Shown: piece after piece, positions 1 through 39,399 of the stretch
Numbering within the stretch: position 1 is the stretch's first letter
How the letters are laid out: each line of letters opens with the position of its first letter
Sequence record: KX467643.1
DNA length: 39,399 nucleotides
Direction: 5' to 3' (one strand)
Notes under the pieces: generated by a model
Database searches by the model: none
Seen by the model: the letters and a program-made list of their open reading frames with translations, nothing else
What the model was told of the DNA's origin: nothing
Made by a program: the position numbers and the translations under genes

Positions 1-459
1 TATCTATATAATATAAGAGAGAAATTGTATAAGTCGTATTTCATACAATTACGTCGTATAACGTATTAGACACGGATACGTCTTATATCTTATAAGACAT
101 TGATATGTCTTATATCTTATACGTATTTCTTACGTCTTATATTCGTACTTCTTACCCCTTACTTCTTTCCTCTTATATTATATAGATATATTCAATACCC
201 CCTATATTCGTTCTTCTTTGAATTTTTCTCGTACCACTTACTTCATATTTGTTATATCATTCTCCTTGCTTCACTCATTCGTTCCCCGTTCGTCCTTTCT
301 TCACTCCTCTTTCTTAACTCGTACTTTCCCTTTCTTAATTCGTCCTTACTACTTACGCCATTCTGAATACTACACTCATTCGTTCTCGTTTTTAACTCGT
401 CTTTTCTCGTTCGTTTTCGTTCGTCTTACTTCACTCGTTCTTTTTTTATTTTCCGTTTT
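1..459. repeat. Left inverted terminal repeat (459 bp)
   Basis: 1-459 matches the reverse complement of 38941-39399 in the stretches compared; identity stops after ...TTTTCCGTTTT at 459. Typical of linear lipothrixvirus/rudivirus genomes. Confidence 0.95.
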
Positions 460-492
460 GTTCTAGATTCTTCACTCATTCGTTTCCAATTT

Positions 493-738
493 TTATACAC
501 CAAAAAATGCTTTCTTTTCTCCATTTTTTATTAACTCGTATTTTTTTCGTAAAAATTGTGATGGTGTAAGTATTAGTACAGTACCTTTTTCCGTGACTAT
601 CTGAAATCTTGGTACTGTTGTTATTTGCACTATTTCGATTGTTAATATCTTTTCCTTTTTCCCGTTTATTATTATGTATTTCTCGTCTGCGTTTTTTAGT
701 TCTCTTGCTACATTTTTCGCCAGTTCTATTAGCTTCAT
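493..738 (-). CDS. Hypothetical protein, 81 aa, paralogue of the C-terminal half of 742-1161
   Basis: GGTGA RBS before ATG; lysine-rich viral composition; shared motif TEKGTVLILTPS / TDKGHIYILTPS. Confidence 0.8.
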   Translation of the reverse strand: MKLIELAKNVARELKNADEKYIIINGKKEKILTIEIVQITTVPRFQIVTEKGTVLILTPSQFLRKKYELIKNGEKKAFFGV

Positions 739-741
739 GGT

Positions 742-1161
742 TCACCACGTGTAAATTGGGTATTCAAATAATGCACTAGGTGTCAGTATATATATATGAC
801 CTTTGTCTGTTTCAAGTATCAAATTATTATTTATTAGTTCTACTCTTATCACTTTTTCCTCACGGTAAATGATTTCCTTTTTCGTCGATAATAACTTGTA
901 TATTTCACTACTTCCCGCTACTGGATTTGGTTCTGGATATCTAGGTTTGATCAGGAATTCTCTTTTCTGGAAGTTTTTTGGTGCATCAAATACTTCCATT
1001 CCGTCATTTGTCCTAGTGATTACGAGTCCGTTTGTTGTTGCAAATTTTGTTACTTCTTTTTTTCCTATTTTTAGTTTTATGTATATCTTGAATCCTCTTT
1101 TTATTAATTCGTTTAGGAGGAGAACTTCTTCATGTTCATTCAAGTGTTTTACACCCCCCAT
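742..1161 (-). CDS. Hypothetical protein, about 139 aa
   Basis: Operon-like packing with neighbours; the start may be the downstream TTG after the GGGGGTG RBS. Confidence 0.8.
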   Translation of the reverse strand: MGGVKHLNEHEEVLLLNELIKRGFKIYIKLKIGKKEVTKFATTNGLVITRTNDGMEVFDAPKNFQKREFLIKPRYPEPNPVAGSSEIYKLLSTKKEIIYREEKVIRVELINNNLILETDKGHIYILTPSALFEYPIYTW

Positions 1162-1191
1162 TATAAAGGGGGGTCTGAAAGGATAAAAAGT

Positions 1192-1440
1192 TTACTTCTC
1201 TATTTTTCCTTTCAAGAAGTACGTCCCTGTTTTCGTTATCACAAGTTCTTCTATGTGTATTTTTTCTCCTAACGTGTTTTCAACTTCTTGTTTTATTTCC
1301 TGCTTAAGCTCTTTGATTTCTTCTATTTGTTGTAGTTTCTGTGATTTTGTTACGTTTATTTTGTTTGTTTCTAATGCTGTAAATATGTCTTCTATTTTAT
1401 TCGTGTTTATCTTCCCTTCTACCTCAACTTTTATTCTCAT
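1192..1440 (-). CDS. Hypothetical protein, 82 aa
   Basis: GGTGGGA RBS; overlaps the stop of the upstream gene; charged globular composition. Confidence 0.8.
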
Positions 1441-1717
1441 ATTCCCACCTTATTATTATTTTTCCATCACTTTTTATTTTTCCTTCTTTAAATTTTACTA
1501 TGCTTGGTACTTTTTCTTTGTATTTGCTTATAATTTCTTGCGTGATTTCCCTTAATTCATCATTTTTTGATACATCTTTCTTTAGAATTTTGTCTTCACC
1601 GAAACTTATCTCATTTTTTCCTATTAATTTCGCCAGACCTACTAGAAATTTAACGTTTTTATCATCTGTCGGTGTATCTATTGTAGTTATTATTATTTTT
1701 TTTATCATGTCTATCAC
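1424..1717 (-). CDS. Hypothetical protein, about 97 aa
   Basis: GGTGA RBS; coupled to the cas4 stop. Confidence 0.8.
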
Positions 1718-2349
1718 CTTATTTTTGAAAATTTACAACTCTTGTTCAATTTGCAGAATTTACACTCTTGGAATGGTGCTATTAGCGTTTTTGTGACGTA
1801 TGCTATAATTTGTTCATATATCCAGTTGTCGTTTATATCATACTGTGCGAAAGTTATTTCTCCTGTTTCCATTCTTTTTACTACCCATGTCTCTATTTTC
1901 CCTACTTTATCTCGTTTTATCAAGAATTCCTCTATGTCGTTACTTCCTATGTATACGATAAGACCTTGTTTTGCTTCTGTCATATGTATGTATATCAATA
2001 CCTGATAGATATGTTGCTCGTAAGGAAACTCTGGAGGTATATGTACGCTCTTGAACTCTATTATCGTCCCGTCTTTTGTTATTCCGTCTAGTCTGCCCAT
2101 TAGTGTGTACTCGCCGTATTGTTTTTTCACTTCTTTTTCGAATTCAATTTCTAGCTCACCGTAATGTTTTAGCAATTTTTCTATCCCCTCGTGTATAACT
2201 GTTCCTCTTATCAATTGTATTGGCGGTATTTCTTCTTCTGGTCTTAGTACACAGTGCAATAAGTCAGTGACATAAACGGTTTTTTCTCCCCTAGGGGGGT
2301 GTTGTTCATGCATCTTTTTAAACGCTTTTATTATTTCCTCTTTTATCAT
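1714..2349 (-). CDS. cas4: Cas4-like RecB-family (PD-D/ExK) nuclease with Fe-S cysteines
   Basis: Motifs GTVIHE, GRLDG, EFKS, QVLIY; Cys in LLHC plus C-terminal [11 protein letters not shown]. Likely start ATG 2349 (ATGA overlap with the helicase stop, GGTG RBS) rather than 2412. Confidence 0.85.
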
Positions 2350-4151
2350 TTGCATAACACCTTTATCATTTTTTCTCCTATTACCTTTTTGCTTATTTCT
2401 TTTTGCGTACAAAGTTCTGTTTTATTGTGTATTCCATTTCTCATCAGTTCTATTGCCCTTTTTCTGCCTATTCCAGGCAATTGAACAAGTGCTAACGCTG
2501 ATGCTGGTACGCCATATCTAATTTCTAAGAATAATAGTCTTAGTTTGTCAGCTAGTTCCTTTTTTCCTAGTGCTTTTGTAATTCTGTATACACCGTATGA
2601 CTGCCATGATAGTGTTTGTACTAACTTATTTAGATCGTTAAGTGTCATGCTTTTTGTTGCCTTTACTATTGTTTTCTCATCAACTCCTTTTATCCATGAG
2701 TTGAATAACGTGTTAACGTTTTCGCCTTTCGATGCGTTTAATACATTTTCGTTCTCTAATATTGCGTTTACTATTTCATCTTCTTTTACATTGTTTTTTG
2801 TTAAAACATCATGGTATGCAATAGCGTCTTTGACATCGAAATATGATTCTGCAACAGCTCTTCCGTAAAGTGTAGTAAAATACCCGGTGCCATCTTGTCC
2901 TATTAATTTTGCTTCATTTAGTTTTTCTAACGTCTGTTTAATCAGTTGTTCACTTACGTTTCTAAACGATATTGTATGTTTTGTTGATTCTAATATCTTA
3001 TCAGGTTTTATATAGATATACTTTGACACTAATGCAAGGAGGAAGTCTTCGAGGACGTGGTGTCCTGTTATTGTGCCGTAATTCGTGTTGAAGTAGGTTC
3101 TTTTTAGTCTTTCCGCTTGTCTAACGTCAGTTGCTTCTATTATGCATAATCCCTCTTCGTCGTATCCAGGACGCCCAGCCCTTCCGCATATTTGGTCGAA
3201 CTCAATTGGCGTAATTTCTTTCCATCCTACGAAACGTCCATACTCTATGATCGGTAGTTTTAGGTCGTCGAATATTACAGCGTAAAATGGGAAGTTAACA
3301 CCCTGTGATAGTGCAGTAGTTGATACGATTATGTTGTATTTCCCTTGACGTGTTTCTTCCAATAACCTTAGTTTTGTCTCTGCGTCTAGTCCTGCGTGAA
3401 AGAACGCTACTTTGTTTTGAAATTTCCTATCGTATATCATGTATAATTCTTCTGCTTTCTTTCTCGTTGATGTGAAGATCATTACTACTTTGTTTTTTCT
3501 TACCATCTTCTTGATAAAGTCTTCCTTCAGCTCTATGACGTCACCGTCCTCAAAGAATAATTTGTTCCCTATTTTAATTGCCTTATAAAGTGGGATCGGT
3601 CTCTCGTCTGTTTTTATTATTTCTGCATCTGTTATTTCCGCTATCTTATCAACGTCAGGTATTGTTGCACTCATTGCCACTATTCTGATTCCTTCGTTCA
3701 TTGTGTATGCTATCAAATTCTCAATAGCTTTTCCTCTTTCCTTGTCACCTATGTTATGTATTTCGTCTATAATCATTACTTCGATTCTATCAGTCCATGG
3801 ATAATGTCTTCTAAATACAGCATCTGCTTTCTCGTAAGTAGTAAAGATTACTCTCTCTTCCAAGTTCTCTGGGTCTTCTTCATAAACTTCTGATGTTAAT
3901 GCTACACTGTCAGCATATCCGTTAACGAGTGGTGCTACTTTGTTATGAAAGTCTTCATTTAGCTGAAGTGCTAGTGCTCTTAATGGTACTGTGTACATTA
4001 CTCTGCTTTTTACTTCCATTGCCATTAACATGGCTAAAAATGACTTACCTGTGCCCGTTGGTGCTGAGATTAACAAGTTTTTATCAGTCATTAAGAATGA
4101 TTGTAATGCATTTTTTTGAAACTCATTTAGTTGTACTGTCACTTTCACCAC
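2346..4151 (-). CDS. SF2 Ski2/Hel308-like DExH helicase, about 600 aa
   Basis: [36 protein letters not shown]; C-terminal Hh[10 protein letters not shown]. Confidence 0.95.
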
Positions 4152-4362
4152 CTGTAAATTCCTGTTGTGTCATTTTCCTTATTACTGATATTTTTGATAT
4201 TTTTATGTAGATTGGGTTTCCGTTAGGGTCTGTTCCTATTATATTATTGTAGTCGTCAATTTCTTGTATTTGAAGTCTGTATTTCCTGCCTTGTGCTAGC
4301 ACTTCTATAAAATCACCTGTCGAAAACGAGTATTTTCCTATTCTAAGTTCATGTTTTGCCAT
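4123..4362 (-). CDS. 79-aa protein, possible Sm/Hfq-like fold
   Basis: TATA (TTTAAA, 4388-4393) about 26 nt upstream of ATG 4362; Sm1-like QIQEIDDYNNIIG and Sm2-like IYIKISKISVI. The fold is an inference. Confidence 0.7.
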   Translation of the reverse strand: MAKHELRIGKYSFSTGDFIEVLAQGRKYRLQIQEIDDYNNIIGTDPNGNPIYIKISKISVIRKMTQQEFTGGESDSTTK

Positions 4363-4424
4363 TACTTTGTGATAGTACAAAGTTGGATTTAAATTTTTTT
4401 AGTCCGTTTTCCTTCATTGATATT

Positions 4425-4634
4425 ATGAAGGCAATTTTAGAAATTCCTAACGTTCTTCATGAAGAGAAACACTGTGAAGATTTTCTTGATTGCGTTGAAA
4501 TATACATGAAGTATCTGACGAAATACGGTAAACAATTAGGTATCTGTTATGGGCAAAACTCTTTAAAGAAGTTCCCTATTTCTGGAGAGTTTATAAATGA
4601 GTGTGAAAACGGTTACGTAGAAATAGTAAAATAA
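4425..4634 (+). CDS. Hypothetical protein, 69 aa, CxDxxxC motif
   Basis: Divergent TTTAAA at 4388; leaderless ATG 4425 is more plausible than the 4356 start. Confidence 0.65.
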   Translation: MKAILEIPNVLHEEKHCEDFLDCVEIYMKYLTKYGKQLGICYGQNSLKKFPISGEFINECENGYVEIVK

Positions 4635-4640
4635 AAAAAA

Positions 4641-4994
4641 TTATTCAAGTAATATTTTCTTTTTTCTGTTTGTTTCTGCATTTGTTTCGAATTTCTCTAC
4701 ATATTTGAATAATTTCTCATATTTTTCTACTATTTTCAGCATTGCTTTAATGTCTTCTAACGCACTCGCAGGGAACGACACGCTGTTGGTTGGCTTTTGT
4801 CCATGCATTGAAATTAATACGTTAACGTTGTTCTTATCGTCTTTGTATGCTATAAAACCTAGTGATAGTTGTTCGCCCTCGTACACGTCAAACCTGCTAA
4901 ATCTTTTCTGTGATTTCGTGAATTCTTCTACCCATTTATCAATTTCGGTTTTTAGCTCATCTGTTCTGTCTTGTTTCACTTCTTGTTTTGCCAT
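4641..4994 (-). CDS. Hypothetical protein, 117 aa, possible PC4-like ssDNA-binding fold
   Basis: Strand-strand-strand-helix pattern (LSLGFIAY..VNVLISMH..SVSFPASALEDI); GGGGT RBS. Confidence 0.75.
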   Translation of the reverse strand: MAKQEVKQDRTDELKTEIDKWVEEFTKSQKRFSRFDVYEGEQLSLGFIAYKDDKNNVNVLISMHGQKPTNSVSFPASALEDIKAMLKIVEKYEKLFKYVEKFETNAETNRKKKILLE

Positions 4995-5000
4995 TTATTT

Positions 5001-5567
5001 TTACCCCTTTTTCGTTTTCGTTAATGCTTCATATTGCGTCTTTAATTCTTCAAGTCTTGAAGGGTGTACTAGTGTTACCATGGGCTGTGGGTAATCCGAT
5101 TGTTGTAATGCTACACCTACAATTACGGCACCGTTTTTCAGCTTCGGTATTACACTTCTTAATAGGCTATAATAGACTCCTTGAGATGTTGAGAACAAGT
5201 ACACCTCCTTTTTATGGTTATTTACTTCCTTTATTAGGTCGATTGGTATGGTCTGATTGTTTGTGATCTCTTTGATTAGTTTTTGTTCTAATTTACTGTC
5301 GTCTATGACGTACCCGTCTATATATGACACTTGTGCTGGTTCATTACTGTTCTTTAGTATCACGTCTCTGATTTCTACTTTTTTGATTACCAGTAAATGC
5401 CATAAGTAGTTTTTCAAGTTTTCCCTTTGGAATGGTAATGTAAACTCATCACTTTTTGCTTCTTCAACTAGTTCAACTTTTTGTGTTTCTGTGTTTGCTA
5501 TTTCAACATTTTCTTCATTTACTTCTTCTTTTAACTCCTCTTTTATTTTATCTTTTGAACTTACCAT
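5001..5567 (-). CDS. 188-aa protein, candidate OB-fold SSB (phi29 gp5-like)
   Basis: GGAGGCG RBS; acidic N-terminal tail; VEIRDVI and LFSTSQGVYYSL resemble the phi29-type SSB pattern. Confidence 0.75.
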   Translation of the reverse strand: MVSSKDKIKEELKEEVNEENVEIANTETQKVELVEEAKSDEFTLPFQRENLKNYLWHLLVIKKVEIRDVILKNSNEPAQVSYIDGYVIDDSKLEQKLIKEITNNQTIPIDLIKEVNNHKKEVYLFSTSQGVYYSLLRSVIPKLKNGAVIVGVALQQSDYPQPMVTLVHPSRLEELKTQYEALTKTKKG

Positions 5568-5791
5568 TGTTTAATCGCCTCCTTTATCTCTTCAGGGTAT
5601 GAGTCATACAATTCGCAAAATTCTAAAAAAATTCTCTCACTTTGACTTAACGCCTCAAGGGGTAACCCTTGAGGATTTACTATTTTTTGACATTCATCAA
5701 ACGCGGGCATTTTTGTTCTATCATAAATTGTAGCACAATTGATATTTAAATTTTTCTGTATGCGTTGGTTGTCTTCATTAATGAGTTTCAT
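5561..5791 (-). CDS. Hypothetical protein, 76 aa
   Basis: Overlaps the next start codon; plausible composition. Confidence 0.7.
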   Translation of the reverse strand: MKLINEDNQRIQKNLNINCATIYDRTKMPAFDECQKIVNPQGLPLEALSQSERIFLEFCELYDSYPEEIKEAIKQW

Positions 5792-5848
5792 GGGAAGAAA
5801 TATTATTTGAAACTTGAAAAAAACTAATGATAAAAAAAGAGAAATGAA

Positions 5849-6013
5849 TTATGCTCCTCTTCTTTGGAGATATTCTTCTAAAGCTTCTTTAATTACGTCA
5901 TTAACTCTTCTATCATGTTCTGCACAATAGACTTTTAGACGTTTTTTTAGAGACTTAGGGATGTAAATTCCAAAAGATACCTTTTCATCTTCTTTTTCTT
6001 CTTGTTCTGTCAT
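5849..6013 (-). CDS. svtR: Ribbon-helix-helix transcription regulator, SvtR (SIRV1 ORF56b)-like, 54 aa; not in the ORF track
   Basis: Translation MTEQEEKEDEKVSFGIYIPKSLKKRLKVYCAEHDRRVNDVIKEALEEYLQRRGA; the FGIY...LK.RLKVYCA...EEYLQ+R pattern matches SvtR as recalled; GGTGA RBS and own promoter. Confidence 0.85.
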   Translation of the reverse strand: MTEQEEKEDEKVSFGIYIPKSLKKRLKVYCAEHDRRVNDVIKEALEEYLQRRGA

Positions 6014-6046
6014 TTTCTCACCTAGGTTGTATTTAGTATTAATCGA

Positions 6047-6064
6047 TATTTAAAGCTTTTTCTA
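6047..6064 (-). promoter_or_regulatory. BRE-TATA promoter of the svtR-like gene
   Basis: TAGAAAAAGCTTTAAATA on the minus strand, about 34 nt upstream of the ATG. Confidence 0.7.
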
Positions 6065-6148
6065 AAAATAAGTTTAGAAGAAAGATGGAAAGAGAAGAGA
6101 GTAAAGAAACAAATTTTTTATCGAAAAATAGAAGAGTAGAAGTTTATC

Positions 6149-6162
6149 GAAAAATTTAAATA
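6149..6162 (+). promoter_or_regulatory. Strong early-type BRE-TATA promoter
   Basis: GAAAAATTTAAATA, 24 nt upstream of ATG 6186. Confidence 0.8.
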
Positions 6163-6176
6163 CCCGTTTTATATAT

Positions 6177-6923
6177 ATGTTGTTAATGCACGGTTTAGAA
6201 GTAAAACAAATGAAGATACTTTATAAGTTACCTAAAGTTTTTTTGACACCCGATTTAAATAAATTTTCTATCACAAGAAACTTTGCAGATTGTTTTTATT
6301 ACGAATCACATTCCGGACTAACGAAAGAAGGTTGTGTGATATTTAATGGTGAAATCAGAAGGACACGTGGAATCTTCTATACACCAATACCGCCCGCTTT
6401 TGAAATATCTTACAGAAGGAAAATGATAAGTGATGAAGCAGATATTAAACTAATATTAGATAGGATTAGTCTTGCTGGTGCTACTCTAAATACAGCATCG
6501 TTTCTAATTAAATGGGATAATTATGGATTTAAGCTTTACGATAAGTTCATCAAAGGAGGAATGTATGAGTTTCCTTTACTGTTTAGTCAAGGACATCTAT
6601 ATGTTTACAACATCCCTAGGGTGAGGGAGGCATATAGGATTATCTATGAAAACGATAACCAAAAGGAGGAAATTGATAGTGAGATGTTTGAAGAGATTAA
6701 CGAATTTAGCGTATACAATCATGCTATCAAGTTTGATAAGAAAGTGCTGAAATTAAAAGAATTGTACGTTTCACCTGGTCAAGGAGTAGTCATATATACA
6801 CTAGATGACGTCACACTTGTTTCAGAGTCACAAGACCACGAGAAAGTCGAGAAATTTGTGTATAAGAATTCGTGGATACTGTTTTCACATCGTGCCCCAC
6901 GTAACCAAGATCAAAGAGATTAA
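6177..6923 (+). CDS. acrIIIB1: Anti-CRISPR AcrIIIB1 homologue (SIRV2 gp48 family; type III-B inhibitor)
   Basis: EVKQ..LP.VFL...LNKF.I.+NF..C.YY.S.SG.T.EGCV, YEFPL, QGHL.VYN.P, YNH...F.K.VL, S.DH and W.LFSH..PR match the AcrIIIB1 sequence as recalled; about 245 aa; true start probably 6186. Confidence 0.85.
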   Translation: MLLMHGLEVKQMKILYKLPKVFLTPDLNKFSITRNFADCFYYESHSGLTKEGCVIFNGEIRRTRGIFYTPIPPAFEISYRRKMISDEADIKLILDRISLAGATLNTASFLIKWDNYGFKLYDKFIKGGMYEFPLLFSQGHLYVYNIPRVREAYRIIYENDNQKEEIDSEMFEEINEFSVYNHAIKFDKKVLKLKELYVSPGQGVVIYTLDDVTLVSESQDHEKVEKFVYKNSWILFSHRAPRNQDQRD

Positions 6924-6974
6924 CATTTTTTTATGATTCTTCTTAATCGAGAAAAATGTTTCTAGAGATTTGTC

Positions 6975-6988
6975 GAAAAATTTAAATA
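6975..6988 (+). promoter_or_regulatory. Strong early-type BRE-TATA promoter
   Basis: GAAAAATTTAAATA, identical to 6149-6162; 21 nt before ATG 7009. Confidence 0.8.
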
Positions 6989-7008
6989 TTTATTTTGTGT
7001 ATTTTTAA

Positions 7009-7239
7009 ATGATAAACATGGGTGGGAAAACATTAATTATAAATTGGGAAAACCCGTTAAATAGAGATGCATATACGGAAATAGGAAAATTGATGGTGTT
7101 AGTTTTGCCGTATGTAATTAATATTGAGATTGTAGATACTGAAGGTTGTATAATGGAAATAGATGGTACAATAGAAGATGAGATAAAGGAGTTAAGTAGA
7201 TTCTTAAAGTATGTTGAAGTGTCTTTTGCAGAAGAATAA
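7009..7239 (+). CDS. Small acidic early protein, 76 aa, candidate anti-defence gene
   Basis: Own promoter, T-rich terminator, next to acrIIIB1. Confidence 0.75.
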   Translation: MINMGGKTLIINWENPLNRDAYTEIGKLMVLVLPYVINIEIVDTEGCIMEIDGTIEDEIKELSRFLKYVEVSFAEE

Positions 7240-7300
7240 AAAATAAGCTATCCAATTTTTTTATAATATAAAAAGAGAAAAATAAAAAAAATAAATTAAC

Positions 7301-7600
7301 TTACTCAATTTCGATTTCTGCATTTATTGCTTCTGCTGTTTGTTCAAGTACTTTTAGTCCATTTGCATATTTTTCAAATCGTTCATTTAATATCTCATCC
7401 GCATTTTCTTTGGCATTTTTTGTTTCATATGAACTGATTGTCTCTATGTAGCCTACAAACTTTTGTTGTTTGTCTTCATACACCAAATCGTTACCTTTCA
7501 CATTTATTACCGCTTTCAATTCAGCCTCAAGTGTTATACTGTAGTCTCTTGTATTTATTTTTAGTTTGTACGAAAGGGTTTTTTGTTTTACTTCCACCAT
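7301..7600 (-). CDS. 99-aa early protein, candidate anti-CRISPR; paralogue of 8165-8452
   Basis: Own promoter at 7631-7644; visible alignment to 8165-8452. Confidence 0.8.
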   Translation of the reverse strand: MVEVKQKTLSYKLKINTRDYSITLEAELKAVINVKGNDLVYEDKQQKFVGYIETISSYETKNAKENADEILNERFEKYANGLKVLEQTAEAINAEIEIE

Positions 7601-7630
7601 TTTTGGTCACTTATATATTGGACAAATAGA

Positions 7631-7644
7631 TATTTAAATTTTTC
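7631..7644 (-). promoter_or_regulatory. Strong early-type BRE-TATA promoter
   Basis: GAAAAATTTAAATA on the minus strand (third identical copy). Confidence 0.8.
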
Positions 7645-7755
7645 TGTGTCTTTCTTCTTTTCGTTTTTTCTAACTAAAAAAAACGTGAAAAATTCCATAC
7701 GATAAAAATATTATCAGAAACATGAGAACAATTAGAGATAAAAAAAAGGAGAAAA

Positions 7756-8028
7756 TTATCTTTCATAATTAGAATATATAAGATCTATAAGGGGTGATAT
7801 CTCTTTTTCATGTTTTTTTAGTATGTCAAGGACATACCATTGATCATTATAGTCTTCAGGTTTTGCTATTATAAACAATTTTACTAATTTTTCCATAAAT
7901 TGAATCCCTTTTATGTGTCCAAATCTTTCATACCACCACTGTATGAATTCAACATTTTCTGTAGACATATAAAAAAATTTATCATTAATTTTAACATATT
8001 TTTCCCCAAATTCTATCTGTTCATTCAT
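7756..8028 (-). CDS. 90-aa early protein, candidate anti-defence gene
   Basis: Own promoter (GAGAAATCTTTAAATA, 8063-8078) and GGGGA RBS. Confidence 0.8.
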   Translation of the reverse strand: MNEQIEFGEKYVKINDKFFYMSTENVEFIQWWYERFGHIKGIQFMEKLVKLFIIAKPEDYNDQWYVLDILKKHEKEISPLIDLIYSNYER

Positions 8029-8062
8029 ACTTCTATCCCCTAATTATCATTAGAAAAATAGA

Positions 8063-8078
8063 TATTTAAAGATTTCTC
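8063..8078 (-). promoter_or_regulatory. Early-type BRE-TATA promoter
   Basis: Shares TTTAAATATCTATTT with the promoter at 7624-7638. Confidence 0.7.
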
Positions 8079-8164
8079 TATTTTTTGATTCATGAAAAAA
8101 TGGACAACTTTCCAGATAATATCCAAAACTTGAGAAAAATTATGTATAAAAAAAAGAAATTGAC

Positions 8165-8452
8165 TTAATCAACTTCTATCATTAGTCCTGTTTTTTCCAA
8201 TTCTTCAAATCCTCTTTTTATTTGTTCTATTCTTTTGTCCATTTCCATAGCAATTACATTTATTTGCTCTTTTATTAATTCGTGTCTTATTGTCTCTAAA
8301 ATTCCTACCTCTTTTATTAAATTTATGCTGTGTTGTACTTCACTGTTTTTTACGTTGAAGACCACTTTCGTTTCACAATCCAAAAAAACTATTCCGTTTG
8401 TTGAATTTACCTTAGCTTTACACTCAAGCTTTTTGGATGTTATTTCCGCCAT
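8165..8452 (-). CDS. 95-aa early protein, paralogue of 7301-7600
   Basis: Own promoter (GAGAAACCTTTATATA, 8483-8498); same AATATATAAGTGACC leader as 7301-7600. Confidence 0.8.
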   Translation of the reverse strand: MAEITSKKLECKAKVNSTNGIVFLDCETKVVFNVKNSEVQHSINLIKEVGILETIRHELIKEQINVIAMEMDKRIEQIKRGFEELEKTGLMIEVD

Positions 8453-8922
8453 TTTGGGTCACTTATATATTCTAATTATATATATATAAAGGTTTCTCTA
8501 TCTTTCTTTTTATCGAATTTTCGTTTTCAATTATGTAGAAGGAGCTGGAATATTATTTCAAAATTGAAAAAAAGTTTGAATACTAATTTATTCACTCAAT
8601 TTAAGGAAACAAAAAAGAATTCAAACAAAAAATCTATTGTTTCAAATACTATTTCAATGACTTTATAATCTATACATAAAAATAATCAGAGTGTAATGTA
8701 GTGAATTGGATAAATTTCTGTTAAAAGAGTTTTCACATTTGGGCTAACCCAAACGACAAAAGTTTTTTCTTTAAAAATGATTTTACGCCCTTCTTTTGCC
8801 TAAAACTTAGGCGGGATAAGGGGAAAAATTGCAAGTTAAGGGTTTAAAAATATTTCTAGTAAAATAACGAGTGTTGTTAAAAAAGATTTTTGTATCCAGA
8901 GTGAAACTAATACTATCTTCTT

Positions 8923-9126
8923 TCAATTATCTAAAAGATTTTTCTGAGTAACGAGAGAAAAATTTTTTATTATTTTTGGGATATTTTGAATCGGAACATA
9001 ATTGAATATTTCTACTGAACCATTTCTTATTAGTTTCACGCTTACAAACAAATTATTGTCTTTTATTTCGATATTTAGTATCTCATATTCTTCTTTCATA
9101 GAATAATACTTATTCAGTATTACCAT
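8923..9126 (-). CDS. Hypothetical protein, 67 aa
   Basis: ORF track; plausible beta-rich small protein; no clear RBS. Confidence 0.55.
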   Translation of the reverse strand: MVILNKYYSMKEEYEILNIEIKDNNLFVSVKLIRNGSVEIFNYVPIQNIPKIIKNFSLVTQKNLLDN

Positions 9127-9205
9127 TTAAAGCAAAATTCTCGATATTACCAAATTGACTGTAATATTATCCAAAACTTGAGAAATATAGTGAATAAAAA
9201 TAAGT

Positions 9206-10885
9206 TTAATAGTGAATGGTGATTATTCCATTATATTCGTTTTCGATAAAATTCATTTTTTTCACCGATTGTTTTATGAACAAGTCATGGTTATAAATAA
9301 TATCCAATACGTATCCTTTTTGTTTATTTTGTGATACTCTCATTACTCTACCAATCCTTTGTATTAATTTGATTCTGCTTTTCCCCTGTGTTAATAATAC
9401 TACTAACCTTAGATTTGGAATATCTAAACCTTCATCTGCTAAAGAAGTCGATATTAATACTTGTAACTTTTCATTTTTCAAAGCTTCAATTTTTTCCATC
9501 CTTTCTTCTAGTTTTGTCTTACTTGTCACAAAGTCTGCAATAATTCCATTTTCTCTCATTATTTCGGCTAGTTTTCTAGCTACTGTTATCCTCCTTACAA
9601 TTATTAAACACGGGTATTGGTTTAATTGTTTTATTTTGTTAATGATTTGCTTGTTTGTATTTGGTGAATGCTCAAATGATCTTAACAGTGAAGAGTAATA
9701 TTTAGCAAAATTTTCAGGGTCTTTATTATCATCTAAATCTTTTATTTTCAGTTTTAGTTTTTTAGGAATTTCTGGAATATACCTTATATATTCTATAGGT
9801 ACTAAATACTTGTTTTTAACTAATTCGTTATAATCTATTGTATATGATATTTTTCCTAACAATCCTTGTATTTCTAACTCTTTTCCGTCCTCTCTTAATG
9901 GGGTGGCGGTCAATCCTAAACGTATTGAATTTGGTGAATCCAGGAGTAGTGATTTCACAATATTTGCAGGAGTATGATGGGCTTCATCTACAATTATCAG
10001 ATCAGCGTTAGCAATTAGCTCTTTCAATTTGTCATGTTCATTTCTCTTCTTTTTAGAGTAGTAATAGGAAATTGATAATGCTATAAAGTTACTTTTCTCT
10101 CCTTTTTGTAATTCATCAACTTCACCGGATACTAATGCAAATGGTAGATCTTCTCTTTTTGCAAAATTCTGAAATTGCTTTAGTAAAGTAGTGGAATTTA
10201 CGGCATATACAATTTTGGCATTAGGTTTGTTTTTTAACATTTCTAAAGCAGATAATATAGCAATTACAGATTTTCCAGAACCAGTAGGGGCTTTTATTAT
10301 TCCGTTCCCTGTTGTGTTAATATCACTAATCCACGCTTTAATACTGCTAACCTGGTAATCCCTCATTTCAAAGTTCTTTAACTGAACATTATAAAATTTG
10401 AAATTGGCAAAAGGCTGGATATTAAGTTTAGAAACGTTTTGTAATTTCCAATACAATCCTCTTAAAGTAGCAAATCCGTAATCTCTTTTCCACGCTAATA
10501 ATATTTCTTCTTCTGTATATTTCCCTTCTTTGTAATCAAATGTTTTTATTTTGTAAGTTAACAAGTTTTTGTATTTTTCTAAGTTATCGTAAATATAGAT
10601 ATAATTTCCTTTTATATATGCGTTTATAATTTCACTATCATTTTTCAAGTAGTCCATGAATGGTGAATAAATTGAATCCCCAACGTATTTGGCTAATTCC
10701 TTAACTATTTCTTTAAAATCGTCTCTCGATAGCCTTTTGACTTTGTATTCATTTATATACCATCTCTTAACACTAGGATCGAAATTAGCTATTTGTTTCA
10801 TTAAATTGGTGTAATTCAAAAAATCTTCTCTTGATAAATATTTATTTGGAGATGGTAAATATACCTTATGATTGATCTGAAACAT
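9206..10885 (-). CDS. SF2 XPB/Rad25-like helicase, 559 aa
   Basis: MRDYQ, APTGSGKS, DEAHH, GLTATP, STSLADEGLDIP, QRIGRVMR. Confidence 0.95.
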   Translation of the reverse strand: MFQINHKVYLPSPNKYLSREDFLNYTNLMKQIANFDPSVKRWYINEYKVKRLSRDDFKEIVKELAKYVGDSIYSPFMDYLKNDSEIINAYIKGNYIYIYDNLEKYKNLLTYKIKTFDYKEGKYTEEEILLAWKRDYGFATLRGLYWKLQNVSKLNIQPFANFKFYNVQLKNFEMRDYQVSSIKAWISDINTTGNGIIKAPTGSGKSVIAILSALEMLKNKPNAKIVYAVNSTTLLKQFQNFAKREDLPFALVSGEVDELQKGEKSNFIALSISYYYSKKKRNEHDKLKELIANADLIIVDEAHHTPANIVKSLLLDSPNSIRLGLTATPLREDGKELEIQGLLGKISYTIDYNELVKNKYLVPIEYIRYIPEIPKKLKLKIKDLDDNKDPENFAKYYSSLLRSFEHSPNTNKQIINKIKQLNQYPCLIIVRRITVARKLAEIMRENGIIADFVTSKTKLEERMEKIEALKNEKLQVLISTSLADEGLDIPNLRLVVLLTQGKSRIKLIQRIGRVMRVSQNKQKGYVLDIIYNHDLFIKQSVKKMNFIENEYNGIITIHY

Positions 10886-10953
10886 GTTTTGTCACTATAC
10901 TATTAACATATAAGTTTATAAATTTGTGATATCATAATTTATGTAGAGTAAAC

Positions 10954-11289
10954 ATGTCTACTCAAATCCAAATCAAAAAGTTAATTGAAAGGTGTAATTT
11001 TTTAACCACAACTATGTATGAGAAATATGACTTAAGAAGTATACTAAAACCTAACGAAAAATTCATCGTAAGACAAGGAGACCTTATAATAACAAATAAA
11101 TTAATACCAAAACCAGAATTAAGAGGATTGAGACACATATACTTAACCAATTTAACATTCAGAGGATCCCATATAATTTTACCATTCAAAAACTATACTA
11201 CAATTTTCCATAATGAACATGGTCTTGTAATAATTCCAGAGAAAATAGAAAGATTAGCATTTTACACATTTGACAATTCGGTTGATTGA
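10954..11289 (+). CDS. 111-aa RQGD...HxEH motif protein
   Basis: RQGDL, GSH and HNEHG motifs; overlaps the next ORF. Confidence 0.8.
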
Positions 11290-12301
11290 GATGGAGAACA
11301 GAGGGATAAGGATAGCTGAAAGGTATGGCTATAAGTTAGTTCCGAATTTTTTTAACTTATTTTTTATTCTAGACAATTGGAATAATATACCTATTGGGAA
11401 AACAATTGTGAGTCTTTACAATTATCGTCAAAAAGATTTTGATGAAATATTTAAGAAATATGATCAAAATATAGGGATCGCCACTATTAACTATACTACT
11501 ATTCATATTATAAAGCATAGTAACGAATTTGAGATAATTGTTTATAATGTGGATAGCATACATGATCATAAAAGTAGACATCTTCTAAGACTGTTTTTAG
11601 GGAATACGTTTATCTTCAGGAAAGGAAAAGTATATCTTCATGGTATCGTTATCGGAAATTTAATTAAATCGCATGATCTCCAGTTTAAGGTTAAGAAGAT
11701 AAACTTAATCAGGGTAAGGTCACTTTTTGACAATAATATCGTATCTTATTATCCTAAGAAAGAGCTTATAAGAAACTCAATTATTCTAGGGAAAGGGGCT
11801 AACGATAGTATATACGTAATTAATGAGATCAATAACAAGAGAGTTTTATACTATGTCAAAAGAATTAGGAAAATCCCTAGATTAAATAGGATAGCTCTGA
11901 AAAATCACAAGTTGCAATATCAATTTTTCAAAACACTATTACAAAAAGGAATATTACAGAAAGAAATATTATTTCCTATTGTACCCTTGAAGTCGTTAAG
12001 GATTTCTAAAACCACATCATGGAAATTTTCCCCATTATATGTATTTAATGGAAGACTAATAAATACTAACATTTATGCAAGAGCAATGAACCCGGTGTTA
12101 ATCGATTATGACTATGATGAGGCTAATCAAGTTCTGTTAAAGTTTGCTGATGAATTATATCATTCAGTATTGTGCGGGCTCGACTATAAAAATATGTTAT
12201 GGTGTATTGCATTGCCTCCAATAACAAAATTTTGGAAAATAAAAGATGTATATAAGTATGCTTACGATTTAGATAATGAAACGAAAGTGTTCAACTATTA
12301 G
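11270..12301 (+). CDS. Basic protein, about 340 aa, with a C-terminal DUF6745-like segment
   Basis: C-terminal [17 protein letters not shown]...YKYAYDL; paired with the RQGD protein. Start probably ATG 11291. The domain call is an inference. Confidence 0.75.
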
Positions 12302-12316
12302 CTAATAATCGAAATT

Positions 12317-12598
12317 CTATTTAAATAAACCCATTACTATCTCATATTTTGTTTTTTCCAATTTTTTCGATAATTCTTCTAATTTCTTATTTTCTTCGTC
12401 ATAAAAAATCACGTTCACGACTTTTGGAATTAAATCGTTTTTTATGTTCATATCATGAGATCTTGTAGAACTGTAGATTTTTATTTGATACTTTTTCTCT
12501 AACTCTTTCATGATACATTCCCTATACGATTTATATTCTTTACACATATTAACTAGTTTATAGAAGTATTTTTTTGATATGCGTATTGTGTAGATCAT
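12317..12598 (-). CDS. Tandem RHH-like DNA-binding protein, 93 aa
   Basis: Two strand-helix-helix units (YTIRISKKYFYKL..; VVNVIFYDEENKKLEELSKK..TKYEIV). Confidence 0.7.
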   Translation of the reverse strand: MIYTIRISKKYFYKLVNMCKEYKSYRECIMKELEKKYQIKIYSSTRSHDMNIKNDLIPKVVNVIFYDEENKKLEELSKKLEKTKYEIVMGLFK

Positions 12599-12644
12599 TT
12601 TCTTTCACATATACTTTCTCGTGATTTAATTTATATATTTATTT

Positions 12645-12660
12645 GAGAAAGATTTATATA
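12645..12660 (+). promoter_or_regulatory. Strong BRE-TATA promoter of acrIII-1
   Basis: GAGAAAGATTTATATA, 23 nt before ATG 12683. Confidence 0.75.
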
Positions 12661-12682
12661 GTTCTTTCGCATATGTTGTTGT

Positions 12683-13039
12683 ATGCTATACATTCTCAAT
12701 TCCGCAACCTTGCCCTTAAAACCAGGTAAAGAATATGTAATACACGCAAAAGAACTAACGATAGAGGAGGCAAAGGAACTATTAGAGAATGAGAGATTCA
12801 TTTCGGCAGTAGGACATGAGGCTACAGCAAAAATGTTAACAAATATTTTCGGCGTCGAGATATCAATGAATAGAATCCAGATTTTCCTAGACGACGGTGA
12901 TAAGTTACTATCAATAATCTTAAAGACAAGGCTTGAGGAAGGTAAAGTTATAAAGACTGTAGAGGAATTGGAGCAAATCGGATATAACATATGGTTGTTC
13001 GAAGTCGTCACTTACGTACATAATGCCAAATATGAGTAA
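12683..13039 (+). CDS. acrIII-1: AcrIII-1 viral ring nuclease (DUF1874), degrades cyclic tetra-adenylate
   Basis: LYILNS, ISAVGH45EAT (catalytic His motif), NR64, R83LEEGK; the diagnostic DUF1874 pattern. Confidence 0.92.
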   Translation: MLYILNSATLPLKPGKEYVIHAKELTIEEAKELLENERFISAVGHEATAKMLTNIFGVEISMNRIQIFLDDGDKLLSIILKTRLEEGKVIKTVEELEQIGYNIWLFEVVTYVHNAKYE

Positions 13040-13048
13040 AGTGGGAAA

Positions 13049-13315
13049 ATGGAGGAATTCATTGTAAAGATAGCCGAAAGCAAGGGAATATCAAATCTGA
13101 AATCATACCATTTTAGTATCATCTCGAATTATGAAAATTTTTTTAATTTTATATTACCTAAAGATGTTGTAGAAATTCTTGTAGTGTTGCCTTTTGATGA
13201 GGAAAAAACTAAAACAATTAAGCACGCGATAACTAATATTAGAGGTAAAGCGTCAATTACTATAATGTATAGCGAAAAAATAAGGGACAAAATGGTAATC
13301 GGCTGGAGAACTTAA
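13049..13315 (+). CDS. Hypothetical protein, 88 aa, co-transcribed with acrIII-1
   Basis: GTGGGA RBS; 9 nt after the acrIII-1 stop. Confidence 0.75.
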   Translation: MEEFIVKIAESKGISNLKSYHFSIISNYENFFNFILPKDVVEILVVLPFDEEKTKTIKHAITNIRGKASITIMYSEKIRDKMVIGWRT

Positions 13316-13617
13316 GCTGTAAGTAAAATTTCATTTTTTAATAATTGGTTCACGCTCATTCCTCTTCTCTTCAGCTCATTTTTGATTATTAACTCATTCT
13401 CTTTCTTCATGTGAACCTGTAACCTAACATATTCCTTATCTCCTACTTTAATCACAACGTTCTTTACGTTCCCTTTTCTGTATGATTTAGTGTCATCTTC
13501 TATCCCGAAATAGTTTAACAATAGTTGGCGTAAAACGGCGGATACACTTGTTTCTCTCTTTTCTGCTTCTTCTTTTAATCTATCGTACAACGACTTTTCA
13601 ATCGTTACTATCATCAC
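13312..13617 (-). CDS. avtR: Double-RHH transcription regulator, AvtR (AFV6)-like
   Basis: MMIVT.E...Y..LK..A.K..TSV.AV.R..L..YFGIED...; second RHH YVRLQVHMKK...ELKRRG.SVNQLLK; matches AvtR as recalled and is divergent from the next gene. Confidence 0.8.
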   Translation of the reverse strand: MMIVTIEKSLYDRLKEEAEKRETSVSAVLRQLLLNYFGIEDDTKSYRKGNVKNVVIKVGDKEYVRLQVHMKKENELIIKNELKRRGMSVNQLLKNEILLTA

Positions 13618-13702
13618 ATGTCACTAATAAAATTATTACATCACAAATTTAAAAACTTTGTATTACCCACAAGTTTAAAAATGTGATATCACAATTATAA
13701 AT

Positions 13703-13993
13703 ATGCAACTTAAAGCCACAAGTTTTAGGGCGAATGAAAAAATAATATTCTTGTTAAATTCTAACAAACTTTTTTGTGAGACTTACGACGAATTTTTAAA
13801 TAGATTGATTGATGAATGTGAAGGAGCAATAAATTACGCTAACAATGATATAACTGAAACCTTATCGATTTATTCTTTCAAACTATCTTCAGAAACGATT
13901 GGGAAACTTAGCACAATAGCAAAAAAATATAGAATTACTAGAAGTGAAGCTTTCCGCAAACTGATATTAGCAAAGGCTGAGGGGCTTTGCTAA
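13703..13993 (+). CDS. Tandem RHH-like protein, 96 aa
   Basis: TSFRANEKI..TYDEFLNRLI and YSFKLSSETIGKLSTIAKKYRITRSEAFRKLI. Confidence 0.8.
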   Translation: MQLKATSFRANEKIIFLLNSNKLFCETYDEFLNRLIDECEGAINYANNDITETLSIYSFKLSSETIGKLSTIAKKYRITRSEAFRKLILAKAEGLC

Positions 13994-14784
13994 TAGTTCA
14001 GGTTGTTAAAAAAGGGTGGTATATAGACTATAAGGTGAGTTCACTTGGCGACATCCCGGCAAAGTTCATACCCTACACAAAAACAATCGGCGAAGAAAAA
14101 TATGGTACAGACGCTATGTGTTACATTGTCTTTCCGTTACGACGAATGGAGCCATCCTTTATTCGTGGAGGGTACAATTTGCGAACCTTTGGTGAACGAG
14201 AAAGAGCAAATCAAGGAGATGGAGGAGGAATTAGAGGATATGATCCTGGACTTGTTTGGTATTCAAGTATTATCTTTGCTAGAGGACGAGGGGGTATGGT
14301 ATGGGGGTGCAGTGGGACGACGGATAGTTTGGTACCACAGGTATCCGGGCGACGGGGGGGAATATACATGGTAGACGCTAAACAGATATTGAAGCTTGAT
14401 ATTGATGTTGACGTGAATTTTTATGACCCTAACTGGTTGCTCGAGAAGAAATTACAACAACTTCACGCACTAGGGTATCAAGAAGAAGACGCGTGGTGGG
14501 AATTTTCGCCTTCTGGAAAACATATTCATATTATTATAGTTTTGAAAGACCCCGTTTCAACTAAAGAACTGCTTGATCTCCAATTTCTTCTTGGCGACGA
14601 TCACAAACGCGTTTATTTTAACTATTTAAGATATTCAGTGATGGGTGAGGACGCCGTTCATTTCAACGTGCTTTATACGTACAAAAAGTCCTTAACTTTT
14701 TCTGACAAACTTAAGGCAATTTTACGACATTGGTTTAGGTCAAAGCAATATTCGAAAAATCGCAATGATGGACAAACTACGTGA
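13987..14784 (+). CDS. 265-aa ORF whose C-terminal 138 aa (ATG 14368) is a minimal AEP primase-like domain
   Basis: LDIDVD (DxD), SPSGKHIH (SxxGxH), LLGDDHKR; TTG start with GAGGGG RBS; internal ATG 14368 preceded by a G7 run. Confidence 0.7.
   Translation: MLIVQVVKKGWYIDYKVSSLGDIPAKFIPYTKTIGEEKYGTDAMCYIVFPLRRMEPSFIRGGYNLRTFGERERANQGDGGGIRGYDPGLVWYSSIIFARGRGGMVWGCSGTTDSLVPQVSGRRGGIYMVDAKQILKLDIDVDVNFYDPNWLLEKKLQQLHALGYQEEDAWWEFSPSGKHIHIIIVLKDPVSTKELLDLQFLLGDDHKRVYFNYLRYSVMGEDAVHFNVLYTYKKSLTFSDKLKAILRHWFRSKQYSKNRNDGQTT
14102..14374 (+). CDS. Acidic 90-aa protein overlapping the 265-aa ORF in the +1 frame
   Basis: MVQTLCVTLSFRY...EQIKEMEEELEDMILDLFG reads like a natural protein; its stop overlaps the primase-domain ATG. 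Confidence 0.55.
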   Translation: MVQTLCVTLSFRYDEWSHPLFVEGTICEPLVNEKEQIKEMEEELEDMILDLFGIQVLSLLEDEGVWYGGAVGRRIVWYHRYPGDGGEYTW

Positions 14785-14870
14785 TATAGTTTTCCAGGGA
14801 TTTCTTCAACAATTGCATAACGTACGAGAATTTTCCCTTCCCCTACCCACCCTTCTTCTATTATTCTCAT
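14673..14870 (-). CDS. 65-aa protein, possible HicB-like (dsRBD-like) fold
   Basis: Divergent promoter at 14893-14910; RYAIVEE..LYHVVCPSL pattern; antisense overlap with the primase-like tail. Confidence 0.6.
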   Translation of the reverse strand: MRIIEEGWVGEGKILVRYAIVEEIPGKLYHVVCPSLRFFEYCFDLNQCRKIALSLSEKVKDFLYV

Positions 14871-14892
14871 ATCATCATACTTATCGGGGACA

Positions 14893-14910
14893 CAAAATTT
14901 AAATATTTTG
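14893..14910. promoter_or_regulatory. Palindromic divergent TATA element
   Basis: CAAAATTTAAATATTTTG serves both ATG 14928 (+) and ATG 14870 (-). Confidence 0.7.
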
Positions 14911-14927
14911 TATCCATACCTACTATT

Positions 14928-15290
14928 ATGGAAGAAAATATTGAAAAGGAAAAAATCGAACTACCTGAAGGCAACAATAAATCAGAAACAGAGAAATACA
15001 TAGAAGACCTGATAAATTCCATAGAAAGTGAACTACCAAAACATGTAAATTATACAACAGGAATAATTGTTGACGACGAAAGGAATCTGTTAATTATAAA
15101 GAACGGGAAGTTATATGTAGGTAGAGATGAAGATAGTGTAAAGGAAATAAAAGAATACATGAAAGATGCTAATGCGGGATATCTGATCAATGCTTTATAT
15201 GTCTTAAAGCAAATGTTGCAATCCTATAAGGATTTATGGAGTGGAAAAATAGAAAGAGAAGCGAAAAAGGCATTAAACGAAATAATCTAA
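14928..15290 (+). CDS. Acidic 120-aa protein, monocistronic with strong promoter
   Basis: Leaderless ATG 23 nt after the TATA element. Confidence 0.8.
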   Translation: MEENIEKEKIELPEGNNKSETEKYIEDLINSIESELPKHVNYTTGIIVDDERNLLIIKNGKLYVGRDEDSVKEIKEYMKDANAGYLINALYVLKQMLQSYKDLWSGKIEREAKKALNEII

Positions 15291-15291
15291 G

Positions 15292-15687
15292 TCATTCTTC
15301 CTCTTCAGCCTCTTCGTCAAGAAACTTTTTTAGTTTCTTTTTATTCTTTTTCTTTAACGGCTCTATTTGTACATCTTGTGATTGTTGTGCTTGTTTCTGT
15401 TGCATAAATTGTTGAGCTAGCATCATTTGCAACCAATTACCGTTTCCTTCACCCCCTGGTCTTATTATTCCCGATTGGGTAAGTAGCTGAACCATTTCAT
15501 TAATATGAGTGATAGCAATTTTAACATCTTCCAAAGTCCATTGACCTTTCAAGTGATTATCTAAGATGGACGCAACAGTTTTGACTGCCTGCTTTGTCTT
15601 TTCAAGCTGTTCTTGTAATTCCTGTACTTTCTTTTCTAGTTCTTCTATCTTCTTATTGACGTCTTGTTCGGGCTTTTGCTCACTCAT
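15292..15687 (-). CDS. Coiled-coil protein, 131 aa, Gln-rich with basic/acidic tail
   Basis: Heptads KKIEELEKKVQELQEQLEK; coupled to the upstream gene. Confidence 0.85.
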   Translation of the reverse strand: MSEQKPEQDVNKKIEELEKKVQELQEQLEKTKQAVKTVASILDNHLKGQWTLEDVKIAITHINEMVQLLTQSGIIRPGGEGNGNWLQMMLAQQFMQQKQAQQSQDVQIEPLKKKNKKKLKKFLDEEAEEEE

Positions 15688-16216
15688 CTTTCAACACTTC
15701 CTCAACGTTTTTTACTACGCTTTCGTTCTTAGAGTTTCTTGAGTAAATTACTGTATAAGCGTACTTGTCGTCATTTCCAAATTTGACACGTAAATTTCTC
15801 ATGTGGTTCCCCGCTCTAGCTTTTGTTTCCTGTAATGTTTTTTCTAATATTCTGATAATTACATCGTTTAGTGATACCATTATTACTGCGTCACCATCAT
15901 CAGTAACATAAGCACCTGCATCTATCCCGAACTTTTTGAGTTTTGATAGAATTTTCGAGTTCACTTCTCTCAAGTCCTCATCAACGAGTTCTTTCATTCC
16001 AACGAGAAATAATTTTCCGTCCTTGATTTTCATATTCCATAGTTCTTTGTTTATTTCAGCAGTTATCTTTTCAGCAAAATGTTTATATTTTACTGCAACT
16101 AATGCAGTTTTTTCATTTATTGCCCCGGCAACAGGGTCTATTTCCATCTTCTTCAGCGATTCCGTGAATACTTTAAATACGTAAGCTACACTACCTTGCA
16201 ATCTTACTTTTTGCAT
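15680..16216 (-). CDS. Hypothetical protein, 178 aa
   Basis: Clean ORF downstream of MCP1. Confidence 0.85.
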   Translation of the reverse strand: MQKVRLQGSVAYVFKVFTESLKKMEIDPVAGAINEKTALVAVKYKHFAEKITAEINKELWNMKIKDGKLFLVGMKELVDEDLREVNSKILSKLKKFGIDAGAYVTDDGDAVIMVSLNDVIIRILEKTLQETKARAGNHMRNLRVKFGNDDKYAYTVIYSRNSKNESVVKNVEEVLKDE

Positions 16217-16248
16217 AAATAAAAATAGGGATACAGAATAAAAAAAGA

Positions 16249-16752
16249 TTACTTCTTAACTAGTTTGAACAATGCGTCTTCAATCTCGGTTAAAACTTTA
16301 GACATATCAACAGTTACAGGTTTCCCATCTTTCCTTACAAACGTGTAGAGGAAACCACTAGTGACACCTAATCCCGCACCTGATTGTCTTTGCATTAATT
16401 CCCATAAGAAGTTATGATGTATTTCCACAAGTGGTTCGCCCTTATAATCTAATATATAGTTCGCTAGTACTTTCTCAGCAAATGCCATTAATAATCCCTG
16501 ATATGCTCCTGGTATATTATATTTTCCTGAGATTTGTTTGACTACCTCTTTTGCCAAGTGTGATGGTGCATAATCCGTAACCCAATTGTAGGTTTCTTGT
16601 TCGCTGAGCCTCGCGATGGCTCTCATTATTTCTGGGTTTCCTGCAACGAATGCACCATTAACGTGTCCTGCAGTACCTATGTTCATTGAAAACCTCTTTA
16701 GATAGTATCTGTATACAGATGCGGAACTTAATCTCCTATTTCTCCTCGCCAC
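16249..16752 (-). CDS. mcp1: Major capsid protein 1 (betalipothrixvirus, SIRV2-type helical fold)
   Basis: MARRNRRLSSASVYRYYLKRF..., 167 aa; matches SIFV MCP1 as recalled; GTG start with GAGGTGGTGA RBS. Confidence 0.92.
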   Translation of the reverse strand: MARRNRRLSSASVYRYYLKRFSMNIGTAGHVNGAFVAGNPEIMRAIARLSEQETYNWVTDYAPSHLAKEVVKQISGKYNIPGAYQGLLMAFAEKVLANYILDYKGEPLVEIHHNFLWELMQRQSGAGLGVTSGFLYTFVRKDGKPVTVDMSKVLTEIEDALFKLVKK

Positions 16753-16755
16753 CTT

Positions 16756-16860
16756 TCACCACCTCATAATGGTTTTTTTTGAGGGAATTTCCATTGTGAT
16801 TACCTTTAAATAATGGTTATATGTGGAAACAGATTTTAATTTTATGTTCCTTGCCACCAT
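16756..16860 (-). CDS. Unannotated 34-aa ORF similar to the MCP1 N-terminal arm
   Basis: MVARNIKLKSVSTYNHYLKVITMEIPSKKTIMRW; ATG overlaps the MCP2 stop (TAATG); stop lies in the MCP1 RBS. Confidence 0.55.
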   Translation of the reverse strand: MVARNIKLKSVSTYNHYLKVITMEIPSKKTIMRW

Positions 16861-17474
16861 TATAACCCCCTCTCAATATCCTCTAATGCTTTATAAGCAC
16901 TCTCCATTGAACTGAACGTACCAGTACCCGCATAATGCGGTGTAACCGTCGGTACCTTGGTTTTCATTAATACACCAGCGTAACTGTTGGGTAATGCAGG
17001 CATACTTGTTACGATGTTGTCAACTGTTTGTACTACATTAGTTGGGTCTAAAGTTACTGAACCGATTTGCTCTGCAACTGCTGGTACAAGTTCCTTCAAT
17101 TGATTCCCGACTTCCGCAAGTAACGTTTTCACAGTCATAGCAGGCACACCTCTAGCCACATATTTTGTAACAAGGAATGAAGCAGTTTCTTTATGTGTCA
17201 AGTATACGGCGTATATAGCCTCATTGACTAATTGCCATAATGGAAATGTGGCACCTGCACCGGCTAATTTCACAAGAGTAGGTCTTAGTGCATTGTGCAT
17301 TTTATTGTATATTTCAACGAACACGTCATTGTAGTTACTATACATATTCTCTACTAATTGTTGTGCGTACTTCTCACCCATGTAGTTCACGAAGATTCCG
17401 TAGAGCTTACCTTTATACCTAGTTGATGTATCGTTCCTTACATCGATTTTCTTATGTGATTGTCTACCCGCCAT
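16860..17474 (-). CDS. mcp2: Major capsid protein 2 (betalipothrixvirus)
   Basis: MAGRQSHKKIDVRNDTSTRYKGKLY..., 204 aa; matches SIFV/AFV3 MCP2 as recalled. Confidence 0.92.
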   Translation of the reverse strand: MAGRQSHKKIDVRNDTSTRYKGKLYGIFVNYMGEKYAQQLVENMYSNYNDVFVEIYNKMHNALRPTLVKLAGAGATFPLWQLVNEAIYAVYLTHKETASFLVTKYVARGVPAMTVKTLLAEVGNQLKELVPAVAEQIGSVTLDPTNVVQTVDNIVTSMPALPNSYAGVLMKTKVPTVTPHYAGTGTFSSMESAYKALEDIERGL

Positions 17475-17536
17475 ACTATATCAGTTCATAATACTAGTAG
17501 AAAAATATATAAATATTTGGATACATATATGATGTT

Positions 17537-17806
17537 ATGCAACTCACTAAAACGCAGTTTGTCCGTTGTGTGTTTCTTCTTTTAGCTAACTCCAAAAAGT
17601 ATTCCATTCCCCAAGCTGTCAGAATCTCTTACAGACTATTAGATAAAACAAGAGTAAGTCTAAGAACGAAAGAGAGACTATTAGTATTGTTAGATGCACT
17701 TGAAAGCGGAAAGATTACGCCTAGAGAGTTCACAAAAAGGCTTTTCCTTGAATATCCTAAACCATCAGATAAAGTCAAAGTATTAAGCCTTAAGATATTC
17801 GAATGA
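17537..17806 (+). CDS. Basic hypothetical protein, 89 aa
   Basis: Divergent from mcp2; promoter GAAAAATATATAAATA near 17501-17516. Confidence 0.75.
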
Positions 17807-18007
17807 GTAACATCCCTCTTTGAATAAGTCCTCAAGTTGTTTTGGAATGTAAAGGCATTTCCTTTTTGCCGTTCTTATACACTTTAGTCCTACAATTTTT
17901 CCCTCAACGATAATAGGATAAACACGACCTTCGTCAAAATTATCTTCAAGTTGCTTTGGGATATAAAGCACCTTTTTGTTACCTATTTCTCTAAGGCACA
18001 AGCTCAC
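17783..18007 (-). CDS. Internally duplicated AbrB/MazE-like (swapped-hairpin) protein, about 74 aa
   Basis: [16 protein letters not shown] and [16 protein letters not shown]; likely start GTG 18007, overlapping the upstream stop. Confidence 0.7.
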
Positions 18008-18492
18008 CCAAAGAGCACCCCGTAAACTCCACATTGTATGGGTTTATTATAACTAAAGGCGAGTTTCAAACACCATCCTATTGCCTCCAGGCTCATGGGG
18101 TTCATATTATATTTCACGTACACCTTAATAATAGGTTCTGAATTGTCATTATACCCTGTTTTCGTCTTTATTACCTCTGCCTCATCGTAATAAAACAACT
18201 GTTGACCTAGCCAAATAAACACTGCGTTATTGTAGAGGGAAAATGGGGGTTTTACTTCTATCATCGATGCACCCGAATATCCTAGTTTAGTTAGAAGCTG
18301 GGGTGCGAACGGCTTTTTGAAATCATATACTTTTAGATACGCTAATATAACGTCAAAAACGTTAGTGCATAGTTCGTATTTCTTATCGTACTCGTCTTTA
18401 AAGTCGTAATCGAATTCATTTAGACAAGTATAACGTTTTCCTGAATTTTCGTAGAGATTATAAATTTTTCTCGCCATCTCATAAGAGTCCAT
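18004..18492 (-). CDS. Hypothetical protein, 162 aa
   Basis: GAGGTGA RBS; operon packing. Confidence 0.8.
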
Positions 18493-18496
18493 TTTA

Positions 18497-19129
18497 TCAT
18501 CTCACCTCTCTTCTAGATATTGTCTCTCGGCATAAGTCTATAAACTTTCCTAAACGGCTTATGCACTCAGGCTCAACACAGTCCATTGCAATAAGTGTCA
18601 AAGTCCTTTCCGCAGTTTCCCATTCCCGTGCAAAAATAGCTTCAATGAGTTTTACAGTATCCTTATTTGCCCCCATTTCTTTTACAATTGCATAACACTC
18701 GGGATAGTGTGTACGAGTGTACTCTTTTGCTTTTTTGTATTCTTCTCCTTTCGTCAAAACTTTATCATTCGTAATAGAAAGCTTTGCCAGTATTCTATCT
18801 AAGTCAAGATCAGCACTTTTAGGAGGTGTAAGTGTGGCTGAAGGGGTAAGTTTTTCCAGTTCTTCACAAAGCTTCTTTCCTTCCGTAAATAATTGTTGAG
18901 CATTAGGGTATTGATAAAAGAACGGCATACTATAAGCAAAATACATGTTCATAACAGGGTCATAGAACATGTGCAAATGATCTTTGGCAACTGTCACGTT
19001 TATTGATACTTGATTACATTGAACTAATGCTACTCCTTTGATGTAATAAGTGTTGTATCTCTTCACTATTCCATTCTTTTTGGCATAATCTAGGAGTTTA
19101 ACGAAAGTCGCTAGATTCCATTGTGGCAA
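18497..19129 (-). CDS. Hypothetical protein, 210 aa
   Basis: TTG start after GGGGT; operon packing. Confidence 0.8.
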   Translation of the reverse strand: MPQWNLATFVKLLDYAKKNGIVKRYNTYYIKGVALVQCNQVSINVTVAKDHLHMFYDPVMNMYFAYSMPFFYQYPNAQQLFTEGKKLCEELEKLTPSATLTPPKSADLDLDRILAKLSITNDKVLTKGEEYKKAKEYTRTHYPECYAIVKEMGANKDTVKLIEAIFAREWETAERTLTLIAMDCVEPECISRLGKFIDLCRETISRREVR

Positions 19130-19949
19130 TTATATACCCCCTAGATTTATTTTTTACTTTTTCACTTAAATCTTCATATTCATCCTTTCCTATCGTTAAC
19201 GCGTGTTGTATTTCGTATCGCAGTTCGTGAATACTCAAGTCCCATACTCTAAAACAATTCTTGTCGTCAGGGCAATACGTGTATTCATCTATAGGGTCTA
19301 TAGGAATTCCTACTAGATTCTCTTTATAACCATGAGCATTAAGGTAAATTGGTACGACACCTAACGCCATCGCTTCAATTGGAGGAATACCAAAGCCTTC
19401 GCTCTTCGATAAAGCAAGAAAGAACTTACTCCTAGCGTAAAGTCTGTATTTCTCTTCCTCTGTTAGCTGAAAAGTCAGATAGTCAGGGTTACCTAAATTT
19501 CCTACAATAATTGTCTTATCCCTCACTCCAAATTCACGAGTAATCCTATCTGCAAGTGTTAAGTTCTTTCTGTCAAAATATCTAGACTCTCCTAACGTAA
19601 TGAACAATTTATCCTTTTTCTCCTCTACGAAAATGGGTTTGATATGTCTCTTCATGACTCCTTTGATTTTATATCCTATTCGTGAAAACATTCCATAGTT
19701 CCAATAACTTGCCATTGTTATATTGTCATATTTTGCCATTTCATTCTTATAATATAGGGCATCATATACAGTATCACCCCATAAAAGACATGTTACTTCG
19801 TCTTCCAACCCTTTTATTCTCTTTAAGAACAAAACCGGGTCGTCAATACATACATCAGCATCGAATAGGTTATGGGTTATTTTGAAATTTTCATATTCTG
19901 CTACTTTCTCGTAACTACATTTTTCACAAGGTACGTACGCTTTAATCAA
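19098..19949 (-). CDS. GT-B (GT4-like) glycosyltransferase, about 283 aa
   Basis: LSKSEGFGIPPIEAMALG (ExF/G..EAM motif); likely start TTG 19949 after GGGGA, since the 20084 extension overlaps the opposite-strand gene. Confidence 0.88.
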   Translation of the reverse strand: MIKAYVPCEKCSYEKVAEYENFKITHNLFDADVCIDDPVLFLKRIKGLEDEVTCLLWGDTVYDALYYKNEMAKYDNITMASYWNYGMFSRIGYKIKGVMKRHIKPIFVEEKKDKLFITLGESRYFDRKNLTLADRITREFGVRDKTIIVGNLGNPDYLTFQLTEEEKYRLYARSKFFLALSKSEGFGIPPIEAMALGVVPIYLNAHGYKENLVGIPIDPIDEYTYCPDDKNCFRVWDLSIHELRYEIQHALTIGKDEYEDLSEKVKNKSRGYIIATMESSDFR

Positions 19950-20023
19950 GCGGATCCCCAGGAAATATTGTATCCACTTATTATTTATAACAATATGGTA
20001 TATTATTATATCAGTGAGTAGAT

Positions 20024-20242
20024 ATGAGCTATAGCCAAATATCGTCTTCCCTAAGCTCAGTAGCCACATCTCTGATAACAGCAATCACTAACTTCCTAGC
20101 AGGAGTTGCTAACTTCATAGCACAAAATGCCGACTTATTCGCAACTATCGTAGGCATTGGAATAATAGTAGGATTAATATTGAAATTCGGCACAAGTCTA
20201 CCGTTCATAGGCAACTTCTTAAACTACGTCGGTCTAGCATAA
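20024..20242 (+). CDS. Small hydrophobic membrane/virion protein, 72 aa
   Basis: Amphipathic helix followed by TM segment LFATIVGIGIIVGLIL. Confidence 0.75.
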   Translation: MSYSQISSSLSSVATSLITAITNFLAGVANFIAQNADLFATIVGIGIIVGLILKFGTSLPFIGNFLNYVGLA

Positions 20243-20275
20243 AACTCCTGAAATAAAAATAAGAAAACTATTTTT

Positions 20276-20575
20276 TTATATTTCTCCTCCACATAATTTA
20301 CTTCTCTTCAATTCTGGTACATCTGTACATAAAACTAGGACAATTGCGTTTATTTTCTTATTTATGTCACTCTCATTTAATGCTCTTATAATTATATTAG
20401 TTACCTCTTCACTTCTCATATATTCGATAATCTCCTTTCTTATTTCCTCTTTTTTCGCAATCGTTGTAATATGTTTTATTCGCATGATTGTATATATCAT
20501 TGATACAATATAAAATAAACTCGAAATTATGTAGATAATTGGGAACAACATACTTCCTGTAATTTGGAACGACAT
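20276..20575 (-). CDS. Probable virus-associated pyramid (VAP) egress protein, SIFV gp43-like
   Basis: N-terminal TM (LFPIIYIISSLFYIVSMIYTIM) plus helical body, 91-99 aa; seventh annotated gene after mcp2, the position expected for gp43 if SIFV synteny holds. Confidence 0.65.
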   Translation of the reverse strand: MSFQITGSMLFPIIYIISSLFYIVSMIYTIMRIKHITTIAKKEEIRKEIIEYMRSEEVTNIIIRALNESDINKKINAIVLVLCTDVPELKRSKLCGGEI

Positions 20576-20710
20576 ATTTCCTCTTAGATAATATGTACAA
20601 ACAAACCTTTAAAATATAGGGATTCATGTTTCACTCGGATTGTTTTATCGTACATAGAATGTGATAGCACAAATTTATAAGTTTGAATGACAAAAGGATA
20701 ATGATAATAG

Positions 20711-21181
20711 ATGGTAGGCAGAATAATTTATACGTGTCCCATCGATGATAAACATATCCTAACTCTCGAAAGGGATACAAGAGAAGCAAAAAGAGGACGA
20801 TGTGAACACCTTTTCGGTTATATGATATCACCTATATATTCTGTCAAAGAAGATGAAGTTTGTCCTAAGGAATTTAGGATAAAATCATGGCATGTTGGTG
20901 GATTGATATACGGAGTTTGTGTATCATTCAGATATGTGACCAGGGACAAAAAGGAATTAAAAAAAGCATTAGAAAAGTTATTGAATTATCCAGAAGATCA
21001 AATAATATATTTCATTCTTGGTGACTTTTCAGCATATGATATTGTAGACTTCGTAAAAAGTATTGTAAAAGACATGTTTGCACACTATAAAGTAGGTAGA
21101 GAAGAAGATGATATAGTTTTTAATCCCAAAATGATCACTGTGACAGGGGTTCTAAATAAAGTGACAATTTATTTGTTTTAA
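20711..21181 (+). CDS. Hypothetical protein, 156 aa
   Basis: Clean ORF with divergent promoter region at 20630-20710. Confidence 0.8.
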   Translation: MVGRIIYTCPIDDKHILTLERDTREAKRGRCEHLFGYMISPIYSVKEDEVCPKEFRIKSWHVGGLIYGVCVSFRYVTRDKKELKKALEKLLNYPEDQIIYFILGDFSAYDIVDFVKSIVKDMFAHYKVGREEDDIVFNPKMITVTGVLNKVTIYLF

Positions 21182-21192
21182 AAGCTTTAACG

Positions 21193-22185
21193 CTATAATA
21201 TTTTTTCCCACTCTTTTGCAATATTCATATAATTATATCTTTCCCTGTAAAGTATTGCACGGTTTTCAAGGTTCTCCTTCTTCTTTTCTGGGTGCCAATT
21301 AGCTAAAGCCATAACTAATTTTTGATAAGCGTCATGGTAATCAGGATCTAGGAAATAGCCAACATGGAAGGGATTTGTATACCATAACTTGACCTTTTTA
21401 TTAACTTTGATCCAATAAACATCGTCATTGTTAAGAATCCACTCCGACCAAGCACCCTTTTCAGTAACTACAACATCAAGACCTAGTGATAACGCTTCTA
21501 TAACTGGTATTTCGAAAGCCCCACCACGAACGGGATAAAACAAGATATCACATCCCGCAAATAACGAATAATAATCGGGATCTGGCAATGGGGCTTTTAT
21601 CGCATTTAACCCCTTCAATCTGGGTTCCAACATGTTTGCAACTAGTATAAGAGGGTAGAAGTGATATCCAGAATTCATTAACTCACGAAAAGCCCTTTCT
21701 ACTATGTCACCTCCTTTTCTGTCCCAGCTATGAGGCAAAATTGCTAGAACACAAGGGTGTGGCATTTCCTTAGGAGGGTATGAGAACATACTAGGATTTA
21801 GAGCGTGAGGGATAACGTGTATGGGTTGTGGGATAGGTAACTTAAGCGTATAAAACGCGTTCTTGCTCCATTGAGAAGGTACTATTATTTCATCAACAGG
21901 CTGATGTCTAAAGAAATACAAGGCTACACTGCTTATTGCATCAGTGTCCGCTACTTCAAATACTATGTTCTTCCCGTGTTTAGGAATACCCTTCCAGAAC
22001 AACTGAGTGTTGAAAATTGTATAGTAGATGTAATCATTAAAACCAGGTGGTAAATCTTCTTTTCTGATACTATTCTTTTCAAAGGACGTCACTTCGTGCC
22101 CTAACTCCTTTAATCCCTTCTCTAAAAGTGTTGCTTGTCTGCCGAATGAGTTGTTCATAATATCTCTTACAAGAGCAATTTTCAT
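21193..22185 (-). CDS. GT-B (GT4-like) glycosyltransferase, about 330 aa
   Basis: PVRGGAFEIPVIEALSLG, VPSQWSK, VIPHA, RKGGD; likely start ATG 22185 (MKIALV). Confidence 0.9.
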   Translation of the reverse strand: MKIALVRDIMNNSFGRQATLLEKGLKELGHEVTSFEKNSIRKEDLPPGFNDYIYYTIFNTQLFWKGIPKHGKNIVFEVADTDAISSVALYFFRHQPVDEIIVPSQWSKNAFYTLKLPIPQPIHVIPHALNPSMFSYPPKEMPHPCVLAILPHSWDRKGGDIVERAFRELMNSGYHFYPLILVANMLEPRLKGLNAIKAPLPDPDYYSLFAGCDILFYPVRGGAFEIPVIEALSLGLDVVVTEKGAWSEWILNNDDVYWIKVNKKVKLWYTNPFHVGYFLDPDYHDAYQKLVMALANWHPEKKKENLENRAILYRERYNYMNIAKEWEKIL

Positions 22186-22272
22186 ATGTTTAATGAATAA
22201 AGGATCGGGTATAAATATATTACACCATGGTAGCAATTTTACCGCAACGTATAAATCTTTAATTTTCATTTC

Positions 22273-22938
22273 ATGATACATTATAGCATGAGAGTAGTTA
22301 CATTCGTTGGTAATTCGACATACCTGGATGAAGTTATATTCAAAAACAAAGTGACCGACTTATACGTAGACAGAAGTTACGTATATAAGTTAGGTAGCAG
22401 ATGGCAAGGAGTTCCAGATTCATTGCTTCCTGAAGACACTATTTTTTTAAATCTATCAGATATTGAAAAATTTAGGTCATATGATATACATGTAGTTGTG
22501 TCAGACACAGGTATAAAGTACGGAGATGGGGAGCGAGAAGTAATGAACAGAAGATTGCGTATAGCGAAAATGATCACTACCATACTAAATGACATACATG
22601 ATGACATACTATTTGTTGATAGTGATGTCATACTTAATGAAAATGTATTTAACCAAATATCATCGTCTACGTCAGCTATGCCAATGCCAATATGTATACC
22701 GGCATTAATGAAACCATCAACATTCATCGTATTCATTTTTTGCTATTCGACAAACTTCTACTTGCCGTCATCTCTTCATGACAAGTTATATGACGCAATG
22801 AAAATGTATATCGACAAACAATTATATGTAAGTCAACCAGTAGACTTATACATACATAACTCCGTACTTGATACACGTAAAATAATACTTGAAAGAGGTG
22901 TATGTCATTATATAAGAGGTAATGTATACTGTATATAA
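22273..22938 (+). CDS. Probable GT-A fold glycosyltransferase
   Basis: [11 protein letters not shown] (DxD) after RLRIAKMI helix; start probably ATG 22290 (MRVVTF). Confidence 0.65.
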
Positions 22939-22986
22939 CTAGATTATAGTAACAGTTATTAATGGAAATATCAATTTGTATTATGT

Positions 22987-23292
22987 ATGAAAATAGTAAC
23001 ATACGTAAATACATCTAATAAGAATGTAAAAATAAAGTGGGCTGACATGATATTTACTATACCACAGGTCGATCTAAAAACGGCATTGGTTACAGTAGCC
23101 CACATTGATGATGACGTATTGTTACTAAGAAATAACGTAAATGTGATAAATAAGGACGCAATAGTGCGGTTTTTCAAGTCATTTAAAACATCAGCAGTTG
23201 TAAAGTATGGCAATGAAGTAATAGGATATTATTTGACACGTGCTGATAAGACGCCAACACTAACGGTGACGCATTACGCTCTTAAGATCTGA
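22987..23292 (+). CDS. 101-aa protein, short paralogue of 22273-22938
   Basis: MKIVTYV vs MRVVTFV; HIDDDVLL vs FVDSDVIL. Confidence 0.7.
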
Positions 23293-24189
23293 CAATATTT
23301 TTTCTTCTATGTCAGATATCTCAAATTCTTTACTCCTCTTTAATGCTTTTACGCTTAAGTCATCATAACAACTAGTCTTTATACATTCACGTGCTTCCTG
23401 TAACGCATTACGTACATCGTTATCATGTATGAGATAGTTATCCATCTTGCCATATGGTGTCTCTTCAACTATTACATCATACGGGTCAATTGGTATACCG
23501 ACAGCGTATTCCTTAAACGCAAACGCATTAACATATACTGCTGGTGTCCCGACTGACATCGCCTCCATCAACGGTAACCCAAAACCCTCATTCTTAGATA
23601 GAGATAAATAGAAATACGATTTATGCAACAGCCTATATTTCTCACGTTCATCGAGAGTGTAACTACGCATGTCGAAGTCTCCTACATTAGATATTACTAG
23701 CGTCGAATTTCTCATATTAAGTTGTCGTAAAATATCTAGAGTATACTTTACACGTTTACGTATAACAGTATCGTCACCCGGCTCACTAGCTAATACAGTA
23801 AATAGGTACTCTTTTTTTACATTTGATCCACGTTCGTCATAAACGACTTGGTTAAATGGTGGTCGTAGTACACCATCTACATGTATTATACCGTTTAACA
23901 ATTTCTTAACATAATGCGACGTAACATATACTTTTGCACGACGCATATTACAACCACGTTCTACGTAATACGGCGTATCTATCCATACTATCATAGGTTT
24001 GTCCTTATACACACAGCTATATGTCTCAACAAAAGATTTTGCATCTGTTATATTGAAATATGAAGGCGATAGTAATGATTGTGTTAGTTTATATTTCTTA
24101 AACCTCTGTTTGACGTTATTAAAAATAACATAGAACCCGCAATTAGTACATGGTACATGCGTTATTATCTCACGTAATAACATACACAA
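23260..24189 (-). CDS. GT-B (GT4-like) glycosyltransferase, 309 aa
   Basis: [18 protein letters not shown]; similar to 19098-19949 (GIPIDP.D). Confidence 0.9.
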
Positions 24190-24221
24190 AATTTATTGTA
24201 CTGGTAGTTAAATTATTAATT

Positions 24222-24572
24222 ATGTCTGCAATTGCTGGTGTTATAGCTGGTGCATTCGGTGGAGGAATAGGTGGAGTAGGCAACGCCATAGGAACAATAA
24301 TTGGTGATTTAGAAAGAGCGATAGCAAGGTTCGGCGGGTCTATAGTAAACGCATTCAAGACAGTGATTGATAAAGTGTTATCACTAGCAGTGAGAATAGG
24401 CAGAATAATCGAGAAATATTTCAGGATAGCCGTACATTATATAGTATTATTCCTACGTCTTGCTTATAAATACATGTATTCATTTTATACTGAATTCCAA
24501 AAAGATCCATGGCGTTCATTGCAATTTATAGGAAGTATGGCTATATTACTTAATAACTCACTATTTCCATGA
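24222..24572 (+). CDS. Gly/Ala-rich amphipathic virion protein, 116 aa
   Basis: MSAIAGVIAGAFGGGIGG...; first gene of the structural operon; ATG 24222 preferred over 24150. Confidence 0.8.
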   Translation: MSAIAGVIAGAFGGGIGGVGNAIGTIIGDLERAIARFGGSIVNAFKTVIDKVLSLAVRIGRIIEKYFRIAVHYIVLFLRLAYKYMYSFYTEFQKDPWRSLQFIGSMAILLNNSLFP

Positions 24573-24582
24573 GGTGATATGA

Positions 24583-24975
24583 ATGTCTGAACCAAATCAG
24601 TTATCAAGAGATCAAATGACGGAAATAGTGAAAAACATAGTAGTGTCTGTCGATGTGAACGAAAACGCGGTCGTAATATCAGCAAAGAGATTATTGGCGT
24701 ACTTTCTAAAGAATGTGGAAGGTCTTGAAAAGATTCTTAAAGTAGATGTAGACAAAGATAACAGTATAGTAGTTTATGCATCAGTGAAACCAACAAATCC
24801 AAATCTGAAGTCAATAATATTAAAGGTAGCTGTAAAAGAATCAGCTTTTAACCTAAGTCAGTTTAAACATGAAATTATTAAAGCAGGAGATGACGTGAAC
24901 ATAAAGATATACGTACAGCAGAACGAGAGCAGAACATTAGCCAAGAACAGCAGTGAAGAAGAGGTTGACTTTTGA
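24583..24975 (+). CDS. Hypothetical protein, 130 aa, structural operon
   Basis: GAGGTGA RBS. Confidence 0.85.
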   Translation: MSEPNQLSRDQMTEIVKNIVVSVDVNENAVVISAKRLLAYFLKNVEGLEKILKVDVDKDNSIVVYASVKPTNPNLKSIILKVAVKESAFNLSQFKHEIIKAGDDVNIKIYVQQNESRTLAKNSSEEEVDF

Positions 24976-25673
24976 TGTCATACACAACACCTACTTATAC
25001 TGCGTCAGTATCAAATGATATATTACGTTATATGATGGCATACGCAACGGGTAACGATGGTTGCATACAGTCAATGTCAGCATTATTTCAGCCTAGCGGT
25101 GAAAGTGTAACGGGGTATAATGTAGGGACATCTAATACAACAGAAGCAGGTTTTATATTCCAACAGCTAAATATTCCGCAAGGGGTTGGAGTTAATATAA
25201 TATTTTTTTCTACTACAATACCTCAAAACACGTTTTTCATTGACCTTAGGTTTACTACGACACAAAGTAATACGTACCAACTCGTACAAATTAATACGTT
25301 ACCACCAAATCCAAATTATGCATTAGTAATAATCGTGACGTTAACGGTTACTGCACAACCTGCATCAAATATAAATATATCACCTCTATTACAAGCATTT
25401 ACATCATTCGCTTCCAATCAATGCACGACAGCACAACCACCATCGTTGTCATATACAGGTAGTGGATTTACTATATTCTATGAAAACACTTATGTAAGTG
25501 GTACTATATTTAACGCGATACTTATTGCTCAAAATACATTAACTTCATCAAATACAATACAAATATCAGCTACTATAAACGGTTATGTAGTAGCTACAGC
25601 TACTATATCTACACCGGCATTAGGATACGCGTACTTTTTATTTGCATTAACATTAGTATTTACAAGTGAGTGA
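24972..25673 (+). CDS. Putative terminal/tail structural protein, 233 aa
   Basis: T/S/N-rich beta protein; overlapping start/stop coupling. Confidence 0.75.
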   Translation: MMSYTTPTYTASVSNDILRYMMAYATGNDGCIQSMSALFQPSGESVTGYNVGTSNTTEAGFIFQQLNIPQGVGVNIIFFSTTIPQNTFFIDLRFTTTQSNTYQLVQINTLPPNPNYALVIIVTLTVTAQPASNINISPLLQAFTSFASNQCTTAQPPSLSYTGSGFTIFYENTYVSGTIFNAILIAQNTLTSSNTIQISATINGYVVATATISTPALGYAYFLFALTLVFTSE

Positions 25674-26668
25674 ACTTGAAACTTGTGGAAGTATCCTCCA
25701 TTATAAATGGCGGAGCAAACATTTATATCAACAACAAACTCGTAGCTAGAACTCATAATAATGTAACACCATCATTTATACTATCTCTCATAAAATCAAT
25801 TATCGGAGTGTCGGCAATATATGGGGGATATTTCGAGATGCCATCTACCGCTACTGCAAAGCTATTCTACAAGAACACACCAGTCACGTCAGCCGTGTTA
25901 TCTCATACATCATTCACAGAAGAGACCATATCTGGCTACGAGCATACTCGTATCATATTTACATTTAGTGATGCATCACGTACTAAGTACTCGTTTGATT
26001 CATTGCAATTGTGGACAGCATCTACAAACGCGTTATTGTCACATGTAAGTGATATAGCGTTGACATCACCACTGAACAAGAATCCACAAGATGTAGTACA
26101 GATAGATTGGTGGATAGAAATGGAATCAGGTCAGCCATTTTCTAATATATTGTCGTACTTACAACAACAACAAGCTACATACTGTTCATCATCGTGCACC
26201 ATACCGTCAGTTGTGCCAAACATGGTATATGGATACAGCGTATTCAATGCGTTTTTCATCTTACTTGCACTACCTAATGTTATACAAGTTGCGAAAGACA
26301 TTAAGACACCGCTTACAAACTACCTTGTAGAGGGTCTTACACTTGCTAGCCAGGTGAAACCACAAGGAATAACATCTGTAATATGTTACGATGTTTGTAA
26401 TTGCCAAACGACAACAAATCCTCAACAAGGTACCGTTAGTGAGTTTATAGGTGATAGTTATGTATACGTGGCATTTAACTTCAATAACCCATGTCCATCA
26501 TCAGAATACGTTGTACCAATATCCACTCTTGATTTAGGAAACGGGTATGAATTACAGTTCGCTGTAGCAGGTATTCCATCAGATGGGACTGGTGCATCAG
26601 CATTACTAATAAAAATACCATACGGGAAGGCTACACTTGAGAACCTATTTACTCATCAGGGTGAGTAA
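25670..26668 (+). CDS. Putative terminal/tail structural protein, 332 aa
   Basis: Paralogous YSFDSLQLW...KNP...IDWWI motif. Confidence 0.75.
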   Translation: MNLKLVEVSSIINGGANIYINNKLVARTHNNVTPSFILSLIKSIIGVSAIYGGYFEMPSTATAKLFYKNTPVTSAVLSHTSFTEETISGYEHTRIIFTFSDASRTKYSFDSLQLWTASTNALLSHVSDIALTSPLNKNPQDVVQIDWWIEMESGQPFSNILSYLQQQQATYCSSSCTIPSVVPNMVYGYSVFNAFFILLALPNVIQVAKDIKTPLTNYLVEGLTLASQVKPQGITSVICYDVCNCQTTTNPQQGTVSEFIGDSYVYVAFNFNNPCPSSEYVVPISTLDLGNGYELQFAVAGIPSDGTGASALLIKIPYGKATLENLFTHQGE

Positions 26669-26669
26669 T

Positions 26670-27701
26670 ATGTCAAGTGTCACACAACCAGCATACACGG
26701 AGGCATTCATGTCAGTTATTGCAACATCAGTCTCTGGTGTAAATGTAAGTCAATACCCGTCACCCTCGGGCTACCATGTTTATTTATCAAGCCAGACTGG
26801 TATCGTTGATAACACGACCAACGTTAGCGTGTATAATGTATCTGATACATATCAGAACAACAATGAAGTTACATCAGTCACATTTATAGCTGTATTTACG
26901 AACTTAAACAGTTACACATTTAATGAGATTCTATTCTATACTCAAGTAAATGGACAAGATTTCATGCAAGTAGCCCAATTCATCCCCTCTTCTGCCATAC
27001 AAAAATCATCTGGTTACGCATTAGTAATTACGATTACGCTCTCAATAGCCACACCTATATATACTATAGATGCCATACAAGATGTACAACAGTTATGTAC
27101 ACAGTATTGTACAAACGTAAACTGTAACACAGTAGGCGGTAACATAGAGACATCATACTTACCATTTTCACTATTTAATCTTGTCTTCTTATATCTACTA
27201 GGTATAAATACTAACACAATAGAACAATCACCAAGTACCCAACAAACAGCTTCTCTATATGCCAACTGTATAAATAGTTGTGTGCAATATTGTAGTACTA
27301 ATAGACCACTTGAGTGTGTAGCATGTTTGAGTGGTTGTCACACGTATTTACTTGAAAACCCATTATTCACATTCCTATTAGCAAATAACATACAAAATAT
27401 TGTTGAGCTATTACCACAAGGTATAAACACTATATACGCTGTTAACGTATGTAGTGGCAAAGTAGCAACACTTACACCCCAAAATTTTCAGAATAACTTA
27501 AATGTTGTTTCACAATCTGAAATACAATATACCACACAGTTCTACTTACAAGGTACTAACGAGTTATTTAACGCGTTACAGATAATGGTGTCTACGTTAA
27601 ATACAAACTATAACTATAGTCTTGGTGTATTGTATTTCACAGGTGTACCATTACCTTCCGGAGAAACCTTTATACTTGAGGTGACCATGAGTGAAAGTTA
27701 A
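26670..27701 (+). CDS. Putative terminal/tail structural protein, 343 aa, Cys-rich
   Basis: GGGTGA RBS before ATG 26670; YTFNEILFY...KSS..LVITI motif. Confidence 0.75.
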   Translation: MSSVTQPAYTEAFMSVIATSVSGVNVSQYPSPSGYHVYLSSQTGIVDNTTNVSVYNVSDTYQNNNEVTSVTFIAVFTNLNSYTFNEILFYTQVNGQDFMQVAQFIPSSAIQKSSGYALVITITLSIATPIYTIDAIQDVQQLCTQYCTNVNCNTVGGNIETSYLPFSLFNLVFLYLLGINTNTIEQSPSTQQTASLYANCINSCVQYCSTNRPLECVACLSGCHTYLLENPLFTFLLANNIQNIVELLPQGINTIYAVNVCSGKVATLTPQNFQNNLNVVSQSEIQYTTQFYLQGTNELFNALQIMVSTLNTNYNYSLGVLYFTGVPLPSGETFILEVTMSES

Positions 27702-28617
27702 AGTAAAAAGCTACTTTACAATTAGTGTTGAAGATAGAACTAAACGACTACACAATACCTTGTCAGCGGAATATATATATTTAATTCAAGGTTTATTAAC
27801 ACAAGGTCAGTCATATCGAGCACCATACTCAGGTTACACCGTAGCCTTTACGCCACCATCGAACATGTACTTTGTGTTTTTAAGCAATGGTGTCGTAGTT
27901 GCACGTTTCCCTGCAAAGTTATTATCGTATAATGAGAATATAAATACTGTTAACACTTCACAATGTCAGAATAATTTGACATCTTGTAATCTGAATAACC
28001 TATTGTTTAGTCTAGAGTATAGTTCCACGGATGAGACGAATGACACATACACGTTCGATGAAGTACAACTTTGGGCTGACAATGAGTACATGATAGCGTA
28101 TGCCAGTGTAGGCACGACCACGAAGAACGCTAACACATTTGTACGTGTGACATGGGATGCCATAATAACAATAGAATCTGATAACGTATTGTATATACCC
28201 GGTTGCACAAACTTCACACTCACATTGAACTCACAGTTACAGTTAAACAATTACCAACCCTATCTATGTCTGAACTTACCGTACATAATCGTCGCACTTA
28301 CGCTTGTCCCATATTCACTTGTTCCGCAAAATACGTTCCTATACACTCAGTTGTCTACGTTACTAAAGATACTAAATATCTCCTCTACACAACAATTACA
28401 ATTGCAAGGAGTACAATATTATGTAGTAGGAAATACGGTATATCCAATATCACAACCTTATATAATTATTAATACCCAACAGCCAAATACTATAACACTA
28501 TTCCTGTTATACGGTATCAATAACAACTACTTTATCTATACAACTTCGTTATCCGTTACGATACAGTACTTTAAGTTATATATTCCTACGCTTACAATTA
28601 ATATGGTAGAACAGTAA
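27691..28617 (+). CDS. Putative terminal/tail structural protein, 308 aa
   Basis: YTFDEVQLW...KNA..VRVTW motif. Confidence 0.75.
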
Positions 28618-30392
28618 TGTCATTCCTACTTAATTTAGGTCAAGCATTCTTTTCAGGACTGTCATCGATCGCTACTGGTGTCACATCTGACGTAACAAGT
28701 GTAGCCAATGGTATAAATTATGCATTTAACGTGTTAGCAAAATTTCTGCAAAAGTTACCTAGTGAAATTGCAACTTTCTTCCAGAGTATACCAGGTGCAT
28801 TAGTTGCGTTTGCTCATGCGTTTGGCACATACCTATGGGACGGTATGCAAAGGATTGCTAGTGGGTTTACTACAATAATGGCACCTATAGAACGTGGTCT
28901 TGAAACACTTGGGACAACAGTGATAAATGCACTAACTGTTGTGTGGAATGACATAAAAGCGTTTGCTAGTGCGATATATAACTCCATCGTATCAATGATA
29001 AATAACATAGTGACGTTTGTACAACCTTTTATAAATGATTTAAAAAATGCTATTAGCTTTGCCTATAACTTCTTGCTCAATGTAATAAATGACGTATACA
29101 GTGCGTTCACCATAATATCCAATTTCTTCCTTGACCTACCTACGTTCTTCCAGAACGCGTCTAACTACCTAAATTCGTTATTCACTGATCCAGGTAACCA
29201 ACCCAACTTACTGACTATGGTACCGAACTTAGTTGCAAGTGAGGTATCACGTATTGCTGGTGCGTTTCCTGATGTGATAGCGTATAATACGTTCATGGAA
29301 GTGCTACCAAAGATGGTATCAGGCATTGCCAGTTCACCAATTTTCGGTAATACTGTTAAGGGCATGTTTGCGAAGGCATTACTAATGGCTGGTTCGCCAA
29401 TATTATCTGCGTTATTATCAGAATTGACAAAGGCACTGATGCAATCGTTATTCACATCTACTCAAACCACACAAACCACCCAGAGACCATCACAGCCACA
29501 AATACAACCTCCTAGTGCACCTTCTACACAATTGCAACAGCGTAGTACACAACAAACTAGTCTAAGTGACTTACAGAACTTACAGACACAACAATTAACT
29601 CCAACGCAAATTGAAGTACAACTTGAAAGACCTAATGTAACTGGCGTGTTCACACAAGATGTAATAGGAATGGGGACTGCTAGCGGTGGAACAGCTAAAT
29701 TAGTATCAGGATATATCAACTTCCAGAACAGTATTAAACAGTTTGAAGATGTCTTTGACATAACTGCTAGTTTCTTCATGGAGCTAATACAGTCATTACA
29801 AACTGAGTTTAGCCAAGATATGGCTGTTAACGTATCACTAACACTACTTGAGAACATATATCAAGTAAGTCAGGCAATAGAAATAATACCGTCAGTCGAT
29901 GCTACAACAATTGTTCTACCACCTGGCATATCATTATGTAATCCATCACAAGCACCGTCACCTTCTGAATCAACAAGTACGTCGACAAATTCAATAGATG
30001 TAACAACTACTGTGGATGTTACAGAACAGTTATGTATCCCACCATATGACTTACTAGCCGATGGATTAACGACACAGTTTGCTGTTATAGCTCTTCTACA
30101 TTCTAACATTTCCGATGTAATGCTCGCAATAACGCAACTTATATATGGTATAACTTTCTCTAATTTGATATCTGATATATTATCTGCATCAACACAGTTA
30201 GTGTATTCAATAACATCTAACATATCTACGTCAGACACTGTATCCGTGAGTGCTTCACTCACACCATCTCCACCACCATCTGAGTCATATACATACTATG
30301 TACCTATTGATGTCGCCGTTACGTATACGATTCAAATAGCATCATCGACAACTTATAGCGGTACTCTAAGTTATACTGTGAGTACATCGTAA
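28617..30392 (+). CDS. 591-aa virion protein: amphipathic helical N-terminus, Q/T/P linker, S/T-rich C-terminus
   Basis: TAATG coupling; tape-measure-like periodic aromatic residues in the first ~200 aa. Confidence 0.75.
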
Positions 30393-30449
30393 GGGGAATT
30401 CACACCTTAAATATTAAACTTTTTATTTTCTAATGCATAAATTAGTATA

Positions 30450-30824
30450 ATGAGTCAACCAACTAATAGTGGTGGCGGAGCTAGTAAGGGCATCGTAAAA
30501 ATATTAATACTAGCAATGTTAGCAATAGGAATAATAGGACTACCTGTTGGTTTATACGAAATCGGGACATTGATCGCTACACACATGGCAGTCGGTGATA
30601 TTGAGAACGGTTATGCCTACGGTGGTCTAATGAGTATTATATACAACGCAACACACATATCACAATATCAACAACTATCTCAAATACTTCCTGCTACTGG
30701 TGTAACTATGGGTACCCAAGATATTACCACGATACAGATATTCCTATTATTGCTAGGTCTATTCTTGGATGCACCATTAGCATATATGACATATAATATT
30801 TATAAACATCTAGAAGACGAGTAA
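30450..30824 (+). CDS. Membrane protein, 124 aa
   Basis: Hydrophobic segments [18 protein letters not shown] and [12 protein letters not shown]. Confidence 0.8.
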
Positions 30825-30902
30825 TTTTTTAAAAAGATATATATTTTTTTGGAATTAGGAGTGGTTTTTTAAAAGATATATATTTTTTTGGAATTAGGAG
30901 TG
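30825..30902 (+). repeat. Tandem duplication of about 39 bp (two copies)
   Basis: TTTTTT-A(4-5)-GATATATATTTTTTTGGAATTAGGAGTG at 30825-30863 and 30865-30902. Confidence 0.95.
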
Positions 30903-30965
30903 ATAGAGGAGCATCCCTTATTGTAACATAAAATTTATTCTACCACAACAAAGATTATAATTAGT

Positions 30966-31604
30966 ATGTCCTCAAATCTTGCGTATCTTGCATATGAAGC
31001 AATGACATCAGGTCTTAGTAGTGTATCATTTTATGTTGTTGATACAAGTAACAATAACCACTCGCTTAGAGTGTTAGTACCATCTGAAAATACGTATTAC
31101 TACTTTGACAGTAGTCAATCTTCATATACAGCTACATCATTCAATATATCCGTTAATGGCAACGTCATACTTACTGTTAGTCTAAATAACTTGCAAAAAA
31201 CAGGCAATATGACGTTAATAGTAGTTGTGACGCTCAGTATAGGAACATCATTACCAGGTAATCTAGGGACATACGTCATACAAGCTATACAAGCACTGTT
31301 CGCTGGAGTACTCATAAACCTTGGCTGTTCTGCAACAGCATATTACACTATTGTTAACCAACAGACAGGGTCATCGTCAACAGGGTCTATAGGTCTGTCA
31401 TTTAGTCTGTCTAATAACTCTCAATTCGTCGCATCAGGTAGCATATCGTATTCACAGTATGCAGTAGTTTATGTCACACAAATCATAATATCATGTTCAA
31501 CAATTAACGTCAAGGAAAACATAATTACTAATCAGTTAACAAGTAGTGAATGCACATCGTCTTCAGGTTGTACGTATACAATAACCATTACGTTTACAAG
31601 TTAG
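30966..31604 (+). CDS. Putative terminal/tail structural protein, 212 aa
   Basis: YTATSF...LQKTGNMTLIVVVTLSI paralogous motif. Confidence 0.75.
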   Translation: MSSNLAYLAYEAMTSGLSSVSFYVVDTSNNNHSLRVLVPSENTYYYFDSSQSSYTATSFNISVNGNVILTVSLNNLQKTGNMTLIVVVTLSIGTSLPGNLGTYVIQAIQALFAGVLINLGCSATAYYTIVNQQTGSSSTGSIGLSFSLSNNSQFVASGSISYSQYAVVYVTQIIISCSTINVKENIITNQLTSSECTSSSGCTYTITITFTS

Positions 31605-31636
31605 ATATATATTCCACTTTTTCATGATTGTATAAT

Positions 31637-31771
31637 ATGAAAAAGAACCTAAAAGCTAAGGTAAAAGCTGATGTAAAAGTGTACCTTATTCCACGTGACC
31701 AGTTGCAACTTGATAAAAAACTTGATGACAAATACTTAGTATATGATAGTACTAAGACGAAAAAAGGATGA
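31637..31771 (+). CDS. Unannotated 44-aa ORF similar to the N-terminus of 31768-32844
   Basis: [44 protein letters not shown]; fills the gap; ATGA overlap with the next gene. Confidence 0.6.
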
Positions 31772-32844
31772 GCGTTATGAAAAAGAATATTGTTGTACAA
31801 AATGAACTTGTACAAGTAAAAGGTAGAGTAAAAGCAATTACTATTAAGAAAGAAGATTTTAATGAGTTTCTTAAACTTACTACGCTTAGGGTATTTGACA
31901 AGTCATATGATGTATTGATGCCACCTATAGATGACATGAAAAAGAATACAATAGATTTAAATGGTTTAGCAATAATTATACAAAATTACTTTGCCTCACT
32001 TGTATATACTACCGGTAGTCAAAGCTCACCTGGATCAGCTGAAATTGTTCTTAGTACATCATCAGGTTCGCCTGTCACATTGCAATACTCAGGGCAAGTT
32101 AAACAAAATACACAAGGTGTAACGGTACTTCCGCAAATATTTGGAGCAAGTGGAAACTTAACATTTCAATATTATTTCATTGGATTTGATACCACAAATA
32201 GTTCATATAGTGCAACACAAGCCGAGCTTTATGCGTCGGCATGGGTAAGTGGTTCATCTGGAGTACCATTCCAGCCTGACCAAGAAAACCTTTATACTCT
32301 ATATACGCCACTTGTACGTATTGCCTATACTAATATTTCAATAACGAAATCATCGACAGAATATTTATTTCTGGTATGGTTAATAGAATTCGAAAATGTG
32401 CCATCTTACGCTTCATTTGCTATACCTATATTTCAAAATGCGTTGAATCTGATAGCTGATATATTACAACCTACACCCAATAATTCACCACCTCCTTCTT
32501 CAGTTACGATCTATTTCTATAATGGTAACTGTAATTTCACATGTGGCGGTAATTGTCCAAATGGTGGATTAAATGGATTTGTTGTATACACACAGAATAA
32601 CGCCTTGGTGGTTGAGTTTCCATTACAGGCTCCTCTTCAAGGTGGAATATCGTCTCCACAAGTATTAATATGCACCACTGTGAATTTTAATAATAGGGGC
32701 GGTGCTTCAGCTACGATAACAGGCCCCATTCCGGGTGTTGCATCCATATCCGGTAGTGAATCTACTACAGTCACACCACCAGTAAGCGGTGCTACGTTCT
32801 ACGTAGCAATTGTTACAATCTCAATCACATTTACGGCGTCGTAA
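31768..32844 (+). CDS. Putative terminal/tail fibre protein, 358 aa
   Basis: [10 protein letters not shown]...[15 protein letters not shown] paralogous motif; variable S/P/G-rich C-terminus. Confidence 0.75.
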
Positions 32845-32845
32845 A

Positions 32846-33400
32846 ATGATAAACATATCAAGAGTACTATATATTGCATATTCAACATTGCTTAATAGTA
32901 TACCAACGTATGGTGCAACAGCAAATATAAACGGCGTTCCAATAAACCTTCAGGCAACATATAACAATGGAACGCTGACGTTACAAGGTGATATAACAAT
33001 TCAAGCAACAATAAGCACATTAACTATAGAAATATATATAGGCAACTATCCAATCGACTCAATTTCATTAAACGTTACACTAAGTCCTGGTACATATACA
33101 TTCATTTATACATTAACGATAACTGACAGTACTGGTATAATAAATAACGCATTTGGGTACGCTGTCACTAATCAGCTGAAAAGCGTCAGCATATCAACGA
33201 ACTCATCGTCATATATTATAACTGAAACACAAAACATGCTAACATTCTACTTAGAGTATACGTCATACCCATCTTCAGTGTCAATATCTGTCACATTCAC
33301 GCTGACGAACGGGAGTACAGTAAATGGTAGTTATACAGCATCACTTCCACAAGGCACAACGTTATATGGTATCGTGATACCTGTTACATTTGAGGTGTGA
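32846..33400 (+). CDS. Putative terminal/tail structural protein, 184 aa
   Basis: ATG 32846 immediately follows the upstream stop; two-domain T/S-rich beta protein. Confidence 0.75.
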   Translation: MINISRVLYIAYSTLLNSIPTYGATANINGVPINLQATYNNGTLTLQGDITIQATISTLTIEIYIGNYPIDSISLNVTLSPGTYTFIYTLTITDSTGIINNAFGYAVTNQLKSVSISTNSSSYIITETQNMLTFYLEYTSYPSSVSISVTFTLTNGSTVNGSYTASLPQGTTLYGIVIPVTFEV

Positions 33401-33404
33401 ATAA

Positions 33405-33599
33405 ATGATATCCTATATATATGACGAAAAAGATAAAACATTACATGTTAAAATTCATCTATTAATAGAACATGTACCACAAAAACCCAGTGAAGAAGAG
33501 TTGAGAAAAGTACTACCTAAAATACTAAAAGATTTTGGAAACATGATCGAAACAGGCAAAATAAAAATCCTAGATAGAGACGAATGGGGTCTGTGGTGA
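33405..33599 (+). CDS. Hypothetical protein, 64 aa
   Basis: GAGGTG RBS. Confidence 0.75.
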   Translation: MISYIYDEKDKTLHVKIHLLIEHVPQKPSEEELRKVLPKILKDFGNMIETGKIKILDRDEWGLW

Positions 33600-34375
33600 A
33601 ATTAGTCTATACTCAATGCAAAAACTGTAGTTATGACTGGGTAGTAGACCAGACTATCTATTATATGAAAAAATACCATAACATAGTGTTAACAAAAACA
33701 TATTTTAAACCCGCACGATTTTATGTAGGAGACTGTAACACAATTTTTAACACAGCATATGACGGAATAGCTTGGTGTGACACTAATAGTAATGTAACAG
33801 CAACACCATCGAATAACCTAACAGTGATAACAACATCAATATGGTCAAAAGAACATATGGAAAAGAAAGGTATATATGTAGAACAAGTGATACCACGAGG
33901 AATAAACGATGAAATGGCACAAAAACACGTAAACTTTGACTTTAATGCGAGGAGAGGTTATATTATAATTGCGAGAAACCTTCAACATGAAGTACTTAAA
34001 ATGTTTGAAGGAAAACGAAAAGAACTAACATTAATAAGCGATCATCCTAACGCAGATTTCGGTTTTTTCTCGTTAAGTGAAGACGTAAAGTATTATTTAC
34101 TATCTCACTCGCTCTTTTATATAGCGGTAAGTGACAAAGAAGGGTTTAATATACCTCCAGTAGAGGCAATGAGTGTAGGTACACCTTTAATTTATATAAA
34201 GAAACATGTATATAAAGAACATGGTTGTGGGATTGAAATAGAATCAATTGAAGACTTAAGAAAAATAGAAATTTCAAAAGAAGAGTGGGAAGACTTAAGT
34301 TACAAATGTTGGTATAAATCTTTACGATATCATTATATTACTGTTGGACAAGAATTATGGGATTGGTTTAAGTAA
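33584..34375 (+). CDS. GT-B (GT4-like) glycosyltransferase, about 260 aa
   Basis: [19 protein letters not shown]; N-terminal CKNC. Confidence 0.88.
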   Translation: MGSVVKLVYTQCKNCSYDWVVDQTIYYMKKYHNIVLTKTYFKPARFYVGDCNTIFNTAYDGIAWCDTNSNVTATPSNNLTVITTSIWSKEHMEKKGIYVEQVIPRGINDEMAQKHVNFDFNARRGYIIIARNLQHEVLKMFEGKRKELTLISDHPNADFGFFSLSEDVKYYLLSHSLFYIAVSDKEGFNIPPVEAMSVGTPLIYIKKHVYKEHGCGIEIESIEDLRKIEISKEEWEDLSYKCWYKSLRYHYITVGQELWDWFK

Positions 34376-34694
34376 AAATCGTCTTCAAAATGTCCTCAAA
34401 TCCTGGAATAGATTTAAATACACGTGCTATATCCTCTGGTTTATCATATTTAAAAAGGTAATCAGGATGAGCAGTTAATATTAATTTCATTATAACCAAT
34501 TTATCCTCATCTGGTATCCTATTAGGATCAAACCCTATTAATTGTTCAAACATATACAATAATGTAATATCTACATGATCACCTCTAAGCCATTTAATCA
34601 ATGCATCAATGATGTGTATCTCAGCTTTGGAAAATTTAGAATTGTGCCTATCAATAATTTTTTCAATCCTCTCTTTCACAGGGTAATAGCTCAT
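34368..34694 (-). CDS. Hypothetical helical protein, 108 aa
   Basis: Promoter AAAGGTTTATATA about 25 nt upstream. Confidence 0.8.
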   Translation of the reverse strand: MSYYPVKERIEKIIDRHNSKFSKAEIHIIDALIKWLRGDHVDITLLYMFEQLIGFDPNRIPDEDKLVIMKLILTAHPDYLFKYDKPEDIARVFKSIPGFEDILKTIFT

Positions 34695-34775
34695 AAATTA
34701 TTTCTTACCAAAACAAGTATATAAACCTTTATGATAGGGAAAAAATTAAATAAGAGAAAGCAAAGAGAATAAAAC

Positions 34776-35252
34776 ATGATATCAATCGAAGATTATTTTA
34801 GACAAAAAGATTGTGATTATTGGAGAGAATACCCACACAGCTACGGTAAACTTGACGTGTTCAATAAAACAATACAAATAGTAGGAGCAGATTGTGGTAG
34901 TTCTGCGTTGTATTTCTTAATGAGAGGGGCAAAATATATTGTACAATATGAAAAAGAAGAACACCTCAGAAAAAGATGGGAAGAAGCGTGTAAATATTTT
35001 AACATATGTGAAAAAGCAACGATGAAAAATGAATGGAATGGAGAATATGAGAATGTAGATATATTCGTAATGGACTGTGAAGGATGTGAAGAACACTTGA
35101 ACATAGATATGCTAAAAAAGTATGAACAGTGGTGCGTTGGAATACACGACTGGACAAAAAATAGGGTAGAATTAATGAGAAAAATGGAAGGAACTATCTT
35201 CACTTATACGAGTGATGACGGCAGAGAAGTAACTTTGTGTAAAACGTCATAA
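34776..35252 (+). CDS. SAM-dependent methyltransferase (FkbM-like), 158 aa
   Basis: Motif I IVGADCGSS, acidic YE after strand 2, VMDCEGCE (FkbM KxDxEGxE-like). Confidence 0.85.
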   Translation: MISIEDYFRQKDCDYWREYPHSYGKLDVFNKTIQIVGADCGSSALYFLMRGAKYIVQYEKEEHLRKRWEEACKYFNICEKATMKNEWNGEYENVDIFVMDCEGCEEHLNIDMLKKYEQWCVGIHDWTKNRVELMRKMEGTIFTYTSDDGREVTLCKTS

Positions 35253-35957
35253 CATGTGCTTTATTGAACTAAAGAATTTCTTGAAGTCAGCGATAAGTGT
35301 ATTAGCGAAATTTACATCACTCTGTGGGATTTCGATTATAATCCTTTGCGTCATCACGGTACCCACGTTAGAAATAGTAAATTGGTAAGAGAATACAGCA
35401 TAAGGATCCGGAGGAGCCTGTACAGTAACACCGGTCTCCTGTTCATATTCTATAATCTCAGCATAATCGTAAATTATAACATATAGATTAAGGTTCTCAG
35501 GATAAGCCTCTAATAATTGCCCCCATAATTTCTGCAAGTTAGCAAACCCATATTCTGGAACTGTAATAATCCCATTAGGAGGAAGCGAGAAGACAAAACC
35601 AACTATGTTTTTACCAGATGAATCTCTTAACACAGCAAGAGAATATAATGGGACATTGTTAAGATCGCTAATATAACTTGACAACCCATTAGCGAAATAG
35701 ACATCAGCGAATGCATTACCAAAAATGTAAGAGGGTACAGTAATCACGTTGTTATTATATACCAGTTCAGCACCCCTAAGTAATGATACGTACTTTTTCT
35801 CATTAGTCTTGTTAACAAGTATCCAATCTACTCTACCTTGAGTTGCATCATATGTGTAATATAAAGCAAAATTATCATTCTGCCAAAGTAAATTTGAACC
35901 AGAAGGTATTTCGGAAAGAGGTTTGACCTTTGAGACATCAGCTCTGAGCTTTCTCAT
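35247..35957 (-). CDS. Hypothetical beta-rich protein, 236 aa
   Basis: Clean ORF. Confidence 0.8.
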   Translation of the reverse strand: MRKLRADVSKVKPLSEIPSGSNLLWQNDNFALYYTYDATQGRVDWILVNKTNEKKYVSLLRGAELVYNNNVITVPSYIFGNAFADVYFANGLSSYISDLNNVPLYSLAVLRDSSGKNIVGFVFSLPPNGIITVPEYGFANLQKLWGQLLEAYPENLNLYVIIYDYAEIIEYEQETGVTVQAPPDPYAVFSYQFTISNVGTVMTQRIIIEIPQSDVNFANTLIADFKKFFSSIKHML

Positions 35958-35991
35958 AATAAAAAATAAGAAAAAAGAGGTTAATAAAACT

Positions 35992-36681
35992 TCAATACAC
36001 GTACTTTGAGGGAAGTAACTTCATCAACGAAAGAAAATCTGAATAGGGAAGTTGATAAATAAGCCTAGAAACAGGGTACTTAAAACACCTTACTTCAAGC
36101 TCTCTAAGATATCTTATGTTACCAAAATTGATAGGTTTTCCATCCTGTATTATAGTGTACTCAGGAGTAAAGTTGCTATACCAGTCTTTGGAACATATAT
36201 TATCATCATAAGGAGTAACAAGAACAAAAATCTCTTTAGGATTAACACCAAAACGCTCGACATAGGCTCTAACAAAATAATTAGAAGTATAAGGGCTAAC
36301 AGACCAGTAAGACAAATATTTGTTCTCGTTCTTATACGGTTTATTAACGATCATAAACGGAGTAGAAGCAAGAACATATTCATCAAGATACCTTTTAGTG
36401 GTAGCACGATATATATACTTACCACGTAAATCAAAATTATTCCAGCCACGTAAAAATTCAGCAAGACCCGGAATACAAGGTAAATCGTATTCTATATGAA
36501 TTGTAGAAGCTTCTTGCTCTAACTCCTGACCAAGAATCTGAATAAAACTTCTAACCTTATGACCATAACAAGCATCAAGATATACGTCATAATATTCGGT
36601 AAGAGGGTAAACCTTCTTCCATTGCTCTAGAAGAAACAGCTTTGAATAAAAATCGTCTATGATATCTTGATACCGCACCAC
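35992..36681 (-). CDS. Hypothetical protein, 229 aa
   Basis: Clean ORF in the leftward operon. Confidence 0.8.
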   Translation of the reverse strand: MVRYQDIIDDFYSKLFLLEQWKKVYPLTEYYDVYLDACYGHKVRSFIQILGQELEQEASTIHIEYDLPCIPGLAEFLRGWNNFDLRGKYIYRATTKRYLDEYVLASTPFMIVNKPYKNENKYLSYWSVSPYTSNYFVRAYVERFGVNPKEIFVLVTPYDDNICSKDWYSNFTPEYTIIQDGKPINFGNIRYLRELEVRCFKYPVSRLIYQLPYSDFLSLMKLLPSKYVY

Positions 36682-37226
36682 ATTTTAAGGATTAAGCCCC
36701 AAGTTAATAAACCTTTATAATATTTCATTATATATAATCTAAAAATATCATTTGCAAGCTCTCTTAATTCATCTGCACTAGATACAATCGTGTTAATATT
36801 CACCCCATTAACATAAACCATATTATTAATAAGTTTTATGTAAGTAGGGATACTGCCCAAAAATTTGCAAGGAATGTACTCAAGACGAGGAATACTTACA
36901 TCACTAAACGTAATATCTGGACTAGTAGGGTTTATTCCTAGTTCCTTTATTACATCAGAAGGAACATAAGCGAGATAAGCTGAAGAATCACCTGACATAA
37001 AAGTAAGCATTCTTTTCAAGTCATTAACATTTGAGTAAGTTAGGTAATAGAACGACTCCTTACCACTCTTAATACAATACTCGTCATGACGACACTCAAT
37101 ACGTGTAGCAAAAGTGGGCTTTATATTAAAAATATCATTAAAATCATCAAAAACACCATTAAACTGTTGAATACCATCTGGTGTATATATAGTACCAGAA
37201 ACGTAATGTTTACTCTCTACTGACAT
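36657..37226 (-). CDS. Hypothetical protein, about 189 aa
   Basis: Likely start ATG 37226 (MSVESK); the ORF track start at 37247 is also possible. Confidence 0.75.
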   Translation of the reverse strand: MSVESKHYVSGTIYTPDGIQQFNGVFDDFNDIFNIKPTFATRIECRHDEYCIKSGKESFYYLTYSNVNDLKRMLTFMSGDSSAYLAYVPSDVIKELGINPTSPDITFSDVSIPRLEYIPCKFLGSIPTYIKLINNMVYVNGVNINTIVSSADELRELANDIFRLYIMKYYKGLLTWGLILKMWCGIKIS

Positions 37227-37246
37227 AATGTATAACTTAGCAAACA

Positions 37247-37435
37247 TTAACCAACAACCACATAACCATTCTTATTAAGATAAGAAAGAAGTTCTTTTAT
37301 ACTTTCCTCTGGACTTAAACCCAAAATAATAGATACACTCTCAGCATAATGGATAATACCATTATATGATACCGTATTACCTTTAATTACTCCATTAAAA
37401 CGTAAAAAATCAATAACATCCTCGATAGTTCCCAT
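37247..37435 (-). CDS. Hypothetical protein, 62 aa
   Basis: GGTGA RBS; 1 nt after the upstream stop. Confidence 0.75.
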   Translation of the reverse strand: MGTIEDVIDFLRFNGVIKGNTVSYNGIIHYAESVSIILGLSPEESIKELLSYLNKNGYVVVG

Positions 37436-37436
37436 T

Positions 37437-37682
37437 TCAAATCACCATCTCAGCGACTACAAACTTATCCTCAATTTCTCTAGCAGAAGATAACTTAGTC
37501 CTTAAATCTGGATTCTCCTTTAGTATCTCCTTTTCAACATGTTTAACTTTTCTACCCTCAATATAAGAAATAACATCGACTAAAATATCAGCATAGGTTT
37601 GACGCTCAACTGAACTTGAAAACTCACGTTTAACTAGAACATTACCATTGCCATCAACAACAGTTACGGAATGAATTATCAT
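37437..37682 (-). CDS. Hypothetical protein, 81 aa
   Basis: GGTGAGTGA RBS. Confidence 0.75.
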   Translation of the reverse strand: MIIHSVTVVDGNGNVLVKREFSSSVERQTYADILVDVISYIEGRKVKHVEKEILKENPDLRTKLSSAREIEDKFVVAEMVI

Positions 37683-37685
37683 AAA

Positions 37686-37907
37686 TCACTCACCTAATAT
37701 AACAATTTTATCAGTGACTTTTAAAACATAACGTCCATCCCTCTCTTCAAAAGAAACAGGGTAACCAAGAGACTTAAAATCCTCCATTAATGTCTCGAGG
37801 TAGGCTTTAGAGAAAACTTTTGAGGGAAGGATTAAAATCTTAAATTGCCTGCCATTTTCTTTTAGAAAAGTAAGTCCATGCACGATATAAAAAAAAGGAT
37901 ATATCAC
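37686..37907 (-). CDS. Hypothetical protein, 73 aa
   Basis: First gene of the leftward operon. Confidence 0.7.
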   Translation of the reverse strand: MIYPFFYIVHGLTFLKENGRQFKILILPSKVFSKAYLETLMEDFKSLGYPVSFEERDGRYVLKVTDKIVILGE

Positions 37908-37963
37908 TTAAAAAGTTATCGGAAATAAACGCTTATTAGAGAGAAAGATAAGAAATTAAAGTA

Positions 37964-38260
37964 ATGAGGTTATTTTCATTTAGGGGGAAAAGAAAAAAGA
38001 AATCCCTATTCATACAATCGGAAGCGGAAATACCGATAAAAATAATGGTAGCAATAGGAAAAAGACATGTTGTAGGAATAGCAGAACTAGGAGATCAATC
38101 GGCAACAGTAGAAAAGACATTTCTACCGTTCTTTAAACCTCCAGAACCAGAAGAAATAGCGAAAATGTTATTGAATAAATTAGGAATACCAGAAAACGAA
38201 TGGGAGGAAATACTAAAAAACAAAACAGAATTACAAACTAACGAAACATTTTGGCATTGA
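37964..38260 (+). CDS. Hypothetical protein, 98 aa
   Basis: A-rich coding bias; divergent from 37907. Confidence 0.7.
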   Translation: MRLFSFRGKRKKKSLFIQSEAEIPIKIMVAIGKRHVVGIAELGDQSATVEKTFLPFFKPPEPEEIAKMLLNKLGIPENEWEEILKNKTELQTNETFWH

Positions 38261-38567
38261 AGTACACTCCAAGAGAAATATAGGAAACAAGATAAGCCAA
38301 AGTGAGATAAAAGTATTTATCTAAGGAAAGGGTATAAAATACAAAAAAGGGAACTGGAAGTGAGATAATATTAATGAATAAAATAGCAGAAACGTCATAA
38401 TATTCACGAAGGTAAATAAAATCTTCATATAAAATCCAAGCAGGGAAAAGAAAAAGTGTGAAATAGACAAAGTAAACAGGACAATGTGCTTTTAAAACAA
38501 GAAAATATATCCATCCGTAAAACAGATATAAAGCCATGACAAATCTTAAAGGGTGATGGATAATCAT
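38238..38567 (-). CDS. Multi-pass membrane protein, 109 aa
   Basis: Three to four hydrophobic segments; GGGTGA RBS; ATGA coupling. Confidence 0.65.
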   Translation of the reverse strand: MIIHHPLRFVMALYLFYGWIYFLVLKAHCPVYFVYFTLFLFPAWILYEDFIYLREYYDVSAILFINIISLPVPFFVFYTLSLDKYFYLTLAYLVSYISLGVYFNAKMFR

Positions 38568-38746
38568 TTCTCATCACCCTTGCCAGCTTGATAGCCGGAA
38601 TGAAATACAATTGCAGTAAAGAATCCAATAAGAATATAAACCCAGTATTGGTTATTAAGCAAGGACGGATTAACGAAAGTGAGAAAAAGCATAAACGTAA
38701 ATATAACAGCGTTTATAAGATACATTATAACAGAAAAATAGTTCAT
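38564..38746 (-). CDS. Two-TM membrane protein, 60 aa
   Basis: Own strong promoter GAAAAAGATTTAAATA (38771-38786), leaderless. Confidence 0.7.
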   Translation of the reverse strand: MNYFSVIMYLINAVIFTFMLFLTFVNPSLLNNQYWVYILIGFFTAIVFHSGYQAGKGDEK

Positions 38747-38770
38747 GATAAAAATAAGAGAAAAAAAGAG

Positions 38771-38786
38771 TATTTAAATCTTTTTC
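38771..38786 (-). promoter_or_regulatory. Early-type BRE-TATA promoter
   Basis: GAAAAAGATTTAAATA, 25 nt upstream of ATG 38746. Confidence 0.7.
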
Positions 38787-38940
38787 GCGTATTTCACGAA
38801 AAGACGTAATAAAGAAAGTAAACTAGGCATTAGCAAACACTAAAAAAAACGGGAATAAAAAGCTTTTCATAAAAATGTGATAGAATTTATTCTATCATAA
38901 TTTTTGTTCTTTAATTAAAATCTAGAACGAATGAGTAAAG

Positions 38941-39399
38941 AAAACGGAAAATAAAAAAAGAACGAGTGAAGTAAGACGAACGAAAACGAACGAGAAAAGA
39001 CGAGTTAAAAACGAGAACGAATGAGTGTAGTATTCAGAATGGCGTAAGTAGTAAGGACGAATTAAGAAAGGGAAAGTACGAGTTAAGAAAGAGGAGTGAA
39101 GAAAGGACGAACGGGGAACGAATGAGTGAAGCAAGGAGAATGATATAACAAATATGAAGTAAGTGGTACGAGAAAAATTCAAAGAAGAACGAATATAGGG
39201 GGTATTGAATATATCTATATAATATAAGAGGAAAGAAGTAAGGGGTAAGAAGTACGAATATAAGACGTAAGAAATACGTATAAGATATAAGACATATCAA
39301 TGTCTTATAAGATATAAGACGTATCCGTGTCTAATACGTTATACGACGTAATTGTATGAAATACGACTTATACAATTTCTCTCTTATATTATATAGATA
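38941..39399. repeat. Right inverted terminal repeat (459 bp)
   Basis: Reverse complement of 1-459. Confidence 0.95.

Follow-up and report, generated by a model that had tools for sequence, protein, structure and literature searches.

The inverted repeat at the tip of the SIFV2 genome record: a probable fold-back copy at a terminus common to related viruses

How the ends of lipothrixvirus genomes are built and copied is unsettled. For lipothrixvirus-related ends, the ICTV profile gives only covalently linked strands (rudivirus SIRV1) or terminal proteins (AFV1). The question is raised again by record KX467643.1, the 39,399-bp sequence of the betalipothrixvirus SIFV2, which is labelled complete genome (the SIFV record is labelled partial) and which, over its full length, is the window analysed here. 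A 2015 review gave the sequence as unpublished, and a 2024 paper that used this virus describes it as 'not extensively characterized'. An earlier note on this DNA had read nt 1-188 as a self-folding telomere, in which the terminal 19 nt pair with an internal copy and enclose alternative hairpins. Is this tip the end of the packaged genome, or was it added to an end that lies further in?

The outer repeat and the terminus common to relatives

The outer repeat is there as claimed: nt 170-188 are the exact reverse complement of nt 1-19, and when the comparison is widened to nt 1-24 and the reverse complement of 165-188, 23 of 24 positions agree, with one indel. The 459 nt of the left inverted terminal repeat (1-459, top strand) are identical to the reverse complement of the right end (38941-39399, bottom strand), so that tip and inner arm are also found at the right end, at 39381-39399 and 39212-39230. 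The region is AT-rich and built from related repeat units, and several weaker inverted matches to nt 5-18 are found in it; a chance match was nevertheless effectively ruled out by 20,000 first-order Markov simulations of nt 1-400, matched in composition, none of which gave a terminal word with an inverted downstream copy longer than 11 nt.

The terminal region of SIFV2 was aligned by blastn to those of SIFV (78% identity) and AFV9 (70%). Both records (AF440571.2 and EU545650.1, respectively) start with CGAGAGAGAAA, which falls not on nt 1 of SIFV2 but on nt 14-24 of its top strand (TAAGAGAGAAA); AFV9 has the same start at both ends and SIFV has one additional C at its right end. A metagenome scan for the conserved box described below gave 17 related contigs, under eight assembly or project names, once chance matches, some of them in gut-metagenome contigs, had been set aside by a context filter. 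Ten of the 17 start from 1 to about 10 nt inside the GAGAGAGAAA motif and none of the ten runs past it; the other seven comprise six that start further in, within the repeat array, and one turn-back contig, Ga0208312_100002. SIFV, AFV9 and the ten hot-spring contigs all start 0-10 nt from CGAGAGAGAAA, contig ends being no strict proof of physical ends. Among 11 aligned termini, only that of SIFV2 has sequence upstream of the (C)GAGAGAGAAA motif. The records of AFV3, AFV6, AFV7 and AFV8 are partial and their recorded ends were not alignable here.

The internal register of the repeats leads to the same position. In SIFV and AFV9, the first two ACGTC units are found at positions 38 and 65. Those of SIFV2, at 51 and 78, are in the same register as in the two relatives (38, 65) once nt 14 is taken as the start of the count. 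The exactness of these 38- and 65-nt distances from motif to ACGTC suggests an array of proteins whose positions are counted from the physical end. From these findings we conclude that the physical end of this lineage is (C)CGAGAGAGAAA, with nt 14 as the equivalent position in SIFV2. The family-conserved terminal motif at 14-24, also present as CGAGAGAGAAA in the metagenome genome, is then the probable true 5' end, and nt 14 or a position next to it is most likely where the packaged SIFV2 genome stops, with the motif (C/T)(G/A)AGAGAGAAA. With this common end situated within the record, the true end is probably elsewhere than at nt 1.

What lies beyond is a 13-nt tip (1-13, top strand), seen in this record only, which is the exact reverse complement of 176-188. 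It is followed by the hexamer TAAGAG (14-19), which is complementary to CTCTTA at 170-175 and is, as read from the sequence, a candidate site for fold-back annealing. Its first two bases are a further peculiarity: SIFV2 has TA where its relatives carry an otherwise invariant CG, and TA is complementary to nt 174-175, the internal template.

The junction was also looked for elsewhere. A scan of IMG/VR with the SIFV2 junction word gave 35 matches, all unrelated, and a scan of genome contigs, in which a CRISPR spacer across the junction was sought, gave unrelated bacteria only. The box pattern retrieved only SIFV and AFV9 from IMG/VR, a loose terminal pattern gave about 120 chance matches in the same database, and an exact-protein look-up of gp02 returned the GenBank record itself only.

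The conserved box and a second turn-back

The internal partner of the tip is part of an element with a distribution of its own. The box (170-202, top strand; 33 nt) reads CTCTT.TATTATATAGATATATT, then five variable bases, then CCCCC, and the 19 nt at its left edge make up the repeat's inner arm. The columns equivalent to 181-192 and 198-202 are invariant in all 11 aligned termini, which makes it the most conserved element of the terminal repeat among the Icelandic, Kamchatkan and metagenome relatives. In the 17 metagenome contigs it was found 40-242 nt from the contig end, always in one orientation and never internally; it is also present at 270-310 in SIFV and 140-178 in AFV9, the overall distance from the end being 40-290 nt. 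The box might serve as a promoter or as a binding site for protein. For the terminal 12-mers of the relatives, no conserved complementary partner was found beside the box, the best matches being scattered over the pyrimidine-rich repeat.

Several other features of the box region may be recorded. Many metagenome relatives have a perfect G+C hairpin and a run of T after the box, and in three relatives (L159, L169 and L211) the box is duplicated, 72 nt apart. The top strand of the left terminal repeat is pyrimidine-rich from nt 170 on (C 80 versus G 22 and T 142 versus A 46 over 170-459) and the extreme tip is purine-rich. The conserved word ATTTTTCTCGTA at 222-233 (ATTTTTCTCATG in AFV9), which in SIFV and AFV9 lies 41 nt after the start of the box, is a degenerate copy of the terminal motif in inverted orientation; it agrees with the complement of the SIFV2 terminal 12-mer at 10 of 12 positions, maybe by coincidence in pyrimidine-rich sequence.

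SIFV2 is not the only case of a sequence running past the common terminus. Ga0208312_100002 (IMG/VR 3300027931_000001) is a 45,683-bp betalipothrixvirus genome from a metagenome, whose Cas4-like protein is 68% identical to that of SIFV2; searches of IMG/VR based on Cas4 retrieved only SIFV, AFV9 and this genome. Its first 83 nt recur exactly, as reverse complement, at nt 143-225 of the contig; CGAGAGAG follows from nt 84 on, and the two contig ends are alike. In this complete-looking contig, nt 1-225 form an 89% imperfect palindrome, with perfect 83-nt arms and a 59-nt centre that starts with the terminal motif, and the outer end of the arm adjoins the (CT)n tract ahead of the box. SIFV2 and this genome are the only two that run past the common terminus (by 13 and 83 nt, respectively), in both cases with an exact reverse complement of nearby sequence. 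The partner sites differ: that of SIFV2 is inside the box, and that of the metagenome genome comes ahead of the pyrimidine tract located in front of the box, so that the two extensions lack homology to each other. The same metagenome virus is also represented by the assemblies L158 and L237, both of which begin 9 nt inside the motif without any turn-back; the extension is therefore not a stable part of that genome. Its junction has no usable overlap, and simple annealing of a 3' end does not explain this second case.

Turn-backs of this sort are what covalently closed hairpin ends, or the junctions of head-to-head concatemers, could leave in a record: in SIFV2, nt 20-169 would form a large, imperfectly paired terminal loop, and the opposite strand would begin with the 19 nt. 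Rudiviruses, which belong to the same order (Ligamenvirales), have closed hairpin ends, two assemblies turn back at the same motif, and the 225-nt imperfect palindrome of the metagenome genome speaks for this reading too. Closed ends should, however, turn back in every assembly, and only 2 of 14 termini do so, the ten contigs and the two Sanger-era reference records (SIFV and AFV9) stopping at the motif, which counts against closed hairpins. Moreover, the boundaries of the loop and the partner sites differ between SIFV2 and the metagenome genome, and in SIFV the loop would be made of seven direct repeats which fold poorly (z = -2.0). According to a preprint from the laboratory that deposited the SIFV2 sequence, there is no covalent link at lipothrixviral termini, and the Lipothrixviridae lack the rudiviral Rep. 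Taken with the evidence on both sides, closed ends appear very improbable.

A possible third turn-back is seen in AFV6. Its partial record opens, within the first 30 nt, with a small palindrome (TTCTCTA, GA, TAGAGAA) just before the word TAGAGAATG, which is similar to the SIFV-lineage terminal motif; either one more short turn-back or chance could account for it.

Folding of the terminal region

The inner stems listed in the earlier note are all present in SIFV2, at 23-30/43-50, 80-86/92-98 and 92-100/105-113, as is an exact 15-nt direct repeat at 80 and 107. The hairpins at 80-98 and 92-113 were said to be mutually exclusive, and indeed they cannot coexist, because both use nt 92-98. Folded as single-stranded DNA, nt 1-190 gave -28.8 kcal/mol (z = -6.5). 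Without the extra tip and its partner, nt 14-169 gave a z of -3.0, so that about half of the signal is owed to the outer stem. On its own this stem amounts to -9.3 kcal/mol at 37°C, -0.4 at 60°C and +6.3 at 78°C, which is in the temperature range of the host, and the energies of the three small inner hairpins are all above zero from 70°C upward; these values derive from nearest-neighbour parameters for naked DNA and are extrapolated. Because of this extrapolation, minimum-energy folds at 70°C and above made no sense and only the energies of the named stems were used. These calculations predict that none of the stems would be stable at 78°C.

The inner pairings are poorly conserved. The sub-terminal stem-loop (23-50, top strand; 8 bp with a 12-nt loop) starts 10 nt after the probable end, and a stem-loop about 10 nt past the end is likewise found in AFV9, SIFV, L194 and Ga0208312_100002; the pairings differ, and the exact 23-30/43-50 stem is specific to SIFV2. 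At the equivalent site, no stem-loop was seen in L202, only a short stem in L231, and in L169 a weak fold of another kind. The z-scores for this site range from -0.2 to -3.7.

The other hairpins belong to a degenerate array of 27-nt repeats (50-160, top strand), with GTCTTATA repeat units. In SIFV2, ACGTC is found at 51, 78 and 132, GTCTTA at 80, 107 and 134, and the 27-nt spacing of direct repeats also at 77, 104 and 131; the inverted word TAAGAC at 93 faces the GTCTTA at 80 and at 107, and this is what generates the 80-98 and 92-113 hairpins. At the same place SIFV has seven perfect 27-nt units (22-205), all direct, with no palindromes analogous to 80-113; AFV9 has such palindromes, in a similar degenerate array with some inverted units. 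As judged from these arrays, the inner hairpins are by-products of repeat units lying in both orientations, their exact pairings not being conserved. Inverted sites for protein binding account for the pattern no less well than would a DNA fold under selection, and the 27-nt-phased units are likely to be protein-binding sites.

The copy number of the unit varies among close relatives (seven perfect copies in SIFV, about four degenerate ones in SIFV2). Contigs of relatives from two hot-spring runs have fewer units (joints 82>160 and 93>170); the public reads looked at, as contigs, came from four hot-spring metagenome runs and cover small shares of the region.

These results bear on another explanation, namely that the 13 extra nt are real packaged DNA, a recent fold-back duplication that became fixed, the nested repeat being either a priming fold or two inverted sites for an end protein. 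The record is labelled a complete genome and comes from an experienced laboratory, the repeat is perfect and far beyond chance, its partner lies within the most conserved element of the terminal repeat, and the fold of nt 1-190 stands well out from its background. Against this, the tip is missing in SIFV, the closest relative, which has CG and CCG at its ends where a SIFV2-like tip would give A, and likewise in AFV9 and at the ten contig ends; it would bury and alter a motif that is conserved in viruses from Iceland, Kamchatka and other hot springs, and the stem that it forms is calculated at about +6 kcal/mol at 78°C. We regard a fixed duplication as rather unlikely.

What then became of the self-folding telomere? 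The notion that a fold-back gave rise to the 19-nt repeat stood up, since nt 1-13 are exactly what a 3' end adds after annealing at TAAGAG and a second virus has a similar turn-back at the same motif. The notion of a conserved, built-in telomere did not. Thirteen of the 19 terminal bases that make the outer pairing have no counterpart in SIFV, AFV9 and the ten metagenome contig ends, the inner pairings are not shared either, and the end common to the relatives is inside the record. With the outer pairing absent from the other termini examined and the common end at nt 14, the observations that the earlier note had named as fatal to its proposal (pairings not conserved in relatives, or true ends extending beyond the sequence) have largely been made, the true end, however, probably lying inward. 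Because the outer 13 bases lie beyond the end common to relatives, they are most likely a snap-back copy and not a built-in telomere. The common terminus, the fixed register of the repeat units and the conserved box are solid.

A proposed origin of the tip and comparison with known systems

The reading that we favour, as the probable though by no means certain one, is that nt 1-13 are a fold-back copy made at a true end near nt 14 and joined through TAAGAG/CTCTTA; with about the same reserve, it is probable that the packaged genome lacks the outer 13 nt. What the sequences show is that the extension copies its partner exactly in inverted orientation, sets out from the terminus common to the relatives and occurs in the SIFV2 record alone. 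It could have been made as follows. Inward from the SIFV2 end one would meet the short stem-loop, then the 27-nt-phased array, then the conserved 33-nt box. The complementary strand, once single-stranded, would have its last 6 nt (CTCTTA) free to anneal to the TAAGAG located 150 nt away on the same strand, beside the box. A polymerase would extend the annealed 3' end, adding the complement of nt 13 down to nt 1, and reads of such molecules would take the assembler briefly back along the inverted path. The outcome would be a perfect inverted repeat of 19 nt, 13 of them copied and 6 contributed by the overlap. The true 2-nt tip (CG) would be lost as the contig followed the fold-back reads, hence the TA, as specified by the internal template.

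Such a fold-back could have arisen in infected cells, as a self-primed replication intermediate, or in the laboratory, during amplification or library preparation. The arm lengths, 19 and 83, might correspond to common assembler word sizes, as could be left where a word-based assembler meets a turn-back; this is a conjecture. That both turn-backs represent real intracellular molecules, the 3' end of a strand displaced during replication, with its conserved (CT)n complement of the terminal motif, folding back and priming its own conversion to duplex, seems to us unlikely. The hairpin-linked dimers so formed would be resolved by a helicase and the PD-(D/E)XK nuclease encoded beside the terminal repeat. 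If true, this would amount to a rolling-hairpin-like step in a 40-kb double-stranded archaeal virus, and to the first sequence-level clue to the copying of betalipothrixvirus ends.

Whichever the source, the apparent self-folding telomere in the SIFV2 record should not serve as a model before the ends are mapped. The gain is a single motif, (C)CGAGAGAGAAA, to which the terminus of the SIFV/AFV9 lineage is now assigned, with the fixed unit register and the conserved box behind it. Fold-back junctions located exactly at that motif in two independent data sets are either an assembly warning for linear viruses or a lead towards self-priming.

How does this end compare with those of known systems? 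Betalipothrixviruses (SIFV, AFV3, AFV6-9) reportedly have inverted terminal repeats with regularly spaced direct repeats. SIFV2 conforms to this, with its 459-nt terminal repeat, its 27-nt-phased direct repeats and a motif and box in common with SIFV and AFV9; it departs from it by the 13-nt inverted tip past the common terminus, found in the SIFV2 record only.

AFV1, a gammalipothrixvirus, is like SIFV2 in belonging to the same virus family and in having a linear genome with open ends; its end sequences are presumably unrelated to those of SIFV2. According to the part of the ICTV profile that cites Pina et al. 2014, the AFV1 ends carry a terminal protein. As regards protein-primed ends of the phi29/adenovirus type, a (GA)4 reiteration is present at the common end, and no DNA polymerase is annotated in SIFV2.

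The parvoviruses (AAV) offer the closest formal analogy to the fold, with an outer stem that encloses smaller palindromes at the extreme end and a folded-back 3' end which can prime synthesis. In contrast to them, SIFV2 has a 39-kb double-stranded genome, and its stem is AT-rich, not conserved, closed around a poorly paired 150-nt interior and predicted to be unstable at 78°C; a terminal palindrome conserved among the relatives was not found, the SIFV2 outer arm being absent from the 12 other termini examined. The SIFV2 annotation contains neither a Rep (HUH-type or other) nor a DNA polymerase. A Pfam search of ten genes (the six beside the left terminal repeat and four further candidates) found no HUH-type Rep and identified only the PD-(D/E)XK (Cas4-like) nuclease and two SF2 helicases; for gp27 (13987-14784), no family was found at E-values up to 0.01.

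Rudiviruses have covalently closed ends, and their strand-displacement replication begins at the termini. The closed telomeres of rudiviruses (SIRV1/2) and poxviruses recall SIFV2 by the related virus order, the long terminal repeats and strand-displacement replication that starts at the termini; they differ in that the contigs of SIFV2 relatives end openly at one motif and lipothrixviral ends are, as said above, reported not to be covalently linked.

Snap-back or inverted chimeras that arise in DNA amplification and library preparation, and assembler turn-backs at a linear end, have in common with SIFV2 an exact inverted copy of nearby sequence, joined at the physical end of its template via a short overlap. 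Like them too, the copy in Ga0208312_100002 stands in one assembly of its virus and not in two others, L158 and L237; the lack of an overlap in this metagenome case is a difference.

What the first reader, a model, noticed from the sequence alone, without database searches (positions are those of the whole stretch)
5800..9185. Five copies of a 22-23-bp motif mark cassette boundaries in the anti-defence island
Seen (+ strand): ATATTATTTGAAACTTGAAAAA (5800), ATATTATCAGAAACATGAGAACA (7708), ATAATATCCAAAACTTGAGAAAA (8116), ATATTATTTCAAAATTGAAAAA (8550), ATATTATCCAAAACTTGAGAAA (9164). All have the same orientation and are intergenic. On the minus strand each follows a T-rich terminator-like run and precedes the next gene or promoter. 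Inference: either an upstream activator/Aca-type operator, or homology anchors for swapping single-gene Acr cassettes between viruses, an integron-like island without an integrase.
Basis: partly seen in the sequence, partly recalled or inferred. Interest (0 to 1): 0.68.

Follow-up and report, generated by a model that had tools for sequence, protein, structure and literature searches.

The report
Conserved box after early-gene terminators
The five repeats are real: each is the far half of a roughly 45-letter module lying just after a gene's stop signal in this archaeal virus (SIFV2), shared with related filamentous and rod-shaped viruses, most likely an end-of-transcription boundary marker that also gives matching sequence for swapping anti-defence genes.

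Summary
The window is the complete SIFV2 genome (KX467643). They are not SIFV2-specific. A matrix built from them finds the box in SIFV, AFV9, AFV3/6/7/8, uncultured relatives and the early-gene arrays of the rudivirus SIRV1. A strict form is absent from every Sulfolobales genome held.

The box is the distal half of a module: T5-8 run, AT, 5-6 bases, ATT, TTTYTCA, 1-3 bases, TTT, 3 bases, ATAWTAT. In betalipothrixviruses it starts a median 26 nt after a same-strand stop codon. Its distance to the next promoter varies.

In tandem gaps, 40 unique copies point with the upstream gene and 3 against. About 8 lie in convergent gaps, one of them a 45-nt gap with no room for a promoter. At most 1 lies in a divergent gap. 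Early promoters of gp12, gp13 and gp14 work without it.

It therefore belongs to the 3' end of the upstream unit. My best reading (0.5) is a fail-safe terminator or insulator. A distal operator is less likely (0.22), because AFV9 keeps the box without an SvtR homologue.

Cassette swapping is real: gp15 and gp17 are 64-67% identical to SIFV, inside flanks of 92-100%. However, crossovers also fall in promoters. No RNA data exist.

The scan has a similar note on other DNA (s1-165015).

The parts
5800..5848 (-). Boundary module 1: T7 run after the gp12 (SvtR homologue) stop, plus the 22-bp box at 5800-5821. It is followed by the early promoter of the gp11-gp10-gp09 unit.
   Evidence: The box scores 28.6 bits and starts 27 nt after the stop. 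In SIFV the ATAATAT half of this copy is deleted.
7708..7755 (-). Boundary module 2: T8 run after the gp16 stop, plus the box at 7708-7730.
   Evidence: It is 97.9% identical to SIFV, while the adjacent gp15 cassette is 64-76% identical. A 47-nt match to AFV9 7950-7996 covers T-run plus box.
8116..8164 (-). Boundary module 3: T8 run after the gp17 stop, plus the box at 8116-8138.
   Evidence: Metagenome contig joints occur at 8116 and 8139.
8550..8571 (-). Box copy 4, about 35-60 nt beyond two T6 runs that close the conserved non-coding block downstream of gp18.
   Evidence: A box at the same position is kept in SIFV, L011, L013 and L014. Homology to AFV9 ends at 8574, and a 96-nt SIFV insertion abuts it.
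9164..9205 (-). Boundary module 5: T5 run after the helicase gp19 stop, plus the best-scoring box at 9164-9185.
   Evidence: The box scores 31.5 bits. It is conserved after the helicase gene in SIFV, AFV9, L011, L013 and L014.
7240..7300 (.). Convergent gp14/gp15 gap. Each strand carries a T7-8 run and a shortened box, and the two share one ATAATAT/ATATTAT.
   Evidence: 8.5 and 5.0 bits. Full-strength equivalents occur in the convergent gaps of AFV9, L011 and L060.
8631..8652 (+). Reversed, degenerate box-like sequence inside the 3' part of the non-coding block.
   Evidence: It corresponds to AFV9 8558-8579 (14.4 bits) and to the minus-strand copies of L011, L013 and L014. It is conserved in alignment A3.
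7301..7707 (-). Exchanged cassette: gp15 (AcrIA) with its promoter (TATA/BRE 7629-7645) and linker.
   Evidence: The CDS is 63.7% and the promoter plus linker 75.7% identical to SIFV, between flanks of 98-100%. The linker carries a 12-nt indel.
8165..8549 (-). Exchanged cassette: gp17 with its promoter (8480-8497) and linker.
   Evidence: The CDS is 67.4% and the promoter plus linker 85.6% identical to SIFV. Divergence starts at the TATA box. Metagenome contigs replace 8139-8477 and 8160-8450.
5849..6013 (-). gp12, a 54-aa ribbon-helix-helix protein and SvtR homologue. It is a candidate regulator, but probably not the box's binder.
   Evidence: PDB 2KEL E=2.3e-13; Pfam 56B_RHH E=1.8e-13. No homologue in AFV9, AFV6 or L011/13/14.

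Best explanation
The 22-bp box is the sequence-specific distal half of a roughly 45-bp 3'-end boundary module. The module reads: oligo-T run, AT, 5-6 nt, ATT, TTTYTCA, 1-3 nt, TTT, 3 nt, ATAWTAT. It closes single-gene (or single-RNA) transcription units in the early/anti-defence region and after the helicase gene.

I propose that it acts in cis on RNA polymerase arriving from the upstream gene. The first T-run is the primary archaeal terminator. The box supplies a second TTTTTYT-type tract and a third T-tract, and possibly a protein-binding ATAWTAT end. Together these would act as a fail-safe, orientation-dependent terminator or insulator that keeps read-through out of the next strong early promoter or out of a convergent gene.

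The module and the early promoter are the only sequences shared by otherwise unrelated cassettes. They are therefore also the stretches in which homologous recombination exchanges cassettes between related viruses.

Shown: non-random occurrence, conservation across two virus families, locking of position and orientation to the upstream gene's 3' end, occurrence in convergent gaps, and cassette-scale mosaicism. Inferred: termination or insulation as the activity, and any protein partner.
For: - Occurrence: 5 copies against 0.03 expected.
- Upstream conservation: it continues into the T-run at a fixed spacing.
- Distances in betalipothrix-like genomes: the box starts a median 26 nt after a same-strand stop (IQR 20-36), while the distance to the next start ranges from 8 to 160 nt. 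The SIFV and SIFV2 linkers differ by a 12-nt indel.
- Orientation in tandem gaps: 40 with the upstream gene, 3 against.
- Convergent gaps: full modules after both genes of convergent pairs in AFV9 and L011. In L060 one module fills a 45-nt gap between ORF137 and a convergent FkbM methyltransferase gene. In all, about 8 convergent copies against at most 1 divergent, although divergent gaps are twice as numerous.
- Early promoters without the box: the gp12/gp13 divergent promoters and gp14.
- The only copy without an upstream ORF (8550) follows a conserved non-coding block that ends in T6 runs.
- TTTTTYT is the reported Sulfolobus/SSV1 termination signal (PMC9608457, citing Reiter 1988).
- Mosaic identity: 64-67% cassettes between flanks of 92-100%.
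Against: - No RNA data exist for this virus, so no 3' end has been mapped.
- Only 4 of 22 SIFV2 gene ends with a gap of 25 nt or more carry the box. Others, such as gp13 and gp31, have T-runs alone, so the box is not needed for termination in general.
- In rudiviruses the box lies a median 71 nt from the stop. There it is contiguous with a conserved block that runs to the BRE/TATA, which looks more like a promoter-upstream element.
- A strict form is absent from all host-order genomes held, so it is not a generic host terminator.
- One strong copy (AFV9 12667) lies upstream of a divergent gene, inside a coding region.
- The copy after gp12 is half-deleted in SIFV.
- Gene calls in uncultured contigs came from a crude ORF caller, and related viruses are not independent samples.
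Confidence: 0.5

Rival explanations
1. Distal operator or upstream element of the next early promoter. A viral ribbon-helix-helix protein (the SvtR homologue gp12) or a host factor such as Sta1 binds the box. It then activates the early BRE/TATA promoter 40-70 bp downstream, or spreads onto it to shut it off, in the manner of an Aca.
For: - gp12 is an SvtR homologue with a conserved DNA-reading strand.
- SvtR's best site lies about 80 bp upstream of its target's TATA, and spreading has been proposed (PMC5569661).
- Two copies fall within 2-3 mismatches of the published SvtR consensus.
- In SIRV1 the box is contiguous with the conserved early regulatory block upstream of the BRE/TATA.
- The box-to-start distance has a median of about 88 nt in both virus groups.
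- The box is virus-specific.
Against: - The SvtR consensus is near chance genome-wide: 33 hits against 24 expected.
- The matrix gives no listed hit (8.2 bits or more) in the SIRV1 gp08 or gp30 upstream regions, the known SvtR targets.
- AFV9, AFV6, L011/13/14 and L060 keep the box without an SvtR homologue.
- Early promoters of gp12, gp13 and gp14 lack it.
- About 8 copies lie in convergent gaps, one with no room for a promoter.
- The box is not an inverted repeat and does not overlap the core promoter.
- Spacing to the promoter is not kept even between SIFV and SIFV2.
Confidence: 0.22
2. The box has no activity of its own. It is a hitch-hiking relic of the cassette flanks, kept similar by repeated duplication, gene conversion and recombination. 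It matters only as homology for cassette gain, loss and exchange.
For: - Cassette-scale mosaicism between SIFV and SIFV2.
- gp15 and gp17 are paralogues at 30% identity.
- Metagenome joints at box edges: 7680 to 8116, and 8139 to 8477. A low-depth contig joins 5823 to 9224, which would remove the whole island between two boxes.
- The box is absent from hosts.
- One copy is decaying in SIFV.
Against: - The same core positions stay invariant across Rudiviridae and Lipothrixviridae, next to unrelated genes, while the spacers vary.
- Strict orientation and spacing to the T-run are kept.
- The 860-bp SIFV gp14/gp15 insertion and the 96-nt insertion are bounded by other repeats, not by the box.
- The gp17 crossover lies at the TATA box.
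- 22 bp is short for efficient homologous recombination.
Confidence: 0.15

Closest known systems
Archaeal oligo-T intrinsic terminators, including the Sulfolobus/SSV1 TTTTTYT signal (Reiter et al. 1988, as cited in PMC9608457)
   Same: It lies on the non-template strand just after stop codons. It begins with a T5-8 run. The box itself starts with a TTTTTCT/TTTTTCA tract and holds another T3-4 tract. Several consecutive T-tracts are typical.
   Different: About 12 non-T positions (C, C, A, the G/A before ATAWTAT, and the ATAWTAT end) are conserved across two virus families. Most other gene ends in the same genome have T-runs without the box. The box is absent from host genomes.
Consensus early regulatory sequences of archaeal-virus anti-defence genes (Bhoobalan-Chitty et al. 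2024, PMC11065993)
   Same: The genes and the island are the same. Conserved non-coding sequence flanks unrelated small genes. In SIRV1 the box is contiguous with that conserved block.
   Different: That work centres on the BRE/TATA within 100 bp upstream of start codons and stresses that flanks differ between viruses. In SIFV2 the box lies 88-130 bp upstream of three of the starts, is shared across families, is tied to the upstream gene's 3' end, and also follows a core helicase gene. I could not see their figure logos, so overlap with them cannot be excluded.
SvtR and AvtR ribbon-helix-helix operators of rudi- and lipothrixviruses (PMC5569661)
   Same: These are AT-rich sites about 20 bp long, and a high-affinity site can lie far upstream of the regulated TATA box. 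SIFV2 encodes homologues of both proteins.
   Different: The true AvtR-type palindrome sits elsewhere (window 13680-13695). The match to the SvtR consensus is marginal. Viruses lacking SvtR keep the box. The box has no dyad symmetry.
Integron gene-cassette arrays (attC sites)
   Same: Single-gene cassettes are separated by a recurring element at the 3' end of each gene, and cassette content differs between relatives.
   Different: No integrase is annotated. The box is not an imperfect palindrome. Every cassette has its own promoter. Exchange looks like ordinary homologous recombination in conserved flanks.
Roadblock terminators of eukaryotic RNA polymerase I (a T-rich release element followed by a Reb1/TTF-I site)
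   Same: The architecture matches: a T-rich stretch followed, at a short fixed distance, by an orientation-dependent sequence-specific box.
   Different: This is purely an analogy from my own knowledge. No binding protein is known here, and no such terminator has been described in archaea.

Membership tests
Archaeal intrinsic (oligo-T) terminator | A run of 5 or more T on the non-template strand shortly after the stop codon | tested here: met
   T7, T8, T8 and T5 runs lie 5-10 nt after the stops of gp12, gp16, gp17 and gp19. T6 runs precede copy 4.
Archaeal intrinsic (oligo-T) terminator | RNA 3' ends map to the T-tract(s) | not testable with these tools
   No RNA run holds this virus. Contigs cannot show 3' ends.
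Archaeal intrinsic (oligo-T) terminator | No requirement for specific sequence beyond the T-tracts | tested here: not met
   Non-T positions of the box are conserved across 54 unique sites in two virus families. This is more than a generic terminator would need.
Aca-type or SvtR-type operator | A cognate DNA-binding protein is encoded wherever the site occurs | tested here: not met
   The gp12/SvtR homologue is found in SIFV, SIFV2 and rudivirus-like loci only. It is absent from AFV9, AFV6, L011/13/14 and L060, which carry the box.
Aca-type or SvtR-type operator | The site matches the experimentally derived consensus and known targets | tested here: inconclusive
   Two of five copies fall within 2-3 mismatches of the SvtR consensus, but that consensus gives 33 hits against 24 expected. 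The matrix does not hit the SIRV1 gp08 or gp30 upstream regions. The original footprint papers are not held.
Aca-type or SvtR-type operator | An inverted repeat that overlaps or abuts the regulated core promoter | tested here: not met
   A single box has no dyad. It lies 37-70 nt upstream of the TATA at variable spacing. It also occurs in convergent gaps without a promoter.
Integron cassette array | An integrase gene and an attI site | not tested
   None is annotated among the 69 SIFV2 genes. I ran no dedicated search.
Integron cassette array | attC: an imperfect palindrome at each cassette's 3' end, with promoter-less cassettes | tested here: not met
   The box is not palindromic, and each cassette carries its own BRE/TATA.
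Early anti-defence regulatory sequence (PMC11065993) | A strong BRE plus TATA core shared by the early genes of one virus | tested here: not met
   The box is separate from the BRE/TATA and lies 37-70 nt upstream of it. The early promoters of gp12, gp13 and gp14 lack the box.

The most novel reading that the evidence does not exclude
The T-run plus box is a sequence-specific, protein-assisted polar terminator. A host or virion-borne protein bound to the TTTYTCA...ATAWTAT box would stall RNA polymerase over the upstream T-run, as Reb1/TTF-I does for eukaryotic RNA polymerase I. This would give Ligamenvirales a dedicated insulator between tandem, very strong immediate-early anti-defence promoters. 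No roadblock-type terminator has been described in archaea or their viruses.
Probability: 0.12. Interest if true: 0.8.

Novelty: new variant of a known kind. Interest (0 to 1): 0.52.

Why it matters
Anti-CRISPR and other anti-defence genes of Sulfolobales viruses are found today mainly through their shared early promoter. A second conserved element, at the 3' boundary of the same cassettes and shared by rudiviruses and betalipothrixviruses, would give an independent landmark for delimiting such cassettes, including non-coding ones.

It would also give a concrete substrate for studying how archaeal RNA polymerase is stopped between closely packed, highly active units. And it would offer a mechanistic handle on how these viruses shuffle anti-defence genes: SIFV and SIFV2 differ by whole-cassette replacements between conserved boundary modules.

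If the box proves to need a protein, it would be the first sequence-specific terminator or insulator in archaea.

Tried and rejected
- **RNA evidence.** No RNA run holds the island, so 3' ends and expression could not be examined.
- **Rfam.** Only two sub-threshold chance hits in 5000-10000.
- **AvtR as binder.** Rejected. The exact AvtR-type palindrome sits at 13680-13695 in the gp25/gp26 gap, and the AvtR consensus does not fit the box.
- **Sta1.** Its published consensus (ATNT-N8-WNAT) is too degenerate to test and does not fit the box.
- **SvtR consensus.** A marginal lead only. The original SvtR, AvtR, Reiter 1988 and Kessler 2004 papers are not held.
- **Generic host terminator.** Rejected for the strict box: 39 hits in 185,579 species genomes, none in Sulfolobales.
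- **TATA-box reading of the ATAATAT end.** Considered and set aside. No purine-rich BRE lies upstream, no conserved sequence lies downstream, and copies occur 8 nt from an annotated start.
- **Antisense-promoter reading.** Considered on the + strand and not supported by the convergent-gap pairs.
- **Gene caller.** My ORF-based caller mis-assigned several gaps, for example AFV9 7557 and 9175, L104 9421 and L039 1462. I re-checked these by hand against annotations and ORF lists.
- **Non-coding block.** Its consensus fold is weak: -8.35 kcal/mol, with one hairpin showing compensatory changes.


Full report
[quoted passage not shown] The region holds small minus-strand genes gp11-gp19, with gp13 and gp14 on the plus strand. 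Bhoobalan-Chitty et al. 2024 (PMC11065993) list gp13 as an AcrIIIB1 homologue. They show experimentally that gp15 inhibits type I-A CRISPR-Cas, and they predict gp14, gp16 and gp17 as anti-defence genes because of a shared strong early BRE/TATA promoter. Their motif search used the 100 bp upstream of start codons.

A degenerate pattern finds exactly these five, against 0.03 expected. Four are conserved in SIFV. The fifth (5800) has lost its ATAATAT half there.

**Anatomy.** Read on the coding (minus) strand, each copy is preceded by a T-run and a short spacer. The order is: stop codon, 5-10 nt, T5-8, AT, 5-6 nt, (A)TT, then the box TTTYTCA, N1-3, TTT, N3, ATAWTAT. Four boxes start 20-27 nt after the stops of gp12, gp16, gp17 and gp19. 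The next gene's BRE/TATA follows at 37-70 nt, through a linker that shows no conservation among copies. Of the 22 SIFV2 gene ends followed by at least 25 nt of spacer, only these four carry the box. Weak versions follow gp14 and gp15. Other ends have T-runs alone.

**Distribution.**
- A weight matrix from the five copies finds the box in AFV9 after ORF84, ORF86, ORF98 and the helicase, 18-26 nt from each stop. It also finds a plus-strand copy 20 nt after the plus-strand ORF90.
- It finds the box in AFV3/6/8 after ORF162 and in AFV7 after ORF117.
- Three uncultured betalipothrixvirus contigs (L011, L013, L014) keep it after the helicase gene.
- It also occurs in the terminal early-gene arrays of the rudivirus SIRV1, with about ten copies at 14-22 bits against a shuffle maximum of 15.4. 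It occurs in many rudivirus-like IMG/VR contigs as well.
- Across 54 unique intergenic sites the consensus keeps TAT at -12 to -10, ATT at -3 to -1, the box, and a following Ttcta.
- A strict version of the box has no match in any Sulfolobales genome among 185,579 species genomes.

The element is therefore virus-specific and spans two families of Ligamenvirales.

**Which neighbour does it belong to?** In tandem arrays the box is both downstream of one gene and upstream of the next, so other gap types decide.
- Orientation in tandem gaps: 40 unique copies point with the genes and 3 against.
- Convergent gaps, where no promoter follows, hold about 8 copies after I vetted the gene calls by hand.
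  - AFV9 ORF90/ORF84 has one full module after each stop, and so does L011 ORF77/ORF124.
  - L060 has two. One fills the whole 45-nt gap between ORF137 and a convergent FkbM-type methyltransferase gene.
  - One more lies in the rudivirus-like L127.
- Divergent gaps are twice as numerous (101 against 54) but hold at most one copy, AFV9 12667, which lies inside a coding region.
- The divergent early promoters of gp12 and gp13, and the gp14 promoter, have no box.
- In betalipothrix-like genomes the distance from stop to box has a median of 26 nt (IQR 20-36), while box to next start ranges from 8 to 160 nt. SIFV and SIFV2 differ by a 12-nt indel in one linker.
- The one SIFV2 copy without an upstream ORF (8550) follows a non-coding block that is conserved in six viruses and ends in two T6 runs. 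A box at that position is kept in the relatives.

These points place the box with the 3' end of the upstream transcription unit.

One caveat remains. In rudiviruses the box lies further from the stop (median 71 nt) and is contiguous with a conserved block running to the BRE/TATA. There it could equally be read as the far edge of the promoter region.

**Mechanism.** Oligo-T tracts terminate archaeal transcription, and TTTTTYT is the signal reported for Sulfolobus/SSV1 (PMC9608457). The module offers three T-tracts within about 40 nt. I therefore read it as a fail-safe terminator or insulator between closely packed, very active early units. The conserved non-T positions, the virus specificity and the strict polarity suggest something more specific. 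That could be a bound protein, or it could be shared descent maintained by recombination. None of this could be tested, because no RNA run holds the virus.

**The operator alternative.** gp12 is a clear SvtR homologue (PDB 2KEL, E=2.3e-13). SvtR's best site lies about 80 bp upstream of its target's TATA (PMC5569661). Against this:
- the published SvtR consensus is barely enriched (33 hits against 24 expected);
- the matrix misses the known SvtR target regions of SIRV1;
- AFV9, AFV6, L011/13/14 and L060 carry the box without an SvtR homologue.

The AvtR-type palindrome is elsewhere, at 13680-13695.

**Cassette exchange.** The identity between SIFV and SIFV2 is strongly mosaic.

| Segment | Identity to SIFV |
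|---|---|
| gp14, the convergent gap, gp16 and its promoter, gp18, T-run-plus-box modules | 92-100% |
| gp15 CDS | 63.7% |
| gp15 promoter plus linker | 75.7% |
| gp17 CDS | 67.4% |
| gp17 promoter plus linker | 85.6% |

Point mutation alone cannot produce such steps, so whole cassettes have been replaced between conserved boundaries.

Metagenome contigs add more cases. One lacks gp16, joining 7680 to 8116. Others replace the gp17 body, joining 8139 to 8477 and 8160 to 8450. A depth-3 contig joins the helicase 3' end through 36 nt to box 5800, omitting the whole island.

Not all breakpoints involve the box. The 860-bp SIFV insertion (gp14 and gp15 of SIFV) is bounded by promoter repeats. The gp17 crossover lies at the TATA box. 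A 96-nt SIFV insertion is bounded by a different 16-nt repeat. Alignments also naturally end at any conserved island. The boxes do mark cassette boundaries, but they are not demonstrably the crossover sites, and the integron comparison is only an analogy.

**Verdict.** My best reading is a conserved 3'-end boundary module that has not, to my knowledge, been described. I could not see the logos in PMC11065993. The scan holds a conceptually similar note on other DNA (s1-165015, cassettes joined by junctions of about 40 letters). I did not test that note.

Noticed in passing
window 8572-8935, minus strand (core 8703-8927): A conserved non-coding block lies downstream of gp18. It starts with ATTGAAAG (8920-8927, overlapping the gp18 stop), which is the 8-nt 5' handle of Sulfolobales crRNAs. 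It is conserved in SIFV, AFV9, L011, L013 and L014, and part of it (8758-8870) matches unannotated DNA at about 16.5 kb in SIRV5/6/7. By eye it resembles SIRV1 16770-16870, upstream of ORF1070. There is no Rfam hit. The consensus fold is weak (-8.35 kcal/mol), with one hairpin showing compensatory changes. It ends in two T6 runs. It could be a repeat-derived small RNA.
   Followed up: partly
window 5561-5791 (gp11): The annotated gp11 start (5791) puts the strong early BRE/TATA (5741-5757) inside the ORF. SIFV0012 and the AFV ORF49 genes are 49 aa, and DNA homology to AFV9 ends at 5713. The real start is probably the ATG at 5708-5710. Box 5800 would then lie about 90 nt upstream of the start, not 8 nt.
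   Followed up: partly
window 13680-13695: An exact match to the published AvtR consensus, a near-perfect palindrome, lies in the gap between gp25 (AvtR) and gp26. This is where AvtR is reported to bind in AFV6.
   Followed up: partly
L013 5180-7820 and L014 5489-8130, compared with window 5561-10885: In two uncultured relatives the block helicase, gp18 and non-coding region is inverted relative to gp11, and no anti-defence island lies between them. The non-coding end of the block carries two boxes back to back sharing one ATATTAT, which might be a footprint of inversion between inverted boxes. In AFV3/7/8 the gp18 homologue is also inverted.
   Followed up: no
window 7681-7692, compared with L004 about 8650: A 12-nt indel separates SIFV and SIFV2 in the linker between box 7708 and the gp15 promoter. 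A 96-nt SIFV-only insertion next to box 8550 is flanked by direct repeats of about 16 nt.
   Followed up: partly
run X3: A run labelled mouse gut metagenome holds short contigs 90-99% identical to parts of the island, at a 0.10 share of the words. This is probably cross-contamination or mislabelling rather than a true habitat.
   Followed up: no
L060 5150-5230: GC-rich inverted repeats (runs of C and G) lie in the 3' end of ORF89 (5147-5416), just upstream of one box-bearing terminator in a 45-kb uncultured virus contig with 36% GC. The virus was not identified.
   Followed up: no

Follow-up and report, generated by a model that had tools for sequence, protein, structure and literature searches.

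Shared promoter blocks of a probable early anti-defence gene island in the lipothrixvirus SIFV2

The window analysed here is the whole 39,399-nt stretch of DNA from sequence record KX467643.1, which belongs to the lipothrixvirus SIFV2; the match to KX467643 is 100% along the entire length. Genes gp09 to gp17 and the seven promoter blocks that serve them very probably form an early anti-defence gene island. Promoter-guided prediction of anti-defence genes was published in 2024 on SIFV2 itself (Bhoobalan-Chitty et al., Nat Commun 15:3699; PMC11065993), and the results below should be read beside that work. The features of the island are as follows; scores in bits refer to the 30-nt matrix described further below.

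4641..5710, minus strand: gp11-gp10-gp09 run, co-oriented and abutting, below the gp11 promoter; gp11 (5561-5710) is ADG.60, a candidate regulator, gp10 (5001-5567) is pADG.03 and gp09 (4641-4994) is pADG.09.
5735..5764, minus strand: gp11 block, probably also for gp10 and gp09; exact 14-mer at 5743-5756; 29.4 bits; TATA to ATG 5710, 40 nt.
5849..6013, minus strand: gp12, 54 aa, ribbon-helix-helix (Arc/SvtR-like), ADG.59, 'ADa', candidate island repressor.
6039..6068, minus strand: gp12 block, GAAAAAGCTTTAAATA, with an extra base in the BRE; 23.6 bits; TATA to ATG, 41 nt.
6141..6170, plus strand: gp13 block, exact 14-mer at 6149-6162; 28.1 bits; TATA to ATG 6186, 31 nt.
6186..6923, plus strand: gp13, AcrIIIB1 (AcrIIIB1/AcrIA4) family homologue; annotated start 6177.
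6967..6996, plus strand: gp14 block, exact 14-mer at 6975-6988; 26.8 bits; TATA to ATG, 28 nt; identical before SIFV0017.
7009..7239, plus strand: gp14, 76 aa, ADG.58, predicted anti-defence gene.
7301..7600, minus strand: gp15, 99 aa, ADG.56, subtype I-A CRISPR-Cas inhibitor (AcrIA) by published experiment.
7623..7652, minus strand: gp15 block, exact 14-mer at 7631-7644; 30.9 bits; TATA to ATG, 38 nt.
7756..8028, minus strand: gp16, 90 aa, ADG.57, predicted anti-defence gene.
8055..8084, minus strand: gp16 block, GAAATCTTTAAATA; 31.4 bits; identical before SIFV0019.
8165..8452, minus strand: gp17, 95 aa, ADG.56, gp15 paralogue.
8475..8504, minus strand: gp17 block, GAAACCTTTATATA; 26.1 bits; TATA to ATG, 38 nt.

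The gp11 block sits within the annotated long gp11 ORF; the gene has been re-annotated to 5561-5710 (PMC11065993). The gp12 leader carries GGTGAG, which is Shine-Dalgarno-like, and the leader ATATATAAGTGACCAAAAATG is common to gp15 and gp17.

The repeated promoter word GAAAAATTTAAATA is present in four exact copies in the genome, where 0.02 would be expected; in 100 shuffles, four copies were never reached. Three of the copies, at 6149-6162(+), 6975-6988(+) and 7631-7644(-), lie upstream of the ATGs at 6186 (or 6177), 7009 and 7600, which confirms what had been noticed from the sequence alone; the fourth, at 5743-5756(-), had been overlooked there. When up to two mismatches were allowed, 14 sites were found against 4.0 expected. 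The word is the BRE and TATA core of a regulatory block of about 27-30 nt common to seven promoters (5735-8504), which serve gp11 (followed by gp10 and gp09), gp12, gp13, gp14, gp15, gp16 and gp17 and have the consensus atA.aGAAAa.TTTAAATATctaTTtt. Beyond the 14-mer, roughly 13 more positions are conserved on both flanks in all seven; relative to the TATA box, the flanks span -12 to -7 and +9 to +15. The variants that had been reported before 6013 (GAAAAAGCTTTAAATA), 8028 (GAAATCTTTAAATA) and 8452 (GAAACCTTTATATA) are real and have the flanks of the exact copies.

We then made a 30-nt matrix from the seven island promoters and ran it genome-wide. The island promoters scored 23.6-31.4 bits and the best other genome site 11.4; with leave-one-out matrices, six of the seven scored 14-27 bits and the gp12 promoter just 5.8. 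The same matrix found eight sites in SIFV (14-31 bits), before SIFV0012, 13, 15, 16, 17, 18, 19 and 20, and four sites in the metagenomic relative L006 (15.9-28.6 bits), one preceding each island gene, with the L006 island arranged differently from that of SIFV2. The published promoter class combines a strong BRE and TATA with surrounding sequence shared within one genome (PMC11065993), and the promoters of gp11, gp12, gp13, gp14, gp15, gp16 and gp17 have such shared flanks. Further variants had been reported before 12683 (gp23), 14928 (gp28) and 38746 (gp69). These exist, but they consist of only a generic A-rich BRE and TATA and score 10.5, 1.7 and 9.6 bits, respectively, all inside the genome background. 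Equally good 'variants' precede gp60, a methyltransferase gene (8.2 bits), and gp07 (3.9 bits), so the observation of loose variants does not discriminate. The TATA-to-ATG distance is 28-42 nt for the seven island promoters and for those of gp23, gp28, gp69, gp07 and gp60, all of which have a purine-rich BRE.

In the gp16 promoter, AAAATAGA and TCTATTTT form an 8-bp inverted repeat around the BRE and TATA. Dyad symmetry about the TATA box is 12/20 for this promoter and its SIFV counterparts, 11/20 for the gp15 type and 6/20 for SIFV2 gp17, a signal that is partly trivial because the palindromic TTTAAA contributes to it. A dyad-symmetric operator around the TATA is weakly suggested; the symmetry is clear for no promoters other than that of gp16 and its counterparts in SIFV.

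The island finding is right in outline but not new, as all but small details were published in 2024 for the SIFV2 genome. It is sound to take a shared strong early promoter as a mark of anti-defence genes, and this is the published method, applied there to the same genome. The genes had been called uncharacterised, and they were already noticed and listed: gp13 as AcrIIIB1 family, gp15 and gp17 as ADG.56, gp16 as ADG.57 and gp14 as ADG.58 (PMC11065993), with gp11 and gp12 listed as candidate regulators and not as inhibitors (PMC11065993, supplement). What the present analysis adds is the genome-wide matrix ranking, the use of that matrix on SIFV and L006, the leaderless/leadered split, the mosaic pattern of divergence, and models of the gp15 and gp28 folds.

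Functional evidence differs among the genes. [quoted passage not shown] The same prediction for 7009-7239 (gp14), 7756-8028 (gp16) and 8165-8452 (gp17) agrees with the published list, but a weak-promoter screen against I-A and III-B Cmr-alpha gave an effect for gp15 alone and none for these three or for gp09 and gp10 (PMC11065993). The screen covered two host systems, in a strain in which I-D and Cmr-gamma are inactive (PMC11065993). Given the null result against I-A and III-B, the anti-defence role of gp14, gp16 and gp17 is still a prediction; for five of the nine genes (gp14, gp16, gp17, gp09 and gp10) 'anti-defence' is guilt by promoter only.

Two of the genes served by the promoters had been recognised as Acrs. 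This stands for gp13, which is 41% identical to SIRV2 gp48/ORF249 over 95% coverage (tblastn, E 4e-58). SIRV2 gp48 (AcrIIIB1) inhibits III-B (PMC11065993), and AcrIIIB1 acts on I-A too (bioRxiv 10.1101/2024.04.02.587611). The true start of gp13 is probably 6186; the annotated ATG at 6177 is just 22 nt from the TATA box, and the PHROG 6092 profile starts at gp13 residue 4. The second gene, gp23, is a true AcrIII-1 (DUF1874) homologue (AFV3-109, 2j6b, E 4.5e-42; STIV B116, 8.7e-11; 6scf, 5.8e-9), but it is without an island-type promoter. AcrIII-1 has no association with the early motif (prevalence 0.13), gp23 is in the published list by homology only, and gp28 and gp69 are not in it (PMC11065993). 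The additional candidate 14928-15290 (gp28) is not supported as an inhibitor, because its promoter lacks the shared flanks, the published list omits it, and it is a core gene, about 59% identical and syntenic in all betalipothrixviruses. The gp28 fold model gave no structural match above Z 5.6.

Among the other genes, gp12 matches PHROG 582, an Arc-like repressor (E 3.9e-11). Its identification with the cell-cycle RHH regulator aCcr1 was rejected, as the SIFV homologue in the aCcr1 paper is SIFV0029, another gene. gp17 is 30% identical to gp15 (BLASTP, E 1e-9) and 58% identical to its orthologue SIFV0020; gp15 and gp17 both fall in PHROG 18494, and the ADG.56 family alignment has eight members. 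The AF2 model of gp15 (pLDDT 95) has three long beta strands and one long helix. Its best matches were LptE-like lipoprotein folds (Foldseek E 7e-3, TM <0.5, VIA Z 7.7), scores that equal the stated background of the method, so gp15 is left without a fold assignment; a likeness to AcrIF24 (Z 4.9) was dismissed as noise. Both gp14 and gp16 are present in SIFV and SIFV2 only, at 97.4% and 96.7% identity, respectively. The ESM Atlas model of gp14 (pLDDT 0.82) resembles ferredoxin-like domains of the ACT/NikR_C type (TM 0.63-0.67). For gp16, the PDB, NCBIfam and the Atlas gave no lead, and the top Atlas scores of 0.87-0.90, from mixed families, were set aside. A tblastn search at E<=1e-3 in the genomes of 185,579 species found no host homologue of gp16, by a single-protein query that reaches close relatives only; host homologues are noted for SIFV0019, the gp16 counterpart (PMC11065993). 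Word-index homologue searches with gp15 and gp16 recovered nothing beyond the query, and a PDB sequence search gave nothing significant for gp13, gp14, gp15, gp16 or gp28.

The identity between SIFV2 and SIFV along the island is sharply mosaic. It is 98-100% in 6561-7280 and 7701-8120, 44-83% across gp15 (7281-7700) and 58-75% across gp17 (8181-8480). At the protein level, gp15 and gp17 are 57-58% identical to their SIFV orthologues and the flanking gp14 and gp16 about 97%. In terms of sequence, the divergence of gp15 and gp17 beside near-identical gp14 and gp16 reads as an arms-race signature. gp15 and gp17 show saturation at synonymous sites, and dS is 0.02-0.05 in gp14 and gp16; dN/dS is 0.3-0.5 in gp14 and gp16, at very low dS, and 0.21 in gp17. 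SIFV has an extra 852-bp block (SIFV0014 and a third ADG.56 copy) between two promoters, and in L006 ADG.56 adjoins AcrIIIB1.

This profile bears on the possibility that the near-identical blocks, besides their promoter role, are homology patches at which recombination swaps cassettes between co-infecting SIFV-like viruses. The mosaic itself, the contrast in synonymous divergence between gp15/gp17 and gp14/gp16, the SIFV insertion between two promoters and the placement of ADG.56 beside AcrIIIB1 in L006 are all in its favour. However, three genomes were compared, with breakpoints located by 60-nt bins, and one breakpoint (~6560) falls inside gp13 instead of at a promoter. In-place diversifying selection could contribute as well, though the dN/dS of gp17 favours old alleles. 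We hold such an exchange to be possible, at somewhat below even chances.

It is rather unlikely, though worth weighing, that gp14, gp16 and perhaps gp17 inhibit no defence system but have other early tasks, such as host takeover, transcription or cell-cycle regulation, or replication start, so that the promoter marks timing only. Consistent with this, none of the three acted against I-A or III-B Cmr-alpha in the screen, and gp11 and gp12, of the same promoter class, were classed as regulators (PMC11065993). The near identity and dN/dS of gp14 and gp16 give no visible sign of fast evolution, in contrast to gp15 and gp17, and the domains that the gp14 model resembles are ligand-binding or regulatory. 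On the other hand, the screen promoter was weak and only two host systems were covered, with I-D and Cmr-gamma inactive; gp17 is clearly paralogous to an Acr; confinement of gp14 and gp16 to two viruses is typical for accessory counter-defence genes; and their near identity may mean recent exchange and not constraint.

Finally, it is very improbable that the repeated word is a generic strong Sulfolobales promoter (BRE and TTTAAATA), found on any highly expressed gene and silent on function: sites with up to two mismatches do occur, at the usual ATG distance of 28-32 nt, before gp07, gp60, gp23, gp28 and gp69, so that the 14-mer alone cannot separate anti-defence genes, but the island promoters share their extra positions and score at least 12 bits above every other genome site, SIFV and L006 have retained the block despite divergence or rearrangement of the genes behind it, and two of these genes are a known-Acr homologue and an experimentally shown Acr.

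The reading that we prefer is thus that of an early anti-defence island, which may work as follows. The core of the block is an A/G-rich TFB-recognition element (BRE) with a consensus TATA, reportedly the strongest binder of archaeal initiation factors. The promoters of gp12 to gp17 would each drive a small single-gene cassette, which has a T-rich tract at its end, and that of gp11 probably serves gp10 and gp09 too. Judging from the spacing, the gp13 and gp14 transcripts would be leaderless; those of gp12, gp15, gp16 and gp17 would have a 10-nt leader that contains a Shine-Dalgarno-like box, and that of gp11 a similar 10-nt leader. In SIRV2, the early genes are switched on immediately after infection, and repression follows after about 1 h (PMC11065993). 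A search for RNA runs that hold the SIFV2 island found none. By analogy with this published SIRV2 work, from whose transcriptomes the early timing is carried over, the SIFV2 island would be transcribed as soon as the virus enters and would provide inhibitors of host immunity. Among these, gp13 would by its family (AcrIIIB1/AcrIA4) act against types III-B and I-A, gp15 is the AcrIA known from experiment, with gp17, gp14 and gp16 as additional candidates. A virus-encoded repressor, for which the RHH protein gp12 or gp11 is a candidate, probably has its operator in the shared flanks, which would allow the island to be shut off later.

In comparison with known systems, the SIFV2 case of PMC11065993 has the same genome (KX467643), promoters, genes (gp09-gp17) and inference, with no difference of substance. 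The terminal early genes of SIRV2 (acrID1, acrIIIB1 and aca8, with the Aca8-associated sequence) are likewise small, mostly single genes behind a near-identical BRE and TATA block, and both islands contain an AcrIIIB1 homologue. Unlike SIRV2, SIFV2 is without Aca8, its candidate regulators being gp12 and gp11; each virus has its own flanks around the block, and the SIFV2 island is located near just one end of the genome. Again unlike SIRV2, no AcrID1 family member was found: NF033952 (cut-off 30 bits; positive control SIRV2 gp46, 103.7 bits, E 5e-30) did not match gp14, gp15, gp16, gp17 or gp28 at E up to 1, and the AcrID1 structure was absent among the fold matches of the gp15 model. In bacteriophage acr-aca operons, a strong early promoter drives small, fast-evolving inhibitors and a linked small DNA-binding protein that is thought to repress it. 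The SIFV2 island is similar in its strong promoter, small inhibitor genes and candidate linked repressor. However, it has mostly one promoter copy per inhibitor, of the archaeal TBP/TFB type, whereas the phages have one promoter per operon.

Taken jointly, these observations would fit a more specific scheme, which as a whole we regard as quite doubtful. In this scheme, gp15, gp17 and their diverged counterparts in SIFV and hot-spring metagenomes would be old specificity alleles of one three-strand-plus-helix inhibitor, each matched to a different host type I Cascade or Cas3 variant and swapped as cassettes via recombination at the promoter blocks; gp14, with its ACT-like fold, and gp16 would act against defences beyond I-A and III-B, e.g. 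by binding a small signalling molecule. Because the same work had already been published on the SIFV2 genome, the island finding brings no new principle. Its importance lies in that few anti-CRISPR proteins of archaeal viruses are known and that promoter-guided discovery is the current main route to more of them.

SIFV2 is a linear betalipothrixvirus with a genome of 39399 bp, matching the window in length, and 69 genes annotated in its record, which served as the gene map; the nearest other isolate is SIFV (AF440571), with 85.6% identity across this stretch. The sequence-only reading had reported three exact copies of the word GAAAAATTTAAATA, before 6186, 7009 and 7600, and proposed that such strong promoters predict anti-defence genes. 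All three copies are present, but the list was incomplete, as a fourth lies on the minus strand at 5743-5756. In total 4 exact copies were observed in the window versus 0.02 expected from dinucleotide shuffles, and 14 sites versus 4.0 expected when up to two mismatches were allowed.

Exact copies of GAAAAATTTAAATA.
5743-5756, minus strand, within gp11 as annotated (long form)
6149-6162, plus strand
6975-6988, plus strand
7631-7644, minus strand

For each of the 69 genes the upstream region was inspected, and promoters were aligned on the TATA box. A longer block, consensus atA.aGAAAa.TTTAAATATctaTTtt, surrounds the 14-mer as its core and is common to seven promoters, those of gp11 (short form), gp12, gp13, gp14, gp15, gp16 and gp17, which we refer to as the island. 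A 30-nt matrix trained on these seven promoters scored them at 23.6-31.4 bits, and the top other site of the genome reached 11.4 bits. In leave-one-out scoring six promoters remained at 14-27 bits and gp12 fell to 5.8 bits. The promoters of gp23, gp28 and gp69, previously listed as variants of the same class, score 1.7-10.5 bits against that best background site of 11.4 bits and do not belong to it. The repeated promoter is confirmed as a real and significant feature of the seven promoters in the island; elsewhere, where gp60 and gp07 have 14-mer variants that are just as good, it does not discriminate.

Promoters outside the island, scored with the 30-nt matrix.
gp23 promoter, 10.5 bits, outside the island class
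gp69 promoter, 9.6 bits, outside the island class
gp28 promoter, 1.7 bits, outside the island class
gp60 (methyltransferase gene), 8.2 bits, 14-mer variant as good as those listed in the sequence-only reading
gp07, 3.9 bits, 14-mer variant as good as those listed in the sequence-only reading

SIFV, absent from the matrix training set, served as an independent check and has eight matrix sites of 14-31 bits, before SIFV0012, 0013, 0015, 0016, 0017, 0018, 0019 and 0020. A third SIFV-like virus, represented by a 1.7-kb metagenomic fragment, differs from SIFV2 in gene arrangement (an AcrIIIB1 homologue, 44% identical to gp13, follows a homologue of ADG.56, the published family of gp15 and gp17, and precedes an RHH gene resembling gp12), and every island gene in it is preceded by a matrix site of 15.9-28.6 bits. 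In more distant relatives, L004 and L005, the promoter block is different in detail, in agreement with the published statement that the flanks of the regulatory block are virus-specific (PMC11065993); their ADG.56 gene retains a TATA box and a leader resembling that of gp15/gp17. L005, a metagenomic contig (9572 bases) of a betalipothrixvirus, shares the backbone of helicase, island, gp11-gp10-gp09, gp08, gp07, helicase and Cas4. Within the island of L005 a single ADG.56 homologue is accompanied by two small, unrelated genes of 103 and 131 aa, and no AcrIIIB1 homologue was called.

Two groups of promoters can be told apart by how far the ATG lies from the first T of the TATA box. For gp14, and for gp13 provided that ATG 6186 is its start, the distance is 28-32 nt, as it is for gp23, gp28 and gp69 with their generic promoters, a spacing that implies leaderless transcripts. 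For gp11, gp12, gp15, gp16 and gp17 it is 38-42 nt, and a GGTGA/GTGAC/GGGGA box lies about 6-9 nt 5' of the ATG. The true start of gp13 is probably 6186, as the sequence-only reading had it, and not the annotated 6177, because the latter sits just 22 nt from the TATA box (31 nt for 6186) and the PHROG profile starts only with residue 4, the methionine of ATG 6186. The annotated gp11 ORF (76 aa, 5561-5791) encloses its own island-type promoter at 5735-5764, and the actual product is probably the 49-aa form from 5710; gp11 has been re-annotated to 5561-5710 (PMC11065993).

Bhoobalan-Chitty et al. (Nat Commun 2024, PMC11065993) have already made the inference from promoter to function. They reported that transcription of archaeal Acr genes sets in immediately post-infection under a conserved regulatory sequence whose core is a strong BRE+TATA, predicted 354 anti-defence genes in this way, and picked SIFV2 (KX467643) as validation genome.

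Assignments in Supplementary Data 1 of PMC11065993.
gp13, AcrIIIB1
gp15 and gp17, ADG.56
gp16, ADG.57
gp14, ADG.58
gp12, ADG.59, candidate regulator
gp11, ADG.60, re-annotated 5561-5710, candidate regulator
gp10 and gp09, low-probability candidates
gp23, AcrIII-1, by homology

They cloned and tested gp09, gp10, gp14, gp15, gp16 and gp17 in S. islandicus LAL14/1 delta-cas6(I-D), a strain whose active systems are limited to I-A and III-B Cmr-alpha (PMC11065993). Only gp15 had an effect, and it is I-A specific, because it did not rescue a mutant additionally lacking acrIIIB1 (PMC11065993). The promoter logic is therefore right in principle, and is already known and experimentally validated on this same genome. 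Among the ORFs proposed as inhibitors, gp15 is one for I-A, but gp14, gp16 and gp17 had no effect on I-A or III-B Cmr-alpha (PMC11065993). The latter three are candidate, predicted anti-defence genes, and gp12 or gp11 is a candidate repressor. The "early" timing of the SIFV2 island genes would follow by analogy, being carried over from SIRV2.

Homology supports the recognisable Acrs. Over its full length gp13 is homologous to SIRV2 gp48, the first member of the AcrIIIB1 family (41% identity, E 4e-58); this family is reported to inhibit I-A as well (AcrIIIB1/AcrIA4), and its homologues in SIFV and SIFV2 are flanked by other I-A inhibitors (2024 preprint, same group). gp23 is indeed a DUF1874/AcrIII-1 homologue (AFV3-109, E 4.5e-42) but has no island-type promoter, and its low score (10.5 bits, within background) agrees with the motif prevalence of only 0.13 for acrIII-1 (PMC11065993). 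gp12 is a ribbon-helix-helix Arc-like protein. gp15 and gp17 are paralogous (30% identity, E 1e-9; single PHROG), and an exhaustive HMMER search of their profile over 1.8 billion representatives gave only seven small family members, among them the three copies in SIFV and three from metagenomes. Among isolates, gp14 and gp16 are restricted to SIFV and SIFV2. The NCBIfam AcrID1 model did not match gp14, gp15, gp16, gp17 or gp28 (control SIRV2 gp46, 5e-30).

The proposal of gp28 (120 aa) as a defence inhibitor was not upheld, given its generic promoter and its conservation. Because it keeps 55-64% identity and an unchanged genome position across all betalipothrixviruses and dozens of metagenomic contigs, gp28 behaves as a core gene and not as an accessory gene for counter-defence. 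The gp28 model (pLDDT 84) consists of a disordered, acidic N-terminus, one helix, a sheet of four strands and a pair of helices, and a structure search with it gave no informative match. Like gp69 and gp60, gp28 is absent from Supplementary Data 1 (PMC11065993). Nothing points to an anti-defence role, and gp28 and the other out-of-island variants were dropped as anti-defence candidates.

Other repeats were seen in the window. The sequence GAAAAATTCAAAGA, a two-mismatch version of the 14-mer, stands at 215-228 (minus strand) and 39172-39185 (plus strand) as mirror copies at both genome ends; these were rejected as island-class promoters and are consistent with the terminal inverted repeats of a linear genome. 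Another promoter class, distinct from that of the island, carries the palindrome TGTGATATCACA at 10925-10936, 13682-13693 and 20660-20671 (3 sites with up to one mismatch versus 0.19 expected in the window). It adjoins the TATA boxes of two divergently oriented gene pairs, gp19/gp20 and gp25 (AvtR)/gp26, and of gp40, and is probably an operator for a virus regulator such as AvtR.

The identity profile of SIFV2 against SIFV is sharply mosaic. Segments 6561-7280 (gp13 3' half and gp14) and 7701-8120 (gp16 and its promoter) are 98-100% identical, with dS of 0.02-0.05, and gp15 and gp17 have 57-58% protein identity, saturated synonymous sites and dN/dS of about 0.2. SIFV has an additional 852-bp block between the gp12 and gp13 promoters (SIFV2 6081-6140 versus about 1080-1990 of the SIFV sequence), which contains SIFV0014 (113 aa) and SIFV0015, both missing from SIFV2. 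SIFV0015 is a third copy of ADG.56 and has a promoter of its own (22.7 bits); no island-type promoter was found upstream of SIFV0014. Between the gp17 promoter and gp18, about 420 bases (8505-8920) have no annotated gene, but this stretch contains, at about 8541-8600, a 108-base indel relative to SIFV and, at 8575 on the plus strand, a weak site resembling a promoter (10.9 bits).

This mosaic profile is an addition to the published work, as are two structure models. In that of gp15 (pLDDT 95, pTM 0.81), a confident model, three long antiparallel strands lead into a helix of 35 residues, and its best structural matches were only at background level. The ESM Atlas model of gp14 (pLDDT 0.82) resembles ferredoxin-like domains of ACT/NikR_C/TM1266 type (TM 0.63-0.67), a likeness that may serve as a lead only. 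From three genomes only, the simplest reading of the mosaic is that whole cassettes would have been exchanged, carrying old, diverged ADG.56 alleles, and it is plausible that the repeated promoter blocks act as homology patches.

Follow-up and report, generated by a model that had tools for sequence, protein, structure and literature searches.

A conserved CRISPR-repeat 3′ end beside a non-coding module shared by lipothrixviruses and rudiviruses, a possible mimic of a host Cbp1 site

Introduction

Repeat-like sequences outside ordinary CRISPR arrays are already known as stand-alone repeats in viruses of the Sulfolobales, as bacterial Racrs and as chromosomal non-canonical sites of the CRISPR-repeat-binding protein Cbp1. 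To our knowledge, the archaeal anti-CRISPRs known so far are all proteins and RNA anti-CRISPRs come from bacteria only; we know of no archaeal Racr that has been shown and of no viral Cbp1 site that has been reported.

Among the viral examples, leader-less stand-alone repeats have been reported in 'three other archaeal viruses', which are left unnamed in the accessible text of PMC6858448. For the chromosomal sites, the accessible text of PMC10883916 describes 92 non-canonical (non-array) Cbp1 sites in S. solfataricus P2, with a 21-bp repeat-like motif that is strongest over 6 bp near the repeat 3′ end, has a weaker 5′ A/T part and is unconstrained in the middle. According to the same text, non-canonical sites also lie in the promoters of other CRISPR arrays, Cbp1 dampens nearby promoters, and transcription start sites near non-canonical sites go up upon cbp1 deletion (PMC10883916). 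On the 25-nt A repeat, the double mutants A6/T7, A17/A18, T19/T20 and A22/A23 lower Cbp1 binding and a mid-repeat control mutation leaves it unaffected; Cbp1 ChIP-seq of SIRV2-infected cells also exists, and the accessible part of that paper describes no viral reads (PMC10883916). On the RNA side, S. solfataricus Cas6-1 is described with a 3-bp stem in its substrate (positions 6-8 with 14-16) and a cut at the base before AUUGAAAG; the more permissive Cas6-3 also cleaves a host RNA without this stem, ncRNA60 (PMC4041471).

The window analysed here is the 39,399-nt stretch of sequence record KX467643.1 (the archaeal virus SIFV2). A first-pass annotation, made from the letters of this DNA, had pointed to a solitary CRISPR-repeat-like unit beside anti-CRISPR genes as a possible Racr or mini-array. 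We compared this locus with related viral sequences and asked which of the described systems it resembles most.

Results

The unit AAAAATCTTTTAGATAATTGAAAG occupies positions 8920..8943 on the minus strand of SIFV2. Direct reading confirmed the first-pass count of 19/24 identities to the repeat GATAATCTCTTATAGAATTGAAAG, and this repeat is the published S. solfataricus 'CD' repeat (CD family, GAUAAUCUCUUAUAGAAUUGAAAG; PMC4041471). Arrays 1 and 2 of S. islandicus LAL14/1 carry the S. solfataricus CRISPR F repeat (PMC10883916), a member of the CD family that differs from CD by two nucleotides (PMC4041471). On both strands of the genome 19/24 is the top match to the CD repeat, with a runner-up of 17/24. 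In simulated genomes (400 per Markov order, orders 0, 1 and 3) a match of at least 19/24 arose in 2-4% of cases, corresponding to P ~0.02-0.04 for one repeat; given several repeat families and a post-hoc search, the repeat match is borderline when the SIFV2 genome alone is considered. Two caveats that accompanied the original observation were sound: the tag ATTGAAAG is frequent by chance, occurring four times in the genome against 3.5 expected, and the unit overlaps the end of the open reading frame at 8923-9126, with 21 of its 24 nt inside gp18. This gene (8923..9126, minus strand) encodes a conserved lipothrixviral protein of 67 aa for which a Pfam search found no family. The unit is sense with respect to gp18 transcription, the last gp18 codons overlap it, and the gp18 stop codon TGA (8923-8925) falls within the tag.

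The tag at the 3′ end of the unit is intact, as had been claimed. It belongs to a conserved core, AATTGAAAG (8920..8928, minus strand), which is identical to the last 9 nt of the CRISPR repeat, that is, the crRNA 5′ handle AUUGAAAG plus A16, and which overlaps the region of the Cbp1 core motif as given in the accessible text of PMC10883916. As a separate observation, all four genome copies of AATTGAAAG (~1 expected) lie within 3.5 kb around the anti-defence cluster, at 7513-7521(-), 8920-8928(-), 10021-10029(-) and 10983-10991(+); the other three are located inside gp15 (AcrIA), gp19 (helicase) and gp20, where upstream repeat similarity is weak (13-14/24).

We assembled 31 distinct lipothrix-type sequences with a gp18 homologue, comprising SIFV2, SIFV, AFV9 and sequences from IMG/VR and JGI metagenomes; the metagenome relatives were found by pattern search with the conserved downstream block, and the units were aligned on the tag. 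In this tag-anchored alignment TTGAAAG is invariant in 31/31 and A16 is present in 30/31, while position 17 varies between A (19 sequences), G (11) and T (1). Invariant columns amount to 7/7 in the tag, compared with 2/36 in the non-coding 3′ flank and 3/47 upstream (Fisher P ~1e-6); the 31 sequences are related, which makes column P values overstate independence, yet the contrast with the flanks is still large. Mean pairwise identity is 0.94 at positions 17-24 versus 0.52-0.67 in the flanks. Importantly, the gp18 frame ends upstream of the tag's TGA in 17 of the 31 sequences, and in AFV9 the gp18 homologue stops at a TAG five bases before an intact ATTGAAAG. Since the tag lies outside the gp18 frame in more than half of the set, it is kept for a reason other than protein coding, and the match is thus conserved beyond coding constraints. 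Base composition and coding do not suffice to explain the unit, whose 3′ part is genuinely conserved.

The resemblance over the whole repeat is weak. SIFV (85.5% identity across the 5-kb query) carries two further mismatches in the unit (17/24), AFV9 reaches 13/24, and across the 31 units the match to the CD repeat ranges from 13 to 19 of 24, with a consensus of ~18/24 and positions 8-15 varying freely. The 5′ ATC (positions 5-7) is present in 26-30 of the 31, and we did not count it as independent evidence because it coincides with codons of the semi-conserved ...[D/E]-N-Q tail of gp18.

The idea of a mini-array did not survive this comparison: a second repeat is absent, the 'spacer' is conserved among relatives instead of being exchanged, and no leader was found upstream of the unit, where the gp18 coding sequence lies, promoter-like boxes being located downstream. 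On the minus strand the unit is followed by 28 nt (8919-8892) and then by AAAAATCTTTT (8891-8881), which had been taken for a restart of the same unit. This is a literal 11-nt repeat, but the resemblance ends there: the next 13 nt differ from the unit, and there is no tag after them. The 'restart' is contained in ACAAAAATCTTTTTTAAC (8876..8893, minus strand), a BRE/TATA-like, T-rich motif with a T6 run that relatives have kept and that looks like block 1 of the module described below; the T6 run could serve as an archaeal terminator for gp18. The intervening '28-nt spacer' TTAGTTTCAnTCTGGATAC (8892..8919, minus strand) is conserved sequence and no variable spacer, being identical in SIFV and largely kept in the relatives L018 and L160 and in others, and the BLAST search proposed for it returned no match to other viruses in the phage collection. 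As for the second degenerate copy, TTCTACATAATTGAAAA is present at 8524..8540 (minus strand), but it lacks the final G, matches at ~11/17 and is weak upstream of the tag; it sits in the gp17 upstream region, between two motifs common to early genes, and does not convince as a repeat. No exact CD- or AB-type repeats were found in IMG/VR, a doubled CD repeat yielded noise only in the best 30 of 444 records by blastn against the phage collection, and the locus had no match in the plasmid collection. Separately, we noticed that positions 8898-8912 of the 'pseudo-spacer' are complementary over 14/15 nt to 9028-9042 inside the gp18 coding region; this pairing is kept in SIFV via a G-U pair and absent from AFV9, and it may reflect chance or an mRNA 3′ structure.

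We also applied the Cas6-1 stem rule to the units. By this rule the SIFV2 unit does not qualify as a Cas6-1-type substrate: U6-A16 and U8-A14 can pair, and C7/U15 breaks the stem. Of the 31 units, 2 could form all three pairs, 14 two of them, 13 one and 2 none. The suggestion that such processing could give rise to a decoy crRNA is therefore doubtful, as the stem is broken in SIFV2 and complete in only 2/31. Since Cas6-3 cuts the stem-less ncRNA60, processing of the viral unit is conceivable, although our analysis does not favour it.

Immediately downstream of the 'restart', positions 8698..8880 on the minus strand hold a conserved non-coding module of ~185 nt, identified by blastn, alignments and nhmmer (E = 5e-42). 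It is common to SIFV/AFV9-type lipothrixviruses and rudiviruses and is annotated in no record. By nhmmer the module occurs once each in SIFV2, SIRV2 and SRV, and it is 74% identical in AFV9. Tag and module co-occur in the SIFV/AFV9 clade; in the fetched AFV3/6/7/8 loci nhmmer detected no module, and no tag follows the gp18 homologue there either. The rudiviruses with the module comprise SIRV4-11 from Yellowstone, the Icelandic SIRV1, SIRV2 and SIRV3, and SRV from the Azores, with coordinates 20175-20360 (minus strand) in SIRV2 (NC_004086, L152) and 675-862 in SRV (L155). In SIRV1-3 it fills the space from the DUF1874 (AcrIII-1 family) gene to ORF1070, and in SRV it lies between other genes; on account of these differing neighbours it behaves as a portable unit.

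Read along the minus strand, the SIFV2 module opens with block 1, CGTTATTTTACTAGAAATATTTTTAAAC (CGTTAnTTTACnAGAAAnnTTTTTAAAC), which is BRE/TATA-like (8842..8869), followed by a fast-evolving segment (8788..8822) with the nested hairpin CCCTT...GCCTAA-GTT-TTAGGC...AAGGG (fold -13.0 kcal/mol). The hairpin of this segment is lineage-specific, the SIFV version being TCCTTAA/TTAGGGA with a G-U wobble. Block 2, GCGTAAAATCATTTTTAAAGAAAAAACTTTT (GCGTAAAnnnnTTTnTAAAGAAAAAAnTTTT), was delineated by pattern searches and alignment as a second BRE/TATA-like box (8758..8788, minus strand), and beyond it lies the palindrome/hairpin TTTGGGTTAGCCCAAA (8738..8753, minus strand), whose arms differ between lineages. 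We considered the module as a structured RNA and rejected this candidate, since RNAalifold on 17 diverse copies gave essentially no consensus fold (-0.59 kcal/mol, with one invariant TTACG/CGTAA stem) despite the lineage-specific hairpins with their G-U wobbles. A C/D-box sRNA was likewise rejected: AUGAUGA is found in the rudiviruses and the D box is absent. Rfam gave no match at gathering thresholds over the whole genome and noise only at E up to 10 for the locus. Given that neither a consensus fold nor an Rfam match emerged, we describe this element as a promoter-like regulatory module or small transcription unit. In one rudivirus-like contig (IMGVR_UViG_3300026762_000052; L025 631-862), the variable segment of the module contains a 48-nt insertion that bears its own GGCGT-TTTTT-ACGCC hairpin and resembles a local duplication of the GCGTAAA block.

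The position of the tag relative to the module is highly regular. In the 31 lipothrixvirus sequences it lies on the strand of block 1, 133 or 145 nt before block 2. In rudiviruses the corresponding GAATTGAAAG is on the opposite strand relative to the module, at a constant 44 nt from a conserved AAATTGTAATG box, and is exact in 22 of 30 distinct rudivirus lineages and altered by one substitution in 6 of 30. It forms an island between sequence-variable flanks, the inner of which is constant in length. In SIRV2 the tag site TAATTGAAAG (~20,400-20,420, plus strand) places the tag on the coding strand 31 nt upstream of the ORF1070 start codon. The tag is thereby sense to a neighbouring gene in both families, gp18 in lipothrixviruses and ORF1070 in rudiviruses. 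SRV has the module, and the tag was not found there. We additionally observed that the rudiviral tag and the AAATTGTAATG box are always separated by 34 nt in ~30 lineages (e.g. L005 1127-1190, L006, L007 and L024), and that the intervening stretch comprises several unrelated sequence types, which recombine independently of the variable sequence across the tag.

The Acr-island setting assigned to the unit is borne out by its neighbours. The gap between gp18 and gp17 (8453-8922) is the largest intergenic space of the genome and borders gp14-gp17, which have been predicted and experimentally screened as early anti-defence genes, gp15 being an AcrIA (PMC11065993). The gp17 early promoter (8475..8498, minus strand) is of the GAGAAAnnTTTATATA type common to gp14-gp16 (PMC11065993).

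Several further features of this neighbourhood deserve mention in their own right. A ~38-nt motif, TTTTTATnCAnnAATTnTTCTCAAGTTTTGGATAATATT, distinct from the GAGAAAnnTTTAAATAT early promoter core, lies upstream of gp18 (9163-9200), gp16 (8116-8152) and gp15 (7707-7744) and, in a weaker form, gp17 (8549-8573), all on the minus strand; it may be part of the published early-gene 'consensus regulatory sequence' or a terminator-plus-operator unit. The gp18-gp17 gap of SIFV (SIFV0021-0020) has 108 nt extra relative to SIFV2 (window ~8590; L002 ~3040-3150), flanked by direct repeats AAATTAGTA(T/C)TCAAAC, which suggests a deletion or duplication between short repeats. In AFV7, AFV3, AFV6 and AFV8 (L011-L014) the gp18 homologue stands in a different gene arrangement, and three of these four have a 380-625-nt non-coding gap after it; within this gap there is separate conserved sequence, for example CCCTAATTTGGGG in AFV3, which is found as the inverse CCCCAATTTAGGG in AFV7.

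Discussion

We tentatively propose, as the best of several readings although short of an even chance, that the unit has been selected to imitate the CRISPR repeat of the host at its 3′ end (A-R-TTGAAAG), acts as DNA and is a candidate Cbp1 site. As DNA, it would be a 'non-canonical' site for the host CRISPR-repeat-binding protein Cbp1, possibly together with Cren7. Cbp1 on the viral site could tune the adjoining promoters, which cluster along the edge of the early anti-defence genes, and at high viral genome copy number Cbp1 might be drawn off the CRISPR arrays. Both the binding of Cbp1 and its effects on transcription or immunity are what we infer from sequence comparison.

One argument for this proposal is that the viral profile, with constant ends and a free middle, matches the pattern of the Cbp1 mutants. 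When we transfer the numbering of the 25-nt A repeat to the 24-nt CD repeat, the kept viral positions are those critical for Cbp1: A5, T6, A16, T18, T19, A21 and A22 are retained in 30, 26, 30, 31, 31, 31 and 31 of the 31 sequences, respectively, and only A17 falls to 19/31. With AATTGAAAG intact and these positions conserved, the unit would qualify by sequence as a non-canonical Cbp1 site. The proposal is also favoured by the persistence of TTGAAAG in every lipothrixvirus sequence amid flanks of 52-67% identity and, in 17 of them, outside the gp18 frame; by the Cas6-1 stem not being maintained; and by the joint occurrence of tag and module, both of which are missing from the AFV3/6/7/8 loci. 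A DNA site in particular is favoured since the rudiviral tag is inverted relative to the module and yet held at a fixed distance. Other observations point the other way. As the 5′ ATC is explicable by gp18 codons, only 9-10 nt back the resemblance; the sense orientation of the tag to its neighbour gene in both families would suit an RNA role as well; and the SRV module shows that the tag is inessential to the module. We also know of no demonstrated benefit of a single Cbp1 site to a virus, which counts against Cbp1-site mimicry.

Next in our ranking, and unlikely on present evidence, is an RNA decoy resembling a Racr, host ncRNA60 or a crRNA handle. In the predicted route, the gp18 transcript would bear the unit and a relaxed Cas6 paralogue would cut before AUUGAAAG, giving an 8-nt handle plus ~35-40 nt that would end at the T run at 8885-8880; as a pseudo-crRNA without a target, the product would enter type I-A or type III complexes in competition with real crRNAs. 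Such a decoy is consistent with the tag being sense to gp18 and to ORF1070, with A16 plus handle being the conserved part, and with a tag-to-T-run distance that corresponds to a crRNA-sized RNA. It has precedents in Racrs, which are solitary repeat units often near acr genes (PMC10651486), and in the degenerate, stem-less ncRNA60, which is cut by Cas6-3 and whose product enters the Csm complex (PMC4041471), and its location fits, since the unit borders anti-defence genes in SIFV2 and adjoins the DUF1874/AcrIII-1 gene in SIRV1-3. Yet the Cas6-1 stem (6-16, 7-15, 8-14) is broken in SIFV2 and rarely complete elsewhere, the first handle base varies (G in 11/31), no promoter dedicated to the unit lies directly upstream of it in SIFV2, lipothrixviruses and rudiviruses orient the tag differently to the module, and no Rfam family matches. 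Ranked slightly lower is a motif unrelated to CRISPR, in which TTGAAAG would belong to a viral or host transcription-factor site or to the gp18 3′ end or terminator and its identity with the repeat would be coincidental. BRE/TATA-like boxes and palindromes are dense around the tag, AAGAAGAU right after the tag is able to pair with AUCUUUUU at the T run, the SRV module does without the tag, and strict conservation extends over only 7-10 nt, all of which this explanation would accommodate. Against it, a conserved 7-mer would equal the last 7 nt of the repeat by chance at ~6e-5 per motif by a rough estimate, or, in an alternative estimate, ~4 chance tags multiplied by ~1% invariant non-coding 7-mers give ~0.04; and, whatever the purpose of the site, its match to the published Cbp1 core makes binding of Cbp1 to it in the cell probable.

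Two remaining explanations appear to us equally and highly improbable. One takes the TTG of the tag as the start codon of a small overlapping gene, spanning 8807-8926 in SIFV2 with 39 codons. An MK... frame does open at this TTG in 31/31 and runs for 27-51 codons in 23/31, with GGAG- or GTGA-like bases just upstream in some sequences, but it is anywhere between 10 and 51 codons long and is cut short by early stops throughout entire sub-clades, its best-conserved positions are third codon positions, and much of it coincides with promoter-like blocks that rudiviruses conserve too without having the frame. We therefore rejected a small gene from TTG, as well as read-through of gp18, on variable length and stops. 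The other explanation is a functionless chance resemblance in an AT-rich genome combined with gp18 coding constraint. While 21/24 nt are coding in SIFV2, the SIFV match is the weaker one at 17/24, and P is only ~0.02-0.04 for one prespecified repeat before multiple-testing correction, chance alone accounts poorly for a tag that is invariant in 31 sequences, lies outside the frame in 17 and recurs in rudiviruses, and the metagenomic sequences, with their 52-67% flank identity, are not near-clonal. Altogether, we rank Cbp1-site mimicry above the RNA decoy, the decoy above a CRISPR-unrelated motif, and the TTG-initiated gene and pure chance level with each other at the bottom.

A broader and more speculative possibility, which we consider improbable as a whole, is that a nucleic-acid module for counter-defence or regulation, which hijacks a host repeat-recognising factor, is common to SIFV/AFV9-type lipothrixviruses and most rudiviruses. 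Such a module would be built on the invariant repeat 3′ end and would recruit Cbp1 as DNA, or Cas6 or effector subunits as RNA. If true, it would be the first archaeal non-protein anti-CRISPR. The locus offers a sharply defined invariant target of 7-10 nt that is also present in the genetically tractable SIRV2, and published ChIP-seq and RNA-seq of SIRV2-infected cells could show Cbp1 binding or a small RNA. The analysis also exposes a ~185-nt non-coding module across two virus families that genome records leave unannotated. Should the tag turn out to be an ordinary regulatory motif, the reading as a mini-array and Cas6 decoy is still corrected.

The locus shares features with each of the closest described systems. 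Like the SRUs/Racrs of phages (Camara-Wilpert et al. 2023, PMC10651486), it is a single repeat-like unit without cas genes that adjoins anti-defence genes in sense orientation. Racrs imitate the repeat over its full length, Cas6 hairpin included, and are usually driven by a dedicated promoter (PMC10651486), whereas in the viral unit conservation is confined to the last 9-10 nt, the hairpin is not maintained and the end of a protein gene is overlapped. With the mini-arrays and stand-alone repeats of the Sulfolobales, as presented in the accessible text of Medvedeva et al. 2019 (PMC6858448), it has in common the host order and a repeat family ending in ATTGAAAG; according to that text mini-arrays have at least two host-like repeats, exchangeable spacers and a leader, and the SIFV2 unit is without all three. 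The searchable literature contains no description of the tag or the module in SIFV, AFV9 or SIRVs, although the three viruses unnamed in the accessible text of PMC6858448 may overlap with them.

With the ncRNA60 of S. solfataricus (Sokolowski et al. 2014, PMC4041471) the viral unit shares a degenerate, repeat-like sequence located outside an array and missing the 3-bp stem. The two differ in what is retained: in ncRNA60 the AB-repeat loop (CAAAA) persists alongside a divergent handle, AUUGAUAU, whereas in the viral units it is the handle that persists and the loop that varies. The non-canonical Cbp1 sites of S. solfataricus, as far as the accessible text of PMC10883916 describes them, are isolated like the viral unit, with a ~6-bp 3′-end core, a free middle and an often promoter-near position; they are chromosomal, lie in transposons and CRISPR leaders and are defined by ChIP, whereas the viral unit is a match to them in sequence.

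Follow-up and report, generated by a model that had tools for sequence, protein, structure and literature searches.

The window analysed here corresponds to the whole SIFV2 genome (Sulfolobus islandicus filamentous virus 2; 39,399 nucleotides, KX467643.1), in which two neighbouring genes, gp20 (10954-11289, plus strand; 111 aa) and gp21 (11291-12301, plus strand; 336 aa), follow a 68-bp bidirectional promoter region (10886-10953). On the other side of this region lies gp19 (9206-10885, minus strand), transcribed divergently from it and coding for an XPB/Rad25-like SF2 helicase with ResIII plus Helicase_C domains (2.2e-31 against NCBIfam XPB). The TGA of gp20 is separated by one base from the gp21 ATG annotated in GenBank (11291). 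An earlier note on this DNA, made from the letters alone, had described the two frames as overlapping; the gp21 frame is indeed open upstream as far as a TTG at 11270, but only a start at that codon would produce an overlap, and both the GenBank start and the N-termini of gp21 homologues, which align at ATG 11291, speak against it. Both families had already been recorded, under the name 'conserved lipothrixviral protein' and in PHROGs to which no function is assigned: gp20 matches PHROG 10821 over residues 1-111 (1.6e-49) and gp21 matches PHROG 9954 over residues 1-336 (6.3e-132), in each case at full length. These are function-less families and show only that the two proteins had been catalogued before.

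The small protein carries the RQGDL (residues 40-44), GSH (71-73) and HNEHG (86-90) motifs that had been read earlier from the translation of 10954-11289, and R40, Q41, G42, D43, N48, H73, H86, E88, H89, G90, Y104 and the C-terminal D111 are invariant in its family (alignment A1, 37 sequences). Its AF2 model (pLDDT 84.6) is a small, mainly beta protein with a helix at the N-terminus. For gp21, the AF2 model (pLDDT 80.3) has a beta-rich N-terminal domain (about 14-192), three very basic helices (residues 181-225, pI 11.2) and a C-terminal four-strand meander that bears invariant residues. Invariant positions of the gp21 family (alignment A4, 64 sequences) are K219, D272, D276, N279, Q280 and K284, followed at the C-terminal end by C295, G296, D298, W304 and C305; the C-terminal stretch quoted in the earlier note is present as given. 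That note had also called the large protein highly basic, in agreement with a pI of 9.76 that ranks fifth among the 69 SIFV2 proteins (median 6.6). gp20 ranks eighth (pI 9.48), and the high-pI company of the pair includes the known DNA binders gp25, gp04 and gp19. A search for transmembrane segments found none in either protein, and both are predicted to be soluble and basic.

Neither protein could be tied to a described family. Pfam, NCBIfam, PADLOC and the PHROGs function labels gave nothing for gp20, gp21 or their family members, with no Pfam match among 37 members of the gp20 family or 13 of the gp21 family. The Pfam check proposed in the earlier note, which had likened gp21 to DUF6745, did not bear this out: hmmscan returned no match to that domain for gp21 at E <= 1, or for any of the 13 members at E <= 0.5. 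Searches of the PDB by sequence and by profile yielded no relatives; the only rows were T4 MotA, whose C-terminal DNA-binding domain matched gp20 by profile at no better than E = 0.14-0.5 and was missing from every fold-search list, and a TRPC4 ankyrin-repeat-like stretch matching gp21 residues 192-228 (E 0.24), and neither was counted as a relationship. Foldseek against the PDB found no convincing fold (best E 0.12 for gp20 and 0.064 for gp21), the ESM Atlas shape search with gp20 gave TM <= 0.45 throughout, the sole BFVD match to gp21 was gp21 itself, and Foldseek, VIA-align, BFVD and ESM Atlas tied the pair to no enzyme or DNA-binding fold. Additionally, an exhaustive HMMER search with gp21 against 1.84 billion representatives returned 11 matches, all family members or fragments, and a profile search gave 60 clusters, every one of them below 1e-72 and none in the twilight zone. 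The idea that gp20 arose by duplication of a segment of gp21 was dropped (hhalign probability 0.19%). Cupin, 2-His-1-carboxylate oxygenase, HNH/beta-beta-alpha-Me nuclease, HIT, metallophosphoesterase, PD-(D/E)xK, Pol-beta nucleotidyltransferase, AEP primase and the double-psi beta-barrel DxDxD motif were all considered by eye and dropped, either for wrong motif spacing or for missing fold support. The two models may represent new folds. Genes of Sulfolobales viruses are mostly orphans, and the absence of relatives is therefore expected and unsurprising.

One specific relationship had to be weighed for the C-terminal part of gp21, namely that it is a very divergent protein-kinase-like phosphotransferase. 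A language-model feature search with residues 181-336 pointed to YrbL, Kdo/WaaP, APH and RIO1 clusters (0.88-0.90), and the succession of DYDYDxxNQ and CGLDY resembles by eye a catalytic loop followed by a DFG-like Asp; scores of 0.9 were, however, also reached by 4-10 of every 100 shuffled proteins. D274, which lies five residues before N279 and would be the catalytic base, is replaced by N or Y in part of the family; the Asp residues conserved throughout are 272 and 276, and A4 contains no invariant N-lobe Lys/Glu pair. Furthermore, no kinase appeared among the fold matches in spite of the many kinases in the PDB, no Pfam kinase match was found in any member, and a RIO1 HMM found nothing in four lipothrixvirus records. 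With a variable catalytic Asp and without a kinase fold, gp21 was not placed in this superfamily, and we regard a kinase as highly improbable.

The pair has a narrow and well-defined distribution. In a tblastn search of 50,697 phage records both proteins were found only in SIFV, SIFV2 and AFV2, 3, 6, 7, 8 and 9; beyond these viruses, protein searches matched only hot-spring metagenome proteins, and a profile search of SIRV2, AFV1 and SFV1 found no homologues of either protein. The families are thus confined to beta- and deltalipothrixviruses plus hot-spring metagenomes, and the earlier note's statement that the pair recurs in bacterial and phage genomes was not borne out. What held was its conservation: gp20-like and gp21-like genes are adjacent in 8 of 8 isolates and in 8 of 8 metagenomic contigs (L012, L014, L015, L017 and L020-L023) despite rearrangements, and the pair belongs to the core, non-variable gene set of all beta- and deltalipothrixviruses. 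The arrangement is tandem in SIFV and SIFV2 and divergent in the other relatives, where in AFV-type order the gp21-like gene reads away from the gp20-like gene and towards the helicase. In most AFV-type relatives the gp21 homologue is followed directly by the helicase gene, but that gene does not adjoin the pair in L014, L017, L021, L022, AFV2 and L015; AFV2 is absent among the matches listed for gp19 by tblastn, and SFV1 has a distant helicase without the pair. The link between helicase and pair is thus a loose one. In SIFV and SIFV2, gp21 has shifted across the 68-bp bidirectional promoter to a place behind gp20, by translocation plus inversion.

Gene order is largely shared among these genomes, so that being neighbours says little by itself about a common function, and the two genes could be merely syntenic core genes with unrelated functions that stay neighbours by collinearity and form no complex. 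The order gp20-like, gp22-like, AcrIII-1, AvtR, RHH, gp27-like is constant as a block in all contigs, and gp20 is by far the slower-evolving of the two (40-50% identity across genera, versus about 30% for gp21), as would suit such independence. Against it, gp21 was kept beside gp20 through the SIFV-lineage translocation and inversion while other neighbours changed, and the two families have identical phyletic ranges. Complex prediction bears on the same question. Modelling of gp20 with gp21 gave ipSAE values of 0.53, 0.61 and 0.59 (median 0.59), with contact agreement of at least 84% and partner pLDDT of at least 74, whereas the control pairings stayed between 0.00 and 0.26. In this test 58 of 80 solved complexes passed, as did 2 of 110 mismatched pairs, and the band at ipSAE 0.60 or under holds only 7 of the 80 solved complexes plus both passing mismatches. 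The multimer check suggested earlier thus comes out as a weak pass, clear of the best control (0.26) but within a band where false passes are frequent, and it lends weak support to binding of gp20 by gp21. Taken with these points, we consider mere synteny doubtful.

A second alternative, that the pair serves virion assembly or supplies minor structural or terminal filament components, appears quite unlikely from its surroundings: it sits in a block of regulatory and DNA-metabolism genes, outside the capsid and terminal-structure blocks. In its favour, core viral genes of unknown function are frequently structural, the best fold rows for the gp21 N-terminal domain, weak as they are, come from phage tail or neck components and from beta-sheet or barrel proteins, and AFV7 and AFV8 have two gp21 paralogues. 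The invariant residues, however, form charged and polar clusters unlike the needs of a scaffold, and several SIFV2 proteins are annotated as structural, neither gp20 nor gp21 among them.

The promoter region provided further evidence on the regulation of the pair. Upstream of gp20, a TATA box (TTTATAAA, 10915-10922) preceded by a BRE-like AAG is followed by an imperfect palindrome, AAATTTGTGATATCATAATTTA (10920-10941), whose core TGATATCA (10927-10934) lies between the TATA box and the ATG, so that the operator-containing promoter proposed earlier was indeed found. On the opposite strand, the gp19 ATG is preceded at about 26 bp by a putative TATA-like element. The 12-base core of the operator (10925-10936) is one base off TGTGATATCACA, and the same core recurs in the region between gp26 and gp25 (13312-13614, minus strand), an AvtR-type tandem ribbon-helix-helix regulator (RHH_1, 3e-07). 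There the copy ATTGTGATATCACATT (13680-13695, minus strand), 8 bp before the gp26 ATG and with a TATA-like box directly 5', matches the published AvtR consensus ATnnTnnTAnnACnTT (PMC5569661) perfectly and serves as the reference copy of the operator. Allowing up to one mismatch, the 12-mer occurs in the SIFV2 genome at just three intergenic places (10925, 13682 and 20660), each in a promoter region, one of them that of AvtR itself. gp25 is presumed to be the protein that binds the operator.

This design was retained across lineages. The gp20 promoter region of SIFV is nearly identical to that of SIFV2, and a metagenomic relative with a gp20 of only 50% identity has exactly the same 22-base operator stretch. 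At 8 of 14 gp20-like loci, the ATG is preceded at about 15 nt by the pattern (A)AAAG-YTTATAAR-TT(T/A)TG(T/A)GATATCA(C/T); AFV2, 3, 6, 7 and 8 have a variant core and yet fit the AvtR consensus at one mismatch, and L015 and L017 have a degenerate pattern. Overall, the consensus stands before the gp20-like gene with 0-1 mismatch in L012, L020, L023 and AFV2, 3, 6, 7, 8 and 9, and with two mismatches and an intact core in SIFV, SIFV2, L014, L021 and L022. The combination of BRE, TATA box and palindromic operator is therefore conserved in all lineages and mostly fits the AvtR consensus, and by this promoter match gp20-like genes are candidate members of the AvtR regulon. In addition, the AvtR/RHH intergenic regions of AFV6 and AFV9 contain the same motif beside a TATA box. 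The AvtR study of Peixeiro et al. from 2013 is said to have predicted eight sites.

The type of promoter also bears on a possible role in anti-defence or host takeover, such as that of an enzyme breaking down a nucleotide signal of the host or inhibiting one of its defence proteins. The earlier note had entertained anti-defence, together with a loose echo of the end of AcrIIIB1 in His-containing C-terminal strands. The pair is virus-only, gp20 is small, its invariant His, Glu and Asp would suit a phosphodiesterase, and a widely conserved AcrIII-1 ring-nuclease homologue, gp23, lies two genes away (STIV_B116-like, 7.8e-35). gp20, however, lacks the virus-specific early regulatory sequence and has an AvtR-type palindrome instead, and the promoter-based prediction of anti-defence genes in SIFV2 comprises gp09, gp10 and gp14-gp17, not gp20 or gp21 (PMC11065993). 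Furthermore, the pair shows no PADLOC, AcrIIIB1 or ring-nuclease likeness, and its place in the core rather than the variable gene set argues in the same direction. As to AcrIIIB1, SIRV2 ORF249 probably corresponds to gp48 (AcrIIIB1), judging from its gene order beside P98/gp49; hhalign of the gp20 family against it gave a probability of 0.25%, and tblastn with ORF249 identified gp13 (41% identity), not gp20, as the SIFV2 match. We therefore did not assign gp20 to the AcrIIIB1 family, and we find an anti-defence role unlikely.

The best explanation as a whole, which we hold as a tentative possibility, is that gp20 and gp21 form a co-regulated unit, most likely a heteromeric complex, that acts on viral DNA. 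AvtR (gp25) would gate transcription of the pair and, through the common 68-bp region, may also gate gp19. The two products would bind each other; H73, H86, E88, H89, D43 and D111 of gp20 and D272, D276, D298, K219, K284, N279 and Q280 of gp21 could contribute to metal-dependent active or ligand sites, one or two in all; and the helical, strongly basic segment of gp21 (pI 11.2) could hold nucleic acid. If the complex, the metal sites and this segment are as proposed, it follows that the complex works on viral DNA, where it might take part, often together with the helicase, in replication, repair or end processing. With low confidence, then, we take the pair for a metal-dependent factor of two proteins that is gated by AvtR, acts on viral DNA and is often co-regulated with gp19. 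Since gp20 and gp21 resemble no known protein their role is still a guess, as is any specific biochemical activity. We see a small chance that they are a two-subunit metal-dependent enzyme of two unseen folds, switched by AvtR for genome replication or end processing, possibly a novel type of nuclease or phosphoesterase that would be to the XPB-like helicase of the virus what Bax1 is to cellular XPB. The earlier idea that two uncharacterised proteins work as one system and may hold a metal site thus stands as far as linkage, shared promoter region and invariant clusters are concerned, with weak support from the complex prediction, and falls with respect to DUF6745, AcrIIIB1 and relatives in bacteria and phages.

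To our knowledge, no polymerase or initiator has been recognised and no replication proteins are known for the copying and processing of the linear lipothrixvirus genomes. The pair is a candidate part of this missing machinery, given its core status, tight linkage, catalytic-looking invariants, promoter region common with a helicase and possibly new folds. In addition, the conserved operator allows the AvtR regulon of SIFV2 to be tested concretely and at low cost.

Lastly, the pair can be set beside three known systems. Like AcrIIIB1 (SIRV2 gp48), gp20 has no known fold and comes from a filamentous or rod-shaped Sulfolobus virus, but it is without an early anti-defence promoter. Archaeal XPB-Bax1 is a helicase-nuclease pair, and in several AFV-type genomes the gp19 helicase likewise stands beside a protein of ~340 aa in one operon; gp21, however, resembles neither Bax1 nor any nuclease in sequence or fold and was not taken as a Bax1-type partner, and AFV2 and several contigs have the pair without a neighbouring helicase, so that the parallel is limited to gene context. 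The AvtR-regulated promoters of betalipothrixviruses, as described for AFV6 gp29/gp30 (PMC5569661), differ in that the SIFV-type gp20 operator has two flank mismatches to the consensus; they share with the gp20 promoter an imperfect inverted repeat, placed directly after the TATA box there as it is at gp20, at SIFV2 AvtR/gp26 and at AvtR/RHH of AFV6 and AFV9.

[quoted passage not shown] The genes under study, SIFV2_gp20 (10954-11289, + strand, 111 aa) and SIFV2_gp21 (11291-12301, + strand, 336 aa), are both annotated as 'conserved lipothrixviral protein'. The motifs quoted in the earlier note are present in gp20 (RQGDL at 40-44, GSH at 71-73 and HNEHG at 86-90) and at the C-terminal end of gp21 (the CGLDY / LWCIALPP / VYKYAY stretch). 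The overlap that it described holds for the longest gp21 ORF, starting at TTG 11270, and not for the GenBank start, ATG 11291, which lies one base past the gp20 TGA. The N-termini of gp21 homologues align to ATG 11291, and the family profile match starts at 11312. Since the intergenic gap is too small for a promoter, both genes are probably co-transcribed in SIFV2. To the left of gp20, on the opposite strand, lies the SF2 helicase gp19 (ResIII, 3.3e-25; Helicase_C, 2.5e-18), for which NCBIfam ranks a Dnd-type restriction helicase and XPB highest and PADLOC ranks PbeA highest. To the right of the pair are gp22, gp23 (STIV_B116-like/DUF1874, Pfam 7.8e-35; AcrIII-1 ring-nuclease family), directly after it gp24 (DUF4898, 1.9e-29), the RHH regulator AvtR (gp25) and the RHH-like gp26. 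The gp23 and gp24 region spans 12683-13315, and in four metagenomic contigs (L020-L023) a STIV_B116-like gene likewise lies two genes from the gp20-like gene. Additionally, gp27 (13987-14784) carries DIDVD ... SPSGKHIH ... DD motifs that look archaeo-eukaryotic-primase-like by eye, with no Pfam or NCBIfam match.

The distribution of both families was narrow. A word-indexed search of 5.8 billion proteins returned 38 gp20 relatives of 95-127 aa, all from hot-spring metagenomes except SIFV0023. For gp21 as a single sequence, the word search gave 6 relatives and HMMER, run exhaustively over 1.84 billion representatives, gave 11 matches, and a 17-sequence profile reached 60 clusters, all with E < 1e-72 and none weaker, so the family is sharply bounded. 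Among 50,697 phage records, tblastn found gp20 and gp21 in the identical eight viruses only, namely the betalipothrixviruses SIFV, SIFV2, AFV3, AFV6, AFV7, AFV8 and AFV9 and the deltalipothrixvirus AFV2. The family profiles had no match in SIRV2 (Rudiviridae), AFV1 (Ungulaviridae) or SFV1 (Alphalipothrixvirus). Because the protein, phage-record and related-virus searches confine the range to these eight lipothrixviruses and hot-spring metagenome proteins, the proposed recurrence of the pair in bacteria and phages is wrong. In a sequencing-run search with 9200-13100, two 'mouse gut metagenome' runs, besides hot-spring metagenomes, contained 6-10% of the sampled words, which may reflect cross-contamination or mislabelling.

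Pfam returned no family even at E 0.01 for gp20, gp21 or any of 37 gp20- and 13 gp21-family members, and the DUF6745 label suggested for the pair never appeared in these searches and is wrong. NCBIfam and PADLOC had no match for either protein, and PHROGs placed gp20 in family 10821 and gp21 in family 9954, both of unknown function. Single-sequence PDB searches found no match for gp20 or gp21, and profile searches gave only sub-threshold rows, at E 0.14 for the MotA C-terminal domain and at E 0.24 for an ankyrin-like stretch. The latter corresponds to a basic helical segment at gp21 196-232 (11876-11986), NRIALKN.K.QY.FFK.LL.KGIL, which resembles a single ankyrin repeat and matches the TRPC4 ankyrin region by profile; this likeness probably amounts to no more than a helix-turn-helix-like motif.

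The two genes sit directly next to each other in all 16 genomes and contigs compared, and the helicase adjoins them in only about half. In AFV3, AFV6, AFV8, AFV9 and contigs L012, L020 and L023, the helicase and gp21-like genes point one way and the gp20-like gene the other, with gp21-like in the middle and the start codons about 68 bp apart. The pair is also divergent in L014 and L017, where the helicase is 2-4 kb off, and no helicase adjoins it in AFV2, L015, L021 and L022; AFV2 was absent among the helicase matches listed. SFV1 lacks the pair and has a distant helicase. SIFV and SIFV2 have the helicase next to the promoter and gp21 behind gp20, an arrangement that cannot be obtained by a single inversion of the pair; in this lineage gp21 moved by itself across the bidirectional promoter and remained in the same regulatory unit. 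AFV7 and AFV8 have two gp21 paralogues each, ORF334 beside the helicase and the shorter ORF303 two genes past the gp20-like gene, after ORF91 (in AFV8, the paralogues lie at 3474-4385 and 5133-6137).

The 68 bp between gp19 and gp20 differ at three positions between SIFV2 and SIFV, the region as a whole being 84% identical. Every gp20-like gene has one promoter design upstream, in the order BRE-like (A)AAAG, TATA box YTTATAAR, palindrome and ATG, in which the palindrome TT(T/A)TG(T/A)GATATCA(C/T) directly follows the TATA box and lies about 15 nt before the ATG. This conserved promoter fixes the true start as the methionine of MS(Q/L)Q...; metagenome gene callers misplace it (L015, L017, L020 and several P00xx proteins), with a spurious MMLYSFSGT-type extension or a truncation. 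The operator noticed earlier (10920-10941 in SIFV2) is real and conserved, with a variant core at the equivalent position in AFV2, 3, 6, 7 and 8 and degenerate versions in L015 and L017.

According to a review, the AvtR consensus is ATnnTnnTAnnACnTT, and this regulator acts as a repressor of its own gene and as an activator or repressor of the adjacent RHH gene, with a footprint of about 100 nt (PMC5569661). The sole perfect intergenic match in SIFV2 is 13680-13695, between gp25 (AvtR) and gp26 and straight after a TATA-like box, and the gp20 operator has 11 of 12 core bases in common with it. Agreement with the consensus is perfect in the gp20-like promoters of L012 and L020, and those of AFV2, 3, 6, 7, 8, 9 and L023 have one mismatch to it; the SIFV-type operator has two flank mismatches. 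In AFV9 and in AFV6, the virus in which AvtR was studied, the motif stands next to a TATA box both between the AvtR and RHH genes and in the gp20-like promoter. The degenerate 16-mer consensus is not rare (55 matches at up to one mismatch, 43 expected), so that the case depends on the shared core, fixed position and cross-lineage conservation. The 12-mer TGTGATATCACA occurs three times in the whole window at up to one mismatch, always intergenic (13682, 10925 and 20660). From these features we infer that AvtR binds the gp20 operator. Apart from the gp20 and gp25/gp26 sites, AvtR-type palindromes lie at 20660-20671, the gp39/gp40 copy of the 12-mer (one mismatch), beside a TATA box facing gp39 but 85 nt from its annotated start, and at 4368-4379, between gp07 and gp08 and immediately ahead of the gp07 ATG (two mismatches); they may mark additional members of the AvtR regulon or, alternatively, a mis-set gp39 start.

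As had been noted, gp21 is highly basic (pI 9.76, rank 5 of 69 SIFV2 proteins, median 6.6); it is the most basic protein above 150 aa, and its residues 181-225 reach pI 11.2. The pI of gp20 is 9.48 (rank 8 of 69), and neither protein has a membrane-like segment. Invariant positions in 37 gp20 sequences include R40, Q41, G42, D43, N48, H73, H86, E88, H89, G90, P95, Y104 and the last residue, D111; N87 is P in some further members. In gp21, K219, D272, D276, N279, Q280, K284, C295, G296, D298, W304 and C305 are invariant across 64 sequences. The AlphaFold2 model of gp20 built with alignments (pLDDT 84.6, pTM 0.79) has an N-terminal helix and eight strands, with the RQGD and H-x-E-H-G motifs at two hairpin tips. 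In the corresponding gp21 model (pLDDT 80.3, pTM 0.63), residues from about 14 to 192 form a beta-rich domain and 185-218 three basic helices, and a loop of poor model quality (228-243) precedes a C-terminal four-strand meander with a helix; because gp21 was modelled at full length, the novelty of the fold is tentative for its separate parts. The strand that carries D272 and D276 is followed by three that bear K284, D298 and the two cysteines. Invariant clusters of this kind would fit a metal site, a ligand site or an intimate interface. A feature search with gp21 181-336 listed kinase-clan clusters at 0.88-0.90, and a C-terminal kinase was considered; the D-x4-N plus later Asp fit made by eye does not hold, since some members have N or Y in place of D274, the invariant aspartates being D272 and D276. 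No kinase appeared in any fold list or profile match, and this candidate was dropped.

Complex prediction with alignments placed gp21 plus gp20 in the 'weak support' class, with ipSAE of 0.53, 0.61 and 0.59 (median 0.59); the best control scored 0.26. The pass mark admitted 58 of 80 solved complexes along with 2 of 110 mismatched pairs, and scores of 0.60 or less include only 7 of those 80 complexes and both passing mismatches. The runs agreed in at least 84% of contacts, with partner pLDDT of at least 74. These predictions modestly raise the odds of a gp20-gp21 complex.

An anti-defence role for the pair is a minority reading. A 2024 paper predicted anti-defence genes of archaeal viruses from early promoters, this genome included; its SIFV2 list holds gp09, gp10 and gp14-gp17, of which gp15 has been shown to inhibit type I-A CRISPR, and gp20 and gp21 are not in it (PMC11065993). 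Furthermore, the pair is core rather than variable and its promoter is of a different type. We nevertheless retain this reading as a rival, since the conserved ring nuclease gp23 is an example of a core gene with an anti-defence role. The suggested echo of AcrIIIB1 proved wrong on comparison: we take SIRV2 ORF249 to be gp48, AcrIIIB1, because it is placed between gp45-47 and P98/gp49, and hhalign gave the gp20 family a probability of 0.25% against it. In tblastn, ORF249 matches SIFV2 gp13 (6177-6923; 41% identity, 2e-48), in agreement with the single AcrIIIB1 homologue mentioned for SIFV2 (PMC11065993).

All these data describe gp20/gp21 as a family-restricted, tightly linked and co-regulated pair without detectable relatives, which probably functions as a complex; action on viral DNA is the preferred guess, with low confidence. 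The pair is of value for the testable regulon that it offers and as a candidate component of the missing replication machinery, and its orphan status will not surprise a specialist, as most genes of these viruses are orphans.

Follow-up and report, generated by a model that had tools for sequence, protein, structure and literature searches.

The gene annotated as SIFV2_gp27, a single 265-aa gene across all betalipothrixviruses, is probably a dual-coding locus in which at least two proteins are made from the same DNA, a long frame-1 protein and a separately started frame-2 protein. The window analyzed here is the whole SIFV2 genome (KX467643.1, 39,399 nt) with gp27 occupying positions 13987-14784. 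The frame-1 ORF, as an earlier note on this DNA had read it, runs for 265 codons from a TTG at 13987 to a TGA at 14784; GAGGGG lies immediately 5′ of the TTG, and the start overlaps the stop of gp26. The features of the locus are as follows:

13987..14784, plus strand: frame-1 ORF SIFV2_gp27, 265 aa, made up of head, linker and tail; uninterrupted in 16 DNA variants and 61 protein clusters (252-267 aa).
13987..14109, plus strand: head domain, YIDxK ... GEEKYGT, codons 1-41; constrained in frame 1 and conserved in all clades.
14034..14038, plus strand: Shine-Dalgarno-like GGTGA, 6 nt 5′ of the frame-2 TTG; invariant wobble bases.
14045..14374, plus strand: embedded frame-2 gene, 109 aa from TTG, unannotated in SIFV2; dN/dS 0.07, pLDDT 74.6.
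14110..14367, plus strand: frame-1 linker, Gly/Arg-rich, spanning codons 42-127; stop-free, with dN/dS about 2 and predicted disorder.
14354..14360, plus strand: G7 run; SIFV2 only.
14368..14784, plus strand: tail domain, 138 aa from ATG 14368; predicted RRM/ferredoxin-like, dN/dS 0.03.
14398-14406, plus strand: tail motif I, D138/D140; ILKLDID in SIFV2.
14506-14529, plus strand: tail motif II, S174-H181; SPSGKHIH.
14593-14601, plus strand: tail GDD, residues 203-205; D205 at least 90% conserved.
14673..14870, minus strand: conserved 65-aa gene, equivalent to SIFV0031 and unannotated in SIFV2; antisense to the 3′ end of gp27.

In GenBank the locus is annotated as one gene in seven isolates, and PHROG 12608 extends over all 267 positions. 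Gene callers have split it in three records, giving ORF13 and ORF14 in SSFV3 and separate frame-2 and tail genes in MG20 and MG21. No NCBIfam family is matched by any product of the locus, and a literature search found no paper mentioning gp27, an overlap at this position or a lipothrixvirus primase. The public sequencing runs containing the locus were three metagenome DNA runs, with no RNA run among them. The earlier note, made from the sequence alone, had proposed overprinting or programmed frameshifting feeding a primase domain; as a whole that reading is partly supported, with overprinting borne out by the openness of both frames, the synonymous-site patterns and the avoidance of stop codons.

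Constraint along gp27 passes from frame 1 to frame 2 and back to frame 1. Frame-1 dN/dS is 0.14 in the head (codons 1-41), about 2 in the middle (codons 42-128) and 0.03 in the tail (codons 129-265); the frame-2 values are 1.8 for the head and 0.07 for the middle. Diversity by codon position shows the same frame switch, with wobble diversity in the head falling at frame-1 position 3 and the frame-1 third positions of the middle almost invariant (0.02-0.15). The switch into frame 2 is sharp, lying at ACA RAC (codons 41/42), and reverts at the frame-2 stop, such that no stretch is doubly constrained and none is unconstrained. Synonymous-site patterns, the check proposed in the earlier note, place the amino-acid constraint on frame 2 in the middle of gp27, with frame 1 held open there by selection. 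Frame 2 is open in 16 of 16 sequences, including relatives at just 41% identity, and its product has a confident predicted fold. The annotated reading, in which gp27 is a single gene and the conservation of an untranslated frame 2 a by-product, agrees with the GenBank entries and the span of PHROG 12608, but it is already contradicted by the substitutions and is scarcely credible.

Frame 1 over the same stretch is 32% Gly plus Arg, confirming the Gly/Arg-rich text that had been picked out there, with an AlphaFold pLDDT of 22-37, from which the linker is predicted to be disordered. Over the frame-2 core frame 1 contains no stop in 16 DNA variants from at least five clades, and the interruption in relatives that would have marked three ordinary genes was not seen. 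Between 5 and 7 frame-1 stops were expected when frame-2 codons were resampled with genome codon usage (P < 1/3000), and 1.8-6 when the segment's own codons were permuted (P 0.0004-0.09 per sequence, 16 sequences). Among equal-length windows in the other long SIFV2 ORFs the -1 frame is stop-free in 9 of 6625 (0.14%), and frame 3 of the gp27 stretch carries 2-10 stops. At the protein level all 61 clusters (90% identity) of frame-1 homologs are full length at 252-267 aa. The lack of frame-1 stops together with the conservation of frame 2 shows that both frames are maintained by selection; on these data and the predicted disorder, the frame-2 gene is embedded in the Gly/Arg-rich linker of another gene.

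The non-random openness of frame 1 in at least five clades also bears on whether head peptide, frame-2 protein and tail protein might be three ordinary units, with a functionless long protein and a frame 1 kept open for the passage of ribosomes from the gp26/gp27 junction to the tail or for some non-coding reason. The split made by the gene callers in SSFV3, MG20 and MG21, a start codon at the frame-2 stop in five of seven clades, the occurrence of standalone tail homologs and a linker that is predicted to be disordered with a dN/dS of about 2 are all in keeping with such an arrangement. The head, modeled by AlphaFold as beta-hairpins with a pLDDT of about 60, argues against it, being constrained in frame 1 and lacking a stop of its own in 16 of 16 sequences, so that it could be made only within the long protein. 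Three independent units are accordingly considered improbable.

Within the dual-coding locus the frame-2 ORF ends at TAG 14372-14374 and could begin at ATG 14102 (90 aa) or TTG 14045 (109 aa). The acidic 90-aa protein described in the earlier note is indeed acidic (pI 4.3), but ATG 14102 is confined to SIFV and SIFV2 and the conserved start is TTG 14045. Residues 1-22 from this TTG are unconstrained and residues 23-109 form a conserved acidic alpha/beta core, the AlphaFold model being alpha/beta with a pLDDT of 74.6 overall and 85-90 in the core and with residues 1-19 disordered. A TATA-like TATATA is found at 14019-14024, 5′ of the frame-2 start, in SIFV and SIFV2 only, and was set aside on that account. 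AAGGTGA followed by TTG is found in all betalipothrixvirus-type sequences, and SSFV3 likewise has GGTGA and TTG, in a different codon phase, with the equivalent ORF annotated there as ORF13. In frame 1 the signal is read as AAG GTG (K16, V17), which 11 of 11 sequences share down to the wobble bases, whereas Lys and Val codons elsewhere vary; the wobble base is invariant at each of the three start-signal sites compared with none of 12 other head codons with conserved amino acids. This pattern marks the frame-2 start signals as selected in their own right and suggests that frame 2 is initiated independently.

The sharp hand-over at codons 41/42 would also be expected of a frameshift site and to that extent counts against dual coding by a separate start. 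A programmed +1 frameshift near this point would join the head to the frame-2 core in a trans-frame protein of about 128 aa, maybe with a -1 shift back into the tail, with the unshifted 265-aa protein as the second product, and would be consistent with the return of constraint to frame 1 at the frame-2 stop and with the 22 unconstrained residues before the core. In the alignment, however, no slippery motif (X XXY YYZ or +1) is conserved at codons 38-46 or at the frame-2 stop, nor is a pausing motif conserved at either boundary. The G7 run highlighted in the earlier note is present at 14354-14360 but restricted to SIFV2, without a counterpart in relatives, and was rejected as a slippery site. 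An A-rich run near the frame junctions was observed only in MG15/17. Frame 2 has a selected Shine-Dalgarno sequence and TTG of its own, a double shift leaves the openness of frame 1 unexplained, and remote candidate relatives of the frame-2 protein have no head-like segment (hmmsearch not significant), suggesting that the core works without the head. Frameshifting, the second mechanism that had been put forward, is therefore not supported and is considered improbable.

The frame-2 stop overlaps the ATG of the 138-aa tail at 14368 in the sequence ATGGTAG, as had been noted earlier, and an ATG or GTG overlaps or abuts this stop in five of seven clades. A short tail-only isoform made beside the long one is plausible from this arrangement, and would not be universal given that SSFV3 and MG20 have no start codon at the frame-2 stop. 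The 65-aa antisense gene at the 3′ end of gp27, also first seen by the earlier note, is real; it shares 112 nt with gp27, over which the wobble positions of both genes coincide, and in the part outside gp27 its pN/pS is 0.23.

A word-index homolog search with the frame-2 protein returned only four called proteins. Foldseek, VIA-wide and atlas searches with the frame-2 model gave no significant match (best Z 4.8, T-fold-like, TM below 0.5), and an ESM Atlas feature search with the protein gave no usable match. The only PDB sequence-profile match of the frame-2 protein was traced to the Strep-tag, WSHPLFVE in the protein resembling WSHPQFEK, and was discarded. In two remote contexts an overlapping gene upstream of a tail homolog resembles the frame-2 protein weakly (hmmsearch E 4.5e-5 and 2e-4, Z=1; hhalign E 0.012), and a word-index search with the upstream protein from L024 found only itself. 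A head-like segment apparently fused in frame to a frame-2-like core in L032 was alike by eye, was not significant by hmmsearch and was set aside.

The tail belongs to a family of standalone proteins of 100-165 aa that start 5-10 residues before an hLKhDhD motif, at the same point as the start of the gp27 tail. The DxD (D138, D140), SxxGxH (within SPSGKHIH, 174-181) and GDD (203-205) motifs listed in the earlier note were all found, and among 36 diverse family members D138, D140, H181, Q199, R208 and R215 are invariant with K136, G203, D205, N212 and N227 at least 90% conserved. AlphaFold predicts a beta-alpha-beta-beta-alpha(alpha)-beta order (pLDDT 75-92) for which the best structural neighbors are ACT/RRM ferredoxin-like domains (Z 5-6.6), a generic fold that is not specific to AEP primase-polymerases. 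Genes of the family are often paired with a frame-2-like partner, and one lies beside a helicase and a Cas4-like nuclease.

AEP motif I has the form hhhDhD/E, with the RRM-like unit carrying all three motifs (PMC10345425). In the tail family motif I corresponds to D138 and D140, and motif II (sxH) to a G-x-H containing H181, each of these residues invariant in the 36 members and each carried on a predicted RRM-like module, though one of generic fold. For the GDD as motif III, the model places D205 between two helices and not on a strand, and no alignment to a known motif III was found. The N-terminal alpha/beta module of the AEP domain is absent, since the homologs begin 5-10 residues before motif I and the preceding 86 frame-1 residues of gp27 are predicted to be disordered. 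In profile comparisons the primase family phrog_1829 matches 29 of 34 tail-family members (best E 9.5e-4), the primase family phrog_8643 is matched at E 4.2e-4 and the primase family phrog_3022 matches five members, while hhalign of the tail against the pRN1 family gave E 0.009 with motifs I and II aligned and H181 on the H of HGGIH. NCBIfam, PDB profile and Foldseek searches with the tail returned nothing significant. Across these comparisons the likeness to primase-polymerases is consistent yet weak, at E of about 1e-2 to 4e-4. The primase label given in the earlier note is weakly supported and unproven: the invariant motifs and predicted RRM-like fold speak for it, the generic structural matches and the missing, family-defining N-terminal module against it.

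The motif residues of pRN1 ORF904 are 111/113, 145 and 171. The gp27 tail has motifs I (hhhDhD) and II (G-x-H) and the acidic GDD in the same order on a predicted RRM-like unit, and at a similar spacing, with residues 138/140, 181 and 205. Unlike ORF904, the gp27 domain is only about 110-138 aa and has no N-terminal alpha/beta module, zinc stem or helicase, its GDD is modeled between helices, and structure searches do not single out primases.

Instead of a polymerase-type enzyme, the tail could be a Rep-type rolling-circle endonuclease of the HUH class, as rudivirus SIRV1 ORF119 is. SIRV1 ORF119 (PDB 2x3g) is likewise a small protein (about 119 aa) of a Ligamenvirales virus with an RRM-like fold and a G-x-H-x-H strand, and small Reps in general match the tail in size and predicted fold. 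In SIFV2 H179-I-H181 is followed by hydrophobic residues with YTYKK downstream, the non-significant Foldseek matches include the Rep structures 9pqf, 2x3g and 3dky, and hhalign against ORF119 gave E 0.043 over 21 columns. The tail family, however, conserves neither the second His nor any Tyr: only one His of the would-be metal pair is invariant in the 36 members, the other position being mostly Gly, and Y213, Y216, Y230 and Y232, the candidates for YxxK or YxxxY, give way to residues such as F, L and Q. The PHROG matches, moreover, include three primase families and no Rep family. An HUH identity, which the earlier note had listed as an outcome that would overturn the primase reading, fails on these conserved residues and is very unlikely.

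It is conceivable, if on balance unlikely, that a minimal primase-polymerase is split between the frame-2 protein and the tail, with the frame-2 protein supplying the N-terminal module in trans and with catalytic units being made both free and tethered to the head through the Gly/Arg-rich linker. When the frame-2 core was modeled in complex with the tail, with no control runs, the score was 0.02, which speaks neither for nor against a partnership.

For the dual-coding locus as a whole, ribosomes starting at TTG 13987, coupled to the gp26 stop, would read frame 1 throughout to give the 265-aa protein, consisting of a 41-aa head, an 86-aa linker predicted to be disordered and a 138-aa RRM-like tail, in which the linker sequence may drift freely but must remain open. 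Ribosomes starting at the internal GGTGA and TTG (14034-14047) would read frame 2 to give an acidic alpha/beta protein in its own right, about 109 aa long, the predicted folded core of which is written exactly over the linker. Where the tail begins, the overlap of an ATG or GTG with the frame-2 stop probably permits termination-reinitiation, giving a tail-only isoform of the size of the standalone homologs. The ancestral state was likely two adjacent genes, a frame-2-like gene followed by the tail, to which the lipothrixvirus lineage would have added a frame-1 read-through tethering head to tail. The tail most likely works on nucleic acid, with D138/D140, H181 and D205 binding metal and nucleotide; a reduced primase-polymerase-like module, partnered by the frame-2 protein, is one possible identity for it. 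We infer independent initiation in frame 2, the short isoform, the partnership of the frame-2 protein with the tail and any enzymatic activity from these features.

Embedded genes are familiar in phages: in lambda, Rz1 is contained entirely within Rz (+1 frame), and in phiX174 B lies within A and E within D. As in those systems, a longer gene contains, in a different frame, an entire second gene that has a ribosome-binding site of its own, and selection keeps both. At the gp27 locus, by contrast, the host gene has no amino-acid constraint anywhere in the overlap and retains nothing but its openness, the embedded protein surpasses its host in conservation and in predicted folding, the host is a gene of a crenarchaeal filamentous dsDNA virus, and the arrangement is probably the outcome of a read-through fusion that spanned an older gene and not of the de novo birth of an embedded gene. 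Programmed frameshifting systems of the dnaX type and the tail-chaperone G/GT type resemble gp27 in having two products that share an N-terminus or overlap in different frames at a conserved locus, but gp27 has no conserved slippery heptamer or stimulator, and its second frame has selected start signals of its own.

For 25 years this gene, which is part of the core set in all betalipothrixviruses and in related filamentous Sulfolobales viruses, has been labeled as one hypothetical protein. It would now appear to hide a second, better-conserved protein, with one third of the annotated protein being translational filler, which corrects the set of genes assigned to a model group of archaeal viruses. 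For gene evolution the locus offers an unusually clean natural case in which the linker of one gene houses a second gene and constraint passes between frames, and it can be used to test the detection of overlapping genes. For replication it brings to light a family of 100-165-aa DxD/H/GDD proteins that had not been described before. To our knowledge no replication protein has been described for lipothrixviruses, which makes the frame-2 protein and the tail a concrete candidate pair; if the split primase-polymerase were to prove true, they would represent the missing replication-initiation enzyme of the lipothrixviruses and the smallest primase-polymerase known.

The DNA spans the entire genome of Sulfolobus islandicus filamentous virus 2 (SIFV2; KX467643.1, 100% identity), in which the dual-coding locus coincides with SIFV2_gp27, annotated in GenBank as one 265-aa "conserved lipothrixviral protein". 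Its homologs are likewise single ORFs (SIFV0030, AFV9 ORF252, AFV7 ORF267, AFV3/6/8 ORF267a), and PHROG 12608 (function unknown) covers gp27 over its whole length. The elements of the locus listed by the earlier note were each found again in the sequence and ORF list.

Features of the gp27 locus
TTG 13987 to TGA 14784, plus strand: frame-1 ORF, gp27
14034-14038, plus strand: Shine-Dalgarno-like GGTGA upstream of TTG 14045
14039 to TAG 14372-14374, plus strand: frame-2 ORF, open from 14039, with TTG 14045 and ATG 14102
14354-14360: G7 run
From ATG 14368, plus strand: tail of gp27, 138 aa with DxD, SPSGKHIH and GDD, its start overlapping the frame-2 stop
14673-14870, minus strand: 65-aa ORF

Upstream lies gp26 (13703-13993, plus strand; 96 aa), whose PHROG matches are to transcriptional regulators (phrog_12301, E 6e-47; CopG-like, E 1e-6). 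The gp26 stop and the gp27 start overlap (TTGCTAA), suggesting translational coupling from gp26 to gp27.

Three-frame translation found frame 2 open over the equivalent stretch in 7/7 isolates, its product being far more conserved than the Gly/Arg-rich frame-1 text of the same bases. On a codon-anchored alignment, nucleotide diversity was maximal at frame-1 position 3 in codons 1-40, at frame-1 position 1 (frame-2 position 3) in codons ~42-128, where frame-1 position 3 fell to 0.02-0.15, and again at frame-1 position 3 from codon ~130 onward. Nei-Gojobori estimates of dN/dS (n=11 sequences) agreed on this frame switch, with values for frames 1 and 2 of 0.14 and 1.8 in the head, about 2 and 0.07 in the middle, and 0.03 and above 1 (not constrained) in the tail. 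Together these patterns indicate that the middle third of the annotated gp27 is without amino-acid constraint, with constraint acting instead on a different protein, that of frame 2.

Many codons of the frame-2 core start with GA, AA or AG, so that each genome has 12-19 sites where a wobble T in the codon before would produce a frame-1 stop. When frame-2 codons were resampled from SIFV2 codon usage, 5.3-7.4 frame-1 stops were expected and none was observed, with frame 1 staying open in no more than 2 out of 3000 trials in any of the ten genomes; frame 3 carries 2-10 stops across the same core. Under a stricter null permuting only the segment's own codons, the probability of an open frame was 0.0004-0.09 per sequence (n=16), and of 6625 87-codon windows from all other long SIFV2 ORFs, just 9 had a -1 frame without stops. 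All nine fall among the 220 windows of a single ORF, 27691-28614 (plus strand), which may hold a second embedded ORF. Frame 1 was without stops in all 16 sequences, which include the distant SSFV3/SSRV2 (41-49% amino-acid identity) and metagenomic contigs L015, L017, L019, L020 and L021, and in a database search the gp27 homologs formed 61 clusters (90% identity), each with a frame-1 length of 252-267 aa. The expectation that both frames stay open in relatives was thus borne out, and the stop-avoidance tests, distant lineages and full-length clusters show that frame-1 openness is under selection. The head can be produced only as part of the long protein, since it has no stop of its own.

Every betalipothrixvirus-type sequence carries AAGGTGA, a 6-nt spacer and the frame-2 TTG. 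In frame 1 these bases encode K16 (AAG), V17 (GTG) and L/I20 (NTT), whose wobble bases are invariant in 11/11 sequences, while in the head's remaining codons whose amino acid is conserved the wobble base varies (12/12). In SSFV3 a GGTGA and a TTG are separated by 5 nt and stand in a different codon phase, and the depositors annotated that ORF. ATG 14102 is present in SIFV and SIFV2 only, and frame-2 residues 1-22 are variable and predicted disordered. The very sharp hand-over of constraint would suit a +1 frameshift near codon 41/42, a minority alternative, but no conserved slippery sequence was found at either frame boundary, the G7 run occurring in SIFV2 only, and frame 2 has its own conserved GGTGA and TTG. 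Independent internal initiation is the best-supported route into frame 2, such that of the overprinting or programmed frameshifting proposed earlier the former is retained, with constraint in frame 2 and frame 1 kept open. At the 3′ end of frame 2, a frame-1 start codon overlaps or abuts the stop (ATGGTAG, GTGGTAG or GTGA) in 5/7 clades, being absent in SSFV3 and MG20, and standalone tail homologs start at the equivalent point. On this basis a short isoform consisting of the tail alone, produced by termination-reinitiation, is plausible, but not in every clade.

The frame-2 protein is acidic (pI 4.1-5.1) and was modelled from a 13-row alignment with mean pLDDT 74.6 (core 85-90), residues 23-108 forming two strands, a helix and three strands; no significant structural match was found in PDB or ESM Atlas. 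Its motif WSHPLFVE (14144-14167) mimics Strep-tag II (WSHPQFEK), and its sole PDB sequence match, 9cku, was discarded as an artefact of an affinity tag. In the 265-aa gp27 model (61-row alignment) the head is beta-rich with low confidence, residues 47-129 are disordered (pLDDT 22-37; Gly+Arg 28-33%) and 130-225 are confident (pLDDT 75-92; beta-alpha-beta-beta-alpha-alpha-beta-alpha). Structure comparison places the tail among generic ferredoxin-like ACT/RRM domains (Z up to 6.6), and Foldseek gave non-significant rows only, HUH Reps mixed with LigD polymerase domains.

Among 1.84 billion representative proteins, a profile search identified 63 tail relatives, most standalone and 100-165 aa. Among 36 diverse members D138, D140, H181, Q199, R208 and R215 are invariant, and K136, G203, D205, N212, N227 and L229 are conserved in at least 90%. 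Neither the first His of HIH nor any candidate tyrosine is conserved, which excludes a conventional HUH nuclease, the alternative to a primase named in the earlier note. In order and spacing the conserved pattern matches primase-polymerase motifs I and II and, with GDD as a candidate, motif III; PMC10345425 places all three on the family's RRM-like module. Phrog_1829 (DNA primase) matches 29/34 close members (best E 9.5e-4), and phrog_8643 (E 4.2e-4) and phrog_3022 match wider ones. Using hhalign, a five-member pRN1-type alignment gave E 0.009, pairing DxD with DxE and H with H, and the SIRV1 Rep control (identity confirmed as 2x3g) E 0.043 over 21 columns. As this primase support is consistent but weak and the tail lacks the N-terminal alpha/beta module by which the family is defined, the AEP primase-like reading of the earlier note is narrowed to a putative primase-polymerase-like domain, not called a family member.

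The antisense 65-aa gene over the gp27 3′ end (MRI.EEG ... PSLRFFEYC.DL.QCRKIAL) also held up, being conserved in SIFV, AFV3/6/7/8, two UViGs and MG19, with pN/pS 0.23 in the part outside gp27. It is annotated in SIFV as SIFV0031 and missing from the SIFV2 GenBank record; AFV9 lacks it and has a gp27 homolog 15 aa shorter. Judged by coordinates, it shares third codon positions with gp27, the antisense phase that imposes least constraint. Homologs in SSFV3 (L008:2187-2339) and MG21 (L021:1403-1597) directly follow the gp27 homolog on the plus strand, indicating an inversion of the gene within the SIFV/AFV lineage.

Standalone tail homologs in six remote contexts each have an upstream gene that overlaps the tail-gene start (6/6). 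On contigs L024 and L032 this gene resembles the frame-2 protein, with common motifs LDYE..H.LYID, FG and IVW.H (hmmsearch E 2e-4 and 4.5e-5, single-sequence search space; hhalign E 0.012). On L022, L033 and L034 it is helix-hairpin-helix-like (LKGIGRKxAxxL), not frame-2-like, and may be an alternative DNA-binding partner. The pair on L024, an unclassified contig, is followed directly by a DEAD/ResIII helicase and a Cas4-like (Cas4/PD-(D/E)XK) nuclease (L024:5792-8283), a replication/recombination-type neighbourhood, and frame 1 is interrupted across the pair's upstream gene. The overlapping frame-2-like genes suggest an older two-gene unit, a frame-2-like gene followed by the tail, and in the lipothrixvirus lineage read-through of the presumed partner gene in a second frame would then have joined the head to the tail.

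Follow-up and report, generated by a model that had tools for sequence, protein, structure and literature searches.

A 34-codon open reading frame between the two major capsid genes of Sulfolobus islandicus filamentous virus 2 is probably a recombination scar

The capsid gene junction of SIFV2

We analyzed the genome of SIFV2 (Sulfolobus islandicus filamentous virus 2; KX467643), which is complete in the window of 39,399 nts. This virus, whose host is an archaeon, has been described as lytic and as not extensively characterized (PMC11065993). Its genome carries terminal inverted repeats of approximately 105 nts (positions 16..120 and 39280..39384), which are ~83% common to both termini of SIFV. 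The two major capsid protein genes lie next to each other on the minus strand. Structures have been solved for the capsid proteins of SIFV (PDB 6WQ2) and of a second betalipothrixvirus (7TXJ), and the names MCP1 and MCP2 are swapped between them: the 204-aa protein is MCP1 in 6WQ2 and in Pfam PF25654, and MCP2 in 7TXJ. The first-pass annotation of this region had named the two genes as in 7TXJ, which is opposite to the usage of 6WQ2 and PF25654. Because the names are used both ways, a trap for annotation transfer, both capsid proteins are designated by their length in this study.

The upstream gene, gp32 (16860..17474), encodes the 204-aa capsid protein (PF25654, E-value 2.6e-126; 'MCP1' of 6WQ2). 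Its stop codon is TAA in SIFV2 and TGA in every relative examined. The downstream gene (16249..16752) encodes the 167-aa capsid protein from a GTG start codon at 16752; PDB 6WQ2 chain A aligns with its residues 1-167, and PF21660 (MCP_C) matches residues 3-164 with 271.7 bits. In GenBank, this gene is annotated as gp31 at 16249..16686 only (145 aa), beginning at an internal ATG at 16686, so the annotated product is without the 22-residue basic N-terminal arm. SIFV0035, AFV9 ORF167, 6WQ2 chain A, PF21660 and 77 homologous loci agree on the GTG, and the Shine-Dalgarno (SD) sequence upstream of it is conserved as well. These comparisons show the true start of gp31 to be GTG 16752 (167 aa) rather than ATG 16686, and the annotation, which starts 22 codons too late, is corrected accordingly.

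Between the two genes lies an ORF of 34 codons (16756..16860, minus strand), encoding MVARNIKLKSVSTYNHYLKVITMEIPSKKTIMRW, in frame with the 167-aa gene, with TGA-AAG between the two. The minus-strand sequence of the region is ..gagagggggttaTAATGgtggcaagg..ccattaTGAggtggTGAaagGTGgcgagg... No gene is annotated here: the GenBank record carries no annotation between 16687 and 16859. The ATG of the ORF (16860-16858) overlaps the stop codon of gp32 in the sequence TAATG (16858..16862), in which a single base (16860) is common to both codons, and its TGA (16758-16756) lies 3 nts ahead of the GTG start, within TGAGGTGGTGA (16756..16766), the SD sequence of the 167-aa gene. The core of this SD sequence, TGAGGTG, is invariant in all junctions examined. 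Two TGA triplets are present in TGAGGTGGTGA: the first (16766-16764) occupies the position of the gp32 stop in all relatives, and the second terminates the mini-ORF. Both the start overlap and the stop within the SD sequence are thus present as originally described. The further statement that the ORF exactly fills the intergenic gap is correct with the GTG start at 16752 and does not hold for the GenBank start at 16686. The heptamer GAGGGGG, which had been pointed out ahead of the ORF, is indeed found immediately upstream of the ATG; it is not independent evidence of a ribosome-binding site, since it is the coding sequence of the conserved gp32 C-terminus (..ERGL) and a close counterpart in SIFV, AGAGGG, is followed by no ORF. 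Stop/start overlaps of 1 or 4 nts also occur in at least seven annotated SIFV2 gene pairs (gp46/47, gp50/51, gp63/64, gp34/35, gp47/48, gp57/58 and gp68/69).

An insertion carrying a diverged copy of the capsid arm

To examine the junction in related viruses, we surveyed betalipothrixvirus loci from isolates, IMG/VR, JGI metagenomes and Logan (L005-L013, L019-L090, L098 and L099). In more than 80 other junctions, the gap between the capsid genes is 11 nts and the upstream stop codon lies inside TGAGGTG. SIFV, AFV9 and AFV8 have the arrangement ..TTA TGA GGTGGTGAAAG GTG.., and the compact junction was also observed in AFV3, AFV6, AFV7, three metagenomic viral genomes from IMG/VR, each of the 66 JGI metagenome contigs in which the 5' end of the 167-aa gene is covered, and two Logan contigs, which are the closest protein relatives after SIFV. 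Embedding of the 204-aa gene's stop in the SD sequence of the next gene is a strikingly rigid feature, and SIFV2 alone breaks the pattern. The first-pass annotation had proposed looking for an intact ORF in SIFV and AFV3/6/7/8/9, with a disrupted one counting against its reading; the outcome is negative, and as strongly as it could be, since the sequence is altogether absent from these viruses and from ~75 further metagenomic junctions.

The difference is an insertion of 96 nts (16770..16865, minus strand), which SIFV2 alone carries and which SIFV and all the other relatives lack. Both of its edges have TTAT, so that its placement is ambiguous by 4 nts (16766..16865). Most of the insertion, 72 nts at 16786..16857, corresponds in diverged form to codons 1-3 and 5-25 of the gene for the 167-aa capsid protein; this part is hereafter called the stranded copy. 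It is preceded by a shortened leader, with TAATG standing where TGAGGTGGTGAAAG is found otherwise, and followed by a 16-nt filler, CCCTCAAAAAAAACCA (16770..16785), for which no homology to the arm or to any other sequence was detected; compared by eye with the continuation of the arm, it is alike at about 4 of 16 positions. The filler carries a run of eight A (T8 on the plus strand). Identity of the stranded copy is 69% with the SIFV arm and 61% with the arm resident in SIFV2, and it does not exceed 65% with any of 75 other arms. When SIFV2 was compared with SIFV by BLAST, SIFV positions 17782-17873 aligned twice, once with the 5' end of the resident 167-aa gene and once from 16786 onward, as would be expected of a gene duplicated in part. 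We considered and rejected a simple recent tandem duplication, since identity between the two copies is only 61%, the leader has been shortened by 9 nts, a codon is absent and 16 nts are unrelated.

The similarity extends to the encoded peptide. Its first 25 residues align ungapped with the N-terminal arm of the 167-aa protein at 12/25 identities (M, R, N, L, S, S, Y, YLK, M, I), exactly as had been noticed at first reading. This value was never attained in 200,000 shuffles of the peptide (maximum 10), and when the whole genome was translated in six frames, no other non-self 25-mer came as close as the arm (11 identities; next best 8); the similarity is therefore not due to chance. An HMM built from 39 distinct arms matched the peptide with 14.5 bits. 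Homology stops at residue 25, after which unrelated filler follows, and the 34-codon ORF is without the C-terminal helical-bundle domain of the PF21660 capsid family, whose members have about 165 aa in total. Scanning of the 34-aa peptide against Pfam at E ≤ 10 returned no family, and the best PHROGs hit (E = 0.11) was a family of unknown function, which was disregarded.

Database searches likewise identified no counterpart of the ORF. Tblastn and blastn against 50,697 phage and archaeal virus records gave the self match and chance matches only; a degenerate back-translated pattern of STYNHYLKVITMEI matched nothing in IMG/VR or in 185,579 genomes; and in an exact-sequence look-up the peptide was not on record. 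A phmmer search against 1.84 billion protein representatives gave two matches, neither of them a likely relative: one is a protein with a fivefold repeat and a chance similarity (..CYNHYLQLVT..), and the other a 2976-aa protein without a reported aligned stretch. An exact look-up of gp32 returned the GenBank record only, which is the sole SIFV2 sequence record, and hence there is no independent assembly of this virus.

The first-pass annotation had suggested that the ORF might encode a third, truncated capsid paralogue that caps or nucleates the nucleocapsid. This proposal is not borne out by the residues that the peptide retains. Besides the start, 11 positions are invariant among the 39 distinct arms from 77 loci (R6, R7, L8, S9, A11, S12, R15, Y16, K19, R20 and N24), and the peptide keeps three of them (L8, S12 and K19). 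The other eight (R6, R7, S9, A11, R15, Y16, R20 and N24) are replaced by I, K, K, V, N, H, V and E, respectively, so that four of the five invariant arginines are lost, and over the 24 aligned codons the net charge falls from +6 in the arm to +3 in the stranded copy. The arms of the SIFV capsid are reportedly described in the 2020 SIFV structure paper as covering A-form DNA. In AFV1 and SIRV2, the capsid N-terminal regions cover A-form DNA in a positively charged cleft (PMC5517147). Genuine homology to such an arm, a basic composition (seven K/R versus one E in 34 aa), a TAATG overlap through which the ORF is probably translatable, and a slight excess of retained residues (see below) would all suit an arm-only peptide that binds DNA in virions or that nucleates or caps the nucleoprotein helix. 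However, the ORF is missing from all relatives, neither Pfam nor the other searches provided a homologue, the whole helical-bundle domain is lacking together with the eight residues named above, and the ORF lies exactly at a recombination breakpoint. We therefore regard a functional mini-capsid paralogue as very unlikely. The peptide is homologous to the capsid arm but has none of the other features that define the capsid family. The alternative that the note had offered, a duplication relic, is essentially right.

The substitution pattern of the stranded copy may reflect relaxed constraint. Compared with the SIFV arm (Nei-Gojobori, NG86), it has a dN of 0.355, a dS of 0.71 and an omega of about 0.5, a value based on 24 codons only. 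For the real arms, omega is 0.007 between SIFV and SIFV2, 0.04-0.13 in other informative comparisons, and 0.33 for the more distant AFV8 arm. In a neutral simulation, in which 22 random substitutions were placed on the SIFV arm, 32% of the copies were free of stop codons; an open frame is therefore unremarkable. The observed copy has 14 of 24 residues matching the arm in a gapped alignment, against 10.7 +/- 1.6 in the copies that stayed open in the neutral simulation (P = 0.045), which is at most a faint trace of residual constraint. At the nucleotide level, 22 of 72 positions differ from the SIFV arm, approximately 2-3 times as many as neutral drift since the SIFV/SIFV2 split would produce (Poisson P about 0.002), with the expectation taken from the dS of 0.25-0.5 between the SIFV and SIFV2 capsid genes. 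Since the divergence exceeds this expectation, the copy may predate the split or originate in a third lineage outside the sampled ones; alternatively, inaccurate copying during formation of the joint, or diversifying selection, may account for the difference. A foreign functional arm taken from a sampled lineage was rejected, as no arm in the 77 loci exceeds 69% identity and the invariant residues are broken.

In a more far-reaching reading, the stranded arm would be strongly translated as part of the capsid operon and would have been co-opted as a small basic peptide that binds viral DNA or the capsid heterodimer, for example at the filament ends or in nucleation, with its faster-than-neutral divergence reflecting adaptation to that role; this we consider very unlikely. 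If it were true, a new virion component would have been born from a recombination scar.

The insertion was also examined for regulatory signals. Folding of the spacer RNA is no more stable than that of shuffled sequences (z = -0.30), and a scan with bacterial-type promoter and terminator models, which are not appropriate for archaea, found nothing above shuffles. A TATA-like hexamer, TTTAAA (16805..16810), lies ~55 nts before the GTG, a plausible distance for an internal archaeal promoter that would transcribe the 167-aa gene independently. However, this hexamer is inherited from the YYLK codons of the arm, SIFV has the same TATTTAAA within its coding sequence, and such hexamers are common in the AT-rich SIFV2 genome; a promoter here is accordingly the least probable of the explanations considered, and an extremely unlikely one.

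A switch of parental type at the junction

Comparison with the closest relatives revealed that the 5' end of the resident 167-aa gene has another parentage than its surroundings. A patch at 16642..16747 (minus strand) is closest to L098 (Logan contig SRR28178316_844183), an unannotated contig of 1820 bp from a betalipothrixvirus lineage without an isolate. The 167-aa protein encoded by this contig is 87% identical to that of SIFV2, and the contig is the closest sampled relative of the patch donor. Codons 1-38 of the SIFV2 gene are 89.5% identical to L098 versus 78.9% to SIFV, and codons 39-125 are 96.2% identical to SIFV versus 77.8% to L098. The patch spans ~110 nts, with flanks that are 96% SIFV-like.

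The boundaries were located by means of informative sites, that is, positions at which SIFV and L098 differ and at which SIFV2 can be scored as either type. In the last 444 nts of the 204-aa gene, up to the last sense codon, SIFV2 is SIFV-type at 83 of 87 decided sites and L098-type at four. Within the 167-aa gene, 20 of the 28 decided sites from +5 to +110 are L098-type and eight are SIFV-type, and from +123 SIFV2 is SIFV-type again; the switch is significant (Fisher P = 8e-12). The left breakpoint falls between 16863 and 16747, an interval that holds the whole insertion, and the right breakpoint between 16642 and 16629. The stranded copy was scored in the same manner at sites where the SIFV and resident arms differ: it is SIFV-type at eight and resident-type at two (binomial P = 0.055). 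Because eight of these ten informative sites are SIFV-type, the stranded copy is probably the recipient's original arm. L098 itself has the compact junction, so the donor lineage, as far as it has been sampled, lacks the duplication.

A parental switch of this kind could also be produced by assembly from a mixed virus population, in which case the SIFV2 record would be chimeric and the insertion would exist in no single genome; that only one record carries the insertion accords with this. However, a chimera of two canonical junctions would not yield a third arm that is 31-39% diverged together with a 16-nt filler, the flanking frames, SD sequence and starts are all intact, and similarly clustered differences from SIFV occur in a neighboring gene too. 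We consider such an assembly artefact very unlikely, slightly more so than the mini-capsid reading.

Proposed origin and comparison with known systems

Taken together, we interpret the 34-codon ORF as most likely the scar of a recombination event, or a partial duplicate in decay, rather than a hidden third capsid protein, because it is a mutated leftover of the start of the adjacent gene and occurs in no other related virus. In the scenario that we propose, the first ~38 codons of the 167-aa gene in a SIFV-like ancestor of SIFV2 would have been replaced by DNA from another betalipothrixvirus, whose lineage would be close to Logan contig SRR28178316_844183, the imported piece being ~110 nts long. 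The right-hand crossover, at about codon 38, would have been homologous and the left-hand joint unequal or illegitimate: the incoming piece, beginning at the ..TTA-TGAGGTGGTGAAAG-GTG junction of the donor, may have been joined behind approximately codon 25 of the recipient gene with 16 nts of filler, leaving the recipient's original first 25 codons stranded between the capsid genes. Having lost its strong ribosome-binding site and its function as an arm, the stranded copy would then have drifted, and its frame would still be open largely by descent and chance. The insertion would have been tolerated because the downstream 167-aa gene has its own perfect SD sequence (TGAGGTGGTGA) and GTG start.

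The 34-aa basic peptide may nonetheless be made passively by termination-reinitiation, which is plausible because its ATG overlaps the stop codon of a very highly expressed gene and because 1- and 4-nt overlaps join at least seven SIFV2 gene pairs. Ribosomes finishing the ORF would stop 3 nts before the capsid start, and translation of the spacer would be harmless or mildly helpful. The peptide itself most likely does not work as a protein at all.

Some features of the locus count against a scar: besides the excess divergence and the faint trace of residual constraint, the clean TAATG overlap and a stop 3 nts before the next start would look like a relay ORF kept by selection. A translational relay was also among the options of the first-pass annotation. 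In such a relay, the sequence of the peptide would be irrelevant and the open frame would preserve translational coupling and the protection of the mRNA by ribosomes; this we judge unlikely, though less so than any other alternative to the scar. That the relay should have replaced the stop-inside-SD coupling of the relatives, holding the two capsid proteins near 1:1, is unlikely to the same degree. The stop codon embedded in the downstream SD sequence in every one of more than 80 relatives suggests that coupling matters, the ORF bridges what would otherwise be a 107-nt gap from the upstream stop to the SD sequence, stop/start overlaps of 1 and 4 nts are common in the SIFV2 genome, and a near-neutral omega is just what a relay would be expected to have. 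However, the downstream gene does not need coupling for initiation, as its perfect SD sequence and its own start are intact; a third of the neutral copies are open anyway; GAGGGGG is only a partial SD match and is accounted for by gp32 coding; and the frame is represented by the single SIFV2 genome on record.

The probable recombination scar may be set beside several known systems. Its features recall the gene-fragment relics that arise by unequal or illegitimate crossover, as partial tandem duplications, at recombination joints in mosaic viral genomes: the insertion is missing from all relatives and has homology to the 5' end of the neighboring gene, and the ORF lies at a parental breakpoint, has filler and TTAT microhomology at its edges, and may be under relaxed constraint. 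Unlike simple relics of this type, its copy has diverged beyond drift and remains an intact ORF that starts on the upstream stop. The SIFV2 ORF nevertheless fits this known category. With the betalipothrixvirus 167-aa capsid arm (PF21660; 6WQ2 and 7TXJ chain A), it has in common a start-anchored similarity over 25 residues, but the peptide is without the helical bundle, has lost eight of the 11 invariant residues and half of the charge, is missed by the Pfam model, and is conserved in no other virus. It also resembles the coupled TAATG/ATGA junctions of archaeal and viral operons in that its start overlaps the upstream stop, with co-transcription assumed from gene order; in contrast to coupled genes, the capsid gene downstream has its own perfect SD sequence, and translation of the ORF is putative. 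Finally, it ends in the ribosome-binding region of the next gene, as do small upstream or leader ORFs with a regulatory effect on the following cistron, whereas its spacer contains no predicted attenuator or RNA structure (z = -0.3), it is not conserved, and its duplication origin is evident.

If this origin is correct, the locus would represent a dated, well-resolved unequal crossover within the operon that is most conserved in these viruses, and one for which a donor-like as well as a recipient-like sequence can be identified. The locus also shows that an otherwise invariant stop-inside-SD junction can be split by ~100 nts in a lab-propagated virus, which bears on how the two capsid proteins stay balanced.

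More generally, the analysis points to the ORF being an ordinary by-product of frequent recombination among filamentous viruses of hot springs. In long collinear blocks, SIFV2 and SIFV have an overall identity of 84-88%, and their differences are strongly clustered in patches, a distribution that suggests many short recombination or gene-conversion tracts genome-wide. In gp30 (15680..16216, minus strand), codons 51-75 and 126-150 hold 29 of the 37 differences from SIFV, and near the 3' end of the 167-aa gene, nts 482-491 (16261..16270) are L098-type.
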